Part shown: in pieces, positions 1 through 9,713 of the stretch
Layout of the letters: every line of letters begins with the position of its first letter
Position numbering within the stretch: position 1 is the first letter of the stretch
IMG/VR virus record: IMGVR_UViG_2737471860_000011
Location: 1-9,713 of that record
Source of the DNA: a virus
Taxonomy: Duplodnaviria; Heunggongvirae; Uroviricota; Caudoviricetes
Length of the DNA: 9,713 bases
Direction: 5' to 3' (one strand)
The notes under the pieces: generated by a model
Seen by the model: only the letters and a program-made list of their open reading frames with translations
Told to the model about the DNA's origin: nothing
Databases searched by the model: none
Translations under genes and position numbers: made by a program

Positions 1-83
1 AGAAAAGTCAATGGGTTAGGTCATCGTGCAAATTTGCACTATGCCAGCCAACGCAATTTTGCGTTATCGGGAATATCAGCAAG

Positions 84-365
84 TTACCGCCGCAGTCGTT
101 CCGGCTTCTTCCACTGGTAAGTATTTTTCGCGCTCTCCCTCCGTTGTTGAGAACGGCGACGGTATGCCAGCAACTCAAGGACTCTGGTTCGTATGTTGCG
201 CATATCCACGCCGTTAAGCTCAATACCGTCACGGCGCATCACCTCAGCAACAACACGCGCGTAATTTTCGGCTGTCACGCTGTCCGGCTGTGTGGCCTGT
301 TCGTCATGCTGCTGGCTGATTCCGGTAACGCGGCGGATTAATCCCAGTAGTTCGGCTTCTGTCAT
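84..365 (-). CDS. Hypothetical protein (93 aa), function unknown
   Basis: ATG at 365-363 preceded by GGGGG Shine-Dalgarno 4 nt upstream; TAA stop at 86-84. Lies immediately outside the cosQ side of the left cos copy. No family recognised. Confidence 0.45.
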   Translation of the reverse strand: MTEAELLGLIRRVTGISQQHDEQATQPDSVTAENYARVVAEVMRRDGIELNGVDMRNIRTRVLELLAYRRRSQQRRESAKNTYQWKKPERLRR

Positions 366-397
366 TGTGCCCCCATCGCTCTGATAGTCTGGTGTCG

Positions 398-465
398 TCG
401 GGTCCTTCCTGGAATTATGGCCCGTTACGGGGCGGCGACCTCGCGGTTTTTCGCTATTTATGAGC
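398..465 (+). other. Lambda-type cos site, copy L (cosQ-like, cosN 430-441, start of cosB), plus orientation
   Basis: Contains GGGTCCTT...GTTACG followed by GGGCGGCGACCT and CGCGGTTTTTCGCTATTTATGA. This matches the phage lambda genome ends (right end ...GGTTACG, left end GGGCGGCGACCTCGCGGGTTTTCGCTATTTATGA) as recalled from memory. Confidence 0.75.
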
Positions 466-658
466 TTTTTTAGAGGGAGGTTGTTGTTTAATTGTTTGTC
501 ATATCCATTTGATAACTAAGTAAAAATAAAGAGCAATACAACAACCTGATAGTGTTTTTTTGATGCTAAAAATAAAAAAATGCTAATTGAATCAAATAGT
601 TTTAAAAAAATACGTGGTTGTTGTATTGCGTATTTGATGGCGTAACAGAAAGTGATTT

Positions 659-1099
659 TTAACTTTGCTGTTCTGTAACGACTGATTGTTCCATGCTGGC
701 ACGGCGAACGCTTACGGCATGACGCCACCCAGCCAGAAAGCCAGCCATTTTATTTCGTGCCTTGCTCACATCTTCCGGTGAATAGCCGTAAATCTGCAAA
801 CCTTCATCAAATCGATGTTCTGTTTCTTCACTGGAGTACTCGTCACGCTCAGATGAAAGCAGCCTGGCAAACATAATTTTTTCCAGCGCACTGGTTTCTA
901 CGTGATATCTGATGGCCTCAAGACGGCTTTTACCTGAAGACCAAAGCAATGTATGCCCGATGTGATAACCGCCAGACTTTCCGCGATCCGCATTAAGATA
1001 CGGCATCCCCTGTTTGGTCCATGCGCGAATAGTGGTTCTGTTAACCTTGAAATGTTCAGCTATTTCCTGCTGACTTACAAAACAAGCTTTATCAATCAT
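659..1099 (-). CDS. Terminase small subunit Nu1-like protein / candidate PICI Rpp-type packaging-redirection protein (146 aa)
   Basis: N-terminus SQQEIAEHFKVNRTTIRAWTKQGMPYL parallels lambda Nu1 KKQLADIFGASIRTIQNWQEQGMPV (winged HTH). ATG at 1099-1097 with AAGGT Shine-Dalgarno; start lies about 90 bp downstream of cosN copy R in the lambda cos-to-Nu1 arrangement. Confidence 0.8.
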   Translation of the reverse strand: MIDKACFVSQQEIAEHFKVNRTTIRAWTKQGMPYLNADRGKSGGYHIGHTLLWSSGKSRLEAIRYHVETSALEKIMFARLLSSERDEYSSEETEHRFDEGLQIYGYSPEDVSKARNKMAGFLAGWRHAVSVRRASMEQSVVTEQQS

Positions 1100-1165
1100 A
1101 ATGTTACCTTAACTGCATGGTTAAATATTAATCAAGTGGTGGTGGTGTCACCTTCACGGAAAAAC

Positions 1166-1233
1166 GTCATAAATAGCGAAAAACCGCGAGGTCGCCGCCC
1201 CGTAACGGGTCCATATGCCGGAAAGGACCCGCA
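1166..1233 (-). other. Lambda-type cos site, copy R (cosN 1189-1200 on minus strand), canonical position upstream of the Nu1-like gene
   Basis: Reverse complement reads GGGTCCTTTCCGG...CCCGTTACG, GGGCGGCGACCT, CGCGGTTTTTCGCTATTTATGA. About 90% identical to copy L in inverted orientation; cosN 12-mer identical to lambda. Confidence 0.8.
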
Positions 1234-1254
1234 AAAAAGCCGGATTTCTCCGGC
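1233..1254 (-). terminator. Rho-independent terminator ending the capsid-module transcript
   Basis: Minus strand reads GCCGGAGAAATCCGGC (6-bp stem, 4-nt loop) followed by TTTTTT. Located 7 nt after the stop of the 137-aa gene. Confidence 0.6.
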
Positions 1255-1260
1255 CTTGTC

Positions 1261-1674
1261 TCAGATGGTTTTCAGTATGCGATCAATGTCGCCGTCATCG
1301 CCCGGGTTTCTGCCATCGTATGCCATGCCAGCTGATACGGCTTGTGGGCTGTGCATGTCCATAAAGTTTTCAAAGGCTGCGGTAAGCTCTGGTGCAACCT
1401 TCTGGCGTTCCTGCTCTATGGTCATGTTCAGGATGTTTTTAGCCGTATCAACATCAATACAAGGCACGTTTGCCATTGCACGTAACAGCGGCTGATAGTC
1501 GTCAGATTCATGAAGCGACATAATCGCATCAGCGCGCGGCTTGTCCTGTTCTTCCAGTTTGTTAAGTTGATATATAGCTTCGTAGGTTGATAGACATCTG
1601 TCAGCCATTGCCCGCGCTTCAGCTTTAAATTTACTCGCCAGCGGTAGCGCCATGATACTTTCATTCGTTGCCAT
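1261..1674 (-). CDS. Hypothetical protein (137 aa) in capsid module; possible assembly or scaffold-like factor
   Basis: ATG at 1674-1672 with GGTGGA Shine-Dalgarno, 13 nt after the gpD-like stop. The track ORF 1261..1785 extends upstream across the gpD-like gene and is probably an over-extension. Acidic, helical-looking sequence; no family recognised. Confidence 0.55.
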   Translation of the reverse strand: MATNESIMALPLASKFKAEARAMADRCLSTYEAIYQLNKLEEQDKPRADAIMSLHESDDYQPLLRAMANVPCIDVDTAKNILNMTIEQERQKVAPELTAAFENFMDMHSPQAVSAGMAYDGRNPGDDGDIDRILKTI

Positions 1675-1687
1675 CGTTCCACCCTGC

Positions 1688-2023
1688 TTATCGCGCCAGC
1701 GGCTGAACAGATACACCAGAACCCGCAAAGGCGGCGCATTTTTTCGCGTCAGTGTCGGCGCTCTCAGGCCAGTTAACGGCGGCAATATTGAATATCCCCG
1801 TCTTGTAACACTGTGCTGACTTCTGCTTTGACGTGTCCACGGGGTACGAAGTCAGATAAACAGCCTTGCCAGATTCCTGACCATCCCACGGCTTAAACTC
1901 GCCATTGTCCGCCAGCATCAGCGGGGTAAATTCCTGAATAACGCCAGCATCAGCGGCAAAATGTACCAGTGTCGTGGATACCTGCTGACTGCCTGCAAAT
2001 AACTCAATGTATGGAGTGTCCAT
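1688..2023 (-). CDS. Head decoration protein, lambda gpD-like (111 aa)
   Basis: TPLMLADNGEFKPWDG and YKTGIFNIAAVNWPESADTDAKKCAAFAGSGVSV parallel lambda gpD TPLMLDTSSRKLVAWDG and [35 protein letters not shown]. ATG at 2023 with GGGGGA Shine-Dalgarno, 11 nt after capsid stop. Confidence 0.85.
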   Translation of the reverse strand: MDTPYIELFAGSQQVSTTLVHFAADAGVIQEFTPLMLADNGEFKPWDGQESGKAVYLTSYPVDTSKQKSAQCYKTGIFNIAAVNWPESADTDAKKCAAFAGSGVSVQPLAR

Positions 2024-2034
2024 AGAATCCCCCG

Positions 2035-3090
2035 TTAACCAATTTTGACGGTAACAAATTTGCGAATATCTGCCGGAACCGGCTGCGGTGCGCTGTGTGT
2101 CTGCACGTACTCAATCGCCGGATCGCCGTCCTCAATCCAGTTTTTCGGGTAGTACATGTTTTGCGTTGCGCCCGTTCTTACAGCTTCCTGATCCATAATC
2201 GCACCATAGGCCACCAGACCTTTGTTGTTGGTGTTGCCCAGGACCAGTAAATCAGGCTCAAGGAAATATTTTTCGGTGCCGTCGCTGTCAGTGTATTTGC
2301 CGGAATAGACGATAAGGGCAATATCGCCCAGATAGCCTTTAAAGCTCACCACTTCGCCCAGGTTTTTACAGGCCAGTTCTGCGGCGGATTCTGAACCACG
2401 GGAAAGATCGTACAGTTCGCGGAATTTTTTAAAGCTGCGTAACGTTCGCCATACCTCAGCGCCCATAATCATGACGTTGGCGGGGCAACCTGCTTGATCT
2501 GCGTATAGTTCGATATCATAGATTGGATCATGGGTTTCTTTGTCCTGCTCTGACCATTTACGGCCTTTGGCCTGCTCTATGATGTTTTTTTCCGGTATCT
2601 TCCAGTCGATTTCATAGCGTTCTATGCCTTCGCCCTCAATGATGTTTTTTCCGGTCGTTACCGCATTCACCGCCAGCCATTCCACGCGTGCCTTAATGGC
2701 GTTTATCTGGCGGCGCATGTTGCCAGTAATCAGGCGCATACGTCGGTAGGTAGGATCGTTAAGCTGTGCCGGATCTTCTCCAGCCATGCGCATGATGGTT
2801 TTTGTTGGATCGATTTCGTGCTTTGGCTTCATGTAGCCAGGTTTAATCGTGCTGGTTTCGTACCCTTTATCGCGCTGTACCTGGCTACCCACCATAGGCG
2901 AACAAAACGCAGACATGGTAACTTCTTCGGTATCCAGGTTATCCAGCATGATGTTTTGCGTGTTGAATGTCGCTACTTTCGGGAAAAACAGCGACGTAAA
3001 CAGTGGACTGAATTTAAATTCCGAAATATCCCCGCGATTCAGGTATCTGAAAAGCTGGTTAGTGTTAAGTGCCGTTGCTTTGCCTGTCAT
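2035..3090 (-). CDS. Major capsid protein, lambda gpE family (351 aa)
   Basis: KFSPLFTSLFFP, KPGYMKPKHEIDP, DPTYRRMRLITGNMRRQ and C-terminal YPKNWIEDGDPA match lambda gpE (KFDPLFLRLFFR, TPGYVKPKHEVNP, DPAYRRRRIIMQNMRDE, YPKNWVTTGDPA). Strong GGAGGTG Shine-Dalgarno 4 nt before ATG at 3090. Confidence 0.9.
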   Translation of the reverse strand: MTGKATALNTNQLFRYLNRGDISEFKFSPLFTSLFFPKVATFNTQNIMLDNLDTEEVTMSAFCSPMVGSQVQRDKGYETSTIKPGYMKPKHEIDPTKTIMRMAGEDPAQLNDPTYRRMRLITGNMRRQINAIKARVEWLAVNAVTTGKNIIEGEGIERYEIDWKIPEKNIIEQAKGRKWSEQDKETHDPIYDIELYADQAGCPANVMIMGAEVWRTLRSFKKFRELYDLSRGSESAAELACKNLGEVVSFKGYLGDIALIVYSGKYTDSDGTEKYFLEPDLLVLGNTNNKGLVAYGAIMDQEAVRTGATQNMYYPKNWIEDGDPAIEYVQTHSAPQPVPADIRKFVTVKIG

Positions 3091-3296
3091 TATTCACCTC
3101 CATGAGTCTGATTCATGCCCAGCGCCGCACGTAAATAGGCGCGTACCTGCCAGCCTGTTGACGGCTCAACCATCGCCAGCGGCTCAAGTCCTGCCGCAAT
3201 GCCTGCTTTTACGTTCTGCTGGTGGCGTTCCTTGAGCGCCTCCACGATGTCTGGGCTTATGTAAACTGTCACCCCGCCTTTTTTCTCTTCTGCCAT
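3090..3296 (-). CDS. Hypothetical small protein (68 aa) translationally coupled to the major capsid gene
   Basis: ATG at 3296 with AGAGGA Shine-Dalgarno about 10 nt upstream; its TAA stop overlaps the capsid ATG (TAATG). The track ORF begins at a GTG (3329) inside the promoter palindrome, which is less likely. Function unknown. Confidence 0.45.
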   Translation of the reverse strand: MAEEKKGGVTVYISPDIVEALKERHQQNVKAGIAAGLEPLAMVEPSTGWQVRAYLRAALGMNQTHGGE

Positions 3297-3324
3297 AGTC
3301 GGAAATTCCTCTTTGACGTTAAAA

Positions 3325-3380
3325 ATCACAACTGGATGTTCATCCAGTTGTGATTATAATCATGATTTCATTTTACGCAA
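3325..3380 (-). promoter_or_regulatory. Candidate sigma70 promoter of the capsid module overlapped by a 30-bp perfect palindrome operator
   Basis: Minus strand: -35 TTGCGT (3380-3375), 16-bp spacer, -10 TATAAT (3358-3353). Palindrome ATCACAACTGGATG-tt-CATCCAGTTGTGAT (3325-3354) abuts the -10 and covers the predicted start site; its core is CTG-N10-CAG. Confidence 0.5.
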
Positions 3381-3465
3381 TAATGTTTGGTTGTGTTGCA
3401 AATTGTGAAATGATTTGCGGCAACAGTAGTCACCATACTGTTAGATAAAAGCCTCATATGCAAAA

Positions 3466-3502
3466 GCCCGATAAGACCCTCTGACCTTATCGGGCTTTTT
3501 TT
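3466..3502 (+). terminator. Strong rho-independent terminator (bidirectional potential) between SSB and capsid modules
   Basis: GCCCGATAAG / CTTATCGGGC 10-bp stem with 10-nt loop followed by TTTTTTT on the plus strand; preceded by AAAA, giving a 4-U tail on the minus strand. Confidence 0.65.
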
Positions 3503-3509
3503 GGGGCAT

Positions 3510-3531
3510 AAAAAAGCCGAACTTCTCCGGC
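3510..3531 (-). terminator. Rho-independent terminator after the SSB gene
   Basis: Minus strand GCCGGAGAAGTTCGGC (imperfect stem) followed by TTTTTT. About 20 of 22 nt identical to the terminator at 1233-1254. Confidence 0.5.
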
Positions 3532-3547
3532 TTCTGTTACTCATTGC

Positions 3548-3970
3548 TTAAAACGGTATGTTATCCCCGTACGGATCATCGTTACCCGCCTGTTGTTTTG
3601 CCCTGTTCAGTGCGTCAGTAGCCTGGCCCTGTTGACCTTTTTTGCCGCCCAGTCGCGCCGTTCGCGCACTGATTACACTGTCTGCGATAACCTGCCAGCC
3701 CTGCCGCGTTTCTCCGTTCTGCCCAGTCCACTGGCTGATCTGCATGTTACCCGCCACGCTCAGGAGTTCACCCTTGCGGTGCCTTTCCAGTGCTTCGGCC
3801 TGTCTGCCAAATGCCAGGACGGATAACCACATCGTCGCCGTTCCGTCATCTGCCTGGCTGCACGGAAGGGGGACCGCCATACGCGCCAGCGTCATCGGTG
3901 TGCCCTTGCTGGTGGTCTTTAACTGCTGGTCAGCCACCAGCCGCCCGTAAGCCGCTATCTGTGCTGTCAT
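3548..3970 (-). CDS. ssb: Single-stranded DNA-binding protein (SSB) homolog (140 aa)
   Basis: OB-fold signature WLSVLAFGRQAEALERHRKGE...QWTGQNGETRQGWQV parallels E. coli SSB [21 protein letters not shown]...KWTDQSGQDRYTTEV. Gly/Gln-rich linker and C-terminal tail ending DNIPF (E. coli SSB ends DDDIPF). ATG at 3970. Confidence 0.8.
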   Translation of the reverse strand: MTAQIAAYGRLVADQQLKTTSKGTPMTLARMAVPLPCSQADDGTATMWLSVLAFGRQAEALERHRKGELLSVAGNMQISQWTGQNGETRQGWQVIADSVISARTARLGGKKGQQGQATDALNRAKQQAGNDDPYGDNIPF

Positions 3971-4033
3971 GCTGTCTGTTCTCCGGTTTTAACGTTGATA
4001 GTTACGCTTGTTTACACCCTTACGGTGAAATTC

Positions 4034-4158
4034 TGCGGGTTATAATCGCACTTTTGCGGGTTATAACTGCCATTTTGCGGGTTACGTGCGGGTTATTGAT
4101 TTCCTTTTTATTCATACAGTTAATTCACTTATACACAGGATAACCCGCATAACCCGCA
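4034..4158. repeat. Iteron array, putative replication origin
   Basis: Direct repeats of TGCGGGTTAT/C at 4034-4043, 4055-4064, 4076-4085 (21-bp phasing) and 4087-4096; AT-rich spacer 4097-4139; two inverted copies ATAACCCGCA at 4140-4149 and 4149-4158. Immediately 3' of the primase-helicase gene. Confidence 0.7.
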
Positions 4159-4181
4159 ACTTTTCACCTCACACAGGGTAG

Positions 4182-6305
4182 TTAATCTTCTGCCTCAGGC
4201 TGGAACATCATCACGTAAAAAACATGCTGCTTACCCCCAATTTTGCCGAGCGCCTTTTTCTTGTAACGGCGATCGTTACCCGCTTCCAGCATTCCGGCAG
4301 CACTCAACGCGCGGGCAAAGTGAGACGGATTAAATCCCTGTGCTATCTCACCCTCAAACACATGAGGAAACGTGTAAAAACGGAACTCATCATCTTCATT
4401 TCTGATACTCCCCTTTCTGTATCCGGCAAGGTCTTTAATCGGTAAATCACGCTCATCACTGTTTGGGTAAGGAAGGTATCGACTGAACCCGAACGACGAC
4501 AAAAACGCCTCAGCCTGTTCAACCATCTGTTTAAATTCCCTGTTACCCGTGCCGAACTCCTTCACCCAGGCATTAAAGTTATGCTGTATTGCGTCCCGGC
4601 ATTCCTGCGCGGCCCAGCCAGTTACATGACCGGAAAGCACAAGCGCAGCCTCCAGTATGGCGAAACGCTCCCCCACGCGGTGGACCTGCTCGCCGTAGCT
4701 ATCCGGTATCAGGTTGCGCCACCGTTCGCGGCATTCCCTTACCGTATCCTTTGCCTCCTGCTGGTGGTCTGCCAGCCATTTAACCCATTCACGACCCGCC
4801 GCCCCGTGATTTTCTGTCCAGGCATCTTTTAACGCGTCTGCGTGCGCCTTTCCGGTGCTGTATTCGTGAAATTGCGTGGCTTTTTCCATCGGAACGTTAA
4901 GCAGGCGGACAAGCTGCCCCGCTTTGACTTTTATCCCCTCCGTTTTGAGGAATGTCTCAACGTCCATTTCTCCGGTGCTGATTGCCACCGTGCGCCAGTG
5001 TTTTATCTCCCGGTTGCCGCCGTCCTTCGCCCCCTGTAATTTCCCGGAGCCGTTAAACAACGTATAGGCTGACGTGGACACCTCCCGCGCGTTTCCGGCC
5101 TGACCTATTTCATCCAGGGGTAACAGCCCGTCGTTGTGTGCCTCTGCCTCGTTGGCGATACCTAACGCCGTTCCGTACCAAGTAAGCCGTTGTGCGTCCG
5201 GCTCTCCCCATAAACTTGATGCGATGTTCTGCGTGGTGGTTTTCCCTGCCGATGACTGTTCGAAAAGATGTACCCCGAAGCCGTCAGCACCAACAAGGCC
5301 AATCAAAGGTGCTGCCAGTGACGTGGCAACACCCAGCATCATGGACGGATTGCCACCAGCCAGCCGCGCCACGCTGTCACGCCAGCCCTCCGCCGTACCC
5401 GCAACCGAATAGCCATTAACAGCGGCACTTTTTCCGGTAAACAGGATCGGTTTTTCAGAATCACCAATGATTGAACCGTCCGGCATGATGTACGCGCCAA
5501 AATGCCAGCCCGTTGTTGTGCTTAACTGCCATTCCTCATGGCTTCCGCTTAACTGCATCCAGTCAGCCAGGATAGCCCTGTATTTGCCGTTTGTTGTCAC
5601 ATTCAGCCCGTGATCTTTAAGCAACCGCCAGCCGTCACGGTCGCCAATGCCACCACACGGGATCGCCATTGTGATGACTTCATGGTTTGCTAATTTTTTC
5701 CAGCGCATCACGCGGTAATGCTCTTTACCGATCGTCCCCGTTCCCAGTAGTTCAAGCGGAGAACATAACCACGTCTCAGGCCGGATAATTTCGCCTGACT
5801 GCTTATCCACTTTGGGCGTTACCCAGAAAACACCATCGACGCGACTTTCAACGCGGGGCTTTAATTCATCATCCTGATAGCATGGCTCTTTTTTCTTTAC
5901 AGGCAGTTCAACTACCTTTTTCTTTTCCGCCAGCTCTCCCCGCTCACGCTCCAGATATTCGCGCCAGTTCTCCCGTTTCTGGCTGTGCATTCCTTCAGGG
6001 TAATAATCAGCATCCCTGACACCTGCCGCTGCCAGTTTCTGCCCGATGGTATTAACAAGCCCCGGACGCAATAACCCCGCCTGATAGAGACGCACGCGAT
6101 AGCGTCCGTCCGGTACGATTTGCAGGTTGTCCAGTTCGACAAGTTGTTGCTCTCCAAGCCAGACAGGTGGCACGTTATCGCCAGCCAGTCGCCCGTCCTG
6201 TTCCTGCCACTGTTTCGCATGTGCCCACGCATCACTACCCGCAAAAATGATGACTTCCGTCATTTTGTCACGCGGCTGGTGTTTTAAATTTGGCGCTTTT
6301 TTCAT
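4182..6305 (-). CDS. Replication initiator, fused primase-helicase (P4 alpha-like / DUF927-type, Pri-Rep), about 707 aa
   Basis: Large ORF with a P-loop-like motif (FEQSSAGKTT); position downstream of AlpA and directly upstream of the iteron array. Preferred start is the ATG at 6305 with GGAGAG Shine-Dalgarno, rather than the upstream GTG at 6320. ATG overlaps the stop of the preceding ORF (ATGA). Family assignment is from overall resemblance and context, not a domain search. Confidence 0.8.
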   Translation of the reverse strand: MKKAPNLKHQPRDKMTEVIIFAGSDAWAHAKQWQEQDGRLAGDNVPPVWLGEQQLVELDNLQIVPDGRYRVRLYQAGLLRPGLVNTIGQKLAAAGVRDADYYPEGMHSQKRENWREYLERERGELAEKKKVVELPVKKKEPCYQDDELKPRVESRVDGVFWVTPKVDKQSGEIIRPETWLCSPLELLGTGTIGKEHYRVMRWKKLANHEVITMAIPCGGIGDRDGWRLLKDHGLNVTTNGKYRAILADWMQLSGSHEEWQLSTTTGWHFGAYIMPDGSIIGDSEKPILFTGKSAAVNGYSVAGTAEGWRDSVARLAGGNPSMMLGVATSLAAPLIGLVGADGFGVHLFEQSSAGKTTTQNIASSLWGEPDAQRLTWYGTALGIANEAEAHNDGLLPLDEIGQAGNAREVSTSAYTLFNGSGKLQGAKDGGNREIKHWRTVAISTGEMDVETFLKTEGIKVKAGQLVRLLNVPMEKATQFHEYSTGKAHADALKDAWTENHGAAGREWVKWLADHQQEAKDTVRECRERWRNLIPDSYGEQVHRVGERFAILEAALVLSGHVTGWAAQECRDAIQHNFNAWVKEFGTGNREFKQMVEQAEAFLSSFGFSRYLPYPNSDERDLPIKDLAGYRKGSIRNEDDEFRFYTFPHVFEGEIAQGFNPSHFARALSAAGMLEAGNDRRYKKKALGKIGGKQHVFYVMMFQPEAED

Positions 6306-6601
6306 TTCTGCTCTCTCCACGCGGCAATCATGTTTTTCAGTTCCTGTAGTTTTTTATCCACATCCACACGTGACACATGGTTATTTCTGGAAGTCGGGAT
6401 TTCCCGCCGGAATCTACAAATAAAGATCTCCACGTTCAGCGAACTAAGAAATGAATAGCCATCACGGATAAAATACACACGGTCAAACATCAGTTCTTTT
6501 ACCGTTACTCTGTTACCGTTCTTATCCAGATAAATAGCGCCGGGGATAATTTTGGGGTGTGCATAACCGCTGGCAGTCAAGCCAGATAAATACGTTCTCA
6601 T
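6302..6601 (-). CDS. Hypothetical protein (99 aa), translationally coupled to primase-helicase
   Basis: ATG at 6601 with GGGGA Shine-Dalgarno; TGA stop overlaps the primase ATG. About 38% GC in a sampled 100-bp stretch, lower than the primase gene. No family recognised. Confidence 0.55.
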   Translation of the reverse strand: MRTYLSGLTASGYAHPKIIPGAIYLDKNGNRVTVKELMFDRVYFIRDGYSFLSSLNVEIFICRFRREIPTSRNNHVSRVDVDKKLQELKNMIAAWREQK

Positions 6602-6607
6602 GATTAC

Positions 6608-6928
6608 TTATCCCCGATTTGAATCAGTATTCGCTTTCTTTATGGCATTTAACGCATCTGTGGCATTTTCAATGGTGCACCGTAACGAAATATCAAACTG
6701 CCCAAGCATTGTCAGTAACAAACCGATATTCCCCATGTCAATGCGCATAGCCTTTTCGTCATATTCCTTATTTTCTGACGCATACCACATCAGGCTACCA
6801 ATTGACGCAACAGCCATTGATATATTGTCAGTAGCCGCATCCGCAGCAGAATAAACCTTTTTAGCAATATCATGCTCACAGTTAAAATGCGGATTAATCA
6901 GGTACTGGTAATTTGACATATCAGGCAT
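6608..6928 (-). CDS. Hypothetical protein (106 aa)
   Basis: ATG at 6928 with GGGGG Shine-Dalgarno; 6-nt gap to the next gene. Low-GC like its neighbour. No family recognised. Confidence 0.55.
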   Translation of the reverse strand: MPDMSNYQYLINPHFNCEHDIAKKVYSAADAATDNISMAVASIGSLMWYASENKEYDEKAMRIDMGNIGLLLTMLGQFDISLRCTIENATDALNAIKKANTDSNRG

Positions 6929-7124
6929 GGCACACCCCCTGACGAATACGGGCAGCGAATACCATCACGCAGCCAGCCGGGGATTGCTGGCGTGCTTCCT
7001 GTTCGCTGCTGGCCTCAATGGTAATCACGCGCGGTTGTGCCGTACTCAGGGCGATAAAACGCCAGATGTATTTATTCAGGTTGTGCGAGTCCAGCCCTTG
7101 CGGGTGTGTGGTATGATTTCTCAT
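6921..7124 (-). CDS. Hypothetical small protein (67 aa), first gene of the replication operon
   Basis: ATG at 7124 with GAGGT Shine-Dalgarno 5 nt upstream; 8-nt overlap with the next gene start. The track ORF 6921..7862 (313 aa) is rejected as one CDS; only the 3' 68 codons have a ribosome-binding site and sit downstream of the promoter. Confidence 0.4.
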   Translation of the reverse strand: MRNHTTHPQGLDSHNLNKYIWRFIALSTAQPRVITIEASSEQEARQQSPAGCVMVFAARIRQGVCHA

Positions 7125-7222
7125 AGCTACCTCGATACTCTTGCTATCGTTGGTGGTTAGACGCCCTGCATGTGTTGCGAGCACTGCGGGGCGTTGCTTA
7201 ATTTGAGTGACAAAACTCAAAC

Positions 7223-7302
7223 TGTGCGCACAGATTAAAATCATGTGTGCGCACATGTCAATACTTAACATCTCATTTTTTTTGCTGTATTGTGTGCGCC
7301 CA
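7223..7302. promoter_or_regulatory. Divergent promoter region with three operator palindromes (TGTGCGCACA)
   Basis: Perfect 10-bp palindrome at 7223-7232 and 7246-7255; one-mismatch copy TGTGCGCCCA at 7293-7302. Minus-strand promoter: -35 TTGACA (7261-7256), 16-bp spacer containing O2, -10 TTTAAT (7239-7234), with O1 at about +1. Plus-strand promoter: -35 TTAACA (7265-7270), 17 bp, -10 TATTGT (7288-7293), with O3 over -10/+1. Confidence 0.6.
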
Positions 7303-7329
7303 TAAAGTCCATTTAAGTGAGGTGCATCA

Positions 7330-7527
7330 ATGTCTAGCGGTAACACAAACAACAAATCAGCAAAGAAAAATATTCGATTCCCACATGAGCTTATAGATGG
7401 GATTGATGCCAGCGTTGAACAAGAAAAATTAACTAATCCTAGTGCTAATTTTTCCGCATGGGTCTTAGATGCCTGTGGACGCAAATTAAAATATGAACAG
7501 CGCCGGAAGGCCAAAGAATCAGAATAA
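7330..7527 (+). CDS. Arc/Mnt-like ribbon-helix-helix transcriptional regulator (65 aa), candidate repressor of the replication operon
   Basis: NIRFPHELIDGIDASVEQE...NFSAWVLDACGRKL parallels P22 Arc NLRWPREVLDLVRKVAEENGRSVNSEIYQRVMESF (beta-strand then two helices). GAGGTG Shine-Dalgarno 6 nt before ATG; divergent from the operon across the operator palindromes. Confidence 0.65.
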   Translation: MSSGNTNNKSAKKNIRFPHELIDGIDASVEQEKLTNPSANFSAWVLDACGRKLKYEQRRKAKESE

Positions 7528-7584
7528 TCACTATCAGCGCCGTGGTGTGAGTAACTACGGCGCATTGCTATGCAGGACAACACA

Positions 7585-7758
7585 ATGACCGATAAAGAAT
7601 TGACCAAAACATTATCACCGGCACGGAAAAGACGGCGCAGAAAGATAGAGCATGAATCAGAAAGATTCGCACCTTGTTCGTTTGCTCTTGAGAAATTCCT
7701 TAAAGAGCACAGGAAAAAGCTCTCGTTGCAAACCTTGGGACGAACCAAATCTGACTGA
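7585..7758 (+). CDS. Hypothetical small arginine-rich protein (57 aa from ATG 7585; track ORF starts at 7570)
   Basis: AGGA about 8 nt before ATG 7585; contains ARKRRRRK. Sits between the RHH gene and a plus-strand terminator. Weak support overall. Confidence 0.3.
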   Translation: MTDKELTKTLSPARKRRRRKIEHESERFAPCSFALEKFLKEHRKKLSLQTLGRTKSD

Positions 7759-7825
7759 TCACATTGCCCACCAGCCGCAAATGTGGCATTGTTGGTGATG
7801 CGTTCAAGTTTAGTGTGTATCCATT

Positions 7826-7851
7826 GGCGACCGCCCCCGGTCGCCTTTGTT
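7826..7851 (+). terminator. Rho-independent terminator of the plus-strand regulatory transcript
   Basis: GGCGACC gccccc GGTCGCC hairpin followed by TTTGTTATATAT on the plus strand; no U-tract on the minus strand. Confidence 0.6.
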
Positions 7852-7872
7852 ATATATGTCATATGCTCCCCT

Positions 7873-8082
7873 TTACGCTGCCTTACCTGAATTAATGCGA
7901 TCCCGGCTTTTAACCCATTCCATAACCTCGGACAGCAGCCAACCTACAGAACGCCCACCAAGATTACGGCGAGACGGAAAGCTCCCTTTTTTCTCCAGTT
8001 CGTAGCGTGTAGTGCGACACACTCCAGTTAACTTACGACATTCATCCTCACGGATTACGCGATCTTCATTTATTTCACGCAT
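7873..8082 (-). CDS. alpA: AlpA / P4 Vis-family transcriptional regulator (69 aa; track ORF extends to a GTG at 8169)
   Basis: ECRKLTGVCRTTRYELEKKGSFPSRRNLGGRSVGWLLSEVMEWV matches the AlpA pattern (HTH, then KxGxFP...LGGRSV.W...E...W). ATG at 8082 with AGGT Shine-Dalgarno; adjacent to and co-directional with the integrase. Confidence 0.8.
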   Translation of the reverse strand: MREINEDRVIREDECRKLTGVCRTTRYELEKKGSFPSRRNLGGRSVGWLLSEVMEWVKSRDRINSGKAA

Positions 8083-8474
8083 ACAAAAACCTACATAAAA
8101 ATTACGTATATAAACTTTTCTCTTAGCTGTAGATATATGAGATCGGATATTACTTAGATTCTTTTTCACCTCTTAAATTAAAAACACAACCATGCTAAAG
8201 GCTTTGTTCGCTAAGGTTCGTAGAAGCTCGTTAGTGTTTAAAATCGTGTCACGAGTTTTTAAGCGACGCAACAAAAAAATGTCTTCATTTTGCATGACAC
8301 TTGAATTATCTCATTAAAAACAAATAGATAAACCATCAAGTGTTGGAACAATCAAGAAACAGAGAATAAAAACCCAGAAGACGACATTCCAATTAAGATA
8401 TTTGCAGATATTTTCCGATATTCTACGATTTATTCACGGCTGTAATCTCTTAAAGAAAAAACAGCCGTAATTTG

Positions 8475-9713
8475 TCAATAATTTTGGGTGTAAATTCGCG
8501 GGGTCATAACAACGATTTTTTCATCATTGTTCTGGAGAAGCTCGAGACGGTCTACCCATAGATTAAGAGCGTCACGCTTTGCATCGAGATAACGGGAGTG
8601 GTTATAGACGCGTTGCATTCCTGGCATCTGGTGGGCAGTAAGCTGTTCGACAATATGCGGATCCACGCCTAAATCGTTCAGCATGGTTGTAAATGTGTGC
8701 CGGATGTCGTGCAACGACCAGGGGGCTTGATTAATGCGTCTGTGTGCCGTTCTTCCGTACTCTGCTACGGATGATTGCCCTTTCAGTTCTCCAAGCAATA
8801 AGCCCGTGTGCCTGTTCTGCTCCACCAGCTTCATGACGAACGGCAAGATCGCTTCCGGTATTGGCCTGAATATTGCTACCTTCGTTTTGCTGTGTTCTTT
8901 CGGCACAGTCCAGAGCATTTCTTTAAAATCCCATTCCCGAACCTCGGAGCGTCTTAGCTCAGTGGTACGGCATCCGAAGACAATCAGAAGGCGAATTAAA
9001 GCGCTGTAGTACGGCGGGAAAATTTTTTCATCCAGTGCGCGGAGTAGCTCGCCAAGCTCCTTGTTTGTTAGCACTCGCTCGCTTATTTCTGCTTTTTTTC
9101 CCACATCACCTACGACCATATCATCAAGAACGTTACTGACGGCGTAGCGACGTTTACGGCAGTACTTAAGCGCCTGTTTGCATACCTGCAACAAAAAGCC
9201 GGCTGATACCGGATTACGCTTAGCAAGCTGGTCAAAACAGGCCAGCCAGTGGCGTAGCTCGCATTTATCCAGCGGCATAGCACCAATCTGGCTGATTATG
9301 TGCTTATTGATACGGCTTTTCAGTGATTCGTGGTCAGTGCGCTTTTCCTTCGCATACGACTCAAGCCAGTAAGTGAGCGCGTCCTTAACCGTCACGGGGG
9401 CTAACGCTTCCTGCACTGTGTGATTAAGCTCATGGCGTGGATTTTTCCCCTCCGCCAGCCAGGCGCGACACTGTGCCGCTTTTTCCCTGGCTGCTTTCAG
9501 GCTCAGATCGGGATAGTTGCCCAGTCTCAGGCGTTCCGGTGATACCTGCCTGCCAGTTCCGGCCCTGTAAGTGAAATACCAGGTTAACAGGCCGCTAGTG
9601 GAATGTCTTACGCTAAGATTGCCACCGTCATTAAAAAAGGCGTTTTTTGTGGTTGGTGATCCGCTTAATTTTCGTAAAAGAGTGTCGCTAAGTCTATGAA
9701 TTGCGCTGCTCAT
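8475..9713 (-). CDS. int: Site-specific tyrosine recombinase, P4-type integrase (412 aa; start codon is the last 3 nt of the window, possibly 5'-incomplete)
   Basis: N-terminal LSDT...DGGNLSV...YFTYR...LGNYPDLSLKAAR parallels the CP4-57 IntA N-domain. C-terminal catalytic signature HDIRHTF (H-x-x-R) and VYNHSRY (tyrosine nucleophile). Confidence 0.9.
   Translation of the reverse strand: MSSAIHRLSDTLLRKLSGSPTTKNAFFNDGGNLSVRHSTSGLLTWYFTYRAGTGRQVSPERLRLGNYPDLSLKAAREKAAQCRAWLAEGKNPRHELNHTVQEALAPVTVKDALTYWLESYAKEKRTDHESLKSRINKHIISQIGAMPLDKCELRHWLACFDQLAKRNPVSAGFLLQVCKQALKYCRKRRYAVSNVLDDMVVGDVGKKAEISERVLTNKELGELLRALDEKIFPPYYSALIRLLIVFGCRTTELRRSEVREWDFKEMLWTVPKEHSKTKVAIFRPIPEAILPFVMKLVEQNRHTGLLLGELKGQSSVAEYGRTAHRRINQAPWSLHDIRHTFTTMLNDLGVDPHIVEQLTAHQMPGMQRVYNHSRYLDAKRDALNLWVDRLELLQNNDEKIVVMTPRIYTQNY

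Follow-up and report, generated by a model that had tools for sequence, protein, structure and literature searches.

Why an island should carry two cos sites that face each other across a small gene is the question raised by the DNA analysed here, a stretch of 9,713 nt (positions 1 to 9,713 of IMG/VR virus record IMGVR_UViG_2737471860_000011, Caudoviricetes) that is called the window below. Two convergent sites about 750 bp apart are not an arrangement of lambdoid phages. An earlier note on this DNA had suggested that such a pair might permit packaging from either site, serve as a decoy for helper terminase or mark an invertible cassette. The reading favoured here, with a probability of roughly 0.6, is that the window represents the published cos1/cos2 type of phage-inducible chromosomal island (PICI), that cos2 is a second, Rpp-independent site for another helper family, and that inversion of the DNA between the sites is a by-product of the cos arms. 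This reading is built on four observations: what the parts are, that the cos2 cosB is homologous to phage cosB, that the pair is conserved and that inversion isomers occur.

Two convergent cos sites

In the left part of the window, two arms of 72 nt each (399-470 and 1160-1231) form an inverted repeat; they are 88% complementary and have 689 nt between them. The features of the region are as follows.

84 to 365, minus strand: conserved 93-aa ORF (phrog_1561, function not known), downstream neighbour of cos2 and anchor of the census
400 to 409, plus strand: cosQ-like element of copy L (cos2), GGGTCCTTCC
430 to 441, plus strand: cosN of copy L (cos2), exact GGGCGGCGACCT
442 to 463, plus strand: I2-like cosN-proximal block, CGCGGTTTTTCGCTATTTATGA, the same in both copies and one base off lambda
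464 to 640, plus strand: phage-type cosB of cos2 with a triad of R3-, R2- and R1-like elements, 83% identical to the TUM2330 prophage cosB
442 to 1188: inter-cosN cassette cosB2 - rppA - cosB1, 747 bp, a unit that is inverted in other strains
659 to 1099, minus strand: rppA (redirecting phage packaging protein A, 146 aa), assigned by RppA identity and a match to the RppC structure
1100 to 1166, minus strand: cosB of cos1, of island type, holding one R3-PICI element, GGTGACACCACCACCAC; promoter-like hexamers precede rppA
1167 to 1188, minus strand: conserved cosN-proximal block of copy R (cos1)
1189 to 1200, minus strand: cosN of copy R (cos1), exact GGGCGGCGACCT
1220 to 1230, minus strand: cosQ of copy R (cos1), GGGTCCTTTCC, same as lambda
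1261 to 1674, minus strand: conserved 137-aa ORF (phrog_1999), upstream of cos1

The exact lambda cosN is present in both arms. By chance 0.02 matches to it were expected, and two matches occurred in 0 of 200 shuffles; the same pair also recurred in dozens of independent contigs as well as in complete genomes. It is therefore extremely improbable that the repeat arose by chance or from faulty assembly. Alignment to the actual lambda sequence (NC_001416) upheld the cosN match and gave 79-84% identity for both arms across cosQ-cosN-I2. Like lambda, each copy consists of the 12-nt cosN, a cosQ about 20 nt upstream and an I2-like block downstream. The longest run identical in both arms was 43 nt (421-463); the earlier note had recognised this core and given its length as about 39 bp. 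The cosB sides of both copies point inward, to the 146-aa ORF, and the 72-nt arms with their exact cosN confirmed the convergent pair of lambda-type sites that the note had described. Its placement of copy R in a phage-like position upstream of the gene was also correct, 89 nt separating the copy R cosN from the ATG of the ORF. Plasmid and island transfer assays on the corresponding CFT073 sites suggest that terminase cleaves such sites to 12-nt cohesive ends.

Terminator-like calls at 428-443 and 1187-1202 were rejected, as they represent merely the partial dyad symmetry of cosN. A GC hairpin with a T-run, read directly from the letters, lies at about 1233-1260, after the 137-aa ORF.

The island, its RppA protein and cos1

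Pfam matches in the window were obtained for Phage_integrase, Phage_AlpA, DUF927 primase and SSB, and capsid and decoration proteins resembling gpE and gpD, respectively, are also encoded. This gene set indicates the layout of a Gram-negative PICI. The elements of the PICI backbone (integrase, AlpA regulator, primase/replication module, size of about 10-15 kb) are present, as are those of the Rpp-type cos PICIs, namely a second cos, a cos1 with a non-phage cosB and an Rpp protein, which is a winged-HTH TerS mimic with dimerisation helices. Judged by its sequence, the window belongs among the RppA-type PICIs of the EcCICFT073 family. Relatives were drawn from IMG/VR contigs and from 5,426 complete E. 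coli genomes; none was found in species-representative genomes scanned with RppA peptide patterns.

The earlier note had described the 146-aa ORF as a Nu1-like small-terminase gene. A TerS-like N-terminus is indeed present, since the protein matched the TerS family phrog_57, but only over residues 7-47, the N-terminal HTH. As a Phage_Nu1 small terminase the gene was rejected: a full-length Nu1 profile match that includes the TerL-binding C-terminus is absent, and the Pfam search gave no match to PF07471 (Phage_Nu1), only sub-threshold generic HTH matches, whereas the true TerS proteins of three related islands (L003, L005 and L035) do match PF07471. Over its first 50 aa the 146-aa protein does not differ from the RppA sequence given in the supplement to Fillol-Salom et al. 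2019 (PMC6739421). It matched 6HLK and 6HN7, crystal structures of RppC, at E=5.7e-31 and was 97-100% identical to the RppA of IMG/VR islands.

The prototype EcCICFT073 has the same gene order (capsid-like, decoration-like, 137-aa ORF, cos1, rppA, cos2, 93-aa ORF). This comparison covered the packaging end, the replication and integration modules lying outside it. The two RppA proteins are about 99% identical and differ in their last residues, with 146 aa in the window and 144 aa in the prototype. In the E. coli CFT073 locus (L002) the cosN at 2559 (plus) and 3298 (minus) enclose rppA and converge in the same way, at an inter-cosN distance of 727 bp compared to 747 bp in the window. Its cos2 cosQ-cosN arm has the position and orientation of copy L and is identical to it at 76 of 79 positions (96%). 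The copy R arm is 96% identical to the CFT073 cos1 arm, and the copy R cosB side plus the rppA start are identical to the CFT073 cos1 region (165/165) and agree with the sequences in print.

The single R3-PICI element of cos1, GGTGACACCACCACCAC, lies at 1136-1152 on the minus strand, at bp 49-65 from cosN. For cos1, Murialdo and Feiss proposed just one R3-like element, at bp 48-65, and likened it to that of phage N15 (PMC9026076). The promoter-like hexamers for rppA, which are consensus matches only, lie inside the cassette. In the published system RppA heterodimerises with the helper TerS, and the complex recognises the cos1 cosB and brings TerL to cosN; RppA with helper TerS stimulates cos1 alone, through the cos1 cosB (PMC6739421). 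Function of both cos sites and dependence of cos1 on RppA have been published for EcCICFT073, and helper-induced excision, replication, RppA-dependent transfer and helper interference have been demonstrated only for that island (PMC6092414, PMC6739421). The core feature of the window has thus already been described, and the window adds to the RppA family an island whose cos2 cosB module differs from that of the prototype.

The cosB of cos2 is of phage type

The 193 bp from copy L to the rppA stop codon (466-658) have a GC content of 27%, compared to 49% for the window. The earlier note had ended copy L at 465 and taken the following DNA for an AT-rich spacer of 190 bp. Both statements had to be abandoned: the DNA is a phage-type cosB and part of the copy L site, and its homology to phage cos regions continues to about 629-640. 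A sensitive BLAST search of 366-700 against the 5,426 complete E. coli genomes yielded loci that matched well past cosN. Window 466-629 was collinear with the cosB directly ahead of terS in prophages of TUM2330 and EC21Z-078. The matching stretch lies there between lysis or accessory genes and a Phage_Nu1 terS and ends just before the terS start codon. On the cosB side the identity between the window and the TUM2330 prophage was 132/159 (83%). The evidence for homology is the BLAST E-value (4e-44, match H33) together with full-length collinearity; a shuffle control for the identity was not relied on because free end gaps favour short spurious alignments.

Three R-like elements were recognised in this cosB and nowhere else in the window: R3-like GGTTGTTGT at 479-487 (plus), R2-like ACAACAACC at 538-546 (inverted) and R1-like GGTTGTTGT at 616-624 (plus). 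An ATCAAAT block near 591 is IHF-like with one mismatch. In 15 distinct copies of this cosB, here called G type, the three R elements and the ATCAAAT block were invariant and the intervening DNA varied. That the R elements are conserved could be a legacy of the phage donors and need not mean that the islands maintain them. Order and orientation of the triad fit the R3-I1-R2-R1 rule with inverted R2 that the literature gives for lambda-like phages, and R3 lies at bp 50-58 from cosN compared to 53-59 in lambda. This three-R architecture, orientation pattern and R3 spacing are shared with lambda-like phages by copy L only. By these features copy L is a complete lambdoid cos (cosQ-cosN-I2-R3-R2-R1) that, so far as its sequence tells, stops where the phage terS would begin; in lambdoid phages cosB is followed by terS, but copy L is not.

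The lambda R sequence CGTTTCC was absent from both copies, and a collinear alignment to the lambda cosB was obtained for neither, which indicates that the specificity of both sites differs from that of lambda. In the 2019 paper the cosB of either island site had been called "completely divergent" from those of lambda and phi80 (PMC6739421). The cos2 cosB also differs between the window (GGTTGTTGT type, TUM2330-prophage-like) and EcCICFT073 (CCGGACAT type, PhiR12_1-like); the 66% identity between the two, with 40 gap positions, is read as no real homology. The CFT073 cos2 cosB, with its CCGGACAT repeats, shared 97% identity with phage PhiR12_1 along a stretch of 135 nt that lies between Rz and Nu1 in the phage. 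Other islands carried other types. The second cos of the Nissle 1917 island resembled the cosB of a CFT073 prophage (75%), the terminase of which is of the TerS-21 type (PMC9026076), and the O157:H7 and DEC9B islands had a cosB of lambda architecture with CAGATCC repeats (73% to lambda).

Prophage cosB-terS junctions matching the window (G type) were present in 245 of the 5,426 genomes, and junctions matching CFT073 (C type) in 1,156 of 5,426. The TUM2330 type is a common prophage family of E. coli. The TerS proteins of TUM2330 and PhiR12_1 are both Phage_Nu1 members with a near-identical C-terminal part and a differing N-terminal DNA-binding region, as expected if the TerS N-terminus and its cosB set the specificity. 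Neither the window cosB nor the TUM2330 cosB had a BLAST match in the phage collection; the counterpart of the window type was seen solely among the prophages of the E. coli genomes. The cosB regions of the published helpers lambda, phi80 and CFT073 phage 4 did not match the CFT073 cos2 cosB.

Distribution of the pair among islands

Homologous islands were compared for one or two copies. Among 25 IMG/VR RppA loci, all 19 that have the lambda cosN and extend far enough had the convergent pair intact; their cos1 cosB was constant and their cos2 of G or C type. In three diverged RppA loci, which share this architecture and have a G-type cos2, each arm has a cosN with another core, and in one locus the two cosN carry an identical single-base change. 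A census independent of rpp was anchored on the 93-aa ORF and comprised 79 loci, 61 of them cos-bearing:

cos1 and intact convergent cos2: 35 loci (35/61 cos-bearing)
cos1 and a truncated cos2, of which cosQ and one half of cosN are left, joined to the terS stop: 9 loci (9/61)
cos1, cos2 absent: 17 loci (17/61)
different island class, without lambda-type cos: 18 loci

The truncation of cos2 in 9 and its absence in 17 of the 61 loci indicate that it is not required for the island family. The truncated or cos2-less loci that were inspected (L038, L047 and L079) are TerS-type islands. These sister islands, which include those of Nissle 1917, O157:H7 and DEC9B, have a 180-aa Phage_Nu1 protein in the rpp slot and the same flanking genes, and the 93-aa ORF adjoins the second cos. 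Their cos1 cosB has an R triad of its own (GGTGGTGGT / ACACCAACC / GGTTGGTGT); the convergent cos pair occurs in a subset, cos2 often being truncated or absent. The pair is kept in every sampled RppA island; from its distribution it is ancestral and widespread, and the TerS-type relatives can do without it.

In seven rpp-less islands two phage-type cos sites face each other across 512-613 bp and are the sole cos sites; the intervening DNA retains just a fragment of the rppA 3' end. For four islands of this kind (L030, L033, L046 and L064) a helper-type cos is the only packaging option.

Two further candidates were discarded. A need of cos2 for expression of the 93-aa ORF was rejected, as the ORF directly follows terS in single-cos islands, 15 nt past the stop. 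A possible third cos about 4.2 kb upstream in L119-L121 was a cosN-like sequence with one mismatch, located inside coding sequence and without cosQ or I2 flanks.

Inversion of the cassette

The rpp-less islands occur in both orientations. The inter-cosN segment of L046 was identical at 510 of 512 positions to the reverse complement of that of L064, and the flanks of the two islands were collinear (299/300 and 282/300). Polymorphisms on the cosQ side stayed with the flanks and those after cosN travelled with cosB, which confines the crossover to a 25-bp identical stretch, CCCGTTACG-cosN-CGCG.

A chimeric query was used to search for the flipped full cassette and led to E. coli WP4-S17-ESBL-08. 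This strain has the RppA protein accession of CFT073 on the opposite strand, with the same neighbours, next to phoQ. The 727-bp inter-cosN segment was identical to that of CFT073 at 727 of 727 positions as the reverse complement, and the right flank was collinear (400/400). Among complete genomes the left junction was normal in 64 and flipped in 15; the 15 flipped genomes may be one clone. Two cassette types are affected, and the sequences point to at least two independent inversion events. The flipped form of the window combination (RppA with G-type cos2) was not found in the complete E. coli genomes or in IMG/VR, the matches being the rpp-less isomer. The suggestion of the earlier note that the cassette is invertible thus gained support from natural isomers.

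Inversion of the 747-bp cassette is most likely a by-product of recombination at or near cosN. If terminase cut both cosN, the freed cassette would carry the same cohesive end on both sides and could re-anneal either way round; the mapping of the crossover to the 25-bp interval around cosN would follow from such re-annealing. Alternatively, ordinary homologous recombination between the 72-bp arms would invert the cassette. The sequence data fit both routes alike and do not distinguish between them.

Packaging model and role of cos2

Packaging of lambda proceeds from cosN toward cosB, and its termination requires cosQ upstream of cosN relative to the translocating terminase. In the model proposed here, the hybrid complex of RppA and helper TerS would bring the helper TerL to copy R (cos1), from which packaging would run toward lower coordinates, leftward through rppA and around the concatemer. 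From copy L (cos2) it would run toward higher coordinates. Given the opposite orientation, each site would be invisible as a terminator to terminase coming from the other, and this lack of cross-termination could be the reason why an inverted second site is tolerated. A second entry would be provided by cos2, recognised directly by an unmodified terminase whose TerS matches the R triad and independently of Rpp. With non-matching helpers, occasional cutting at cos2 would damage concatemers. For helpers such as lambda and phi80, cos2 would be dispensable and slightly costly, in agreement with its loss from many relatives. In the favoured reading, what we infer is the use of cos2 by particular helpers, the reason why its orientation is opposite and the way in which inversion comes about.

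Published assays on EcCICFT073 bear on this model. Plasmids were transferred by lambda and phi80 from either site, cos1 or cos2; transfer of the island was lower without cos1, lambda-mediated transfer was higher without cos2, and only the double deletion abolished transfer (PMC6092414). The plasmid transfer and the double deletion support packaging from either site, as the earlier note had proposed. That cos2 is mildly harmful with lambda speaks against the favoured reading; the gain on deletion of cos2 could be due to the concatemer damage postulated above. In P4 and the cos SaPIs (SaPIbov5, and SaPIbov4 with two putative cos) a copy of the helper site lets the helper terminase package the satellite. 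The role of cos2 may be likened to that of these helper-type sites, the parallel being drawn from their description, not from sequence. The window island differs from them in having, besides a site of helper type, a redirecting protein with a private site of its own, the two sites being inverted relative to each other. A more far-reaching version of the model is put forward tentatively: in each island the private, Rpp-dependent cos1 would be combined with a complete phage cosB of another specificity, cos2 would be a swappable adaptor for a second family of lambdoid helpers that needs no Rpp, the convergent cos sites would serve as crossover points for cassettes, and inversion would occur by cutting and re-annealing.

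The same observations could be explained if cos2 were a non-adaptive relic, that is, phage cosB debris left by cosN exchange between islands and lambdoid phages and either tolerated or slowly lost. Identical cohesive ends and recombinogenic cut cos sites would permit such exchange, and the boundary between island-specific and phage-like DNA lies right at cosN, the cosQ side being specific to the islands and polymorphisms after cosN going with the phage cosB type. That cos2 is dispensable and that its deletion increases transfer (PMC6092414) would also agree with a relic, as would the nine loci that keep just cosQ and half of cosN and the 17 that keep nothing. However, every sampled RppA island has an intact cos2 with the full R triad and mostly an exact cosN, and in L024-L027 both arms have changed their cosN type together. 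The cos2 position holds, in unchanged orientation, at least four different phage cosB types that are complete, and the rpp-less islands have only such sites for packaging. We therefore consider a relic possible but not probable.

A decoy that titrates helper terminase or provokes abortive cuts, and so adds to interference, would be in keeping with the authentic phage cosB of cos2 and with the replication of the island on induction (PMC6092414). Deletion of rppA alone, however, restored lambda plating almost to the island-free level (PMC6739421), and a cos2 plasmid was productively transduced, not merely bound (PMC6092414, PMC6739421). The decoy option of the earlier note is accordingly given very little credence. 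Only slightly better placed, and still improbable, is a programmed invertible switch or phase variation in which flipping would swap the joining of cosB to the arms or the expression of rppA. Perfect inversion isomers in two cassette types, the flipped form in 15 of 79 genomes with RppA islands and a crossover within a 25-bp interval containing cosN could be taken for such a switch. The Hin/Gin/Cin and Fim switches have a dedicated recombinase beside short inverted repeats, but here the arms are cos sites and an invertase gene is absent in or beside the cassette, the sole recombinase being the island integrase about 7 kb off. The flipped genomes share match statistics and have similar chromosomal positions, suggesting clonal inheritance, and the flipped RppA plus G-type form of the window was not found in the complete E. 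coli genomes or IMG/VR. With the rppA promoter-like hexamers inside the cassette, a flip need not alter expression.

Implications for PICIs and their helpers

The basic finding leaves the field unchanged, as two cos sites around rppA were described for the prototype in 2018-2019. The phage-type, modular nature of cos2 and the natural inversion isomers were not found in the accessible literature. The relative orientation of the two sites, inversion and a phage counterpart of the cos2 cosB are absent from the main texts of PMC6092414, PMC6739421 and PMC9026076. A search of later literature found nothing on cos2, its orientation or inversion, and the 2022 review by Murialdo and Feiss covers cos1 only (PMC9026076). 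The published assays of cos2 used helpers without a matching cosB and left its function unexplained.

PICIs of this kind carry virulence and accessory genes. If it is true that the specificity of cos2 varies and matches abundant prophages, the helper range of an island may rest on two independent recognition systems. The phage-type nature of cos2, its modularity and the inversion isomers make its role directly testable. The natural isomers indicate that cos sites can serve as recombination substrates that rearrange packaging modules, and recombination at cos sites bears on the shuffling of packaging specificities among phages and satellites.

Variation in the cos pair among related islands

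The convergent lambda-type cos pair, cos1 upstream of rppA and cos2 facing it, varied among the loci compared. The islands concerned were as follows.

L025-L027, ~3870-3930 and ~4600-4680; also L095, L096, L098 and L100: islands with a variant cosN
L038, 2530-2600; also L039, L041-L043, L048, L084, L086 and L090: TerS-type islands (Phage_Nu1 protein in the rpp slot) with a truncated cos2
L033 (E. coli SCU-172), 1490-2170; also L030, L046, L053, L055, L064, L076 and L118-L121: islands without rpp

In the variant-cosN islands cosQ and a TATTTATGA block were kept in both arms, and the lambda cosN was replaced by a different, variable core. The cos1 arm of L001, L005, L010, L011, L013, L018, L022 and L117 carried the cosQ-cosN spacer typical of cos2, CTTCCTGGAATTATGGCCCG rather than CTTTCCGGCATATGGACCCG, a pattern that points to past inversion events or to gene conversion between the two arms. 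In the L038 group the cos2 deletion ended inside cosN, since the terS stop codon was joined straight to a remnant made up of cosQ and the initial 8-9 nt of cosN.

The islands without rpp retained only a 3'-end fragment of rppA. They contained two facing, complete phage-type cos sites of differing specificity (CCGGACAT versus GGTTGTTGT) at a cos-to-cos distance of 512-613 bp. These islands would have to be packaged by the helper-type cos sites alone.

Genes flanking the cos pair

Two capsid-type genes were present on the cos1 side of the pair.

Within 1261-3090, minus strand: gpE-like major capsid protein (PF03864, E=2.7e-52)
Within 1261-3090, minus strand: gpD-like decoration protein (PF02924)

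The capsid and decoration genes of the prototype island EcCICFT073, c1499 and c1500, have been remarked on previously; they were deleted to see whether they play a role in interference, and the island was packaged in full-sized capsids (PMC6092414). Residues 44-119 of the 137-aa ORF, also within 1261-3090 on the minus strand, matched a head-maturation-protease PHROG over that family's C-terminal end, so this ORF could encode a Nu3-like scaffold. Homologues of the 93-aa ORF adjoining cos2 (phrog_1561) were located directly 3' of an apparent large-terminase gene in L056, L068, L072, L093, L103 and L114 (2300-2610). These loci belong to a different island class without lambda-type cos, which from its translated sequence may be the capsid-forming PICI type.

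Chromosomal context and promoter-like hexamers

In CFT073 (L002) the neighbouring prophage, phage 4, is 21-type (PMC9026076). The island cos1 (2559) and the phage 4 cos (39745) had the same orientation and were 37.2 kb apart, with phoPQ, purB and icd in the interval. Lambda heads have a lower packaging size limit of about 38 kb. The spacing is near this limit, and cos-to-cos packaging of the intervening chromosomal segment would be a possibility.

Promoter-like hexamers were found in cos1.

1095-1151, minus strand: two sigma-70-like hexamer pairs in cosB, just upstream of rppA (consensus matches only)

Sigma-70-like consensus matches numbered 3, versus 1.7 expected. If the hexamers are real, the rppA promoter and the Rpp-TerS binding region of cos1 would overlap, and inversion of the cassette between the cosN sites would carry the rppA promoter along.

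Follow-up and report, generated by a model that had tools for sequence, protein, structure and literature searches.

The closest described relatives of the gene considered here are the Rpp proteins of Gram-negative PICIs, among them RppA of EcCICFT073 (ORF c1503, PMC6739421), RppB and RppC. Rpp dimerises and binds the helper TerS, with which it forms a heterodimer (Fillol-Salom et al. 2019, PMC6739421; PMC6092414). This hybrid fails to support the recognition of the phage cosB, with the result that plaques are blocked, and it directs the terminase to cos1 of the island and promotes the transfer of cos1 plasmids, which needs both the cos1 cosB and R21/T22; the helper TerS is still essential (PMC6739421, PMC6092414). 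The binding of TerS, the block of helper plaques and the need for Rpp in island transfer were demonstrated for RppA and RppC (PMC6739421). The residues of RppA that were mutated, with roles either shown or proposed, are R21 and T22 in cos1 recognition, L51 in the contact with TerS, and F121 in the homodimer (PMC6739421). Murialdo and Feiss argue that TerS provides the TerL-binding domain that is missing from Rpp (PMC9026076). The SaPI proteins TerS-S and Ppi likewise divert the helper terminase to satellite DNA and block phage packaging (PMC6739421), but in SaPIs the task is divided between two proteins (a TerS of the island and the inhibitor Ppi) and packaging is headful, from pac, whereas a single protein, Rpp, combines the two functions and acts in cos packaging.

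Concerning the packaging sites, EcCICFT073 has two of them. The first, cos1, is required for transfer, and the deletion of cos2 raises the transfer mediated by lambda and by phi80; the authors of that work could not identify a phage cosB in the island and asked why there should be two cos sites (PMC6739421, PMC6092414).

The stretch of DNA studied here (the window, 9,713 nucleotides) is 100% identical to L007:653-10365, and the same holds for two further E. coli contigs; in those contigs the island sits between cspD and clpS. The reverse strand of positions 659-1278 reproduces almost base for base the cos1-rppA segment of EcCICFT073, and the features recognized there are the following:

659..1099, minus strand: rpp, RppA allele, ATG start, 146 aa (from the ORF list and homology).
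1100..1188, minus strand: cosB of cos1, island-specific, with one base different from EcCICFT073 cos1.
1128-1148, minus strand: cosB box of cos1, ACACCACCACCACTTGATTAA, bp 53-73 from the cohesive end.
1136-1153, minus strand: proposed R3-PICI, bp 48-65 (positions after PMC9026076).
1189..1200, minus strand: cohesive end of cos1, GGGCGGCGACCT, the core of cosN, identical to lambda.
1220..1235, minus strand: cosQ-like element of cos1, TTTGCGGGTCCTTTCC, read from the sequence and aligned with lambda cosQ.

For comparison, EcCICFT073 was located in the CFT073 chromosome (L006). Its 144-aa gene was taken as RppA because residues 1-50 are those of the RppA sequence printed in Fig. S1C of PMC6739421, and because the printed cos1 sequence leads into the start codon of this gene. 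The product of ORF 659-1099 shares 142 of 144 residues with this protein, encoded at the same position of the island (E = 2e-110), and the differences are confined to the last few residues, where the tail reads SVVTEQQS instead of SADTEQ and is two residues longer. The residues R21, T22, L51 and F121 are all kept at their RppA positions. A sequence search of the PDB matched RppC (6HLK) at E = 5.7e-31 over residues 2-125, and returned also 6HN7, the structure of RppC with the N-terminal domain of lambda TerS. RppC is a clear homologue, with R21, T22 and R25 of helix alpha2 conserved, although more diverged from the window protein than RppA. A single-sequence AlphaFold model of the 146-aa protein was too poor (mean pLDDT 50.6) to be of use, so its fold rests on the homology to the RppC crystal structure. 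The length of 146 aa lies within the Rpp range of about 135-154 aa. Considering all this, the product of ORF 659-1099 has all the features by which the Rpp family is defined, as far as these can be checked on sequence, and it can be held with near certainty to be the RppA of a PICI of the EcCICFT073 family, integrated at cspD/clpS in E. coli. The initial annotation, made from the window alone, had suggested a protein of a satellite, comparable to the Rpp of Gram-negative PICIs, and this is right, as shown by the match to RppA and by the cos1 and gene order in common with EcCICFT073; it is not new, since both the protein and the kind of island were already known.

The exact protein occurs on 976 contigs of a public collection, under the names 'hypothetical protein' or 'helix-turn-helix domain-containing protein', which are the labels that it still has in the NCBI annotation and in other public sources. 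Scans with Pfam and NCBIfam gave only generic HTH matches, all of them sub-threshold, which speak neither for nor against the assignment to Rpp; these databases appear to hold no Rpp model.

The likeness to the small terminase is limited to the N-terminus. BLASTP against lambda Nu1 (181 aa) gave 19/64 identities with E = 3e-6, restricted to residues 8-71; the PHROG 'terminase small subunit' profile phrog_57 covered only residues 7-47 (E = 4.2e-8), and 6hn7_B and 1j9i_A, which are PDB chains of the N-terminal domain of lambda TerS, were matched weakly (E = 0.08-0.13). An alignment with five TerS proteins revealed no counterpart of their C-terminal domain in the 146-aa protein, which is predicted to consist of an N-terminal winged-HTH like that of TerS/Nu1 and a C-terminal helical dimerisation part, without the TerL-binding tail. 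Both the Nu1-like DNA-binding signature and the shorter length put forward in the initial annotation are therefore correct, and the structural similarity on which it had made its proposal depend was found, by sequence searches, to RppC and to the N-terminal part of Nu1. Like lambda gpNu1 and lambdoid TerS, the rpp product has the winged-HTH N-terminus and its gene comes directly after cosQ-cosN-cosB. In contrast to gpNu1, it is 35 residues shorter, lacks the C-terminal region of oligomerisation and TerL binding, has no adjacent terL and recognises a different cosB (PMC9026076).

Other identities for ORF 659-1099, as a genuine TerS and as a regulator or excisionase, were considered and rejected. 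That it could serve the island as a MerR/Xis-type HTH regulator or excisionase and take no part in packaging is very improbable. The Pfam matches to HTH_17, MerR_1 and HTH_28, the reported resemblance of the RppC fold to MerR-type regulators (PMC6739421) and a promoter-like site that overlaps the cos1 cosB box would agree with such a role, but the matches are weak and all under the curated cut-offs, and such sites are no commoner than chance (a scan for promoters and terminators around rpp gave nothing above chance). Moreover, the gene at 7873-8169 already provides the island with an AlpA-type regulator, and direct genetic and structural evidence of a role in packaging exists for a 99%-identical protein; in addition to that role, autoregulation at the cos1 box is conceivable. 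Even less probable is an ordinary, somewhat short TerS of a degraded lambdoid prophage, acting with its own large terminase: the first 40-60 residues are Nu1/TerS-like and a lambda-type cosN immediately precedes the gene, an arrangement which phages have for terS, but the similarity ends after the DNA-binding domain, without the full-length homology or the neighbouring terL of a Nu1-type TerS, neither the ~11-kb island nor the 1.3 kb that follow the window contain a terL, and the protein is 99% identical to one shown to need the helper TerS.

The absence of a large terminase was an observation of the initial annotation which depended on what lay past the window. None of the long ORFs of the window is a terminase, and the L007 sequence that continues from it reaches the candidate attR and clpS after only ~1.3 kb; in this interval, between the 93-aa gene and attR, no gene is called and no ORF is convincing. 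Since the island ends there, no large terminase is hidden beyond the window. The limits of the island were set by one repeat:

L007:606-629 and 11612-11635: candidate att repeat, GGTGTAGTTAATGGTGTAGTTAAT, defining an island of ~11 kb.

Along the island the genes run int, alpA, Icd-like, DUF4222, DUF927 primase, SSB, 68-aa, lambda-E-like capsid, lambda-D-like decoration, 137-aa, rpp and 93-aa. Taking as PICIs the att-flanked islands of ~10-12 kb with int, alpA, primase/replication and packaging genes and without terminase, tail or lysis genes, this is a Gram-negative PICI of the EcCICFT073 type by its size, int, alpA, primase, packaging module and candidate att repeats. The capsid, decoration, 137-aa and 93-aa neighbours and cos1 are common with EcCICFT073, as is the order int-alpA-primase-SSB-capsid-decoration-137 aa-rpp-93 aa, and the capsid and packaging block from rpp through the capsid genes (663-3532) is 94% identical to it. 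On the other hand, EcCICFT073 is integrated at roxA/phoQ with another integrase (~79% identical), while the present island sits at cspD/clpS and has a DUF927 primase, of another family than the CFT073 primase. These comparisons make the island a relative of EcCICFT073 with a mosaic composition.

Several other observations concern the gene content. The capsid gene is at 2035-3090 and the decoration gene at 1688-2023; in published work, the genes for capsid and decoration were deleted in order to examine phage interference. The 68-aa and 137-aa proteins are also encoded in 1261-3296, and the latter, which matches weakly the C-terminal part of the head maturation protease profile phrog_53 (E = 2.6e-8), is possibly a Nu3-like scaffold. 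Iteron-like repeats with the core GCGGGTTAT lie at 4024-4168, close behind the primase gene, and probably mark the replication origin; another small group of repeats with this core is found outside the window, at L007:10774-10815, in the gene-free 1.3 kb before attR. The 313-aa ORF at 6921-7862 (minus strand) is probably an over-extended call, although the full 313 aa are called in some public annotations: only its last 44 residues match a model, that of an Icd-like cell-division inhibitor, and a YlcI/YnfO-family gene (7330-7527, plus strand) runs antisense within it. The 93-aa ORF at 84-365 (minus strand; phrog_1561) is conserved, and adjoins cos2 in all the related PICIs examined that have the region annotated. 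A close relative of the island in E. coli E47 (L003:5200-6900), at the same integration site and 96% identical elsewhere, has cos1-rpp replaced by another packaging module, in which a single cos is followed by a 69-aa gene and a gene for a 180-aa 'terminase small subunit', and its cos2 is truncated within cosN.

Turning to cos1, the window sequence agrees also with the EcCICFT073 cos1 printed in the supplement of PMC6739421. The cohesive end is that of lambda, but the cosB is different from lambda cosB; its coordinates, 1100-1188, had been given correctly in the initial annotation. The box ACACCACCACCACTTGATTAA spans the proposed R3-PICI, and the ATG of rpp is at bp 102, counted from the first base of the cohesive end, the same distance as the start codon of PICI-C (PMC9026076). 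Two other diverged PICIs, L018 and L019, keep the box, also where the cosN type is different. In the case of L019, a PICI with an RppB-like protein, cos1 and cos2 alike (L019:2412-2500 and L019:3105-3320) have a non-lambda cosN (GGGGGT...ACGCGCAAAAACGCGC), which is that of prophages L014 and L020, and the cos1 cosB box is unchanged. This indicates that the cosN type follows the helper, while the Rpp box stays the same.

From this near-identity, cos1 (1100-1235) and rpp of the window can be inferred to make the same functional unit as in EcCICFT073. When a lambda-like helper develops, Rpp would bind TerS/Nu1 by means of its TerS-like winged-HTH domain and its C-terminal helices. The mixed complex would lose the recognition of the phage cosB, thus blocking phage packaging, and would read instead the island cosB in cos1. 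The TerS partner would recruit the helper large terminase, which would cut the lambda-type cosN, and the island concatemers would then be packaged into phage-sized heads. The initial annotation had left it that the protein either pairs with the helper TerS or replaces it; the pairing stands and the replacement does not, because in the published work Rpp still requires TerS (PMC6739421, PMC6092414).

The other side of rpp holds a second cos site, inverted with respect to the first, as is also the case downstream of rpp in EcCICFT073. Its features are the following:

394..409, plus strand: cosQ-like element of cos2, GTCGTCGGGTCCTTCC.
430..441, plus strand: cohesive end of cos2, GGGCGGCGACCT, inverted relative to cos1.
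399-470 and 1160-1231: 72-nt inverted repeat, which contains the cos2 cohesive end.
442..650, plus strand: phage-type cosB of cos2, with three GGTTGTTGT boxes.
479-487 (plus), 538-546 (minus) and 616-624 (plus): the GGTTGTTGT boxes, within the cos2 cosB.

The orientation of cos2 is such that it converges on rpp. The sequence GGTTGTTGT is present in three copies in the window, all of them in the cos2 cosB, against 0.12 expected, and the first of them occupies the position of lambda R3 (bp 50 from the cohesive end). A 190-nt segment of this cosB matched 299 complete E. coli genomes, some 240 of them at 60-80% identity, and in the five matches of this range that were examined (5/5) the homologous sequence was located in a lambdoid prophage, directly upstream of a 168-aa terS followed by terL. 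The 168-aa prophage TerS is a full-length homologue of Nu1 (37% identical). The cos2 of three PICIs was aligned with the homologous segment of the five prophages with GGTTGTTGT-type cosB which were compared (L013, 4920-5215; L014; L020-L022), and in these eight sequences the three boxes and an intervening block do not vary or hardly vary, two of the prophages each having one change in the third box. The homology between PICIs and prophages stops at the terS ribosome-binding site in the latter and at the 3' end of rpp in the former. A search of a phage collection with the cos2 cosB gave no match beyond cosN; it was only in the complete genomes of E. coli, in their prophages, that homologues were found. 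The homology of cos2 to prophage cosB is thus a direct result.

The cos2 cosB of EcCICFT073 is of a completely different sequence. Window 472-658 and L006:13098-13300 are unrelated, while the DNA on either side is 85-99% identical, as in a swap of cosB. The EcCICFT073 cos2 has another set of boxes, CATGTCCGG and CCGGACATG, and matches another group of prophages (L015, L016), whose TerS has the C-terminal half in common with that of the first group and a different N-terminal DNA-binding domain. In the terS genes L013:5192-5698 and L016:3662-4171, the C-terminal half of ~90 residues is almost identical between the two classes, and the N-terminal DNA-binding domains vary in step with the cosB boxes. 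In the alignment, both classes of prophage TerS lack the stretch that matches residues ~47-56 of lambda Nu1, including Y50, which is a published position of escape from RppC; this absence hints that Rpp may not bind these two classes.

It is possible, though we hold it only tentatively and at somewhat less than even chances, that cos2 is a complete helper-type cos, with cosQ, cosN and an R3-R2-R1-like cosB that matches one class of prophages, so that the island would have two entry sites with differing logic: cos1 read by Rpp-TerS hybrids and cos2 read directly by the matching helper TerS, with the cos2 cosB exchanged between islands and tracking helper specificity. The part played by cos2 as an Rpp-independent packaging site is something that we infer from its sequence. 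This is the reading that we prefer, and according to it a matching helper TerS would read cos2 without Rpp and the range of helpers would be wider. A competition between the two opposed cos sites would fit the published rise in lambda transfer after deletion of cos2. Under the exchange of cosB, the window box type GGTTGTTGT and the EcCICFT073 type CATGTCCGG would represent different classes of boxes, and some islands would have lost rpp and kept two phage-type cos sites. In E. coli SCU-172 (L001:6300-6962, same att site), rpp is lost except for ~75 nt of its 3' end. On either side of this remnant there is a phage-type cos site, the two being inverted with respect to each other and belonging to the two different box classes; this cassette of 606 nt was found again, with an identity of 97-100%, in about 11-14 of the 5,426 complete genomes.

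Alternatively, cos2 could be a terminase decoy which serves for interference, or an inherited relic. The conservation of the boxes across diverged PICIs speaks against a pure relic.

Concerning cos2 as a helper-type cos, no statement was found in the literature searched, and it may be described elsewhere; the observation may be new. The nearest published precedent is the helper-embedded PICI 11capE, which at the position of cos has 258 bp (90%) in common with its helper prophage, and so provides an example of a PICI with a long helper-type cos stretch like that of the window cos2; the text consulted makes no mention of an Rpp-type cos1, of repeated R boxes or of differing TerS classes (PMC10111431).

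As to what these results mean, the gene at 659-1099 is one more copy of a characterised satellite protein, and rpp would be a suitable name for it. More important than this identification is the observation on cos2. Its homology to prophage cosB offers a testable answer to the published question of the two cos sites. If our preferred reading of cos2 as a directly read helper-type cos is true, the islands hedge between two ways of stealing the helper terminase, and the cos2 boxes of a PICI could reveal which helpers it is able to use, which would bear on the spread of virulence islands and on engineered PICI 'drones'.

Follow-up and report, generated by a model that had tools for sequence, protein, structure and literature searches.

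A lambda-type coat and decoration gene module with a Nu3-like partner in a phage satellite of the EcCICFT073 type

The island and its gene content

The window, i.e., the whole 9,713-nt stretch of DNA that was analyzed, is essentially an entire ~10 kb Gram-negative PICI (phage satellite), and the island is of the EcCICFT073 type. Its genes include a tyrosine integrase at one island end (8475-9713; Phage_integrase E = 1.6e-17), an AlpA-family regulator after the integrase (7873-8169; Phage_AlpA E = 4.8e-16), a DUF927 primase that is the island's own replicase (Pfam, E = 7.9e-48), an SSB, a capsid gene module, and a homolog of Rpp (redirecting phage packaging; 659-1099; PDB 6HLK RppC, E = 5.7e-31). 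Integrase, AlpA, replication, capsid, and Rpp genes all lie on the minus strand, and two short ORFs at 7330-7758 run in the opposite direction to these main genes. GCGGGTTAT iterons at 4024-4168 mark the putative origin, just downstream of the primase. The island is about one fifth of the length of lambda.

Two lambda-like cos sites complete the set. A cosQ-cosN copy at 1160-1231 (minus strand) contains GGGCGGCGACCT, points toward rpp, and aligns to the lambda cos junction. The second copy, at 399-470 (plus strand), is inverted; it also aligns to lambda cos and forms a 72-nt inverted repeat with the first (88% complementary to 1160-1231). In both copies the similarity to lambda extends through cosN and is lost after about 25 nt, giving a non-helper cosB. 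Read from sequence, the Rpp homolog and the lambda-like cos sites show a dependence on the helper terminase, which the island would hijack. Helper-dependent induction, packaging, and high-frequency transfer have been demonstrated experimentally for EcCICFT073 only.

Among the ORFs tested in the whole window with Pfam and PHROG profiles, there were no portal, protease, TerL, HNH, or connector genes, and the sole PHROG "protease" match was to the Nu3-like C-terminal region of a 137-aa protein discussed below. Such genes might have lain to the left of the window, as the sequence-only reading had considered, but relatives show the island ending there, with at most about 0.5 to 1.1 kb remaining to chromosomal clpS or phoQ. 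Lacking portal, protease, and large terminase, the island is therefore not capsid-forming and has to take its portal, protease, terminase, and tails from the helper. The capsid-forming PICIs (EcCIEDL933 type) share with it an int-alpA-rep backbone and a satellite capsid protein, but they encode HNH, TerS, TerL, portal, protease, and connectors, none of which are present here. The sequence-only reading had offered two options, a capsid-forming satellite or a redirection of capsid size like that by Ccm; the satellite does have its own lambda-type coat and decoration genes, although the first option falls away.

EcCICFT073 carries the same four module genes with the same lengths (68, 351, 111, and 137 aa), order, regulatory region, and terminator, and it shares the wider architecture of Rpp plus two cos sites. 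The module of the window is 93.9% identical to EcCICFT073 c1498-c1501 at the nucleotide level. Unlike EcCICFT073, the window's island uses a DUF927 primase as replicase, has no PerC gene upstream, and encodes an Rpp that is closer to RppC. Its relatives with the closest integrase are chromosomal and integrated at clpS-cspD, whereas EcCICFT073 lies at phoQ-roxA. Helper-embedded PICIs (11capE; PMC10111431) belong to the same PICI family and have their own E-family capsid gene, but differ in location from these chromosomal close relatives. Escherichia coli satellites of the EcCICFT073 type have been known since 2018 to carry the E/D pair, and apart from the points on the scaffold and on published constructs made below, the window is another allele of a described element.

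The four-gene module and its regulatory signals

The module consists of four tightly packed minus-strand genes between terminator hairpins, in the order 68-aa ORF, E-like, D-like, and 137-aa ORF. The stop codon (TAA) of the 68-aa ORF overlaps the ATG of the E-like gene (TAATG), which points to translational coupling, and the remaining intergenic gaps of 11 and 13 nt each contain a ribosome-binding site. The 68-aa ORF (3296-3090; ortholog of c1498) matches PHROG phrog_3255, which is of unknown function, and no family in Pfam or NCBIfam; its AF2 model had a pLDDT of 64, and Foldseek against the PDB gave nothing at E ≤ 0.001. A ribbon-helix-helix fold for this protein was not adopted, the Pfam hint being faint (E = 0.22). 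In each of the four genera sampled, the ORF immediately precedes E, and its pooled pN/pS is 0.32.

The E-like gene (3090-2035; ortholog of c1499) encodes a lambda gpE-type major capsid protein of 351 aa (Pfam Phage_cap_E, E = 2.7e-52) that is 44% identical to lambda gpE and matches the lambda capsid structure 7VI9 at E = 2e-83. Its match to PDB 3BQW is far closer (E = 6e-231, residues 1-350). This entry, deposited under the name "putative capsid protein of prophage," is also 351 aa long and near-identical to the window's E. By sequence, its length and near-identity fit EcCICFT073 c1499, so that a solved structure of the satellite coat lineage appears to exist already. The D-like gene (2023-1688; ortholog of c1500) encodes a gpD/SHP-type head decoration protein of 111 aa (Pfam HDPD, E = 1e-17), 37% identical to gpD; among solved structures, the protein is closest to 1TD0, a head decoration protein (E = 6e-13).

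The last gene (1674-1261; ortholog of c1501) encodes the acidic 137-aa protein. From its sequence, this protein looks like a lambda Nu3-type scaffold, which is a new point of this analysis. It matches PHROG phrog_1999 at E = 2e-62, a family that lambda Nu3 itself matches at E = 2.7e-26, and the C terminus of phrog_53 (protease) at E = 2.6e-8. A bridging Nu3-like protein, P0067, matches it by BLASTP at E = 2e-10. The protein aligns collinearly with the C-terminal ~85 residues of Nu3/gpC, and the pI values are similar (4.6 versus 4.5 for Nu3). It is the deeper PHROG profiles and P0067 that carry the homology call; hhalign of a shallow 137-aa alignment against single-sequence Nu3 was weak (E = 0.019, probability 2.4%). 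The AF2 model was all-helical with a pLDDT of 43, too low for a fold search. The NCBI name "gp6-like head-tail connector" was rejected, as there was no Pfam match at E ≤ 10 and no relevant NCBIfam match at E ≤ 1, the lone weak one (E = 0.095) being to an unrelated enzyme family. With the protein as query, tblastn against 50,697 phage records gave no match, and HMMER run exhaustively against 1.84 billion representative proteins gave only 8 clusters, two of them distant; scans of genome contigs with the 137-aa profile and then E gave no confirmed match. The small proteins 3' of D in the Salmonella and Pluralibacter islands belong to phrog_657 and are not taken to be Nu3-like.

The Phage_cap_E coat, the HDPD decoration protein, and the Nu3/gpC C-terminal scaffold domain are thus common to lambda and the satellite, but the arrangement differs, with C/Nu3-D-E in lambda and orf68-E-D-Nu3-like here; an Edwardsiella helper also has D before E. 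Compared with the lambda head operon, the module is without portal, protease domain, W, FI, and FII, and the satellite lineage is, to judge from its sequence, long diverged from lambda head genes. Gene calls and profile matches bear out the E-then-D order, opposite to that of lambda, that had been read from the sequence, and the flanking of the pair by a coupled 68-aa ORF upstream and an acidic 137-aa ORF downstream is likewise confirmed. The same reading had held that no portal, protease, or scaffold gene adjoins E and D. This is correct for portal and protease, which are absent window-wide, but not for the scaffold, given the apparent homology of the 137-aa ORF to the C-terminal half of Nu3/gpC.

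The regulatory features below all share the module's strand (minus). The unit would be shielded from the SSB/replication genes that precede it by two terminator-like hairpins, at 3531-3510 and 3499-3462. One consists of GCCGGAGAAGTTCGGC plus T6 (dG -12.4 kcal/mol) and the other is a 17-bp hairpin (dG -23.1, z -6.0), and such hairpins are kept in CFT073 and other islands. A predicted promoter-like region follows at 3353-3410 (TTGCGT, 16-nt spacer, TATAAT), with a perfect TATAAT at 3358-3353 and conserved TTGCA-type elements upstream; the -10 hexamer and the upstream blocks are common to the E. coli, Salmonella, and Pluralibacter islands. Between this hexamer and the ribosome-binding site is a perfect palindrome (3321-3355) with 15-nt arms, forming a 14-bp hairpin, and a T-run. 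It was detected as an inverted repeat (dG -19.6 kcal/mol, z -6.5), and across 17 alleles 93.7% of cells were paired, with 2 pairs changed on both sides and G-U tolerated. It may be either an operator or an RNA hairpin. Directly after the last stop codon, an intrinsic terminator (1233-1256; GGCCGGAGAAATCCGGCC-like stem plus T6, dG -14.1 kcal/mol) closes the unit.

The idea of a dedicated promoter-to-terminator unit stands on direct reading and folding of the sequence, with a promoter that is putative and with these sites not listed by a consensus scanner. The scanner's own match near the putative promoter was TTCACA-18-CATTAT at 3409-3380; overall it found no more sites than in shuffled sequence, and it missed hairpins that are visible by direct reading. 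A blastn search of the upstream regulatory region against phages gave no match and hence no evidence of a copied helper late promoter. A search with Rfam likewise gave no relevant match.

Distribution, lineage, and selection

Full-length modules were found in 594 of 5,426 complete E. coli genomes (~11%). Satellite E and D form a clade apart from phage E and D, even from those of a helper adjoining one in the same locus, and among the 50,697 phage records satellite E reaches at most 47% identity. E is intact in 80/80 IMG/VR loci (pN/pS 0.15) and D in 78/80 (pN/pS 0.10), with D intact wherever the locus is not interrupted by the end of a contig, these ratios having been computed over 45 to 70 distinct alleles. 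In pairwise comparisons dN/dS stays at about 0.1, including pairs whose dS is near 1. By these sequence measures, satellite E/D are a clade of their own under strong purifying selection, which is the second new point of this analysis. The order orf68-E-D is common to Escherichia, Salmonella, Pluralibacter, and Edwardsiella.

These data bear on whether the module could be a relic without function, left over from an ancestral head module (lambdoid or capsid-forming) and hitchhiking with the island. A frameshifted E in one Pluralibacter island, the truncation or loss of the 137-aa gene in about 6 islands with intact E and D, and the dispensability of the genes in laboratory assays (see below) would fit such a remnant. 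However, the intactness of E and D, their low pN/pS and dN/dS, and the gene order kept across four genera argue against it, and we regard this explanation as very improbable.

Possible roles of the module

Redirection of capsid size by a coat homolog has a precedent in SaPIbov5, where Ccm, a satellite-encoded coat homolog, is a staphylococcal size-redirection protein. In SaPI1, another such size-redirection protein, CpmB, reportedly resembles the C terminus of the helper scaffold (Dearborn et al. 2017). The module is like these systems in having both a coat homolog, 44% identical to lambda gpE as noted, and a protein like the scaffold C terminus, with no sequence relationship between the two sets. 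It is unlike them in that the EcCICFT073 ortholog gave neither small capsids nor module-dependent interference. A Ccm-like function was tested on c1499/c1500 of EcCICFT073 (Fillol-Salom et al. 2018, PMC6092414). Packaged DNA in the particles was phage-sized, and transfer by the natural helper was not lowered, with 3.8e3 and 8.7e3 transductants/ml upon deletion of c1499 and c1500, respectively, versus 8e3 (PMC6092414). Interference with lambda persisted in either deletion; of the post-ori genes cloned singly, only c1503 (RppA) inhibited lambda, and deletion of c1503 restored lambda (PMC6092414). A c1498-c1501::melA derivative was still transduced by phi80 (PMC6092414), and transfer of the construct called c1499::cat amounts to 1e5 to 1e6.

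The Ccm-style reading of the module was thus not borne out in published tests of the ortholog, with the caveat that the published constructs have markers whose names refer to module genes (c1499::cat, c1501::tetA) and that two papers differ in how they describe strain JP16617. It follows that an intact module may never have been assayed for capsid size. One explanation, then, is that size redirection or assembly interference does occur but needs an intact module or certain natural helpers. The part of Ccm would fall to satellite E and that of CpmB to the Nu3-like fragment, which would compete with the helper scaffold at the site where the scaffold binds the coat; between them, the two would shift assembly to small shells or spoil the assembly of the helper. 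The pairing of a coat homolog with a scaffold-C-terminus homolog in one cassette, the shortness of the island relative to lambda, the marker and strain discrepancies, and the related Pasteurella PICI PmCI172, which carries a capsid homolog and makes small capsids, all speak for this. Nevertheless, the particles held phage-sized DNA only, RppA fully explains the interference, and loss of c1499 or c1500 did not relieve it, so we consider this explanation unlikely.

Alternatively, the module might have a non-structural role, in which its proteins titrate or sense chaperones (GroEL/ES) or head proteins of the helper (portal, protease), or serve as a decoy or trigger in defense or counter-defense. 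That neither transfer nor interference has required its genes in any published assay is consistent with this, and their strong conservation argues for some function. On the other hand, searches with defense-system models gave no match, the full-length coat fold, known from a solved structure, has been kept, and the decoration and scaffold-like partners co-evolve with the coat gene, as expected of proteins that assemble together. A role of this kind seems to us quite improbable.

We tentatively favor a third possibility, without holding it to be probable outright, namely that the module conditionally provides a satellite shell, which is put together on the portal of the helper. The gene identities, synteny, selection, and absence of other head genes have been observed; expression timing, co-assembly, and any benefit are inferred, as follows. 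The unit would be a head-shell cassette of coat E, decoration/cement protein D, and a Nu3-like scaffold fragment, preceded by the coupled 68-aa protein. Upon helper induction, it would be transcribed from its own promoter, insulated by terminators from the replication genes. Satellite E would polymerize on the helper portal, guided by the Nu3-like protein; the helper protease would process the shell, and satellite D would stabilize it, yielding shells made wholly or partly of satellite protein. With Rpp directing it to the satellite cos site, the terminase of the helper would fill these shells, and tails would come from the helper. The benefit would be conditional, in that private or back-up shell subunits would serve when helper coat is limiting, interrupted (as for helper-embedded relatives), or incompatible, and would be dispensable with a helper like lambda, phi80, or CFT073 prophage 4.

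This proposal of a satellite-supplied shell is supported by the E, D, and Nu3-like identities within a tight, coupled, terminator-bounded unit; by the absence of portal, protease, and TerL together with the Rpp/cos dependence on helper terminase; by the distinct clade of satellite E/D, with the identity of E to phage records at most 47%; by the near-complete intactness of E and D in the 80 loci and their low pN/pS and dN/dS; by the occurrence of the full module in 594 of 5,426 complete E. coli genomes; and by relatives integrated inside helper head genes. It is weakened by the dispensability of c1499/c1500, the transduction of the melA derivative, the phage-sized DNA, and the failure of module genes expressed alone to inhibit lambda, and also by the losses of the 137-aa gene, the Pluralibacter frameshift, and the weak hhalign result with Nu3. 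A bolder version is that the intact four-gene module may build satellite-specific shells on the helper portal, possibly smaller than T=7, the earlier negative results being due to the markers in c1499/c1501; we think this distinctly unlikely. If true, it would be a third satellite-capsid route, between stealing everything and encoding everything, in which the satellite contributes no more than shell and scaffold, while portal, protease, terminase, and tail are stolen.

Capsid genes are reportedly the commonest phage late gene in Gram-negative PICIs, occurring in 21 of 29 reference elements. The module considered here is present in ~11% of complete E. coli genomes with E/D strongly constrained, yet it is dispensable in every published assay. 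The Nu3-like scaffold in the cassette and the possible disruption of the cassette in published constructs would, once recognized, make its role cleanly testable. Lastly, some relatives of the island lie inside helper head genes, with Salmonella L010 in the helper terminase gene and Edwardsiella L013 in the helper portal gene, and a spare coat gene could matter for satellites integrated in this way.

The capsid unit and the island that carries it

The window is an essentially complete phage satellite of ~10 kb with its main genes on one strand. These comprise an integrase, AlpA, DUF4222, a DUF927 primase with downstream iterons, and SSB, followed by the capsid unit and, beyond it, a lambda-like cosQ-cosN, an Rpp homologue (PDB 6HLK, E = 5.7e-31), a second inverted cos copy, and a 93-aa ORF. 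The two cos copies (399-470, plus strand; 1160-1231, minus strand) both contain GGGCGGCGACCT, lie on either side of rpp and an AT-rich spacer, and match lambda through cosN before diverging ~25 nt into cosB; they are the counterparts of the published cos1 and cos2 of EcCICFT073, the Gram-negative PICI of E. coli CFT073. The GCGGGTTAT-type iterons, direct and inverted, at 4024-4168 lie directly downstream of the primase gene and are probably the replication origin of the satellite. Between alpA and the replication genes, a short divergent DUF3950 (YlcI/YnfO-like) ORF at 7330-7527 (plus strand) recurs in relatives; the 313-aa minus-strand ORF overlapping it (6921-7862) is probably not a genuine gene.

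The unit itself consists of four closely packed minus-strand ORFs. The first, orf68 (68 aa, 3296-3090), has a stop codon overlapping the start codon of the 351-aa E-like gene (TAATG; 3090-2035), whose product matches Pfam Phage_cap_E (E = 2.7e-52) and shares 44% identity with lambda gpE. The 111-aa D-like product (2023-1688) matches Pfam HDPD (E = 1e-17) and shares 37% identity with gpD, and a 137-aa ORF (1674-1261) comes last. E thus precedes D, the opposite of the lambda order; the sequence-only reading had proposed such genes in such an order, and they are real and were read correctly. The orf68 family is assigned only to phrog_3255, which carries no function, and a fold search with its predicted structure gave no match. 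Its members occur only in Enterobacterales, and in the islands of Escherichia, Salmonella, Pluralibacter, and Edwardsiella orf68 is invariably the immediate upstream neighbor of E.

Both the feature and the satellite family have been described before. EcCICFT073 c1498-c1501 form an orthologous unit with the same lengths (68, 351, 111, and 137 aa) and 93.9% nucleotide identity, in which Fillol-Salom et al. 2018 (PMC6092414) named c1499 as the capsid and c1500 as the decoration gene. According to a later survey, 21 of the 29 reference Gram-negative PICIs carry a capsid gene. For the unit's coat protein, the match to PDB 3BQW has E = 6e-231, and a full-length copy of the unit, at 91-96% identity, was present in 594 of the 5,426 complete E. 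coli genomes. Our additions are modest: a Nu3-like assignment, the finding that satellite E and D form a clade of their own that is under purifying selection, and a caveat on marker positions.

Signals around the unit were identified by direct reading, folding, and conservation; a consensus scanner flagged none of these promoter- or terminator-like sites in the window. On the minus strand, a terminator-like hairpin with a T6 run (1256-1233, dG -14.1 kcal/mol) follows the last stop codon. Upstream of the unit, between it and the SSB gene, are two more such hairpins (3531-3510 and 3499-3462) and a promoter-like TTGCGT-16-TATAAT (3380-3353), and the unit leader contains a palindrome whose 15-nt arms match perfectly, together with a T-run (3355-3321). 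Across the leader (3321-3410), TTGCA-type upstream blocks are conserved and TATAAT is invariant, followed by a 14-bp hairpin and T-run. The hairpin is retained in 17 alleles, with a few compensatory and G-U changes, and is displaced downstream in Pluralibacter. Candidate functions, at the DNA or the RNA level, are those of operator, 5' stabiliser, and attenuator.

The 137-aa protein and lambda Nu3

Sequence evidence marks the 137-aa protein as scaffold-like, with a Nu3-like domain. It belongs to phrog_1999 (E = 2e-62), a family that lambda Nu3 itself matches (E = 2.7e-26, Nu3 residues 117-200). A further match of the 137-aa protein (E = 2.6e-8) is to phrog_53, the gpC-type protease family, at its C-terminal end. 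An exhaustive search recovered a 195-aa protein, P0067, that carries the Nu3 motif three times and acts as a bridge (E = 2e-10 to the 137-aa protein, E = 2e-16 to Nu3). The 137-aa/Nu3 alignment is collinear up to the extreme C terminus, and both proteins are acidic (pI 4.6 and 4.5, respectively). A small-profile hhalign comparison of the 137-aa family with Nu3 was weak and counts modestly against the assignment, and the AF2 model was uninformative. The original authors' table left c1501 without annotation (PMC6092414), and our literature search found no relevant paper that names Nu3 together with PICI. At NCBI, the product of 1261-1674 and its RefSeq homologues go by "phage head-tail connector protein," a label that has no Pfam or NCBIfam model behind it and was not adopted.

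An absence of portal, protease, and scaffold genes beside E and D had been claimed earlier. In E. coli relatives, the island is located at clpS/cspD or phoQ/roxA with only ~0.5-1.1 kb past the window's left end, so portal, protease, and large terminase are truly absent rather than just out of view. The claim fails for the scaffold, because the adjoining 137-aa gene is scaffold-like.

Conservation and divergence

Among themselves, satellite E proteins share 54-96% identity; with phage E, including that of a helper prophage that adjoins a satellite within a single Edwardsiella locus, they share only 41-47%. The two phage E proteins share 58% identity with each other. The best match of a satellite E among 50,697 phage records was 47%, and D follows the same clade pattern.

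Among 80 IMG/VR loci, E was intact in all, D in 78 (both partial copies are at contig ends), and 79 had a full-length orf68. A full-length 137-aa gene was present in 69; in ~6 islands with E and D intact (L020, L035, L048, L025, L045, and L080) it was genuinely truncated or largely deleted, and it is thus more dispensable than these two. Shorter versions also occur (115 aa in L006, 134 aa in P0066). E and D had pooled pN/pS values of 0.15 and 0.10, orf68 and the 137-aa gene values of 0.32 and 0.30, and pairwise dN/dS for E was ~0.1 even where dS neared 1. On this evidence, the unit's genes in E. coli are not decaying remnants. A neutral remnant, which these selection data contradict, is the least probable account of the unit. 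In Pluralibacter gergoviae, E is frameshifted near codon 180 in two independent assemblies (L008, 8200-9275; L009, 7785-8838) with D and orf68 intact, which is decay within one lineage.

Some satellites lie within helper head genes. In Edwardsiella tarda (L013, 1-14213), the helper's truncated portal gene comes immediately after satellite orf68-E-D, and the helper's protease, D, and E follow, which puts the E-D order of the satellite next to the D-E order of the phage. In Salmonella (L010, 1-10219), the integrase adjoins a truncated terminase A gene. A sister island in E. coli E47 (L002, 7232-9220), at the same clpS-cspD site, has divergent E and D (55% and 53% identity to the window's) and lacks orf68 and the Nu3-like gene; an AlpA-like HTH protein and a TerS-type gene come next. 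The late region is a mosaic.

Published function tests and the role of the unit

The sequence-only reading had likened the unit to Ccm, the capsid homologue of SaPIbov5. Fillol-Salom et al. tested this analogy explicitly, and the orthologue gave negative results: EcCICFT073 particles contained phage-sized DNA, deletion of c1499 or c1500 left transfer by the natural helper unchanged (3.8e3 and 8.7e3 versus 8e3 transductants/ml), and lambda interference persisted in both deletions (PMC6092414). When the genes after ori were cloned one by one, only c1503 (RppA) inhibited lambda. A c1498-c1501::melA derivative could still be transduced by phi80.

Our favored reading, held tentatively, is that the unit is a shell cassette supplied by the satellite. 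Its coat and cement proteins and its Nu3-like scaffold fragment would form a shell at the portal of the helper, whose protease would also be used, and the shell would be filled by the helper terminase retargeted by Rpp, with a benefit to the satellite that would be conditional rather than essential. A nonstructural role, as in titration or a decoy, seems improbable. Size redirection or interference, limited to certain helpers or requiring an intact module, is unlikely as well, if somewhat less so. Bearing on the latter, EcCICFT073 was tracked with markers whose names, c1499::cat and c1501::tetA, place them within the unit (PMC6092414, Table 1 and supplement), and the capsid-size and interference assays may have been run without an intact module. 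Strain JP16617 is listed as c1499::cat in 2018 (PMC6092414) and as c1504-c1507::cat in 2023 (PMC10460865, supplement).

Follow-up and report, generated by a model that had tools for sequence, protein, structure and literature searches.

A conserved LexA-type box at the predicted promoter of the capsid and packaging operon in EcCICFT073-type phage satellites

The host repressor LexA is borrowed by mobile elements such as coliphage 186 (tum), Gifsy (antirepressors), CTX-phi (rstA) and the colicin operons. Among phage satellites, operon I of the SaPIs, the packaging operon of these Staphylococcus aureus islands, is described as LexA-controlled (Ubeda et al. 2007, Mol Microbiol 65:41, as cited in PMC6739421). 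In the E. coli satellite EcCICFT073, c1499 encodes a capsid homologue, c1500 a decoration protein and c1503 RppA (PMC6092414, PMC6739421). The literature on phage-inducible chromosomal islands (PICIs) of E. coli covers AlpA-dependent activation and the function of Rpp; a promoter or operator of the capsid/rpp genes, control by LexA and the sequence of the site described here were not found in the papers searched.

The stretch of DNA analyzed (9,713 nt, referred to as the window) is, by its gene content, an EcCICFT073-type PICI, a phage satellite of E. coli. The features that mark this type were located in the window: int, alpA and pri-rep, followed by a packaging module with Rpp and a lambda-type cosN. 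No lysis or tail genes were found in the window, and all of its substantial genes are encoded on the minus strand (Table 1). The window is syntenic with annotated islands adjoining tRNA genes or phoQ, and CP-933C/Sp7 in O157 has the same layout (PMC3378721). Complete E. coli genomes with related islands number in the hundreds; the islands occupy several insertion sites and differ in their integrase, regulator and replication modules. The capsid/packaging operon was read in the order p68, capsid E-like, decoration D-like, scaffold-like and Rpp. Two exact lambda-type cosN 12-mers (GGGCGGCGACCT) lie in opposite orientation on either side of rpp, at 1189-1200 (minus strand) and 430-441 (plus strand), and match the cos1/cos2 pair known from EcCICFT073 (PMC6739421). 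Between alpA and the replication genes, two small plus-strand ORFs (7330-7527 and 7570-7758) run against the direction of the island; the one at 7330-7527, of 65 aa, matches DUF3950 (YlcI/YnfO-like). A 313-aa minus-strand ORF overlapping both of them (6921-7862) is probably spurious.

Table 1. Coordinates of genes and of predicted or observed sequence features in the window.
Feature	Position	Strand	Details
Integrase	8475-9713	-	
AlpA	end at 7873	-	
DUF4222 protein	6302-6601	-	
DUF927 primase	4182-6320	-	
SSB	3548-3970	-	
Terminator-like hairpin 1, after ssb	3535->3511	-	GCCGGA-GAAG-UUCGGC, then U6
Terminator-like hairpin 2	3499->3462	-	14-bp stem
Predicted -35 hexamer TTGCGT	3380->3375	-	3/6 matches; 16-nt spacer to -10
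Predicted -10 hexamer TATAAT	3358->3353	-	
Perfect inverted repeat, 15-nt arms, 2-nt centre (15+2+15)	3324-3355		plus strand: AATCACAACTGGATG-tt-CATCCAGTTGTGATT
Conserved 20-bp LexA-type (SOS) box	3330-3349	coding strand	AACTGGATGAACATCCAGTT
Predicted transcription start	3344-3348	-	~7 nt downstream of -10, near 3346; from promoter geometry
Run of five T (U in RNA)	3321-3325	- (coding strand)	directly after the 3' arm
Shine-Dalgarno AGAGGA	3307-3312	-	10 nt ahead of ATG (3296); conserved
p68, 68 aa	3090-3296	-	phrog_3255; operon gene 1
Major capsid protein E homologue (lambda-E-type, c1499-type)	2035-3090	-	Pfam PF03864, E = 2.7e-52; PMC6092414
Head decoration protein D homologue (lambda-D-type, c1500-type)	1688-2023	-	Pfam PF02924
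Scaffold-like 137-aa protein	1261-1674	-	phrog_1999; weak similarity to head maturation protease C-terminus
Rpp (redirecting phage packaging) homologue	659-1099	-	PDB 6HLK RppC, E = 5.7e-31
93-aa protein	84-365	-	

A perfect palindrome of 30 bp with 14-bp arms had been described at the capsid-operon promoter by the first-pass annotation. The same object was recovered with one further base on each side, its arms being 100% complementary. Among closely spaced inverted repeats in the window it is the longest, the sole comparable one being the terminator hairpin at 3462-3499, and by our own arithmetic a specified pair of 15-nt arms has a chance expectation of ~1e-4 in 9.7 kb. The core of the repeat lies at 3332-3347 (CTGgatgttcatcCAG, also given as CTGGATGTTCATCCAG) and is of the form CTG-N10-CAG, with CTG and CAG exactly 10 nt apart. 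On the coding strand the region reads TTGCGT, 16 nt, TATAAT, CAC, AACTGGATGAACATCCAGTT, GTGATTTTTAACGTCAA, AGAGGA, 10 nt and ATG (3296). The TATAAT that was said to abut the palindrome is present but overlaps its outer three bases. That the palindrome spans the transcription start was borne out by promoter geometry, with both promoter and start being predicted, and the geometry of a repressor operator was upheld. Three nucleotides separate the invariant TATAAT from the LexA-type box, which extends across the predicted +1, a promoter-occluding placement; overlap with -10 and +1 is a usual placement of LexA boxes.

The capsid-operon promoter was not called by a consensus promoter scanner, as its -35 hexamer matches the consensus at only three of six positions, and a consensus terminator scanner missed both terminator-like hairpins after ssb. 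Because the promoter and these evident terminators were missed, their assignment rests on conservation and folding. The tandem hairpins stand directly after the ssb stop codon and gave an MFE of -40.9 kcal/mol (z = -4.5) on RNA folding. Since they insulate the capsid/rpp operon from the replication module, the operon must depend largely on its own promoter. In the relatives the -35 is poor (TTGCNN), with TTGC conserved. The -35 region lies within a second inverted repeat, TTGCA-N5-TGCAA, at 3365-3381; in the window this repeat is degenerate (TTGCGTAAAATGAAA). It was kept in most E. coli copies, where it occurs once per island and at the capsid-operon promoter only (~7367-7381 in related islands L002-L007), and in Pluralibacter it is a perfect 15-bp palindrome (TTGCATTAAATGCAA; contig L103, 5911-5925). 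This repeat may be an activator or repressor site. An alternative upstream promoter, TTCACA-18-CATTAT, was set aside, its -10 not being conserved in Pluralibacter.

A LexA matrix was prepared from 20 documented SOS boxes read from thirteen stretches of E. coli K-12 MG1655. Sites were scored with a Lewis-type heterology index (HI) derived from these 20 boxes, which themselves score 2.2-9.9. The index tracks published values (PMC11228462) closely: 8.0 against 7.6 for ruvA, 7.7 against 7.5 for cho, 5.4 against 5.0 for recA and 2.25 against 2.1 for umuD. The window box scored 6.4 (symmetrised) or 6.05, inside the range of the 20 boxes; this places it beside uvrA and yebG and ahead of ruvA, cho and the boxes of lexA itself. 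The LexA match first proposed from the CTG-N10-CAG spacing was strengthened by this scoring. Other E. coli haplotypes scored 5.3-9.6, Pluralibacter 7.0 and Salmonella 10.4. Across 296 kb of K-12 there were ten sites with an HI of 6.4 or better, nine of them known boxes, and the capsid-promoter operator accounted for almost all sites with an HI <=10.5 in 748 kb of DNA from related islands. Two features had been held against LexA, namely the lack of CTGT/ACAG ends and of an AT-rich centre; both lose their weight, in that CTGG/CCAG ends and mixed centres occur in proven E. coli boxes. The K-12 boxes of ruvA (CGCTGGATATCTATCCAGCA), cho (CACTGGATAGATAACCAGCA) and rmuC (AACTGGACGTTTGTACAGCA) start with CTGG and many K-12 boxes end in CCAG, and both half-sites in the window are CTGGAT, the same as in the ruvA and cho boxes.

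Variability by position in the box was compared with the information content of the LexA matrix over 40 promoter variants, giving a Spearman coefficient of -0.58 (p = 0.008), and the observed substitutions were cheaper than random ones (permutation p = 0.016); these are related copies, and both p values are indicative only. Two recurrent changes run towards the LexA consensus, G>A at position 9 and C>A at position 15.

Several further sites were recorded during matrix scoring. Within the 296 kb of K-12, only one site with an HI <=6.4 was absent from the list of known boxes, namely ACCTGTTTAAATATCCAGTA (HI 5.8), located between minC and ycgJ (~1,226,338; L092 4339-4358). The second-best site of the window, TCCTTTTTATTCATACAGTT at 4102-4121 (HI 10.4), lies between the primase gene and ssb, has one good half-site (ACAG) and is without CTG; by sequence it is probably not bound by LexA. 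In other islands LexA-like 20-mers (HI 8.7-10.4) recur between the integrase gene and alpA, for example TACTGGTTTTTTATACACTA and ATCTGTTCGCATATCCAGTA, ~110 bp apart (L006 at 13025 and 13136, L007 at 12875 and 12986, L004 at 13559 and 13670, L002 at 13407, L005 at 12434). Nothing comparable was found upstream of alpA in the window. Published work reports alpA as not SOS-dependent.

Homologous promoters were collected from 7 annotated E. coli chromosomes and 80 IMG/VR contigs, yielding 87 copies with 40 unique promoter variants and about 16-17 haplotypes of the 32-mer. The TATAAT -10 hexamer and the CTG and CAG triplets are invariant in the 87 E. coli copies and are also kept in Salmonella and Pluralibacter. 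The CTG-N10-CAG spacing is unchanged in 86 of the 87, the remaining copy carrying a 1-nt insertion. Essentially fixed are TATAAT, the CA that follows it, CTGGAT-N4-ATCCAG and the T that flanks this element. The triplet that separates ATCA from CTGG is hypervariable (CAA, TAA, GAG, GGA, GAT, GAA), and its three partners on the opposite side vary independently. Comparison outside E. coli, where p68 homologues are rare, was made with two contigs found through p68 homologues. In Salmonella Glostrup (p68 66% identical) the box is CTGGATAAATATCCAG and the promoter TTTATAATCAGGACTGGATAAATATCCAGATTAGATT; its centre has a higher AT content and little of the outer symmetry remains. In Pluralibacter gergoviae (p68 60% identical) the box is CTGGATGTTTGTCCAG and the promoter TATAATCAGAACTGAATTTTTAACTGGATGTTTGTCCAGTTTTTTACG; the box stands 12 nt further downstream and outer symmetry is absent. 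The 12-nt insert between -10 and box in Pluralibacter (AACTGAATTTTT; L103 5935-5975) resembles the left half of the box (AACTGGAT) and looks like a partial duplication that moved the operator downstream. Two scans of GTDB representative genomes, one for capsid relatives and one for the pattern TATAATCANNNCTGGATNNNNATCCAG, gave no match.

The perfect 30-bp palindrome did not hold up as the functional unit: its outer arms are perfect in only 30 of the 87 copies, and its outer symmetry is lost in Salmonella and Pluralibacter. Judged by this alignment, the conserved unit is a 16-20 bp element containing CTG-N10-CAG rather than the 32-bp palindrome, and each arm's outermost five to six bases, which vary by lineage, probably lie outside the recognised site. 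We give even odds to the extended perfect palindrome being functionless in itself, a by-product of quasi-palindrome correction or of recombination around a shorter conserved element. Perfect outer arms exist in three sequence states (CAC/GTG, CAT/ATG and CAGGA/TCCTG) beside intermediate and mismatched haplotypes, and outer-arm symmetry does not significantly exceed that of left and right flanks paired at random (P = 0.055-0.09). Such an origin covers the outer arms only; the inner 16-20 bp are clearly constrained.

From the sequence match, the pattern of conservation and the position of the inner element we infer, with a probability of roughly 0.55, that LexA binds 3330-3349 and modulates the capsid-operon promoter. 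A host LexA dimer placed on ~-3 to +17 would hinder RNA polymerase at the sigma-70 promoter of the capsid/packaging operon. This promoter would be the operon's own control point, cut off from the replication module by the two upstream terminators. DNA damage, which induces lambdoid helper prophages and also leads to cleavage of LexA, would then relieve the block on the capsid operon. By its score the effect would be modest, similar to ruvAB or uvrA and not to sulA. As the weak -35 hexamer lies within the second conserved inverted repeat, an activator may also be needed. The site stays constant while AlpA, primase, SSB, the YlcI-like protein and the p68 alleles change, which points to a host factor.

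The expression data found all concern the O157 island. The response to ciprofloxacin was assessed from a dataset for strain EDL933 (PMC11125564 and its S1 table), in which the box variant of the CP-933C island is GACTGGATAAACATCCAGTT (HI 8.5). After two hours of ciprofloxacin the capsid transcript had changed by -1.8-fold; p68 (EDL933_1785) and the capsid protein were detected, and neither level was altered by the treatment at 3 or 12 h (PMC11125564). The island primase was up 5.3-fold and classical SOS genes were up 2-8-fold, and ruvA and ruvB, the box of which is the closest analogue, were not significantly changed (PMC11125564). Since ruvAB were also unchanged in the same dataset, the null result for the capsid gene is not decisive. 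In shallow RNA-seq over 11 conditions the capsid gene had an RPKM of 0-4 throughout; Z1846 (RPKM 69) was left out of the expression evidence, its assignment to p68 or pchE not being confident. EcCICFT073 still interferes with lambda infection when its host is not a lysogen (PMC6092414), so production of Rpp does not require SOS to be imposed. The expression data speak against a strong switch operated by LexA only, and fit either a weak modulation of the ruvAB kind or a promoter that requires an activator as well. A 79-aa form of p68 with an upstream GTG start corresponds to the '9 kDa EDL933_1785' of O157 proteomes.

That another dimeric DNA-binding protein (a helper regulator, a host factor, or p68 or Rpp in autoregulation) uses the site as its operator, with a half-site that resembles that of LexA by chance and an input other than SOS, is unlikely. 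GGAT/ATCC is invariant also at positions where LexA is tolerant or prefers T; all copies keep G as the fourth base of each half-site, for which LexA favours T, and this could reflect the specificity of another protein. The outer AATC/GATT is retained in E. coli and Salmonella, EDL933 showed no SOS induction of the capsid gene, and the p68 and capsid proteins could be detected there in uninduced cells. Set against this, we know of no other E. coli regulator with this consensus, and the half-site was found nowhere else in the window. A helper-encoded factor may read the CTG-N10-CAG site.

The island's own regulators do not follow the site. AlpA, which the first-pass annotation had named as a possible regulator, was undetectable by tblastn or ~70% identical in islands with the same core. 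The RHH protein named beside it, probably ORF 7330-7527 (plus strand), matches only DUF3950, and this YlcI-like protein is merely 32-38% identical between islands sharing the site; neither role was supported. Rpp has a winged-helix DNA-binding domain with contact residues conserved among Rpp types (PMC6739421), but Rpp types differ between islands with identical sites, and the known Rpp target is cosB beside cosN (1189-1200). For p68 there was no Pfam match, no PDB sequence match at E <= 10, no Foldseek match with E < 5 and no match among 50,697 phage records. Its AF2 model, of moderate confidence (pLDDT 75), has a beta-hairpin and two helices. The protein carries no RHH signature, and autoregulation by p68 as an RHH protein is not supported. 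Two p68 alleles that are 67% identical were each found with every common operator haplotype. These allele classes, distinguished by …DIVEALKERHQQNVKAG… and …EIVEVLKQRHKKNYEAG…, were read from the window (3090-3296) and from homologues in L001-L087. The shuffling of p68 alleles against operator haplotypes and capsid alleles (93-97% identical) indicates recombination within the module.

An action of the inverted repeat in RNA is quite improbable. It could be a hairpin with a U-run serving as a third insulator against read-through from ssb and the replication genes, or its inner stem CUGGAU-GAAC-AUCCAG could be a 5' stabiliser or leader attenuator. Folded as RNA, the minus strand from 3400 to 3290 gave a hairpin of 14 bp at the palindrome with five U directly behind it (MFE -27.5 kcal/mol, z = -3.95). 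The T-run after the box is found in all three genera, the Pluralibacter box abutting TTTTTT, but two strong terminators already stand 100-200 nt upstream, and no Rfam family matched anywhere in the window. On the coding strand several of the differences in the outer arms allow G-U pairs, and pairing was 93.3% against 92.0% in shuffles, with 11 of 500 shuffles as high (12 of 500 for covariation). This excess over shuffles is small. Of the 14 hairpin pairs seven never vary and two change on both sides, and the base of the stem is A-U rich. The symmetry excess was not significant, as given above, its level being one that structure-free sequence often attains, and 9 of 17 haplotypes lack the pair at arm position 6. 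The sequence CTGGAT/ATCCAG itself is unchanged across genera while its flanks diverge, and a C>A variant present in four copies breaks the inner stem yet improves the LexA match. In E. coli the 5' arm is untranscribed from the best-supported promoter. In EDL933, induction of the primase without spread to the capsid gene would fit an insulator. RNA-level and LexA roles are mutually compatible.

A two-input gate is a speculative extension of LexA control and carries a low probability. It would combine the LexA box at the start with TTGCA-N5-TGCAA, standing in place of a proper -35, as the site of a helper or island activator. If a gate of this kind operated, the interference and packaging genes would fire only in SOS with the helper developing, and it would account for ciprofloxacin alone not inducing the operon in EDL933. 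Alternatively, a LexA-like or CI-like protein encoded by the helper may bind the box in place of LexA. Three other candidates were rejected: a part of cos, the exact cosN 12-mers being distant; a lambda CI-type operator (ATCAC in the arms resembling TATCACC), the half-sites being 22 nt apart and the C specific to one lineage; and hijack of the helper Q antiterminator (PR'-like promoter, pause site and terminator), for which there was no support, helper Q being too diverse for one invariant site.

By the main reading, the site is probably an operator through which a mobile element makes use of the host's LexA, which would be unsurprising in kind. The sequence gives this reading a sound basis, but the sparse expression data have so far not supported it. 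If LexA does act here, antibiotic-induced SOS would be linked to the transfer of islands carrying virulence regulators such as PerC/Pch and RgdR in pathogenic E. coli. If it does not, the strictly conserved CTGGAT-N4-ATCCAG would mark the site of another regulator in a very common satellite family.

Gene for gene, the window resembles EcCICFT073 and CP-933C/Sp7, with int, alpA, pri-rep, (ssb), p68, capsid c1499, decoration c1500, rpp and two cosN sites. Its box shares with those of ruvAB and cho the CTGGAT half-sites and the CTG-N10-CAG spacing, and has a similar or slightly better HI. Unlike those boxes, which serve chromosomal repair genes with demonstrated LexA control, it has the centre GAAC, which is not AT-rich, and it is set within a longer, lineage-specific palindrome. 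In 186 tum, Gifsy, CTX-phi and the colicins LexA gates induction, antirepression or toxin release, whereas in the PICI it would gate the late capsid/packaging module. The likeness to SaPI operon I is that a satellite packaging or capsid-modifying operon has its own promoter bearing a host LexA site, here a candidate one, that the operon is separate from the helper-controlled regulatory/replication module, and that SOS would be a signal shared with helper induction. The SaPI box differs in being of the Gram-positive type and experimentally proven, whereas the PICI box is known from sequence, and the one available PICI dataset (EDL933) shows no SOS induction. The gene content also differs, SaPI operon I encoding TerS, Cpm and Ppi and the PICI operon Rpp with homologues of lambda E and D, as does the master switch, which is the activator AlpA in PICIs and the repressor Stl in SaPIs. 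If the PICI site is a LexA operator, Gram-negative and Gram-positive satellites would have independently put their helper-hijacking operon under the host SOS repressor.

Follow-up and report, generated by a model that had tools for sequence, protein, structure and literature searches.

Gram-negative PICIs possess a replication category of genes that includes primase, SSB and DUF5906 (PMC10111431). In published PICI origins, an AT-rich region lies between two sets of iterons, and the rep-ori segment of the E. coli island EcCICFT073 is able, without ssb, to replicate a plasmid in E. coli (PMC6092414). Within this island, the capsid gene has been identified as c1499 and the decoration gene as c1500 (PMC6092414), and RppA (c1503; 144 aa) has been found to retarget the TerS of the helper to the cos site of the PICI (PMC6739421). 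The gene-by-gene screen of EcCICFT073 for interference with lambda was performed with plasmids carrying the genes from c1499 onward, with ssb lying outside the screened region, and deletion of rppA alone brought lambda plaque titres back nearly to island-free levels (PMC6739421).

In the CFT073 genome, EcCICFT073 occupies positions 1377930–1388654, with roxA and phoQ on either side. Its genes are arranged in the order int, HTH, Icd-like, DUF4222, primase, (ori), 85-aa ORF, SSB and PerC, followed by a small ORF, the capsid and decoration genes, and three further ORFs. The SSB of this island (accession no. WP_000126698.1; NC_004431.1, position 1384538–1384948) is the closest described counterpart of the protein considered here.

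Neither ssb nor “single-strand” is mentioned in two papers on cf-PICIs or in those on Gram-negative PICIs, Rpp, EcCIMP1, SatelliteFinder and synthetic PICIs, and a literature search for experiments on a PICI SSB found none. The annotation of ssb is already known, the family is very common and ordinary, and its recognition in the sequence adds nothing to the annotation.

The SSB of the F plasmid complements ssb-1. The SSBs of F-type plasmids, HK620, Pseudomonas F116 and Staphylococcus phages are likewise host-type SSBs with a C-terminal tip carried by mobile elements. The SSBs of conjugative plasmids and phages are considered to supplement or replace the host SSB (PMC8406263, PMC5928155).

The whole stretch of DNA analyzed here (9713 nt; hereafter the window) contains an ssb gene of this satellite type. 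The results described below point, with a probability of about 0.7, to a functional bacterial-type SSB, the gene of which closes the replication module of an EcCICFT073-type PICI, and which would support replication of the island.

The island containing the ssb gene

The window has the gene layout of Gram-negative PICIs (cf. PMC6092414), with a tyrosine integrase gene (int; 8475–9713, its start codon forming the window end), alpA (7873–8169), a replicase gene and an origin-like region with two sets of iterons, all on the minus strand. A gene encoding a DUF4222 protein is also present (6302–6601, minus strand). The hijack module of such islands is represented by homologs of RppA, capsid E and decoration D: a lambda gpE-like capsid protein (2035–3090), a gpD-like decoration protein (1688–2023) and a 146-aa HTH/TerS-like protein resembling RppA (659–1099), all encoded on the minus strand. 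The N-terminal HTH of the last of these corresponds to PHROG 57 (“terminase small subunit”). One small ORF lies between ssb and the capsid gene, and two ORFs, including 659–1099, are located after the decoration gene.

Comparison with EcCICFT073 revealed 95.7% and 97.3% identity for capsid E and decoration D, respectively. The product of 659–1099 is 98.6% identical to a 144-aa EcCICFT073 protein with the same position and size as RppA, and the integrase and SSB are 78% and 69% identical to their counterparts. Since the identity within the module amounts to 95.7–98.6% and that of SSB and integrase to 69–78%, the window is, as judged from its gene content, an EcCICFT073-type E. coli PICI with a different replicase cassette (DUF927 in the window versus primase/DUF5906 in EcCICFT073). 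The view that the ssb gene is satellite-borne, put forward in the preliminary description of this DNA, agrees with these identities.

Examination of ORFs, Pfam and PHROG matches identified no tail, lysis, portal, terL or other structural genes in the window. A capsid-forming PICI (cf-PICI) was considered and rejected because portal, protease, terL and head-tail (adaptor/connector) genes are absent from the window; an HK97-type capsid, HNH and terS are also absent. No match was obtained for the whole window with Rfam at the gathering threshold, including C4/isrK-type RNAs, and no tRNA was found. PADLOC analysis of SSB and its neighbors gave weak HTH noise only and no match to a defence system.

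A 313-aa minus-strand ORF at 6921–7862 is probably spurious. In related islands, this region is occupied by short Icd-like genes (minus strand) and genes of the YlcI/YnfO family (plus strand), and the window contains plus-strand ORFs inside it, at 7330–7527 and 7570–7758.

At 3324–3355, two 15-nt arms form a perfect inverted repeat, with 2 nt separating them; in the minus-strand transcript this repeat would fold into a 14-bp hairpin ahead of a U5 tract. The repeat is placed between a sigma-70-like site (3409–3380) and the RBS/start (3296–3329) of the small ORF heading the capsid E/decoration D/RppA module. This hairpin could be a terminator/attenuator or an operator controlling the hijack module.

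The SSB and its C-terminal tail

The ssb gene is an uninterrupted minus-strand ORF (3548–3970; ATG at 3970, TAA at 3548–3550), encoding a 140-aa protein with the N-terminus MTAQIAAYGRL and the C-terminus NDDPYGDNIPF. By direct reading of the sequence, a Shine-Dalgarno motif (GGAG; 3981–3984, minus strand) was recognized 10 nt upstream of the start codon. The protein matches Pfam SSB (PF00436; residues 5–99; bit score 51.8, cut-off 26; E = 9e-14) and PHROG 44 (“single strand DNA binding protein”; E = 4e-36), and it marginally passes NCBIfam TIGR00621 (55.4 against a cut-off of 53.95). A sequence search of the PDB yielded 26 distinct SSB matches, the top one being Thermotoga maritima 1z9f (E = 7.5e-10).

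In the AlphaFold2 model, which is a monomer built on 42 homologs, residues 1–103 (3662–3970, minus strand) are predicted to form an OB-fold ssDNA-binding domain consisting of a beta-barrel and one helix (pLDDT 85–94). The best 50 of the 191 Foldseek matches in the PDB (E ≤ 0.001) were bacterial SSBs throughout, with TM-scores to target of 0.65–0.82 for the OB domain. A non-SSB OB-fold family was rejected, as sequence, profile and fold searches all gave bacterial SSB. PriB (a dimer of ~104 aa without linker or tip) was also rejected: the island protein has 140 aa, a 37-aa tail and an IPF tip, and its named matches are all SSBs, none of them PriB. That 3548–3970 encodes a full OB-fold SSB had been proposed earlier, and the exact ORF, the three profiles and the AlphaFold2/Foldseek results bear this out; profile, PDB and Foldseek results, in which a non-SSB OB-fold family might have appeared, were all SSB. 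Homology and modelling thereby confirm the predicted product as a bacterial-type SSB.

The best sequence and fold matches are short bacterial SSBs, i.e. T. maritima 1z9f, S. aureus SsbA/SsbB (5xgt/5yyu) and B. subtilis SsbA (6bhw), which have a similar domain length, a TM-score to target of about 0.8 and 25–27% identity. In contrast to the island SSB, these proteins belong to other phyla, in which they serve housekeeping or competence, and are not carried by mobile elements. With E. coli SSB (b4059) the protein has in common the OB fold and a disordered linker. It also has counterparts of W54, F60 and W88, and both proteins end in a D-x-D-x-IPF tip in which position −7 is aromatic. However, the two are only 34% identical over 68 residues (BLASTP, 46–112), and they differ in size (140 aa with a 37-aa tail versus 178 aa with a 66-aa tail).

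Multiple alignment placed W48, F54 and W81 of the island SSB opposite E. coli W54, F60 and W88. Of the four aromatics that stack on ssDNA in the E. coli protein, three are thus kept, W48 and F54 being invariant across the family. The fourth, W40, has no counterpart because the L23 loop is shorter in the island SSB. His55 of the E. coli tetramer interface is replaced by Leu49.

Residues 104–140 are disordered in the AlphaFold2 model (pLDDT below 50), with a low-confidence helix at 117–127. The linker (residues 104–129; 3584–3661, minus strand; pLDDT < 50) contains the cassette GQATDALNRAKQQ. It had previously been called Gly/Gln-rich, which holds only weakly: the linker is short, and there are 6 Gly and 5 Gln in the 37-aa tail, a modest enrichment compared with the 17 Gly and 11 Gln of the 66-aa E. 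coli tail, which also has 10 Pro and is thus far richer in all three residues.

The cassette GQATDALNRAKQQ was present in 100 of the 120 close homologs versus only 6 of the 150 cluster representatives (50% identity). Among relatives sharing the window cassette, the dN/dS of the linker is 0.07–0.12. The mean column majority is 0.95 for the cassette and 0.88 for the OB domain, a comparison biased by the choice of sequences according to the cassette motif. The window cassette is no less conserved than the OB domain, which is unusual for an SSB linker, and it could constitute a second interaction surface. Linker cassettes are exchangeable: the window contains KKGQQGQATDALNRAKQQ, EcCICFT073 (L015) has NRRKTTGTQGNQPPAGG instead, and some islands (L018) carry both in tandem.

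The acidic/hydrophobic C-terminal tip is NDDPYGDNIPF (residues 130–140; 3551–3583, minus strand). In the family alignment, D136 and F140 never vary, and I138 and P139 are nearly invariant. An ending of the type [ILVA]-[PS]-F was found in 114 of the 120 homologs and D-x-IPF in 107, and the DNIPF tip described earlier is indeed the terminus of the protein (PYGDNIPF). With its aromatic residue at −7, Asp at −5 and terminal I-P-F, the tip follows the Y/F-x-D-x-I-P-F pattern of E. coli DFDDDIPF. Position −4 varies (N, D, G, E or S), whereas the host SSB has D, so that the island ending is DNIPF and that of E. coli DDIPF. Many family representatives at 30–50% identity retain PFDDxIPF-like tips. The EcCICFT073 SSB shares with the window SSB the N-terminus, the OB domain and a DDPYGD-x-IPF tip.

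Competition with host or helper SSB interactions had been named as an alternative in the preliminary description. The tail bears on this idea that the island SSB acts in interference, titrating SSB clients or forming mixed tetramers and thereby handicapping the helper or the host for the benefit of the island. The tip is conserved yet less acidic than that of the host (N, G, D, E or S at −4), the conserved linker cassette could supply the second interaction surface, and the post-ori regions of PICIs usually carry interference genes (PMC6739421). However, the low identity to the host SSB (34% over 68 residues) and the loss of His55 make mixed tetramers unlikely. Moreover, since deletion of rppA alone nearly restores lambda titres (in an island whose screen began at c1499, without ssb), little interference seems to be left for other genes, and no defence-system profile was matched by PADLOC. 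Interference is therefore regarded as an unlikely role.

At 59% GC, the ssb coding sequence is richer than the window as a whole and the capsid gene (49% each) and than the ori (43%), suggesting a different origin of the gene or a strong compositional constraint. In comparisons with 13 homologs (NG86), dN/dS was 0.09–0.25 overall and 0.12–0.26 for the OB domain; these values show that purifying selection acts on the gene. Two substitutions distinguish the window allele: P15Q, in a D-P motif that hardly varies in the family, and P107L, at a Pro that is likewise almost invariant. Both NCBI and UniRef list the identical 140-aa protein under the name “single-stranded DNA-binding protein [Escherichia coli]”, and this exact allele recurs on 12 public contigs. 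Decay of ssb, suspected from P15Q and P107L, was not supported, given the intact ORF and the repeated occurrence of the allele on these contigs.

A hitch-hiking remnant with no present function would fit the two changes at near-invariant prolines and the sufficiency of the rep-ori segment for replication of the prototype island (PMC6092414). It is extremely improbable in view of the dN/dS values of all 13 comparisons, a tail that is intact in 114 of the 120 homologs, and the fixed position of ssb across islands with differing replicases and cargo.

Origin, replicase and transcription unit

The replicase is a 712-aa DUF927 primase-helicase (4182–6320, minus strand; Pfam DUF927, E = 8e-48), which also matches PHROG 1139 (“DNA primase”; E = 7e-180). 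It is separated from ssb by a gap of 211 bp (3971–4181), inside which lies an iteron-containing, AT-rich, origin-like region (4034–4158) with six clustered copies of TGCGGGTTAT. Four of these are direct iterons (4034–4096; spacing 21, 21 and 11 nt) and two are inverted (4140–4158), the two sets being separated by a 43-nt AT-rich spacer (4097–4139; 72% AT). By chance, 0.66 matches to TGCGGGTTAT would be expected in the whole window, as against the six clustered at the candidate ori. The arrangement agrees with the PICI ori layout described in PMC6092414. The preliminary description had placed ssb downstream of the primase-helicase and ori, and these coordinates (4182–6320 and 4034–4158) are in line with it. 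In EcCICFT073, as in the window, ssb is located after the replicase and iteron ori and before the capsid E/decoration D/RppA module.

A scan of the coding strand for consensus promoters and terminators found none in the interval from replicase to ssb. Downstream of ssb, RNA folding predicted two hairpins. The first, at 3506–3535 (minus strand), resembles an intrinsic terminator (stem-loop 3535–3512 followed by U6) and begins 13 nt past the ssb stop codon. The second, at 3462–3499, resembles a bidirectional terminator, with a 17-bp RNA stem, a 14-nt perfect inverted repeat and T-runs on both strands. Both were missed by the consensus terminator scan because of its loop and stem limits. The 113-nt region 3′ of ssb has a folding z-score of −4.75 relative to shuffled sequences. 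Since no promoter or terminator precedes ssb and two hairpins directly follow it, the predicted replication unit ends with ssb, which is thus its last gene.

In related islands, a small ORF of about 85 aa usually overlaps the ssb start; the window keeps only its last 8 codons (4002–3979), and the Shine-Dalgarno motif of ssb sits within this remainder. Similarity to most related islands ends at about 4003, which marks a mosaic junction at approximately 3979–4003. The stop in similarity, together with the ORF remnant, indicates a recombination junction between ori and ssb in the window. EcCICFT073, unlike the window, has both the 85-aa ORF overlapping the ssb start and PerC after ssb. A PerC gene is often found 3′ of ssb in related islands.

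Family distribution and proposed role

Of 5426 complete E. coli genomes, 1819 gave a blastn match to the ssb coding sequence and so contain the family, some of them in as many as six copies; nearly all among the matches listed bear the PGAP label SSB. Roughly one in three of these genomes thus carries the satellite-type ssb. Ten loci were found in a single-protein genome scan, and related copies occur in islands of E. albertii, Leclercia, Citrobacter, Serratia and Scandinavium. Among 50,697 phage records, no SSB was more than 31% identical to the island SSB. Of the plasmid matches above 60% identity (PLSDB), at least two appear to be chromosome fragments filed as plasmids. The absence of a phage relative above 31% and the apparently chromosomal nature of some plasmid matches suggest that this ssb lineage is specific to PICIs/islands, as it seems from the databases searched.

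One of the plasmid records, CP088587.1 (L019; 32.5 kb), contains clcB, mlc, pntAB and a complete cf-PICI, and looks chromosomal. NZ_CP141089.1, a 4.9-Mb “plasmid” with a member of the ssb family, looks like a piece of a chromosome.

In every island examined, ssb was placed directly after the replicase and ori. The replicase itself belongs to one of several types: DUF927 (the window, L002 and L018), primase/DUF5906 (L001, EcCICFT073 and the cf-PICI L019), a RepA-type helicase (O157:H7, L016) or TOPRIM-DUF927 (L017). The identities of the two neighbors are uncoupled. In L001 the SSB is 92% identical to that of the window and the primase is different, and in L002 the replicase is 91% identical and the SSB 69%. 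The cargo following ssb also varies, from PerC, ProQ/FinO or an autotransporter to E/D capsid homologs or a full cf-PICI head module. In view of at least four replicase types, uncoupled identities, the ori/ssb junction and the varied cargo, ssb looks like a generic replication accessory, not a partner co-evolved with one replicase.

The mechanism that we propose for the functional, replication-supporting SSB is as follows. Upon induction of the island by a helper phage, transcription of the alpA/replicase operon would cross the iteron ori into ssb and end at the hairpins directly downstream, the replicase and ssb being presumably co-transcribed. The SSB, probably a homotetramer, would cover the single strands opened by the island primase-helicase at the origin and forks. 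Its Y-x-D-x-I-P-F tip may draw host SSB clients, such as the chi subunit of Pol III, PriA, RecQ/RecO and ExoI. The protein would thereby top up the host SSB pool during simultaneous replication of helper and satellite. ssDNA binding, oligomeric state and client recruitment are attributed to the island SSB here by analogy with known SSBs, and a benefit to island replication is likewise what we infer.

Given that the rep-ori segment works without ssb, this SSB would not be strictly needed for initiation when host SSB is available. The strong conservation of ssb despite the sufficiency of rep-ori implies a quantitative or conditional benefit, and probably a quantitative one. Possible benefits are the supply of SSB in helper/satellite co-replication, the recruitment of clients and contact with SSB-sensing defences.

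The packaged PICI DNA that enters a cell is double-stranded and not single-stranded. This route of entry, which offers no ssDNA stage, argues against a role like that of plasmid leading-region SSBs, namely shielding island ssDNA or concatemers from RecA loading or nucleases and so modulating the SOS response or recombination. Such protection would be compatible with the complete architecture of the island SSB in the predicted structure. It also has parallels elsewhere: plasmid SSBs built in this way suppress the SOS response that mating induces (PMC8406263), and phage SSBs cooperate with recombinases, e.g. HK620 Sak4 (PMC5928155). On the other hand, no recombinase or PsiB-like gene adjoins ssb in the window or in related islands, and ssb is always bound to the replicase-ori unit. 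This role is accordingly judged improbable.

Non-host SSBs trigger the defence systems Retron-Eco8, Hna, AbpAB and DARNA, and a satellite SSB produced only upon induction could therefore matter for abortive infection. The island SSB would then act as a trigger, so that helper infection is aborted, or as a decoy, by which defences are blunted. The response of several systems to non-host SSBs, the high divergence of the island protein from the host SSB and its occurrence in a third of E. coli genomes would suit such signalling, as purely contextual arguments. Nevertheless, it is very improbable: SSB and its neighbors gave no PADLOC match, no defence gene adjoins ssb, and the island SSB does not evidently mimic a phage trigger, as no phage SSB exceeds 31% identity. 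Improbable, too, is a specialized hub in place of a redundant copy, in which the conserved, possibly helical cassette GQATDALNRAKQQ and the less acidic tip would steer host SSB clients preferentially to the satellite, or in which an interaction with SSB-sensing immunity would influence abortion.

The backbone int-alpA-replicase-ori-ssb was also observed in other species and strains (e.g. L004, 10462–15256; L017; L018), where ssb is immediately followed by other cargo, such as ProQ/FinO- or PerC-family regulators or an AIDA/pertactin autotransporter.

Follow-up and report, generated by a model that had tools for sequence, protein, structure and literature searches.

A candidate iteron origin directly downstream of the DUF927 initiator gene of a Gram-negative PICI

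The 211-bp intergenic region at positions 3971-4181 of the DNA analysed here (a stretch of 9,713 bp, referred to as the window) is, on our analysis, very probably the vegetative replication origin of a Gram-negative PICI. It lies between the gene for a DUF927 protein, the putative initiator, and an SSB gene, and holds six exact copies of TGCGGGTTAY within 125 bp. The first-pass annotation had taken four direct copies, an AT-rich stretch of about 43 bp and two inverted copies for an origin bound by its initiator. All of these elements are present where they had been placed, and the interpretation is supported by the PICI nature of the element, by published precedent, by an array geometry conserved among related loci and by co-variation of the repeats with the C-terminal domain of the initiator. 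The plan of such origins is known, and the evidence supports the region as a candidate origin of the DUF927-type replicon of Gram-negative PICIs.

The start-to-start spacing of the four direct copies, obtained both by reading the sequence and with a repeat finder, is 21, 21 and 11 bp. The parts of the array are as follows.

4034-4043, 4055-4064 and 4087-4096, plus strand: distal iterons, exact copies of TGCGGGTTAT
4076-4085, plus strand: distal iteron, exact copy of TGCGGGTTAC
4034..4096, plus strand: the distal iterons as a set, four copies in the orientation opposite to that of the doublet and spaced 11, 21 and 21 bp in gene orientation
4097..4139, no strand: AT-rich spacer, 43 bp, predicted DNA-unwinding element
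4140-4149 and 4149-4158, minus strand: inverted copies, ATAACCCGCA, forming the proximal iteron doublet (4140..4158)

Since all real genes of the window are on the minus strand, the order of the array is to be read in gene orientation: the DUF927 stop codon (4182-4184) is followed by 23 nt, the doublet, the AT-rich spacer, the four inverted copies, a further 63 nt and the SSB start at 3970. On the gene strand the doublet reads TGCGGGTTATGCGGGTTAT; its two copies have one base in common, so that their spacing is 9 bp. With spacings of 9, 11 and 21 bp, all six iterons fall roughly on one face of the helix. The array thus has two and four exact, opposed copies around the AT-rich spacer, within the plan of PICI origins, which have at least two per side. 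When one mismatch was allowed, the whole 9,713-bp window yielded a single further site, at 1718-1727 in the decoration gene, and none of 200 dinucleotide-preserving shuffles reached the resulting 7 matches (shuffle mean 1.23). The spacer has a GC content of 28%, against 48.7% for the window, which places it in the lowest 3% or so of the window's 43-mers; by nearest-neighbour free energy it is among the roughly 1% least stable windows and is, together with one other stretch, the least stable DNA of the window.

The window is part of an EcCICFT073-type Gram-negative PICI, a phage satellite of Enterobacteria; the ends of the island are cut. The genes and sites that identify it are the integrase, AlpA, DUF927, SSB, capsid E and decoration D genes, a terS-like HTH gene and two lambda cosN sites.

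8475-9713, minus strand: integrase
7873-8169, minus strand: AlpA (PF05930)
6921-7862, minus strand: 313-aa protein with a repressor-like C-terminus
6302-6601, minus strand: DUF4222
4182..6320, minus strand: DUF927 protein of 707 or 712 aa, the initiator gene
3548..3970, minus strand: SSB gene of the replication module, first gene past the candidate origin (Pfam SSB, E=9.3e-14; TIGR00621 above cut-off)
2035-3090, minus strand: lambda-E-type major capsid protein
1688-2023, minus strand: lambda-D-type decoration protein
659-1099, minus strand: small HTH/terS-like gene
430-441, plus strand, and 1189-1200, minus strand: exact lambda cosN 12-mers, GGGCGGCGACCT, opposed and on either side of the 659-1099 gene

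The two cosN copies mark the island as packaged by lambdoid helpers, and they bear on one alternative for the array. Since sites for terminases or recombinases may likewise consist of repeats around an AT-rich core, the array could in principle be a cos or pac packaging site, or an attachment or recombination site. The lambda cosN 12-mers are located elsewhere, however, near the terS-like gene, and EcCICFT073 is likewise reported to carry its own cos1 and cos2; the integrase is 4 kb off at the island end, and it is at island ends that att sites belong. As described below, the repeats moreover track the C-terminus of the helicase. We regard a packaging or attachment function as very remote, and the packaging-site interpretation was rejected outright because of the cosN sites elsewhere together with the co-variation with the helicase.

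Of 5,426 complete E. coli genomes, 733 have a match to region 3900-4300, the best of these at 99.5% identity. For the whole window, no match both near-identical and near-full-length was found among these 5,426 genomes; the most extensive spans 88% at 90% identity, and the highest identity, 96.5%, is reached over only 64%. The islands that match the origin region best carry a module of HK97-type capsid, portal and terminase genes, which indicates that the replication module is common to classical and capsid-forming-type islands. An SSB gene one or two genes past the origin is also found in EcCICFT073, EcCI042 and cf-PICI-like islands. The phage and plasmid collections held no close copies of the candidate origin, only distant DUF927 relatives, and Rfam and tRNA scans of the window gave no match.

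Two of these E. coli islands, L001 (strain 042, NC_017626.1, 2.23-2.26 Mb) and L002 (APEC37), are capsid-forming-PICI-like. Their initiator-origin-SSB module is 97.5-99.5% identical to that of the window and is joined to a block of HK97-type capsid, protease, portal, connector, HNH and terminase genes, where the window has lambda E and D instead. In strain 042 the island sits within a prophage terminase gene.

The window also contains seven Chi sites (GCTGGTGG) in 9.7 kb, at 3218, 3908 and 4760 on the plus strand and at 3934, 5353, 7768 and 8822 on the minus strand; the mean in shuffled sequences was 0.28, and 0 of 200 shuffles reached seven. An opposed pair (3908 plus, 3934 minus) lies inside the SSB gene, no more than 60 nt from its start, at a distance of about 95-125 bp from the last iteron. 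A Chi site is also located right past the first iteron array in six related loci (L003, L004, L010, L013, L014 and L020). Their function may be to shield satellite DNA, when replicating or linear, from RecBCD.

PICI origins are located directly 3' of the initiator gene and always comprise two sets of iterons around an AT-rich region (Fillol-Salom et al. 2018, ISME J, PMC6092414). The first-pass annotation had noted that the array occupies this position, and the published rule bears it out: the first repeat begins 23 nt past the DUF927 stop, and placement directly 3' of the initiator is the same in 20 other loci and in EcCICFT073. For EcCICFT073 the function of such a region is established, in that a pri-ori plasmid replicates only with both pri and ori intact (PMC6092414). 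We located EcCICFT073 in the CFT073 genome and read its origin there directly. It shares with the window the order int, alpA, DUF4222, initiator, origin, then SSB, capsid E and decoration, as well as lambda cos sites, and has in addition a small ORF before SSB and a PerC gene. Soon past the initiator stop, CTGTCTACC occurs twice, 9 bp apart, followed by an AT-rich gap and inverted copies of the GGTAGACAG type; in both elements the AT-rich gap between the doublet and the inverted copies is about 40-45 bp.

There are also distinct differences. The EcCICFT073 repeats are CTGTCTACC/GGTAGAYA, compared with TGCGGGTTAT in the window, and its intergenic region is longer (288 bp), with more sites and a second, mirror-image array of six sites. 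The EcCICFT073 initiator is a 584-aa 'DNA primase family protein' with an unrelated core, and only its N-terminal 150 aa or so are shared (51% identity), so function is carried over to the window by design and position and not by orthology. It should be noted that it is in EcCICFT073 that replication has been tested; the origin of the window is a predicted one. EcCI042 was not retained as a direct comparator, as it has a third type of initiator, a RepA-family helicase.

A scan with the DUF927 protein, restricted to one genome per species, gave 20 further loci at 55-75% identity, from Escherichia albertii, Serratia, Rahnella, Pantoea, Yersinia, Citrobacter, Cedecea, Pectobacterium, Winslowiella, Tenebrionibacter, Apirhabdus and others. 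The array geometry is kept in every locus with a readable gene end, which makes 21 loci, the window included, from more than ten genera. In the conserved plan, two or three tandem copies at 9-bp spacing, at about +22 to +45, are followed by an AT-rich gap and by three or four inverted copies spaced 11 and 21 bp, in some cases with a further 21 bp. The tandem doublet or triplet sits at +21 to +27 past the stop in all 21 loci; typical positions are about +25 and +34 for the tandem copies and about +97, +108, +129 and +150 for the inverted ones. In every one of the 21 the core array has six sites, arranged as 2+4 or 3+3. The repeat itself differs by lineage, with seven sequences that fall into about six classes, listed here with the loci that carry them and, for four of them, the terminal hairpin of the initiator.

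GCGGGTTAT: the window; terminal hairpin RRYKKKALGKIGGKQHVFYV
GTGGGTTAT: L004 and L019; terminal hairpin GRYKKKALRKMGGKQHVFYV
GGGAYAAGT: L003, L007 and L018; terminal hairpin WQIRTPRLKH..AR...Y
CGTGGTTCA: L005
GTTGGTTCA: twelve genome loci and a 12-kb circular record; terminal hairpin RGYQRKSPRIDGRQINVYV
YCSGGTTCA: L016

Close relatives of the window's own class give a finer view of the same array. The exact doublet was found in 35 viral contigs, and in 34 of these it is directly past a primase gene whose product ends in RRYKKKAL..IGGKQH.FYV. The one contig with a doublet and no primase gene (L059) was rejected as an origin; there the doublet lies in repetitive, tail-fibre-like coding sequence and is a chance match. 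Across 29 unique sequences of this class, polymorphism affected 9 of 40 iteron columns lying outside the search pattern, compared with 34 of 66 spacer columns (Fisher p=0.004). The AT-rich spacer in particular varies in sequence among close relatives, with 23 of its 43 columns polymorphic. That the repeats arose by chance, or are neutral and without function, has nothing in its favour other than the short length of the unit; it is opposed by the shuffled sequences, by a geometry kept across genera while the sequence changed, and by the conservation of iteron columns relative to spacer, and its probability is negligible.

About half of the loci have a second, roughly mirror-image array of six sites (1+2+3), which is absent from the window. 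It was seen in L004, L005, L007-L009, L012, L015-L019 and L022, about +160 to +320 past the stop, and also in L027, L029, L035, L049 and L058. In this array a single inverted copy is followed by two direct copies with a spacing of 21 bp, then by an AT-rich gap and three tandem copies 9 bp apart, after which comes GTTTTGTTTATATA. The window and L003 are without it and have SSB directly next. The single-array 'half' origin of the window might be less efficient than the origins of its two-array relatives, or might work differently. A conserved CTGGCTGG(T/C) motif is present past the first array, at about +150 to +175, in most relatives (L003, L008, L010, L012-L017, L020, L022 and L061); it is an exact Chi site in some relatives and is absent between the iterons and SSB of the window. 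L061 (NZ_CP148430.1), the 12,152-bp circular record, comes from E. coli and was deposited as a plasmid. It is in fact a satellite-like element, with integrase, Icd-like, antirepressor and PerC genes and a TOPRIM-DUF927 initiator, and with a 3+3 GTTGGTTCA iteron origin directly past the initiator gene. It is probably a satellite in an excised, circular or replicating state, which is no more than suggestive of autonomous replication by such a module.

Phage P4, a satellite of enterobacterial phages, provides the precedent for another function of such repeats. Its alpha protein joins replication functions to a C-terminal winged-helix domain that binds the origin; the winged helix reads 8-bp repeats in both orientations, and ori and crr, the two separated sites that alpha binds, have these octamer repeats in common. 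The array of the window could accordingly be an auxiliary cis site for initiator binding, like crr, with the true origin elsewhere in the island, and the existence of relatives with two arrays might be seen in the same light. P4, however, requires two cis sites kilobases apart, whereas the window has a single cluster in 9.7 kb and otherwise only the lone one-mismatch site in the decoration gene. The second array of the relatives, moreover, is adjacent to the first, not distant. With no second cluster in the window, which is part of the island, a P4-like auxiliary site is quite improbable. P4 alpha and its cis site are also mentioned in the Gram-negative PICI study (PMC6092414).

The putative initiator is a protein of 712 aa if translation starts at the GTG at 6320, or of 707 aa from the ATG at 6305. 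The latter start, overlapping with the stop codon of DUF4222 upstream, is the more likely; the annotated homologue in APEC37 is 2124 nt long. A Pfam scan of the whole protein found DUF927 alone (residues 173-440, E=7.9e-48). The protein matches PHROG 1139, 'DNA primase' (E=7e-180), PDB 8tch, the SaPI replication initiator/helicase (E=2.8e-15), PDB 5dgk (Cch) and, below the curated cut-off, NCBIfam Cch1 (E=1.9e-10). The gene had been labelled a primase-helicase at first pass. The helicase half of that label holds, given the core resembling DUF927, Cch and SaPI Rep proteins. The primase half is not borne out by the searches, as no primase domain was recognised in the N-terminal 170 aa in searches of NCBIfam and PDB or in the whole-protein Pfam scan, which leaves the PHROG family name as the only basis for 'primase'. 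The N-terminal 150-170 aa (5811-6320, minus strand), which matched nothing in Pfam, NCBIfam or PDB, are the segment shared with EcCICFT073 Pri, whose helicase core is unrelated, and other DUF927 relatives have TOPRIM/zinc-ribbon N-termini in place of this domain; the segment is a mobile module.

The other end of the protein is of more direct concern to the iterons.

4185..4511, minus strand: predicted winged-helix iteron-recognition domain, about 109 aa (residues ~604-712)

The last 170 residues were modelled with AlphaFold2 from 46 aligned sequences; the model had a mean pLDDT of 69.8 and a topology of three helices followed by strand-strand-helix-helix-strand-strand. Structures that it matches are a wHTH-DNA complex, the SaPI Rep C-terminal domain and Cch. 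With moderate confidence, then, the C-terminal domain is predicted to be a winged helix like the iteron-binding domain of SaPI Rep.

The last 560 residues of 17 full-length proteins were aligned, and pairs with the same repeat class were compared with pairs of different classes. Same-class pairs exceeded different-class pairs in identity by 0-0.09 over residues 152-600 and by 0.25-0.40 over residues 604-712. Repeat class thus co-varies only with the last 100 aa or so of the initiator, and the most class-specific stretch of the alignment is the terminal hairpin. Physical linkage of the 3' end of the gene to repeats 25 bp away, inside a single recombination cassette, could be a partial cause of this co-variation. 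However, the rest of the locus does not follow repeat class: the 'MKxAPN' N-terminus is paired with five repeat classes and TOPRIM-type N-termini with the GTTGGTTCA class; SSB is directly downstream in both the window and L003, despite their different classes; and the window's own class occurs in three different downstream contexts. That N-terminal type and downstream context shuffle independently of class speaks against linkage alone as the explanation. Class co-variation and the modelled fold together support the C-terminal domain as the part predicted to specify the iterons. The 8tch and 5dgk matches, the modelled fold and the co-variation are all in keeping with a Rep-type helicase whose C-terminal winged helix is tied to the iterons.

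The co-variation also bears on a possible regulatory function. The array has a co-oriented gene on either side, with the SSB start 63 nt downstream, and could be an operator array through which the initiator or another island regulator controls transcription of SSB and the capsid and packaging genes, with no replication start; plasmid iterons bound by their initiator often also serve in autoregulation. Yet a scan of 3900-4300 found neither a sigma-70-like promoter nor a terminator, the AT-rich gap and opposed repeat sets fit the plan of an origin and not that of a typical operator, and the repeats co-vary with the C-terminal domain of the helicase and not with a regulator. In EcCICFT073, moreover, the same position and design are functionally tied to replication (PMC6092414). 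We therefore judge an operator that replaces the origin to be improbable; a secondary regulatory role of the array is possible.

The candidate origin resembles those of iteron plasmids (pSC101, R6K, RK2, F and P1) in that helix-phased, initiator-bound repeats are found beside an AT-rich unwinding element. Plasmid iterons, however, are 17-22 bp long and usually lie in one orientation on one side, whereas those of the window are 9-10 bp long and opposed around the AT-rich region. Plasmid Rep proteins are winged-helix initiators without helicase activity that need DnaA, DnaB and DnaC, whereas the initiator of the window is itself a helicase. A sequence matching the DnaA-box consensus TTATNCACA, namely TTATACACA, is present at 4129-4137 (plus strand), at the edge of the spacer beside the doublet. 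It was found in 26 of 35 same-class sequences, with variation at the N position, and in none of 21 loci of other classes, EcCICFT073 included. A DnaA-dependent, plasmid-like origin was considered; this match is specific to one class and is not a feature of the family.

The SaPIs offer a closer parallel. Their origins have 6-12 iterons directly downstream of rep, with at least two on each side of an AT-rich centre and in opposed orientation, and these are recognised by Rep, a hexameric helicase that loads itself, through its winged-helix C-terminal domain (PMC9371898); the underlying work on the SaPI origin and Rep is that of Ubeda et al. 2007 and 2012, as cited in PMC9371898. The SaPIs differ in having Gram-positive hosts and shorter iterons, of 5-6 nt compared with 9-10 nt here. 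Regulation also differs, with the Stl repressor in SaPIs and the AlpA activator here, and most SaPIs have their primase as a protein of its own.

The mechanism that we consider most likely resembles that of SaPI Rep and would run as follows. Upon induction, the DUF927 protein, which is homologous to two self-loading helicases, SaPI Rep and SCCmec Cch, would be made, and its C-terminal winged helices would bind the six 9-10-bp iterons, two of them gene-proximal and four distal and opposed. Binding on both sides would strain and melt the 43-bp AT-rich spacer, and the helicase ring would load itself onto the melted DNA. The SSB encoded downstream would then coat the single strands and so stabilise the bubble, and host polymerase would take over. 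With no primase domain detectable in the initiator, we can only infer where the primers would come from.

Architecture and function of this kind are already in the literature, since 2018 for Gram-negative PICIs and for longer in the case of SaPIs, and current understanding is unchanged by the present case. A text search of the literature for the exact repeat and doublet returned only unrelated primer matches; the iteron sequences of PMC6092414 appear in a figure (Fig. 2a). The constant six-site module and the swappable C-terminal hairpin are testable additions and come as no surprise. We raise tentatively, as an idea more doubtful than not, that the fixed six-site module corresponds to a hexameric self-loading helicase, with one iteron for each subunit, and that the C-terminal hairpin is a swappable specificity cassette. 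If this were true, one module would template one hexamer; half origins like that of the window would fire with one, perhaps unidirectionally, and twelve-site origins would load two. The C-terminal 'wing' cassette would then set replicon incompatibility among co-resident satellites.

The finding locates the predicted origin of a satellite replicon that is very common in E. coli. The roughly six iteron classes, paired with six C-terminal 'wing' sequences, amount to a ready specificity table, which could guide work on the incompatibility of satellite replicons or the design of orthogonal helper-dependent vectors.

Follow-up and report, generated by a model that had tools for sequence, protein, structure and literature searches.

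Gram-negative PICIs (phage-inducible chromosomal islands) serve as widespread gene-transfer vehicles, and their alpA-to-primase genes have been left as hypotheticals in annotation. Their prototype is EcCICFT073, in which AlpA acts as an activator (Fillol-Salom et al. 2018, PMC6092414). In PICIs, published defence hotspots occupy the two ends (5' and 3') and the region downstream of pri (PMC11364771).

Related layouts are found in other elements. The left operon of satellite P4 runs orf88 (a vis/alpA homolog), eta/kil, epsilon, orf151, orf106 and the alpha primase gene. A 197–199-codon eta frame overlaps the orf88 stop and contains a nested 65-codon kil with an AGGAGG ribosome-binding site, and kil overlaps epsilon by 8 nt. 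We take orf106 to be Cnr, the copy-number regulator that binds alpha. For the roles of eta and kil we follow the summary in PMC10111431, which gives Kil a killing function. In E. coli ECOR61, phage gene orf24 is reported to cause cell death, and transposon suppressors fall in an 'Icd-like' gene and in the two small genes adjoining it downstream, which measure 186 and 192 nt and overlap the Icd-like gene by 8 nt; the locus has been termed 'prophage-encoded superinfection exclusion' (Silas et al., bioRxiv 10.1101/2023.04.06.535777).

Identity of the element and layout of the operon

The window, the whole stretch of 9,713 nt that we analysed, is a PICI of the EcCICFT073 family, a common phage satellite of E. 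coli. Family searches recovered int, alpA, YlcI/YnfO, Icd-like, DUF4222, primase and SSB genes and homologs of capsid E and gpD, in the same gene order as in EcCICFT073. Co-directional int, alpA and pri, small size and the absence of tail and lysis genes place the window among Gram-negative PICIs, and its helper-phage-dependent induction, excision and packaging are putative. Four iterons lie downstream of pri. The window ends without att flanks.

The three small genes before the primase gene are the standard front end of a PICI replication operon whose construction resembles that of satellite P4. Of the three, ORF-B alone is an uncharacterised, swappable component. Among 5426 complete E. coli genomes, 375 carry the ORF-A/B/C cassette with identical lengths and junctions. 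With a probability of roughly 0.6, we read the region as the part of an EcCICFT073-family PICI's leftward early/replication operon that is proximal to the promoter, laid out as the P4 left operon. Gene order, junctions, family matches and conservation are direct observations, and the proposed workings of the operon are modelled on P4 and EcCICFT073. The features are as follows.

4182..6305, minus strand: primase/helicase (DUF927), 707 aa from ATG 6305 (PF06048, 7.8e-48; phrog_1139, DNA primase)
6302..6601, minus strand: ORF-C, 99 aa, DUF4222 (PF13973; phrog_285; SD GGGGA)
6608..6928, minus strand: ORF-B, 106 aa, predicted acidic helical hairpin, variable-slot gene (phrog_15327; SD GGGGG)
6921..7124, minus strand: ORF-A, 67 aa, Icd-like/P4-Kil-type, short nested form (NF033153; ATG, SD GAGG)
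6921..7862, minus strand: Eta-like stop-free frame, 313 codons, from alpA to the end of ORF-A (stop counts, shuffles)
7223-7232, 7246-7255 and 7293-7302 (1 mismatch): operator-like palindromes, three copies of TGTGCGCACA (repeat search)
7232..7261, minus strand: promoter-like site inside the long frame (read from the sequence)
7265-7293, plus strand: promoter-like site
7330..7527, plus strand: YlcI/YnfO-family (DUF3950) gene, divergent, antisense within the long frame (NF041551, 3.5e-16; PF13132; phrog_949)
7826-7845: terminator hairpin
7873..8081, minus strand: alpA, AlpA-family activator/excisionase, directly upstream of the long frame (PF05930, 4.8e-16)

Coding evidence and composition

The sequence-only reading had described three ORFs of 67, 106 and 99 aa as translationally linked to the primase gene. 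They lie on the minus strand, and their span, ribosome-binding sites and overlapping or abutting junctions were all confirmed. ORF-A and ORF-B overlap by 8 nt (ATGCCTGA), ORF-B and ORF-C lie 6 nt apart, and ORF-C overlaps the primase gene at an ATGA, with the primase starting at ATG 6305 and not at GTG 6320. All three ORFs evolve as coding sequence: pN/pS, from pairwise values summed over 6–7 variants, was 0.49 for ORF-A, 0.36 for ORF-B and 0.26 for ORF-C in frame, compared with 0.67–2.8 in shifted frames. The primase gene was left out of this comparison because its N-terminal regions are not colinear. In one strain, E. coli 2313, ORF-B is frameshifted and ORF-A is intact; ORF-B is therefore dispensable for maintaining a resident island. 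The small size of the ORFs, and the lack of a curated family for ORF-B, might suggest that at least one of them is a chance open frame and no gene. However, the in-frame constraint, the lengths and junctions kept in the 375 genomes, the family-level homologs of all three ORFs across genera and a confident AF2 model for ORF-B have already largely refuted this idea, which we consider extremely improbable.

The cassette had also been called low in GC, which was taken to suggest separate acquisition. Low GC holds for ORF-B (0.405) and ORF-C (0.430) but not for ORF-A (0.564); the primase gene stands at 0.535 and the window at 0.487. The earlier sample of about 38% was fair, since 100-bp intervals over ORF-B and ORF-C average 0.419 and fall as low as 0.37. 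The alleles of these two genes form a distinct, lower-GC lineage relative to other E. coli alleles, and the other E. coli DUF4222 alleles (GC 0.47–0.51) have only 34–36% amino acid identity to ORF-C. Separate acquisition nonetheless suits ORF-B only; ORF-A and ORF-C belong to the backbone and were present in each of the E. coli islands sampled.

The Icd-like gene and the long stop-free frame

ORF-A belongs to the Icd-like family NF033153 (69.6 bits, 1.7e-19; cut-off 25), a model that scores P4 Kil at 76.1, P4 Eta at 73.3 and P1 Icd at 52.6 bits. BLASTP aligned ORF-A with P1 Icd at 35% over 43 aa (E 2e-6), and tblastn against phage genomes picked up a single satellite-like record but neither P1 nor P4. 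The protein is basic (pI 9.5), and its Met and GAGG SD are kept across genera.

ORF-A is also nested in the manner of P4, forming the 3'-terminal portion of a long frame that begins at the alpA stop. This frame (7862..6921) opens with an ATG at 7862, 10 nt past the alpA stop, behind a GGGGAG SD, and in the window it contains 0 stops, compared with 16 and 20 in the other frames; none of 20000 shuffles remained stop-free. Across 18 loci from several genera it has 0 stops in 5088 codons, compared with 301 and 347 in the other frames. Because the frame is kept in 18 of 23 distinct loci and short (72–139 codons) in the other five, it is not obligatory. Of 13 tabulated E. coli islands, 7 have the first start codon of this frame 4–10 nt past the alpA stop; alpA itself is called by PGAP in a 69-aa form in relatives. 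The frame runs antisense to the plus-strand genes and spans the internal promoter/operator region, and its extension is not conserved in protein sequence and yielded no Pfam domain. The P4 eta precedent explains a stop-free frame that crosses opposite-strand genes in 18 loci. We rejected an origin from composition or antisense genes, as the opposite-strand genes span only about half of the frame. A by-product is also ruled out by the stops in the other two frames, and by the recurrence of the pattern in diverged loci with differing intervening content.

Within the long frame, we read from the sequence a promoter-like site with a −35 of TTGACA (7261-7256), an 18-nt spacer and a −10 of TAATCT (7237-7232) that falls below the promoter scanner's −10 threshold. 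Operators are placed in its spacer and over −10/+1. Scanning the entire window against Rfam at E ≤ 1 turned up neither C4 nor isrK RNA, and regulation therefore differs from that of P4 and P1. The sole Rfam match, a sub-threshold NsiR1, was rejected as a terminator-like hairpin.

By analogy with P4 and EcCICFT073, a helper phage would turn on alpA, and transcription would start at the alpA promoter. The read-through unit would be translated without a break from alpA through the Eta-like frame of 313 codons to ORF-B, ORF-C and the primase gene, and translation of the long frame may prevent termination over about 740 nt, despite the opposite-strand genes and the internal promoter. The weak, operator-covered internal promoter could also express the short nested product, ORF-A, a small Kil/Icd-type basic protein whose overproduction would be expected to block division or kill. 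Through the 8-nt overlap between the end of ORF-A and the beginning of ORF-B, translation of the second is coupled to that of the first, in what would be a counterpart of P4 kil–epsilon and P1 icd–ant.

ORF-B and the variable slot

The earlier statement that none of the three proteins resembles a known family stands for ORF-B and fails for ORF-A, which matches NF033153, and for ORF-C, which matches DUF4222 at 61.4 bits. ORF-B is acidic (pI 4.8), has no match in Pfam, NCBIfam or PADLOC, and corresponds to phrog_15327, of unknown function. Among 1.84e9 representatives, a single-sequence search gave 15 matches and a profile search 190, so that the family comprises about 190 unmodelled Enterobacterales proteins of about 105 aa. 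An AF2 run with a 68-sequence alignment (pLDDT 87; helices at 19-51 and 58-105) superseded a single-sequence run that was too poor to use (pLDDT 57.7). Fold searches returned generic, uninformative matches, and the family matched only TPR profiles in the PDB, at non-significant levels. Judged on fold together with a W-x-G motif in the loop, ORF-B is not a WXG100/EsxA-like hairpin. We rejected a 1222-aa match as homology; it is a TPR-repeat protein whose score was inflated by 13 repeats. On this model, ORF-B would be an acidic two-helix hairpin, most likely a protein binder with a helper-phage, host or Kil target.

The slot between the first gene and the replicase, whose variability the sequence-only reading had marked for checking, proved variable among related islands, with at least six small-gene families alternating in it. 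In five other genera, relatives of ORF-B take the corresponding place in the operon, beside three replicase types. In island L013, ORF-B homologs come immediately after Kil and overlap it by the same 8 nt; in L014 and L016, other genes lie between Kil and the ORF-B relatives.

DUF4222 and the replicase

ORF-C is a member of DUF4222 (PF13973; E 5.9e-17; 61.4 bits against a gathering score of 27) over residues 16-67, and is basic (pI 9.9). The homologous proteins retrieved are all at least 81% identical. No match was found by tblastn against phage genomes, either for ORF-C or for the short DUF4222 protein of island L016, and PDB profiles gave only non-significant matches to DUF4222. The gene is present in 13 of 13 E. 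coli islands sampled and missing from seven non-E. coli islands.

Each of the 15 distinct DUF4222 genes lying immediately before a replicase gene is joined to it by an ATGA. The replicases that follow DUF4222 have a common N-terminus, MK.APN.K..P.D..TE.IIFAGSDAW (MKKAPNLK...EVIIFAGSDAW in the window primase), and those that share it are labelled by PGAP/Pfam as DNA primase family, DUF927, helicase RepA family or D5_N/DUF5906. Because ORF-C is consistently ATGA-joined to replicases with a shared N-terminal segment, its synthesis probably keeps pace with that of the replicase. A strict pairing is weakened by L016, in which another gene, with a weak DUF5375 match, lies between DUF4222 and the primase gene. 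ORF-C belongs to the replication module, probably as an accessory or regulator of the replicase.

Comparison with known systems

The likeness to P4 consists of an AlpA-family gene followed by a long frame with an internal promoter that ends in a nested Kil/Icd-like product of about 65 aa, an 8-nt overlap of the Kil stop with the next gene's start, and small genes followed by a primase/helicase. In contrast to P4, no CI/C4-type immunity RNA was detected in the window, its long frame runs antisense across the YlcI/YnfO gene and palindromic operators, and its primase has the DUF927 architecture, unlike P4 alpha. The P4 long frame matches Phage_ASH, whereas that of the window has no Ash/Bro domain. 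ORF-B shares only its position and the 8-nt coupling to kil with P4 epsilon (no BLASTP match; hhalign probability 0.3%), and ORF-C likewise has no BLASTP match to P4 orf106 (DUF5375; hhalign probability 0.09%).

With EcCICFT073 the window shares int, alpA, the divergent YlcI/YnfO gene, the Icd-like gene, the slot, DUF4222, primase, SSB and homologs of the capsid (c1499) and decoration (c1500) genes, and EcCICFT073 too has a long open frame, of 428 codons. EcCICFT073 differs in carrying four small hypothetical genes in the slot instead of ORF-B, in a DUF4222 allele 34% identical to ORF-C, and in its site of integration, which is beside roxA; the closest relative of the window sits between clpS and cspD. 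The immI operon of P1 (c4 RNA, icd, ant1/ant2) also begins with an Icd-family gene that matches the same NCBIfam model and is stop/start-coupled to the next gene. However, P1 Icd is under a C4 antisense RNA, of which none was detected in the window, the downstream gene is an antirepressor unrelated to ORF-B, and P1 is a plasmid prophage, not a satellite, with no replicase in immI.

Six genes make up the ECOR61 locus, among them an Icd-like gene whose annotation includes an N-terminal extension, small genes that overlap the stop of that gene and, linked to these, a DNA primase. Its gene lengths and order match those of island L024 (Icd-like, 61 aa, 63 aa, 73 aa, DUF4222 and primase), whose Icd-like, DUF4222 and primase backbone is that of the window, although the slot genes (~61 and 63 aa) lie outside the ORF-B family. 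From gene lengths and order, we infer that the ECOR61 locus is equivalent to the window's operon type.

Alternative explanations

The position of the cassette had been proposed as one where satellites carry helper-interference or anti-phage genes. P4 epsilon and the ECOR61 cell-death locus are precedents for this, positional rather than homologous, but the slot is not among the published PICI defence hotspots, and PADLOC-DB v2 at E ≤ 0.1 had no match for ORF-A, ORF-B, ORF-C, primase or YlcI/YnfO. It seems quite unlikely to us that ORF-B and ORF-C are separately acquired morons, beneficial to the host or active against other phages and with no role in the island life cycle. Their GC below that of the flanking genes, the distinct low-GC lineage of the allele pair and the mosaic slot would fit such an origin; yet none of the E. 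coli islands sampled lacks DUF4222, which is always ATGA-coupled to the replicase, ORF-B relatives keep their operon position across five other genera and three replicase types, no defence, virulence or metabolic family was matched, and published cargo hotspots are elsewhere (PMC11364771). We are similarly very doubtful that ORF-A and ORF-B form a toxin–antidote pair, in which the acidic hairpin neutralises a basic, Kil-like toxin translated from the coupled message that the two share. The opposite charges (pI 9.5 and 4.8), the 8-nt translational overlap, the arrangement in L013 and the killing function that PMC10111431 ascribes to P4 Kil all favour such a pair. However, many islands have a Kil-like gene without any ORF-B relative, L014 and L016 have the two apart, and an essential antidote role is hard to reconcile with strain 2313, where ORF-B is frameshifted and ORF-A intact.

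A trigger-activated cell-death or superinfection-exclusion system made up of the Kil-like gene, ORF-B, DUF4222 and primase is conceivable but improbable, as is the scheme in which an infecting-phage protein de-represses or activates the operon, Kil kills, and ORF-B sets the trigger that is sensed. The ECOR61 suppressors, the match of that locus to L024 and a P4 prophage in ECOR15 that acts similarly, with Abc1 as trigger, are consistent with such a system. On the other hand, ECOR61-type slot genes come from families unrelated to ORF-B, the match to L024 is one of gene lengths and order only, the reconstituted ECOR61 effect is described as muted, and no gene here has a PADLOC model. A cell-death role could coexist with the replication-operon explanation, not replace it. 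In a more elaborate proposal, to which we give a low probability, the slot genes would be specificity modules of a Kil-based, trigger-activated abortive-infection switch in the PICI replication operon, the alpA-to-kil frame a translation-dependent anti-termination device, and YlcI/YnfO, acting on the TGTGCGCACA operators, the Gram-negative PICI repressor. It is equally tentative that the anti-termination frame would then divide two states, a basal one that is repressed, marked by the internal promoter and a poised Kil, and an induced one of read-through from alpA into replication. If the abortive-infection proposal were true, YlcI/YnfO would be the so-far missing repressor of Gram-negative PICIs.

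Implications

With the region read as the front of a P4-like replication operon, the alpA–primase stretch is split in three: a conserved Kil/Eta-type first gene, a mosaic slot, and DUF4222 with the replicase. The slot holds at least six small-gene families, including the unmodelled ORF-B family of about 190 members, and, together with the ECOR61 data, it is a place to seek helper-directed or phage-sensing factors. Two labels in databases, 'ubiquinol-cytochrome C reductase' and 'transcriptional repressor', are misleading and are corrected by the analysis.

Organization and coding status of the small-gene cassette

The three small ORFs ahead of the primase gene form a real cassette of an ordinary kind, namely the leading part of a P4-like early/replication operon of a common E. 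coli PICI, a phage satellite. We put the probability that the architecture of the operon is as read here at about 0.9. Family matches in the window include a tyrosine integrase, AlpA, a divergent YlcI/YnfO protein (DUF3950), a DUF927 primase and SSB, together with homologs of the lambda-E-type capsid and gpD-type decoration proteins and a scaffold-like protein. The gene order of the prototype Gram-negative PICI, EcCICFT073, is the same (int, alpA, YlcI/YnfO on the opposite strand, Icd-like, slot, DUF4222, primase, SSB, capsid, decoration). The slot, a variable position between the Icd-like gene and DUF4222, holds ORF-B in the window and four small hypothetical genes in EcCICFT073.

6921..7124, minus strand: ORF-A, 67 aa
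6608..6928, minus strand: ORF-B, 106 aa
6302..6601, minus strand: ORF-C, 99 aa
4034-4096: four TGCGGGTTAT iterons between the primase stop and the ssb start, three of them spaced 21 nt apart

The TGCGGGTTAT iterons, lying downstream of primase, are consistent with the position of a PICI replication origin. Between ssb and a 79-aa gene, an AT-rich gap holds a hairpin followed by a U-run (3439-3503, plus strand). Its match to Rfam NsiR1 was sub-threshold (24 bits; gathering score 39), and the hairpin resembles a terminator more than an sRNA.

The sequence-only reading had described overlapping or abutting junctions and good ribosome-binding sites before the primase, and these were borne out. ORF-A and ORF-B overlap by 8 nt (ATGCCTGA), a 6-nt gap separates ORF-B from ORF-C, the ORF-C TGA overlaps the primase ATG at 6305 (ATGA), and a purine-rich Shine-Dalgarno sequence precedes each small ORF. 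A megablast search of 5426 complete E. coli genomes with 6250-7330 gave some match in 1394, with coverage of 80% or more in 375. Gene lengths and junctions were unchanged in the six variants retrieved, five of them at 94-98% identity, and in-frame pN/pS (summed pairwise Nei-Gojobori) was 0.49 for ORF-A, 0.36 for ORF-B and 0.26 for ORF-C, as against 0.67-2.8 in shifted frames. All three behave as genuine coding sequence. ORF-B is frameshifted in one strain, E. coli 2313 (L020 1659-1980), with the Icd-like, DUF4222 and replicase genes intact. A second frameshifted slot gene, with the same three neighbors intact, occurs in O111:H8 strain 7-54 11A (L026 2530-2975).

The AT-richness that had suggested separately acquired cargo is present in ORF-B (GC 0.405) and ORF-C (0.430) relative to primase (0.535), with a mean of 0.419 and a minimum of 0.37 in 100-bp windows across the pair; ORF-A (0.564) is not AT-rich. 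The cargo idea suits ORF-B alone, as the variable module. The ORF-B and ORF-C alleles of the window form a lower-GC lineage, and other E. coli DUF4222 alleles (GC 0.47-0.51) are 34-36% identical to ORF-C, a pattern better explained by module exchange among PICIs than by imported cargo. Nor do all three genes lack a known family, as had been judged by eye: ORF-A (Icd-like) and ORF-C (DUF4222) fall in named families and are both backbone, leaving ORF-B as the sole variable, uncharacterised module.

ORF-B and the mosaic slot

ORF-B had no match in Pfam, NCBIfam or PADLOC, and its only family match was phrog_15327 (function not assigned). An exhaustive phmmer search returned 15 matches among 1.84 billion representatives, and a profile built from distant relatives of about 100 aa found 190 proteins, 98-110 aa long, in Klebsiella, Raoultella, Rahnella, Edwardsiella, Phytobacter and Buttiauxella. 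Of 68 family members scanned, none had a meaningful Pfam match. Many of these proteins in Klebsiella, Raoultella and Phytobacter (P0033-P0119) are named "ubiquinol-cytochrome C reductase" by NCBI/UniRef; no domain backing the name was found in them, and it is probably a propagated misnomer. ORF-B, with a pI of 4.8, is acidic and lacks transmembrane segments. Its AF2 model (68-sequence alignment; pLDDT 87, pTM 0.72) predicts a short helix and then a long antiparallel hairpin formed by helices 19-51 and 58-105.

Relatives of ORF-B lie between a Kil-like gene and a replicase in Superficieibacter (where the 8-nt overlap recurs), Edwardsiella, Rahnella, Rosenbergiella and two Klebsiella-type islands, accompanied by three replicase architectures. 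Other E. coli islands carry different families in the slot: one of 59-61 aa, one of 63 aa, a 70-77-aa "W-L-E-S" family, two further families of about 75 aa and one of 121-128 aa. Thus, ORF-B is one module of a mosaic slot, whose published counterpart is the "dynamic zone" between integration and replication (PMC10111431). On two Klebsiella-type contigs (L014 and L015), an island with an ORF-B-like gene and DUF4222 is bracketed by capsid and tail genes (Major_capside, Phage_cement, Dit_like), resembling the helper-embedded PICI configuration (PMC10111431).

The position had also been proposed as a site for helper-interference or anti-phage genes. Precedents for such a role exist at the slot position, none of them a relative of ORF-B. 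A Kil/Icd gene is coupled to epsilon, the helper-derepressing gene, in P4 and to Ant in P1; BLASTP and hhalign detected no homology between ORF-B and epsilon. Phage orf24 triggers cell death in E. coli ECOR61; transposon insertions in an Icd-like gene and the next two small genes suppress it, and all six linked genes, including primase, are required (bioRxiv 10.1101/2023.04.06.535777). The two small genes are 186 and 192 nt, the first overlapping the Icd-like gene by 8 nt, and island L024 matches with six genes (Icd-like, 61 aa, 63 aa, 73 aa, DUF4222, primase). From gene lengths and order, the ECOR61 locus is probably a PICI operon of the same type; the genes in its slot are unrelated to ORF-B. 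Published PICI defence hotspots do not include the slot: they lie at the 5' and 3' ends and downstream of pri (PMC11364771). We tentatively suggest that ORF-B could be a protein-binding factor directed at helper, host or Kil, while regarding this as rather less than an even chance.

ORF-C and the replicase N-terminus

ORF-C matches DUF4222 at 61.4 bits (cut-off 27). All 13 sampled E. coli islands carry this family, as do islands of the L005, L008, L014 and L016 types. All 15 distinct DUF4222 genes directly preceding a replicase have the ATGA overlap with its start. The replicases directly after DUF4222 share an N-terminal segment (MK.APN.K..P.D..TE.IIFAGSDAW) under varying labels (DNA primase family, DUF927, helicase RepA family, D5_N/DUF5906), and the C-terminal architectures behind it differ (DUF927 primase, RepA-family helicase, D5_N/DUF5906). 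This suggests a shared, swappable N-terminal replicase module travelling with DUF4222. The shared segment spans about 30-140 aa (phrog_2850) and was seen in the window (4182-6305, minus strand), L002, L005, L008, L014 and L023-L027. Its linkage makes ORF-C a candidate part of the replication module, and an accessory or regulatory role toward the replicase is conceivable, if somewhat short of even odds. Profile search found no PDB relative of DUF4222, and tblastn found no match to it in phage genomes. A relationship to P4 orf106/DUF5375 was ruled out by sequence and profile comparison; in L016, DUF4222 adjoins a gene with a weak DUF5375 match.

ORF-A and a stop-free frame from alpA to kil

The most interesting by-product of the analysis is a conserved stop-free frame from alpA to kil, together with a candidate repressor/operator set. 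On the Icd-like model NF033153, to which ORF-A belongs, P4 Kil scores 76.1 bits, P4 Eta 73.3 and P1 Icd 52.6. In pairwise BLASTP, ORF-A is 35% identical to P1 Icd over 43 residues (E 2e-6) and weakly similar to the P4 ORF (E 0.035). A Met about 10 residues ahead of the Icd core is conserved in every locus compared, and its GAGG Shine-Dalgarno sequence is kept in Edwardsiella too, so the short form is a real start. By analogy with these proteins, Kil-type activity of ORF-A is somewhat favored. In PHROG (phrog_6196, phrog_1743; L004 8168-8584, minus strand), Icd-like proteins, ORF-A among them, bear the name "transcriptional repressor"; it probably traces to an obsolete P4 "cI protein"/"cI gene product" CDS that bears this name and contains kil. 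P4 immunity is RNA-mediated.

The ORF-A frame stays open for 246 more codons upstream of its ATG, to 7862, whereas the other two minus-strand frames of this stretch have 16 and 20 stops; none of 20000 shuffles lacked a stop. The ATG at 7862, preceded by a GGGGAG Shine-Dalgarno sequence, lies 10 nt past the alpA stop, and the frame runs antisense to the YlcI/YnfO gene and a second plus-strand ORF and crosses the intergenic promoter/operator region. We surveyed 23 distinct loci from Escherichia, Cedecea, Rahnella, Enterobacter, Rosenbergiella, Intestinirhabdus, Superficieibacter, Klebsiella-type islands and others. Of these, 18 (the window, L001, L002, L005, L006, L009-L013, L016, L019, L021-L023 and L025-L027) have 100 or more open codons ahead of the Icd core. 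In these 18, the stop-free stretch begins beside the alpA stop and covers 160-541 codons; pooled, its 5088 codons contain no in-frame stop, compared with 301 and 347 in the other frames. The first start codon is 4-10 nt past the alpA stop in seven E. coli islands, and the L026 ORF reaches 602 codons across three opposite-strand genes. The extension is not conserved at the protein level, its only shared motifs being the conserved YlcI/YnfO gene read backwards, and no Pfam domain was found in it.

The layout is that of P4 eta/kil. In the P4 sequence, a frame of 197-199 codons has ATGs overlapping the stop of orf88 (the alpA homolog), a 65-codon kil with an AGGAGG ribosome-binding site is nested within it, and the kil stop and epsilon start overlap by 8 nt. 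P4 eta harbors an internal constitutive promoter, and Kil is a truncated killing product (PMC10111431). By analogy, the same logic may apply to the long frame of the window.

Promoter region and divergent gene

7223-7302: three operator-like TGTGCGCACA palindromes covering a minus-strand promoter-like site
7330-7527, plus strand: divergent YlcI/YnfO (DUF3950) gene with its own promoter-like site and terminator
7826-7845, plus strand only: GC hairpin with a T-run after it, within the opening codons of the minus-strand long frame

Regulation differs from that of P4 in its details. The TGTGCGCACA palindromes overlap a minus-strand TTGACA-18 nt-TAATCT site, and an Rfam scan of the window found no C4, CI or isrK RNA. 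The strong GC hairpin at 7826-7845 likely terminates the YlcI/YnfO transcript.

Follow-up and report, generated by a model that had tools for sequence, protein, structure and literature searches.

Our analysis reveals that the operators and the DNA-binding part of ylcI, a small gene of the YlcI/YnfO (DUF3950) family, are exchanged as one unit between otherwise near-identical satellite islands, and that the sequence of the operators covaries with that of the protein, while the architecture of the locus and the placement of the sites are conserved. The interpretation we favor is that YlcI and three operator sites constitute a repressor-operator switch that silences the island. This is likely, but in the absence of expression data the DNA binding, the repression, the autoregulation and the route of derepression are all inferred.

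The island and its gene content

The window (i.e. the whole stretch of DNA analysed here, 9,713 nucleotides) is a Gram-negative phage-inducible chromosomal island (PICI) closely related to EcCICFT073, as shown by gene order and sequence identity. It meets the gene-order criterion for the EcCICFT073 type, namely int, alpA, a primase-based replication module and a small late/packaging module, in this order, within an island of ~10 kb at a chromosomal att site. Positions 663-3532 exhibit 94% identity to EcCICFT073, and strain STN0717-20 carries a near-identical island between clpS and cspD. Helper-phage induction and transfer have been published for EcCICFT073 only, and are inferred for the window. 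A 1-kb query (6900-7900, wider than the exchangeable cassette described below) yielded matches in 1807 of 5426 complete E. coli genomes, which places Gram-negative PICIs in about a third of them. Such islands move virulence and defence genes.

The operon proposed to be controlled is located on the minus strand and begins with an Icd-like gene of 67 aa (6921..7124; NCBIfam phage_ICD_like, 69.6 bits), followed by orf106 and genes for DUF4222, a DUF927 primase, SSB and capsid-like proteins, with Pfam matches for the downstream genes. The ylcI gene (7330..7527, plus strand, 65 aa, with GAGG 7 nt 5' of the ATG) is convergent with alpA (7873..8169, minus strand, Phage_AlpA), upstream of which lies int (8475-9713, minus strand). 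Of the 38 genome loci, 17 share this convergence, i.e. every one that has an alpA match. The 3' neighbor of ylcI is orf62, a small basic ORF (7570..7758, plus strand; phrog_21027, E = 6e-14), which, as inferred from sequence, is probably co-transcribed with it; an intrinsic-terminator-like hairpin with a T tract (7826..7855, plus strand) would end the common transcript. The hairpin has no T tract on its alpA (minus) side, and its equivalent in EcCICFT073 exhibits the same one-sidedness. We rejected the RefSeq pseudogene calls annotated as "Icd-like" opposite ylcI and orf62: the minus-strand translation of 7125-7862 has no family match, and the sole Icd-like match of the long ORF 6921-7862 corresponds to the real gene at its end.

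In the published regulatory model of Gram-negative PICIs AlpA is an activator and no repressor is included; according to published work, EcCICFT073 can be induced by overexpression of AlpA alone. The founding paper of Fillol-Salom et al. 2018 (PMC6092414) considers it unclear whether these islands have a repressor at all, in agreement with the first-pass annotation of the window, which stated that they are described without a dedicated one. The four-zone description of Gram-negative PICIs (PMC10111431) does not mention such a repressor either. In the literature we searched we found no functional description of YlcI/YnfO/DUF3950, nor of an RHH repressor, AlpA antitermination or antisense RNA of PICIs; a prior description cannot be excluded, because most subscription papers lay outside the search.

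Operators and promoters

Three palindromic sites, which are real and clustered, sit between two back-to-back promoters. Operators O2 (CTGTGCGCACAG, 7222..7233) and O1 (GTGTGCGCACAT, 7245..7256) both contain the perfect core palindrome TGTGCGCACA (7223-7232 and 7246-7255, respectively), and operator O3 (GTGTGCGCCCAT, 7292..7303) contains the core TGTGCGCCCA (7293-7302), with one mismatch; there are no binding data for any of them. The promoter of the replication operon (7232..7261, minus strand) has the -35 hexamer TTGACA (7261-7256) and either TTTAAT (7239-7234, 16-bp spacer) or TAATCT (7237-7232, 18-bp spacer) as the -10. The latter is the window version of a -10-like hexamer conserved in the family (TAAKGT in relatives), which is located 2 nt downstream of TTTAAT and overlaps O2 by 2 nt; the consensus across 46 loci reads TTGACG - O1 - N5 - TAAg|GT. 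Whichever hexamer is taken, the spacer is occupied by O1, which directly adjoins the -35, and O2 lies over the start site and the edge of the -10. This promoter was missed by the consensus scanner, because the scanner demands A at the second position of the -10. The ylcI promoter (7265..7293, plus strand; TTAACA 7265-7270, 17 bp, TATTGT 7288-7293) was detected by the scanner, and its -10 is conserved in the family as TATdGT. The two -35 hexamers are 3 bp apart, back to back. At the ylcI promoter, the O3 12-mer extends over the start site and the final two bases of the -10; we presume O3 to be the autoregulatory site. Transcription starts inferred from sequence are located at 7224-7230 (minus strand) and at about 7300 (plus strand). 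Within the 5' leader of the replication operon (7125..7227, minus strand) lies the ribosome-binding region of the Icd-like gene.

The first-pass annotation had claimed three palindromes and a sigma70 promoter (TTGACA, 16 bp, TTTAAT), with one palindrome in the promoter spacer, one at about +1 and a third, imperfect copy over the -10/+1 of a divergent RHH gene. The palindromes were confirmed at all these places, as two perfect copies and one with a single mismatch, irrespective of the -10 hexamer chosen. The promoter was confirmed by direct reading, with the correction that the family-conserved -10 is the one 2 nt downstream.

Could the palindromes have arisen by chance, or be non-regulatory (restriction-type palindromes or scars of recombination, for example)? 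There are no further copies with one mismatch or fewer elsewhere in the whole window. For this possibility speaks the fact that, when the whole window was shuffled 200 times, three matches with up to one mismatch were reached in 3 of the shuffles (0.59 are expected per whole window). However, two exact copies of a 10-bp palindrome within 60 bp occurred in 20 of 3000 first-order Markov random sequences, and none of the 3000 reproduced the cluster, i.e. these two plus a third one, with no more than one mismatch, within 100 bp. Moreover, about 140 loci keep the positions on the promoters while the sequences change in a coordinated way. We consider this explanation to be very unlikely.

The YlcI protein

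Membership of the protein in the YlcI/YnfO family is supported by matches to PF13132 (28.3 bits vs the cut-off of 25) and NF041551 (59 bits vs the cut-off of 30), and DUF3950 is matched by all 43 aligned homologs. The family is also present in lambda and in K-12 prophages. Residues 11-14 of the window protein are AKKN, directly before an invariant I-R-F-P strand. The AF2 model (mean pLDDT 75) shows an extended N-terminus followed by helices 19-35 and 41-63; in this monomer the strand is not formed. The model of the protein matches RHH proteins, the criterion for the RHH fold (an N-terminal strand and two helices, superposable on solved RHH domains) was scored as met, and we infer that YlcI is likely a ribbon-helix-helix protein, with the caveat that this assignment rests on a model and that the evidence at the sequence level is weak. 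Since only monomer models are available, an RHH dimer inserting a two-stranded antiparallel sheet into the major groove remains an inference; the residues that covary with the operator (see below) fall in and before the strand, which provides indirect support for the reading of DNA by the sheet.

Searches of PDB by sequence, with the single protein as well as with a profile, returned no usable match, and Foldseek with the YlcI model returned none at E <= 0.001. The hhalign comparison with Arc gave a probability of only ~5% over 17 columns, with K12/N14/R16 in register with Q9/N11/R13, the residues with which Arc makes its base contacts. The window YlcI has no match to the Arc/Mnt Pfam families (PF03869 and relatives), and a single one of 43 homologs matches Arc, below the threshold (E = 0.009). 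The designation "Arc/Mnt-like RHH" in the first-pass annotation has therefore held only in part: the model supports RHH, yet the family is DUF3950/YlcI-YnfO and not Arc/Mnt of Pfam.

The presence of a small ORF 3' of ylcI raises the alternative of a type II toxin-antitoxin system made up of ylcI and orf62, with YlcI as the RHH antitoxin and the palindromes as its autoregulatory operator. This is very unlikely. No downstream partner is conserved: an ORF of >=40 aa follows in only 38 of 77 unique loci, these ORFs fall into small unrelated clusters, and orf62 itself was seen only in a close E. coli relative and is not a conserved companion of the module. The divergent promoter carries two of the three sites, and YlcI would have no toxin-binding tail, because only ~10 residues remain beyond helix 2. 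Membership in this class was rejected, as the criterion of a conserved adjacent toxin gene is not met.

Covariation of YlcI with its operators and exchange of the cassette

The three-site layout was found in about 140 loci (38 genome, 52 viral and 50 metagenome loci), from E. coli to Orbales. The O2-O1 spacing is 23 bp in nearly all of them, with O1 abutting the -35, and the O1-O3 spacing is 46-47 bp in most, with O3 on the -10/+1 of ylcI and usually the most degenerate copy, which in some loci is hard to recognise. The operator sequence varies between loci while the positions on both promoters persist: the 12-mers are 80% identical within a locus vs 60% between loci. Some operator classes are clearly asymmetric, e.g. 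GTGTGCACCCAC.

For the statistical analysis, operators were extracted with the IRFP codons as the anchor, and loci with weak three-site scores were excluded. In Mantel tests, operator distance correlated with distance in the YlcI arm (residues 2-14; r = 0.46, n = 50), also once the remainder of the protein was taken into account (partial r = 0.47, p = 2e-4), and not with distance in the rest of YlcI (partial r = -0.12, n = 50). The columns most associated with the operator were 12, 5 and 11. Because the loci are related by descent, these tests control for shared ancestry only partly. The same operator/arm combination as in the window (TGTGCGCACA with AKKN) is found also on unrelated backbones in Rahnella and Klebsiella (primase identity of 28-29% or no match), and the same E. 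coli backbone carries different operator/arm pairs.

A direct comparison with EcCICFT073 delineates the exchanged unit. Positions 7198..7497, comprising the operators and YlcI residues 1-56, have no DNA similarity to EcCICFT073, whereas the flanks are 89-93% identical on both sides. In EcCICFT073 another repressor/operator pair takes this place, in the manner of an immunity cassette, namely the YlcI protein WP_000190587 with the operator GGTGTGGCCCAC. Of 5426 complete E. coli genomes, 69 carry the cassette type of the window. The locus meets the criterion of operators over core promoter elements, with the specificity co-inherited with the repressor gene. There are at least ten specificity types of the cassette, and islands of differing type, co-resident or incoming, would therefore be independently controlled.

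The three sites could alternatively be bound by another factor, such as AlpA, the Icd-like protein, the primase acting on iterons, or a protein of the host or of the helper phage, with YlcI having some other role. In support of this alternative, the Icd-like gene and the leader also belong to the conserved module, the PHROGs label for the Icd-like family is "transcriptional repressor", and AlpA, a regulator that binds DNA, is known to activate Gram-negative PICIs. However, when the arm and the Icd-like protein were compared as predictors of the operator (n = 29), the arm retained a partial r of 0.69 (p = 2e-4) and the operator type did not track the Icd-like sequence (r = 0.08, partial r = -0.16). 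The PHROG label derives from the obsolete annotation of a P4 cI protein, and on both grounds we rejected the Icd-like protein as the operator-binding repressor. Loci with the same operator may lack a detectable AlpA homolog or have unrelated primases, and the sites are on promoter elements, not at an origin. A host factor is argued against by the occurrence of several operator types in one host species on one backbone. Binding by another factor therefore appears unlikely, and we retain YlcI as the putative ligand of the operators.

A predicted cis-antisense RNA

A further layer, absent from the first-pass annotation, is a predicted and conserved cis-antisense RNA that covers the replication operon's leader. 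The covariation and the strand bias of the RNA are shown; its expression is inferred. The predicted promoter is an extended -10 (TGgTATGAT, 7109..7117, plus strand), in which the invariant T, A and T of TAnnnT are retained in 37 of 37 aligned loci despite varying amino acids encoded on the opposite strand. The predicted transcript of ~80 nt (7124..7207, plus strand) faces the ribosome site of the operon's first gene and comprises a 5' hairpin (7133-7149), whose loop in most relatives bears the anti-Shine-Dalgarno CCUC, single-stranded UUGGUGGUUAG, a terminator hairpin (7161-7194) and a T-rich tail. In CFT073 the counterpart would be located at about 1,380,770-1,380,855 of NC_004431, minus strand. 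Read as the plus strand, 97.0% of the cells in the alignment are paired, with compensatory changes in 14 of 17 pairs and ~40 G.U cells; on the minus strand the same alignment is paired in 90.9%, and the G.U cells become A.C. The covariance model (R1) matched in 18 of 20 further sources, 17 of them outside the seed alignment; there was no match in P4.

Since the first gene of the operon is Icd-like, we also sought an RNA of the C4/CI type. With an E cut-off of 1, the C4/CI/isrK immunity RNAs (Rfam RF01695, RF01394 and RF03163) gave no matches in the window and seven relatives, while P4, the positive control, scored 74.9, 60.8 and 44.1 bits, respectively; no immunity RNA of this type was found at the locus. 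Two other Rfam families did not meet the criterion, i.e. SymR (RF01809; 33-35 bits vs the gathering threshold of 61, in two relatives only) and the R1162 antisense RNA (RF00043; 18.4 bits vs 55).

The combination of an RHH regulator and a cis-antisense RNA ahead of replication genes suggests another alternative, namely a plasmid-type copy-number circuit that acts only on the excised, replicating island and does not silence the integrated one. The sub-threshold resemblance to the R1162 and SymR RNAs and the ability of AlpA alone to induce EcCICFT073 also speak for it. On the other hand, roles in copy control and in quiescence are not mutually exclusive, ylcI has its own divergent and (as inferred) autoregulated promoter, which suits steady expression in the integrated state, the many exchangeable specificities are more like immunity types than copy control, and capsid-like and packaging genes are likewise part of the controlled operon. 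We regard an exclusive copy-number role as improbable and prefer silencing of the integrated island.

Proposed mechanism and its implications

In the mechanism we propose, YlcI dimers would bind the three 12-bp pseudo-palindromes and read them via the N-terminal arm and the beta-strand (residues about 5-16). O1 and O2 would enclose the -10 of a strong sigma-70 promoter from either side, and it is on account of this placement that the Icd-like/primase/capsid operon is proposed to be shut off. O3, usually the weakest copy, would mediate negative autoregulation from its position over the -10/+1 of the divergent ylcI promoter. The antisense RNA, made constitutively, would limit leaky expression by base-pairing where ribosomes bind in front of the first gene. 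As AlpA overexpression alone induces EcCICFT073, the repressor must be bypassed or overcome, by means that have not been demonstrated; the route we favor, as yet untested, is helper-induced, AlpA-dependent transcription, convergent through ylcI into the operon. The first-pass annotation had proposed a repressor-operator immunity switch with autoregulation: its structural elements have been confirmed and have gained comparative support, while immunity, repression and the induction route remain inference.

A bolder reading, which we offer only as a possibility, is that Gram-negative PICIs, including EcCICFT073, are kept quiescent by a two-layer cassette composed of a DUF3950 RHH repressor with many interchangeable specificities and an antisense RNA, and that helper-triggered, AlpA-dependent convergent transcription silences ylcI and enters the replication operon. 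Within this reading, helper phages such as lambda may interfere via their own YlcI/YnfO homolog, which is encoded beside cos (in lambda at 48112-48303 of J02459, complement). If the proposed mechanism is right, it would assign a function to a domain of unknown function found also in lambda and K-12 prophages, name the missing repressor of the model island EcCICFT073, predict the residues that set operator specificity, make available a set of small orthogonal repressor/operator pairs, and tie Gram-negative PICIs, through the RNA layer, to the immunity systems of P1, P4 and P22.

Comparison with known systems

The immI region of P22 comprises the RHH repressors Mnt and Arc, the divergent promoters Pant and Pmnt, and the sar antisense RNA. 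By analogy, the window has a small RHH repressor divergent from a strong promoter, which it would repress via operators in the core promoter and with autoregulation, as well as a predicted short cis-antisense RNA over the ribosome site of the downstream gene; in addition, the YlcI strand aligns in register with that of Arc. The differences are that YlcI falls outside the Arc/Mnt Pfam families, that it has three separate 12-bp sites vs the single 17-21-bp operators of P22, that the operon encodes satellite Icd-like, primase and capsid-like proteins instead of an antirepressor, and that the family has many exchangeable specificities.

With Stl/Rpr of SaPIs and other Gram-positive PICIs (PMC6092414) YlcI shares a presumed role, that of a divergent repressor holding the replication/packaging operon off in the integrated state. 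However, Stl/Rpr are larger helix-turn-helix proteins removed by helper-phage proteins, whereas YlcI is an RHH protein of 65 aa with no obvious sensor domain, induction of Gram-negative PICIs is known to run through AlpA, and int and alpA of the window are not co-oriented with the repressor gene.

The CI RNA of P4 and the c4-icd-ant system of P1 resemble the window in that the operon starts with an Icd-like gene, homologous to the "cI ORF" region of P4, and in the RNA-level control on the leader, which for the window is predicted; orf106 of P4 and that of the window are both 106 aa long, a likeness in length from which we claim no homology. In contrast to P4 itself (75 and 61 bits), the window and its seven relatives have no Rfam match to C4, isrK or c4-a1b1, and conversely P4 is not matched by R1. 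The RNA of the window would be a cis-antisense transcript and not a processed leader fragment, and a protein repressor is added.

In the plasmid pMV158, CopG and RNAII control rep genes, and in IncQ plasmids (R1162/RSF1010) a countertranscript does so. The predicted combination of an RHH transcriptional repressor and an antisense RNA on replication genes is common to these systems and the window, and the leader motif CUAACCACCAAC, the Shine-Dalgarno-bearing hairpin and AUGGCU resemble the R1162 consensus of Rfam, although the match is far below the threshold (18.4 bits vs 55) and it is unresolved which strand that model represents. Unlike ylcI, copG is located in the repB operon and is not divergent, and the window is an integrative satellite, not a plasmid.

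Finally, the lambdoid immunity regions (imm434, imm21 and the tripartite OR) differ from the window in that YlcI is an RHH and not a helix-turn-helix protein, with no Cro-like partner and no RecA-cleavable domain, and in that the sites of the window are 12 bp long, with spacings of 23 and 46-47 bp. Both nonetheless have three graded sites, the weakest of which is on the repressor's own promoter, and in both the repressor and its operators are swapped as a cassette between homologous genomes.

Operator-like sites and promoters upstream of ylcI

Reading of the sequence places the palindrome TGTGCGCACA at 7223-7232 and 7246-7255, and the form TGTGCGCCCA at 7293-7302, within three 12-bp operator-like sites termed here O2 (around 7222-7233), O1 (7245-7256) and O3 (7292-7303). 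Even allowing one mismatch, the 9.7-kb window has no further copy (expected count 0.59). The ylcI ORF (7330-7527, +), with GAGG 7 nt 5' of its ATG, is preceded by a promoter identified with a promoter scanner (TTAACA 7265-7270, 17 bp, TATTGT 7288-7293, +); O3 starts in the final two bases of its -10, and the third palindrome copy begins within this hexamer. The first-pass annotation had reported three palindromes between this gene and the divergent replication operon, an observation that held: sites, promoters and gene are all present in the sequence. Its operon promoter (-35 TTGACA 7261-7256, 16-bp spacer holding the second palindrome, TTTAAT 7239-7234 followed by the first palindrome, all -) held only in part. 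The minus-strand consensus of 46 loci reads TTGACG, O1, N5, TAAg|GT and the remainder of O2, so the family-conserved -10 has an 18-bp spacer and shares two bases with O2; its version in the window, TAATCT (7237-7232), and TTTAAT are equally good matches. Whichever hexamer is chosen, O1 lies in the promoter spacer and O2 over the -10 edge and the start site. The two -35 hexamers are separated by 3 bp. The placement of the three sites suggests repression rather than activation, an inference made from sequence alone.

Homologues were fetched with their flanks from 38 genome loci (one genome per species, from Escherichia to Orbus and Gilliamella), 52 loci from viral contigs and 50 from metagenomes, and nearly all show the same upstream architecture. 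The O1 12-mer directly abuts the divergent promoter's -35 (TGTCAA), O2 lies 23 bp beyond O1, and O3 is found 46-47 bp from O1 on the opposite side, where it immediately follows a conserved TATdGT. Retention of the outer GTG...CAC is widespread, while the inner bases vary between loci and match within a locus (identity 80% within vs 60% between loci for the 12-mer, and 73% vs 46% for the central 6 bp). A chance cluster of palindromes is all but excluded by this conserved layout and by its absence as a full cluster from all 3000 first-order Markov random sequences.

YlcI is an RHH-like protein

The 65-aa YlcI gives matches above the cut-off to Pfam DUF3950 and NCBIfam YlcI_YnfO_N, a family for which the literature searched (with incomplete coverage) offers no functional description. 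Residues R16-F17-P18, F41-S42, W44-V45 and C49 are invariant among the homologues. In the AlphaFold2 model (mean pLDDT 75) an extended N-terminus is followed by helices 19-35 and 41-63. Homologues weakly match the RHH (ribbon-helix-helix) families Arc, NikA-like, CopG_antitoxin and RHH_1, as well as the HicB-like antitoxin family, which we take to be a carrier of the RHH domain. With hhalign, SAKKNIRFPHELIDGID of YlcI pairs with MPQFNLRWPREVLDLVR of Arc, which sets K12, N14 and R16 against Q9, N11 and R13, the base-contacting residues of Arc. Helix layout, weak family matches and this register together show the fold class: YlcI is RHH-like with an Arc-like layout. Membership of the Arc or Mnt families is rejected, so the initial description of an Arc/Mnt-like RHH gene is correct as to layout and incorrect as to family.

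The arm of YlcI covaries with the operator

Operator classes pair with particular residues immediately N-terminal to the invariant IRFP strand: AKKN with TGTGCGCACA, AKKH with GTGTGcACCCAC, TTKG with GTGCAyAwACAC, xYKG with GTGTTTAAACAC, QLKN with GTGTGTAGACAC, ATKG with GTGTTAGGGCAC and KRKD with TGTCCGCACA. Across the 50 unique loci that were parsed with confidence, the distance between operators rises with that between arms (residues 2-14; r = 0.46; partial r = 0.47 with residues 19-58 controlled for; p = 2e-4) and shows no correlation with the rest of YlcI (partial r = -0.12). The columns most associated with the operator are 12, 5 and 11; no helix column exceeds 0.17. The Icd-like protein, encoded by the first gene of the replication operon (6921-7124, -), is likewise a conserved neighbour, but its sequence shows no relation to operator type (r = 0.08), and the association of arm and operator persists after correction for Icd (partial r = 0.69, p = 2e-4, n = 29). 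These results, together with the distribution of operator types, speak against the rival view that the sites are bound by another protein (Icd-like, AlpA, primase, or a host or helper factor), which we disfavour.

Genomic context and cassette exchange

On the minus strand, int (8475-9713), alpA (7873-8169) and the Icd-like gene are followed by orf106, a DUF4222 gene, a DUF927 primase, SSB and capsid-E-like, head-decoration-like, scaffold/protease-like and small-terminase-like genes. E. coli STN0717-20 carries a near-identical 10-kb island between clpS and cspD, and over its late region (663-3532, -) the window shares 94% identity with EcCICFT073 of strain CFT073, the prototype of the Gram-negative PICIs (phage-inducible chromosomal islands). 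The window is therefore a Gram-negative PICI. As the 94%-identical genes are the capsid-E-like, decoration-like, scaffold/protease-like and small-terminase-like ones, this "classical" PICI lineage carries lambda-type head genes.

EcCICFT073 has its own YlcI/YnfO gene between alpA and the Icd-like gene (WP_000190587; NC_004431 1,380,473-1,380,652), with GGTGTGGCCCAC twice and CTGTCCCCCACC once at the same positions as in the window. Its RefSeq tag, C_RS30120, has a number far above those of its neighbours, which suggests that the gene was entered by later re-annotation and might therefore be missing from the gene maps of the original PICI papers. DNA identity between the window and EcCICFT073 is 93% over 6934-7197 and 89% over 7498-7801, with no similarity over 7198-7497, which comprises the operators and YlcI residues 1-56. 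Such a dissimilar stretch between similar flanks shows cassette exchange and is the mark that swapping of an immunity cassette leaves, immunity itself being an inference. The AKKN/TGTGCGCACA pair recurs on backbones whose primases are unrelated (Rahnella, Klebsiella); conversely, E. coli islands of one and the same backbone can have different YlcI variants and, with them, different operators. The cassette type of the window is present in 69/5426 complete E. coli genomes; the wider 1-kb query 6900-7900 matches 1807 of the 5426, at up to 6 places per genome.

3' of ylcI lies orf62 (7570-7758, +), a small, very basic ORF with a KRRRRK motif that matches phrog_21027 and is restricted to E. coli relatives. 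The reading of ylcI and orf62 as a toxin-antitoxin pair is rejected, because no downstream partner of ylcI is conserved. A spurious 313-aa ORF (6921-7862, -) runs antisense through both genes in the window and loci L001 and L142-L144, and RefSeq places partial pseudo "hypothetical" or "Icd-like" genes there; since a family search with the 7125-7862 (-) translation found no match, these calls appear to be long-ORF artefacts. The Icd-like protein matches PHROGs families named "transcriptional repressor". P4 immunity is an RNA, yet P4 keeps an old "cI gene product" protein annotation (8168-8584) under that name, so the label is probably misleading. A strong hairpin with a U tract at 3439-3503 (+), which falls between the SSB and 3090-3329 genes and on the strand opposite to both, matches NsiR1 below threshold (E = 0.28) and is likely only a terminator. 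In a Xenorhabdus relative (L029, 4331-4399, -) the Rfam int-alpA RNA motif RF02996 lies between int and alpA (43.5 bits vs 35.8); this motif has no match in the window.

A predicted, conserved cis-antisense RNA

All loci keep the leader of ~100 nt that separates O2 from the Icd-like ATG, and compensatory changes in it are evident. Its two-hairpin structure shows double changes in 14/17 pairs, which none of 500 shuffles and no slid control came near. The same helices are 97.0% paired on the plus strand, with ~40 G.U cells, vs 90.9% on the minus strand, where these cells read A.C; covariation and strand bias hence show that the selected RNA is the plus-strand, antisense one, its expression being inferred. 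In a plus-strand TAnnnT hexamer 5' of the RNA, T, A and T are invariant in 37/37 loci; in the window it is the predicted -10 TATGAT (7112-7117, +), with TG at 7109-7110. The amino acids specified by the codons opposite vary (H, S, D, T), which suggests that selection acts on DNA rather than protein. The second hairpin (7161-7194) and the T-rich tract after it are conserved in the family as a terminator. From this and the conserved -10 we predict an RNA of ~80 nt (~7124-7207, +), whose 5' end is the complement of the Icd-like start codon. The region 7109-7207 (+) opposes the operon leader 7125-7227 (-). Most relatives have the Shine-Dalgarno complement inside the loop of the 5' hairpin; the window type instead has its Shine-Dalgarno after this hairpin.

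A covariance model seeded with 37 loci was run on 20 further sources and matches 18, among them the four divergent E. coli types; 17 of the 18 lie outside the seed. The model misses two loci (L140 and L141) and has no match in P4. Rfam has no family for this RNA, and only sub-threshold resemblances were seen, to R1162 antisense RNA for the window and to SymR on the plus strand of two relatives. No C4/CI-type P4 immunity RNA was detected: the models of its markers C4, isrK and c4-a1b1 score strongly on P4 itself and find no match here.

Proposed regulatory circuit

In the proposed mechanism, YlcI dimers on O1 and O2 would block RNA polymerase at the replication-operon promoter, and at higher concentration YlcI on O3 would limit its own synthesis; binding, repression and autoregulation are all inferred. 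The antisense RNA may pair with the leader and block Icd-like translation, and its transcription may collide with that of the operon. Different cassettes would permit independent control of co-resident islands. A plasmid-style copy-control circuit, CopG/RNAII-like, is compatible with this anatomy and does not exclude the repressor reading.

AlpA is needed for EcCICFT073 induction and sufficient if overexpressed, and helper phages turn on alpA (PMC6092414). In the window and in 17/17 genome loci with an alpA match, alpA is convergent with ylcI; of the hairpin that separates the two genes, only the ylcI side has a T tract. For these reasons we favour, as the route by which repression would be lifted, AlpA-dependent transcription reading antisense across ylcI into the operon, so that less repressor would be made and the repressed promoter bypassed. 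At 7242-7257 (-) the palindrome of O1 runs into ATTTTAAT, a combination flagged as terminator-like that could conceivably halt alpA read-through just before the operon, though solely where the cassette type has a true palindrome. Helper-encoded anti-repressors, or simply the lack of repressor in a cell that the island has newly entered, remain possible alternatives.

Lambda is a helper of EcCICFT073. Its genome (J02459, 48112-48303, complement) encodes an unannotated 64-aa YlcI/YnfO homologue (MSTKNRTRRTTTRNIRFPNQMIEQ...), ~200 bp from the right cos end and 43% identical to the YlcI of the window; similar homologues occur in 151 other lambdoid and Stx phage records. The sequence upstream of the lambda gene (...CCACGTCAA...) is reminiscent of the island O1/-35 junction.

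Relation to known systems

The first-pass account of Gram-negative PICIs as lacking a dedicated repressor and relying on AlpA agrees with their founding paper, in which AlpA is the activator and the global repressor is unclear (PMC6092414). A cf-PICI preprint treats induction only via AlpA, the regulators named in the scheme of four zones (integration, Bro, replication, late) are limited to Bro proteins and C4/isrK RNAs (PMC10111431), and the PerC/ANR-like repressor of the EcCIMP1 study acts on host virulence genes, not on the island. The searchable literature yielded no account of what YlcI/YnfO does and none of an antisense RNA from these islands, although coverage was incomplete and an earlier description cannot be excluded. 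The protein family, the island family it would control, the specificity cassettes and the antisense RNA appear to be new. The kind of system is well known: P22 immI and pMV158 likewise combine an RHH repressor and its operators with an antisense RNA.
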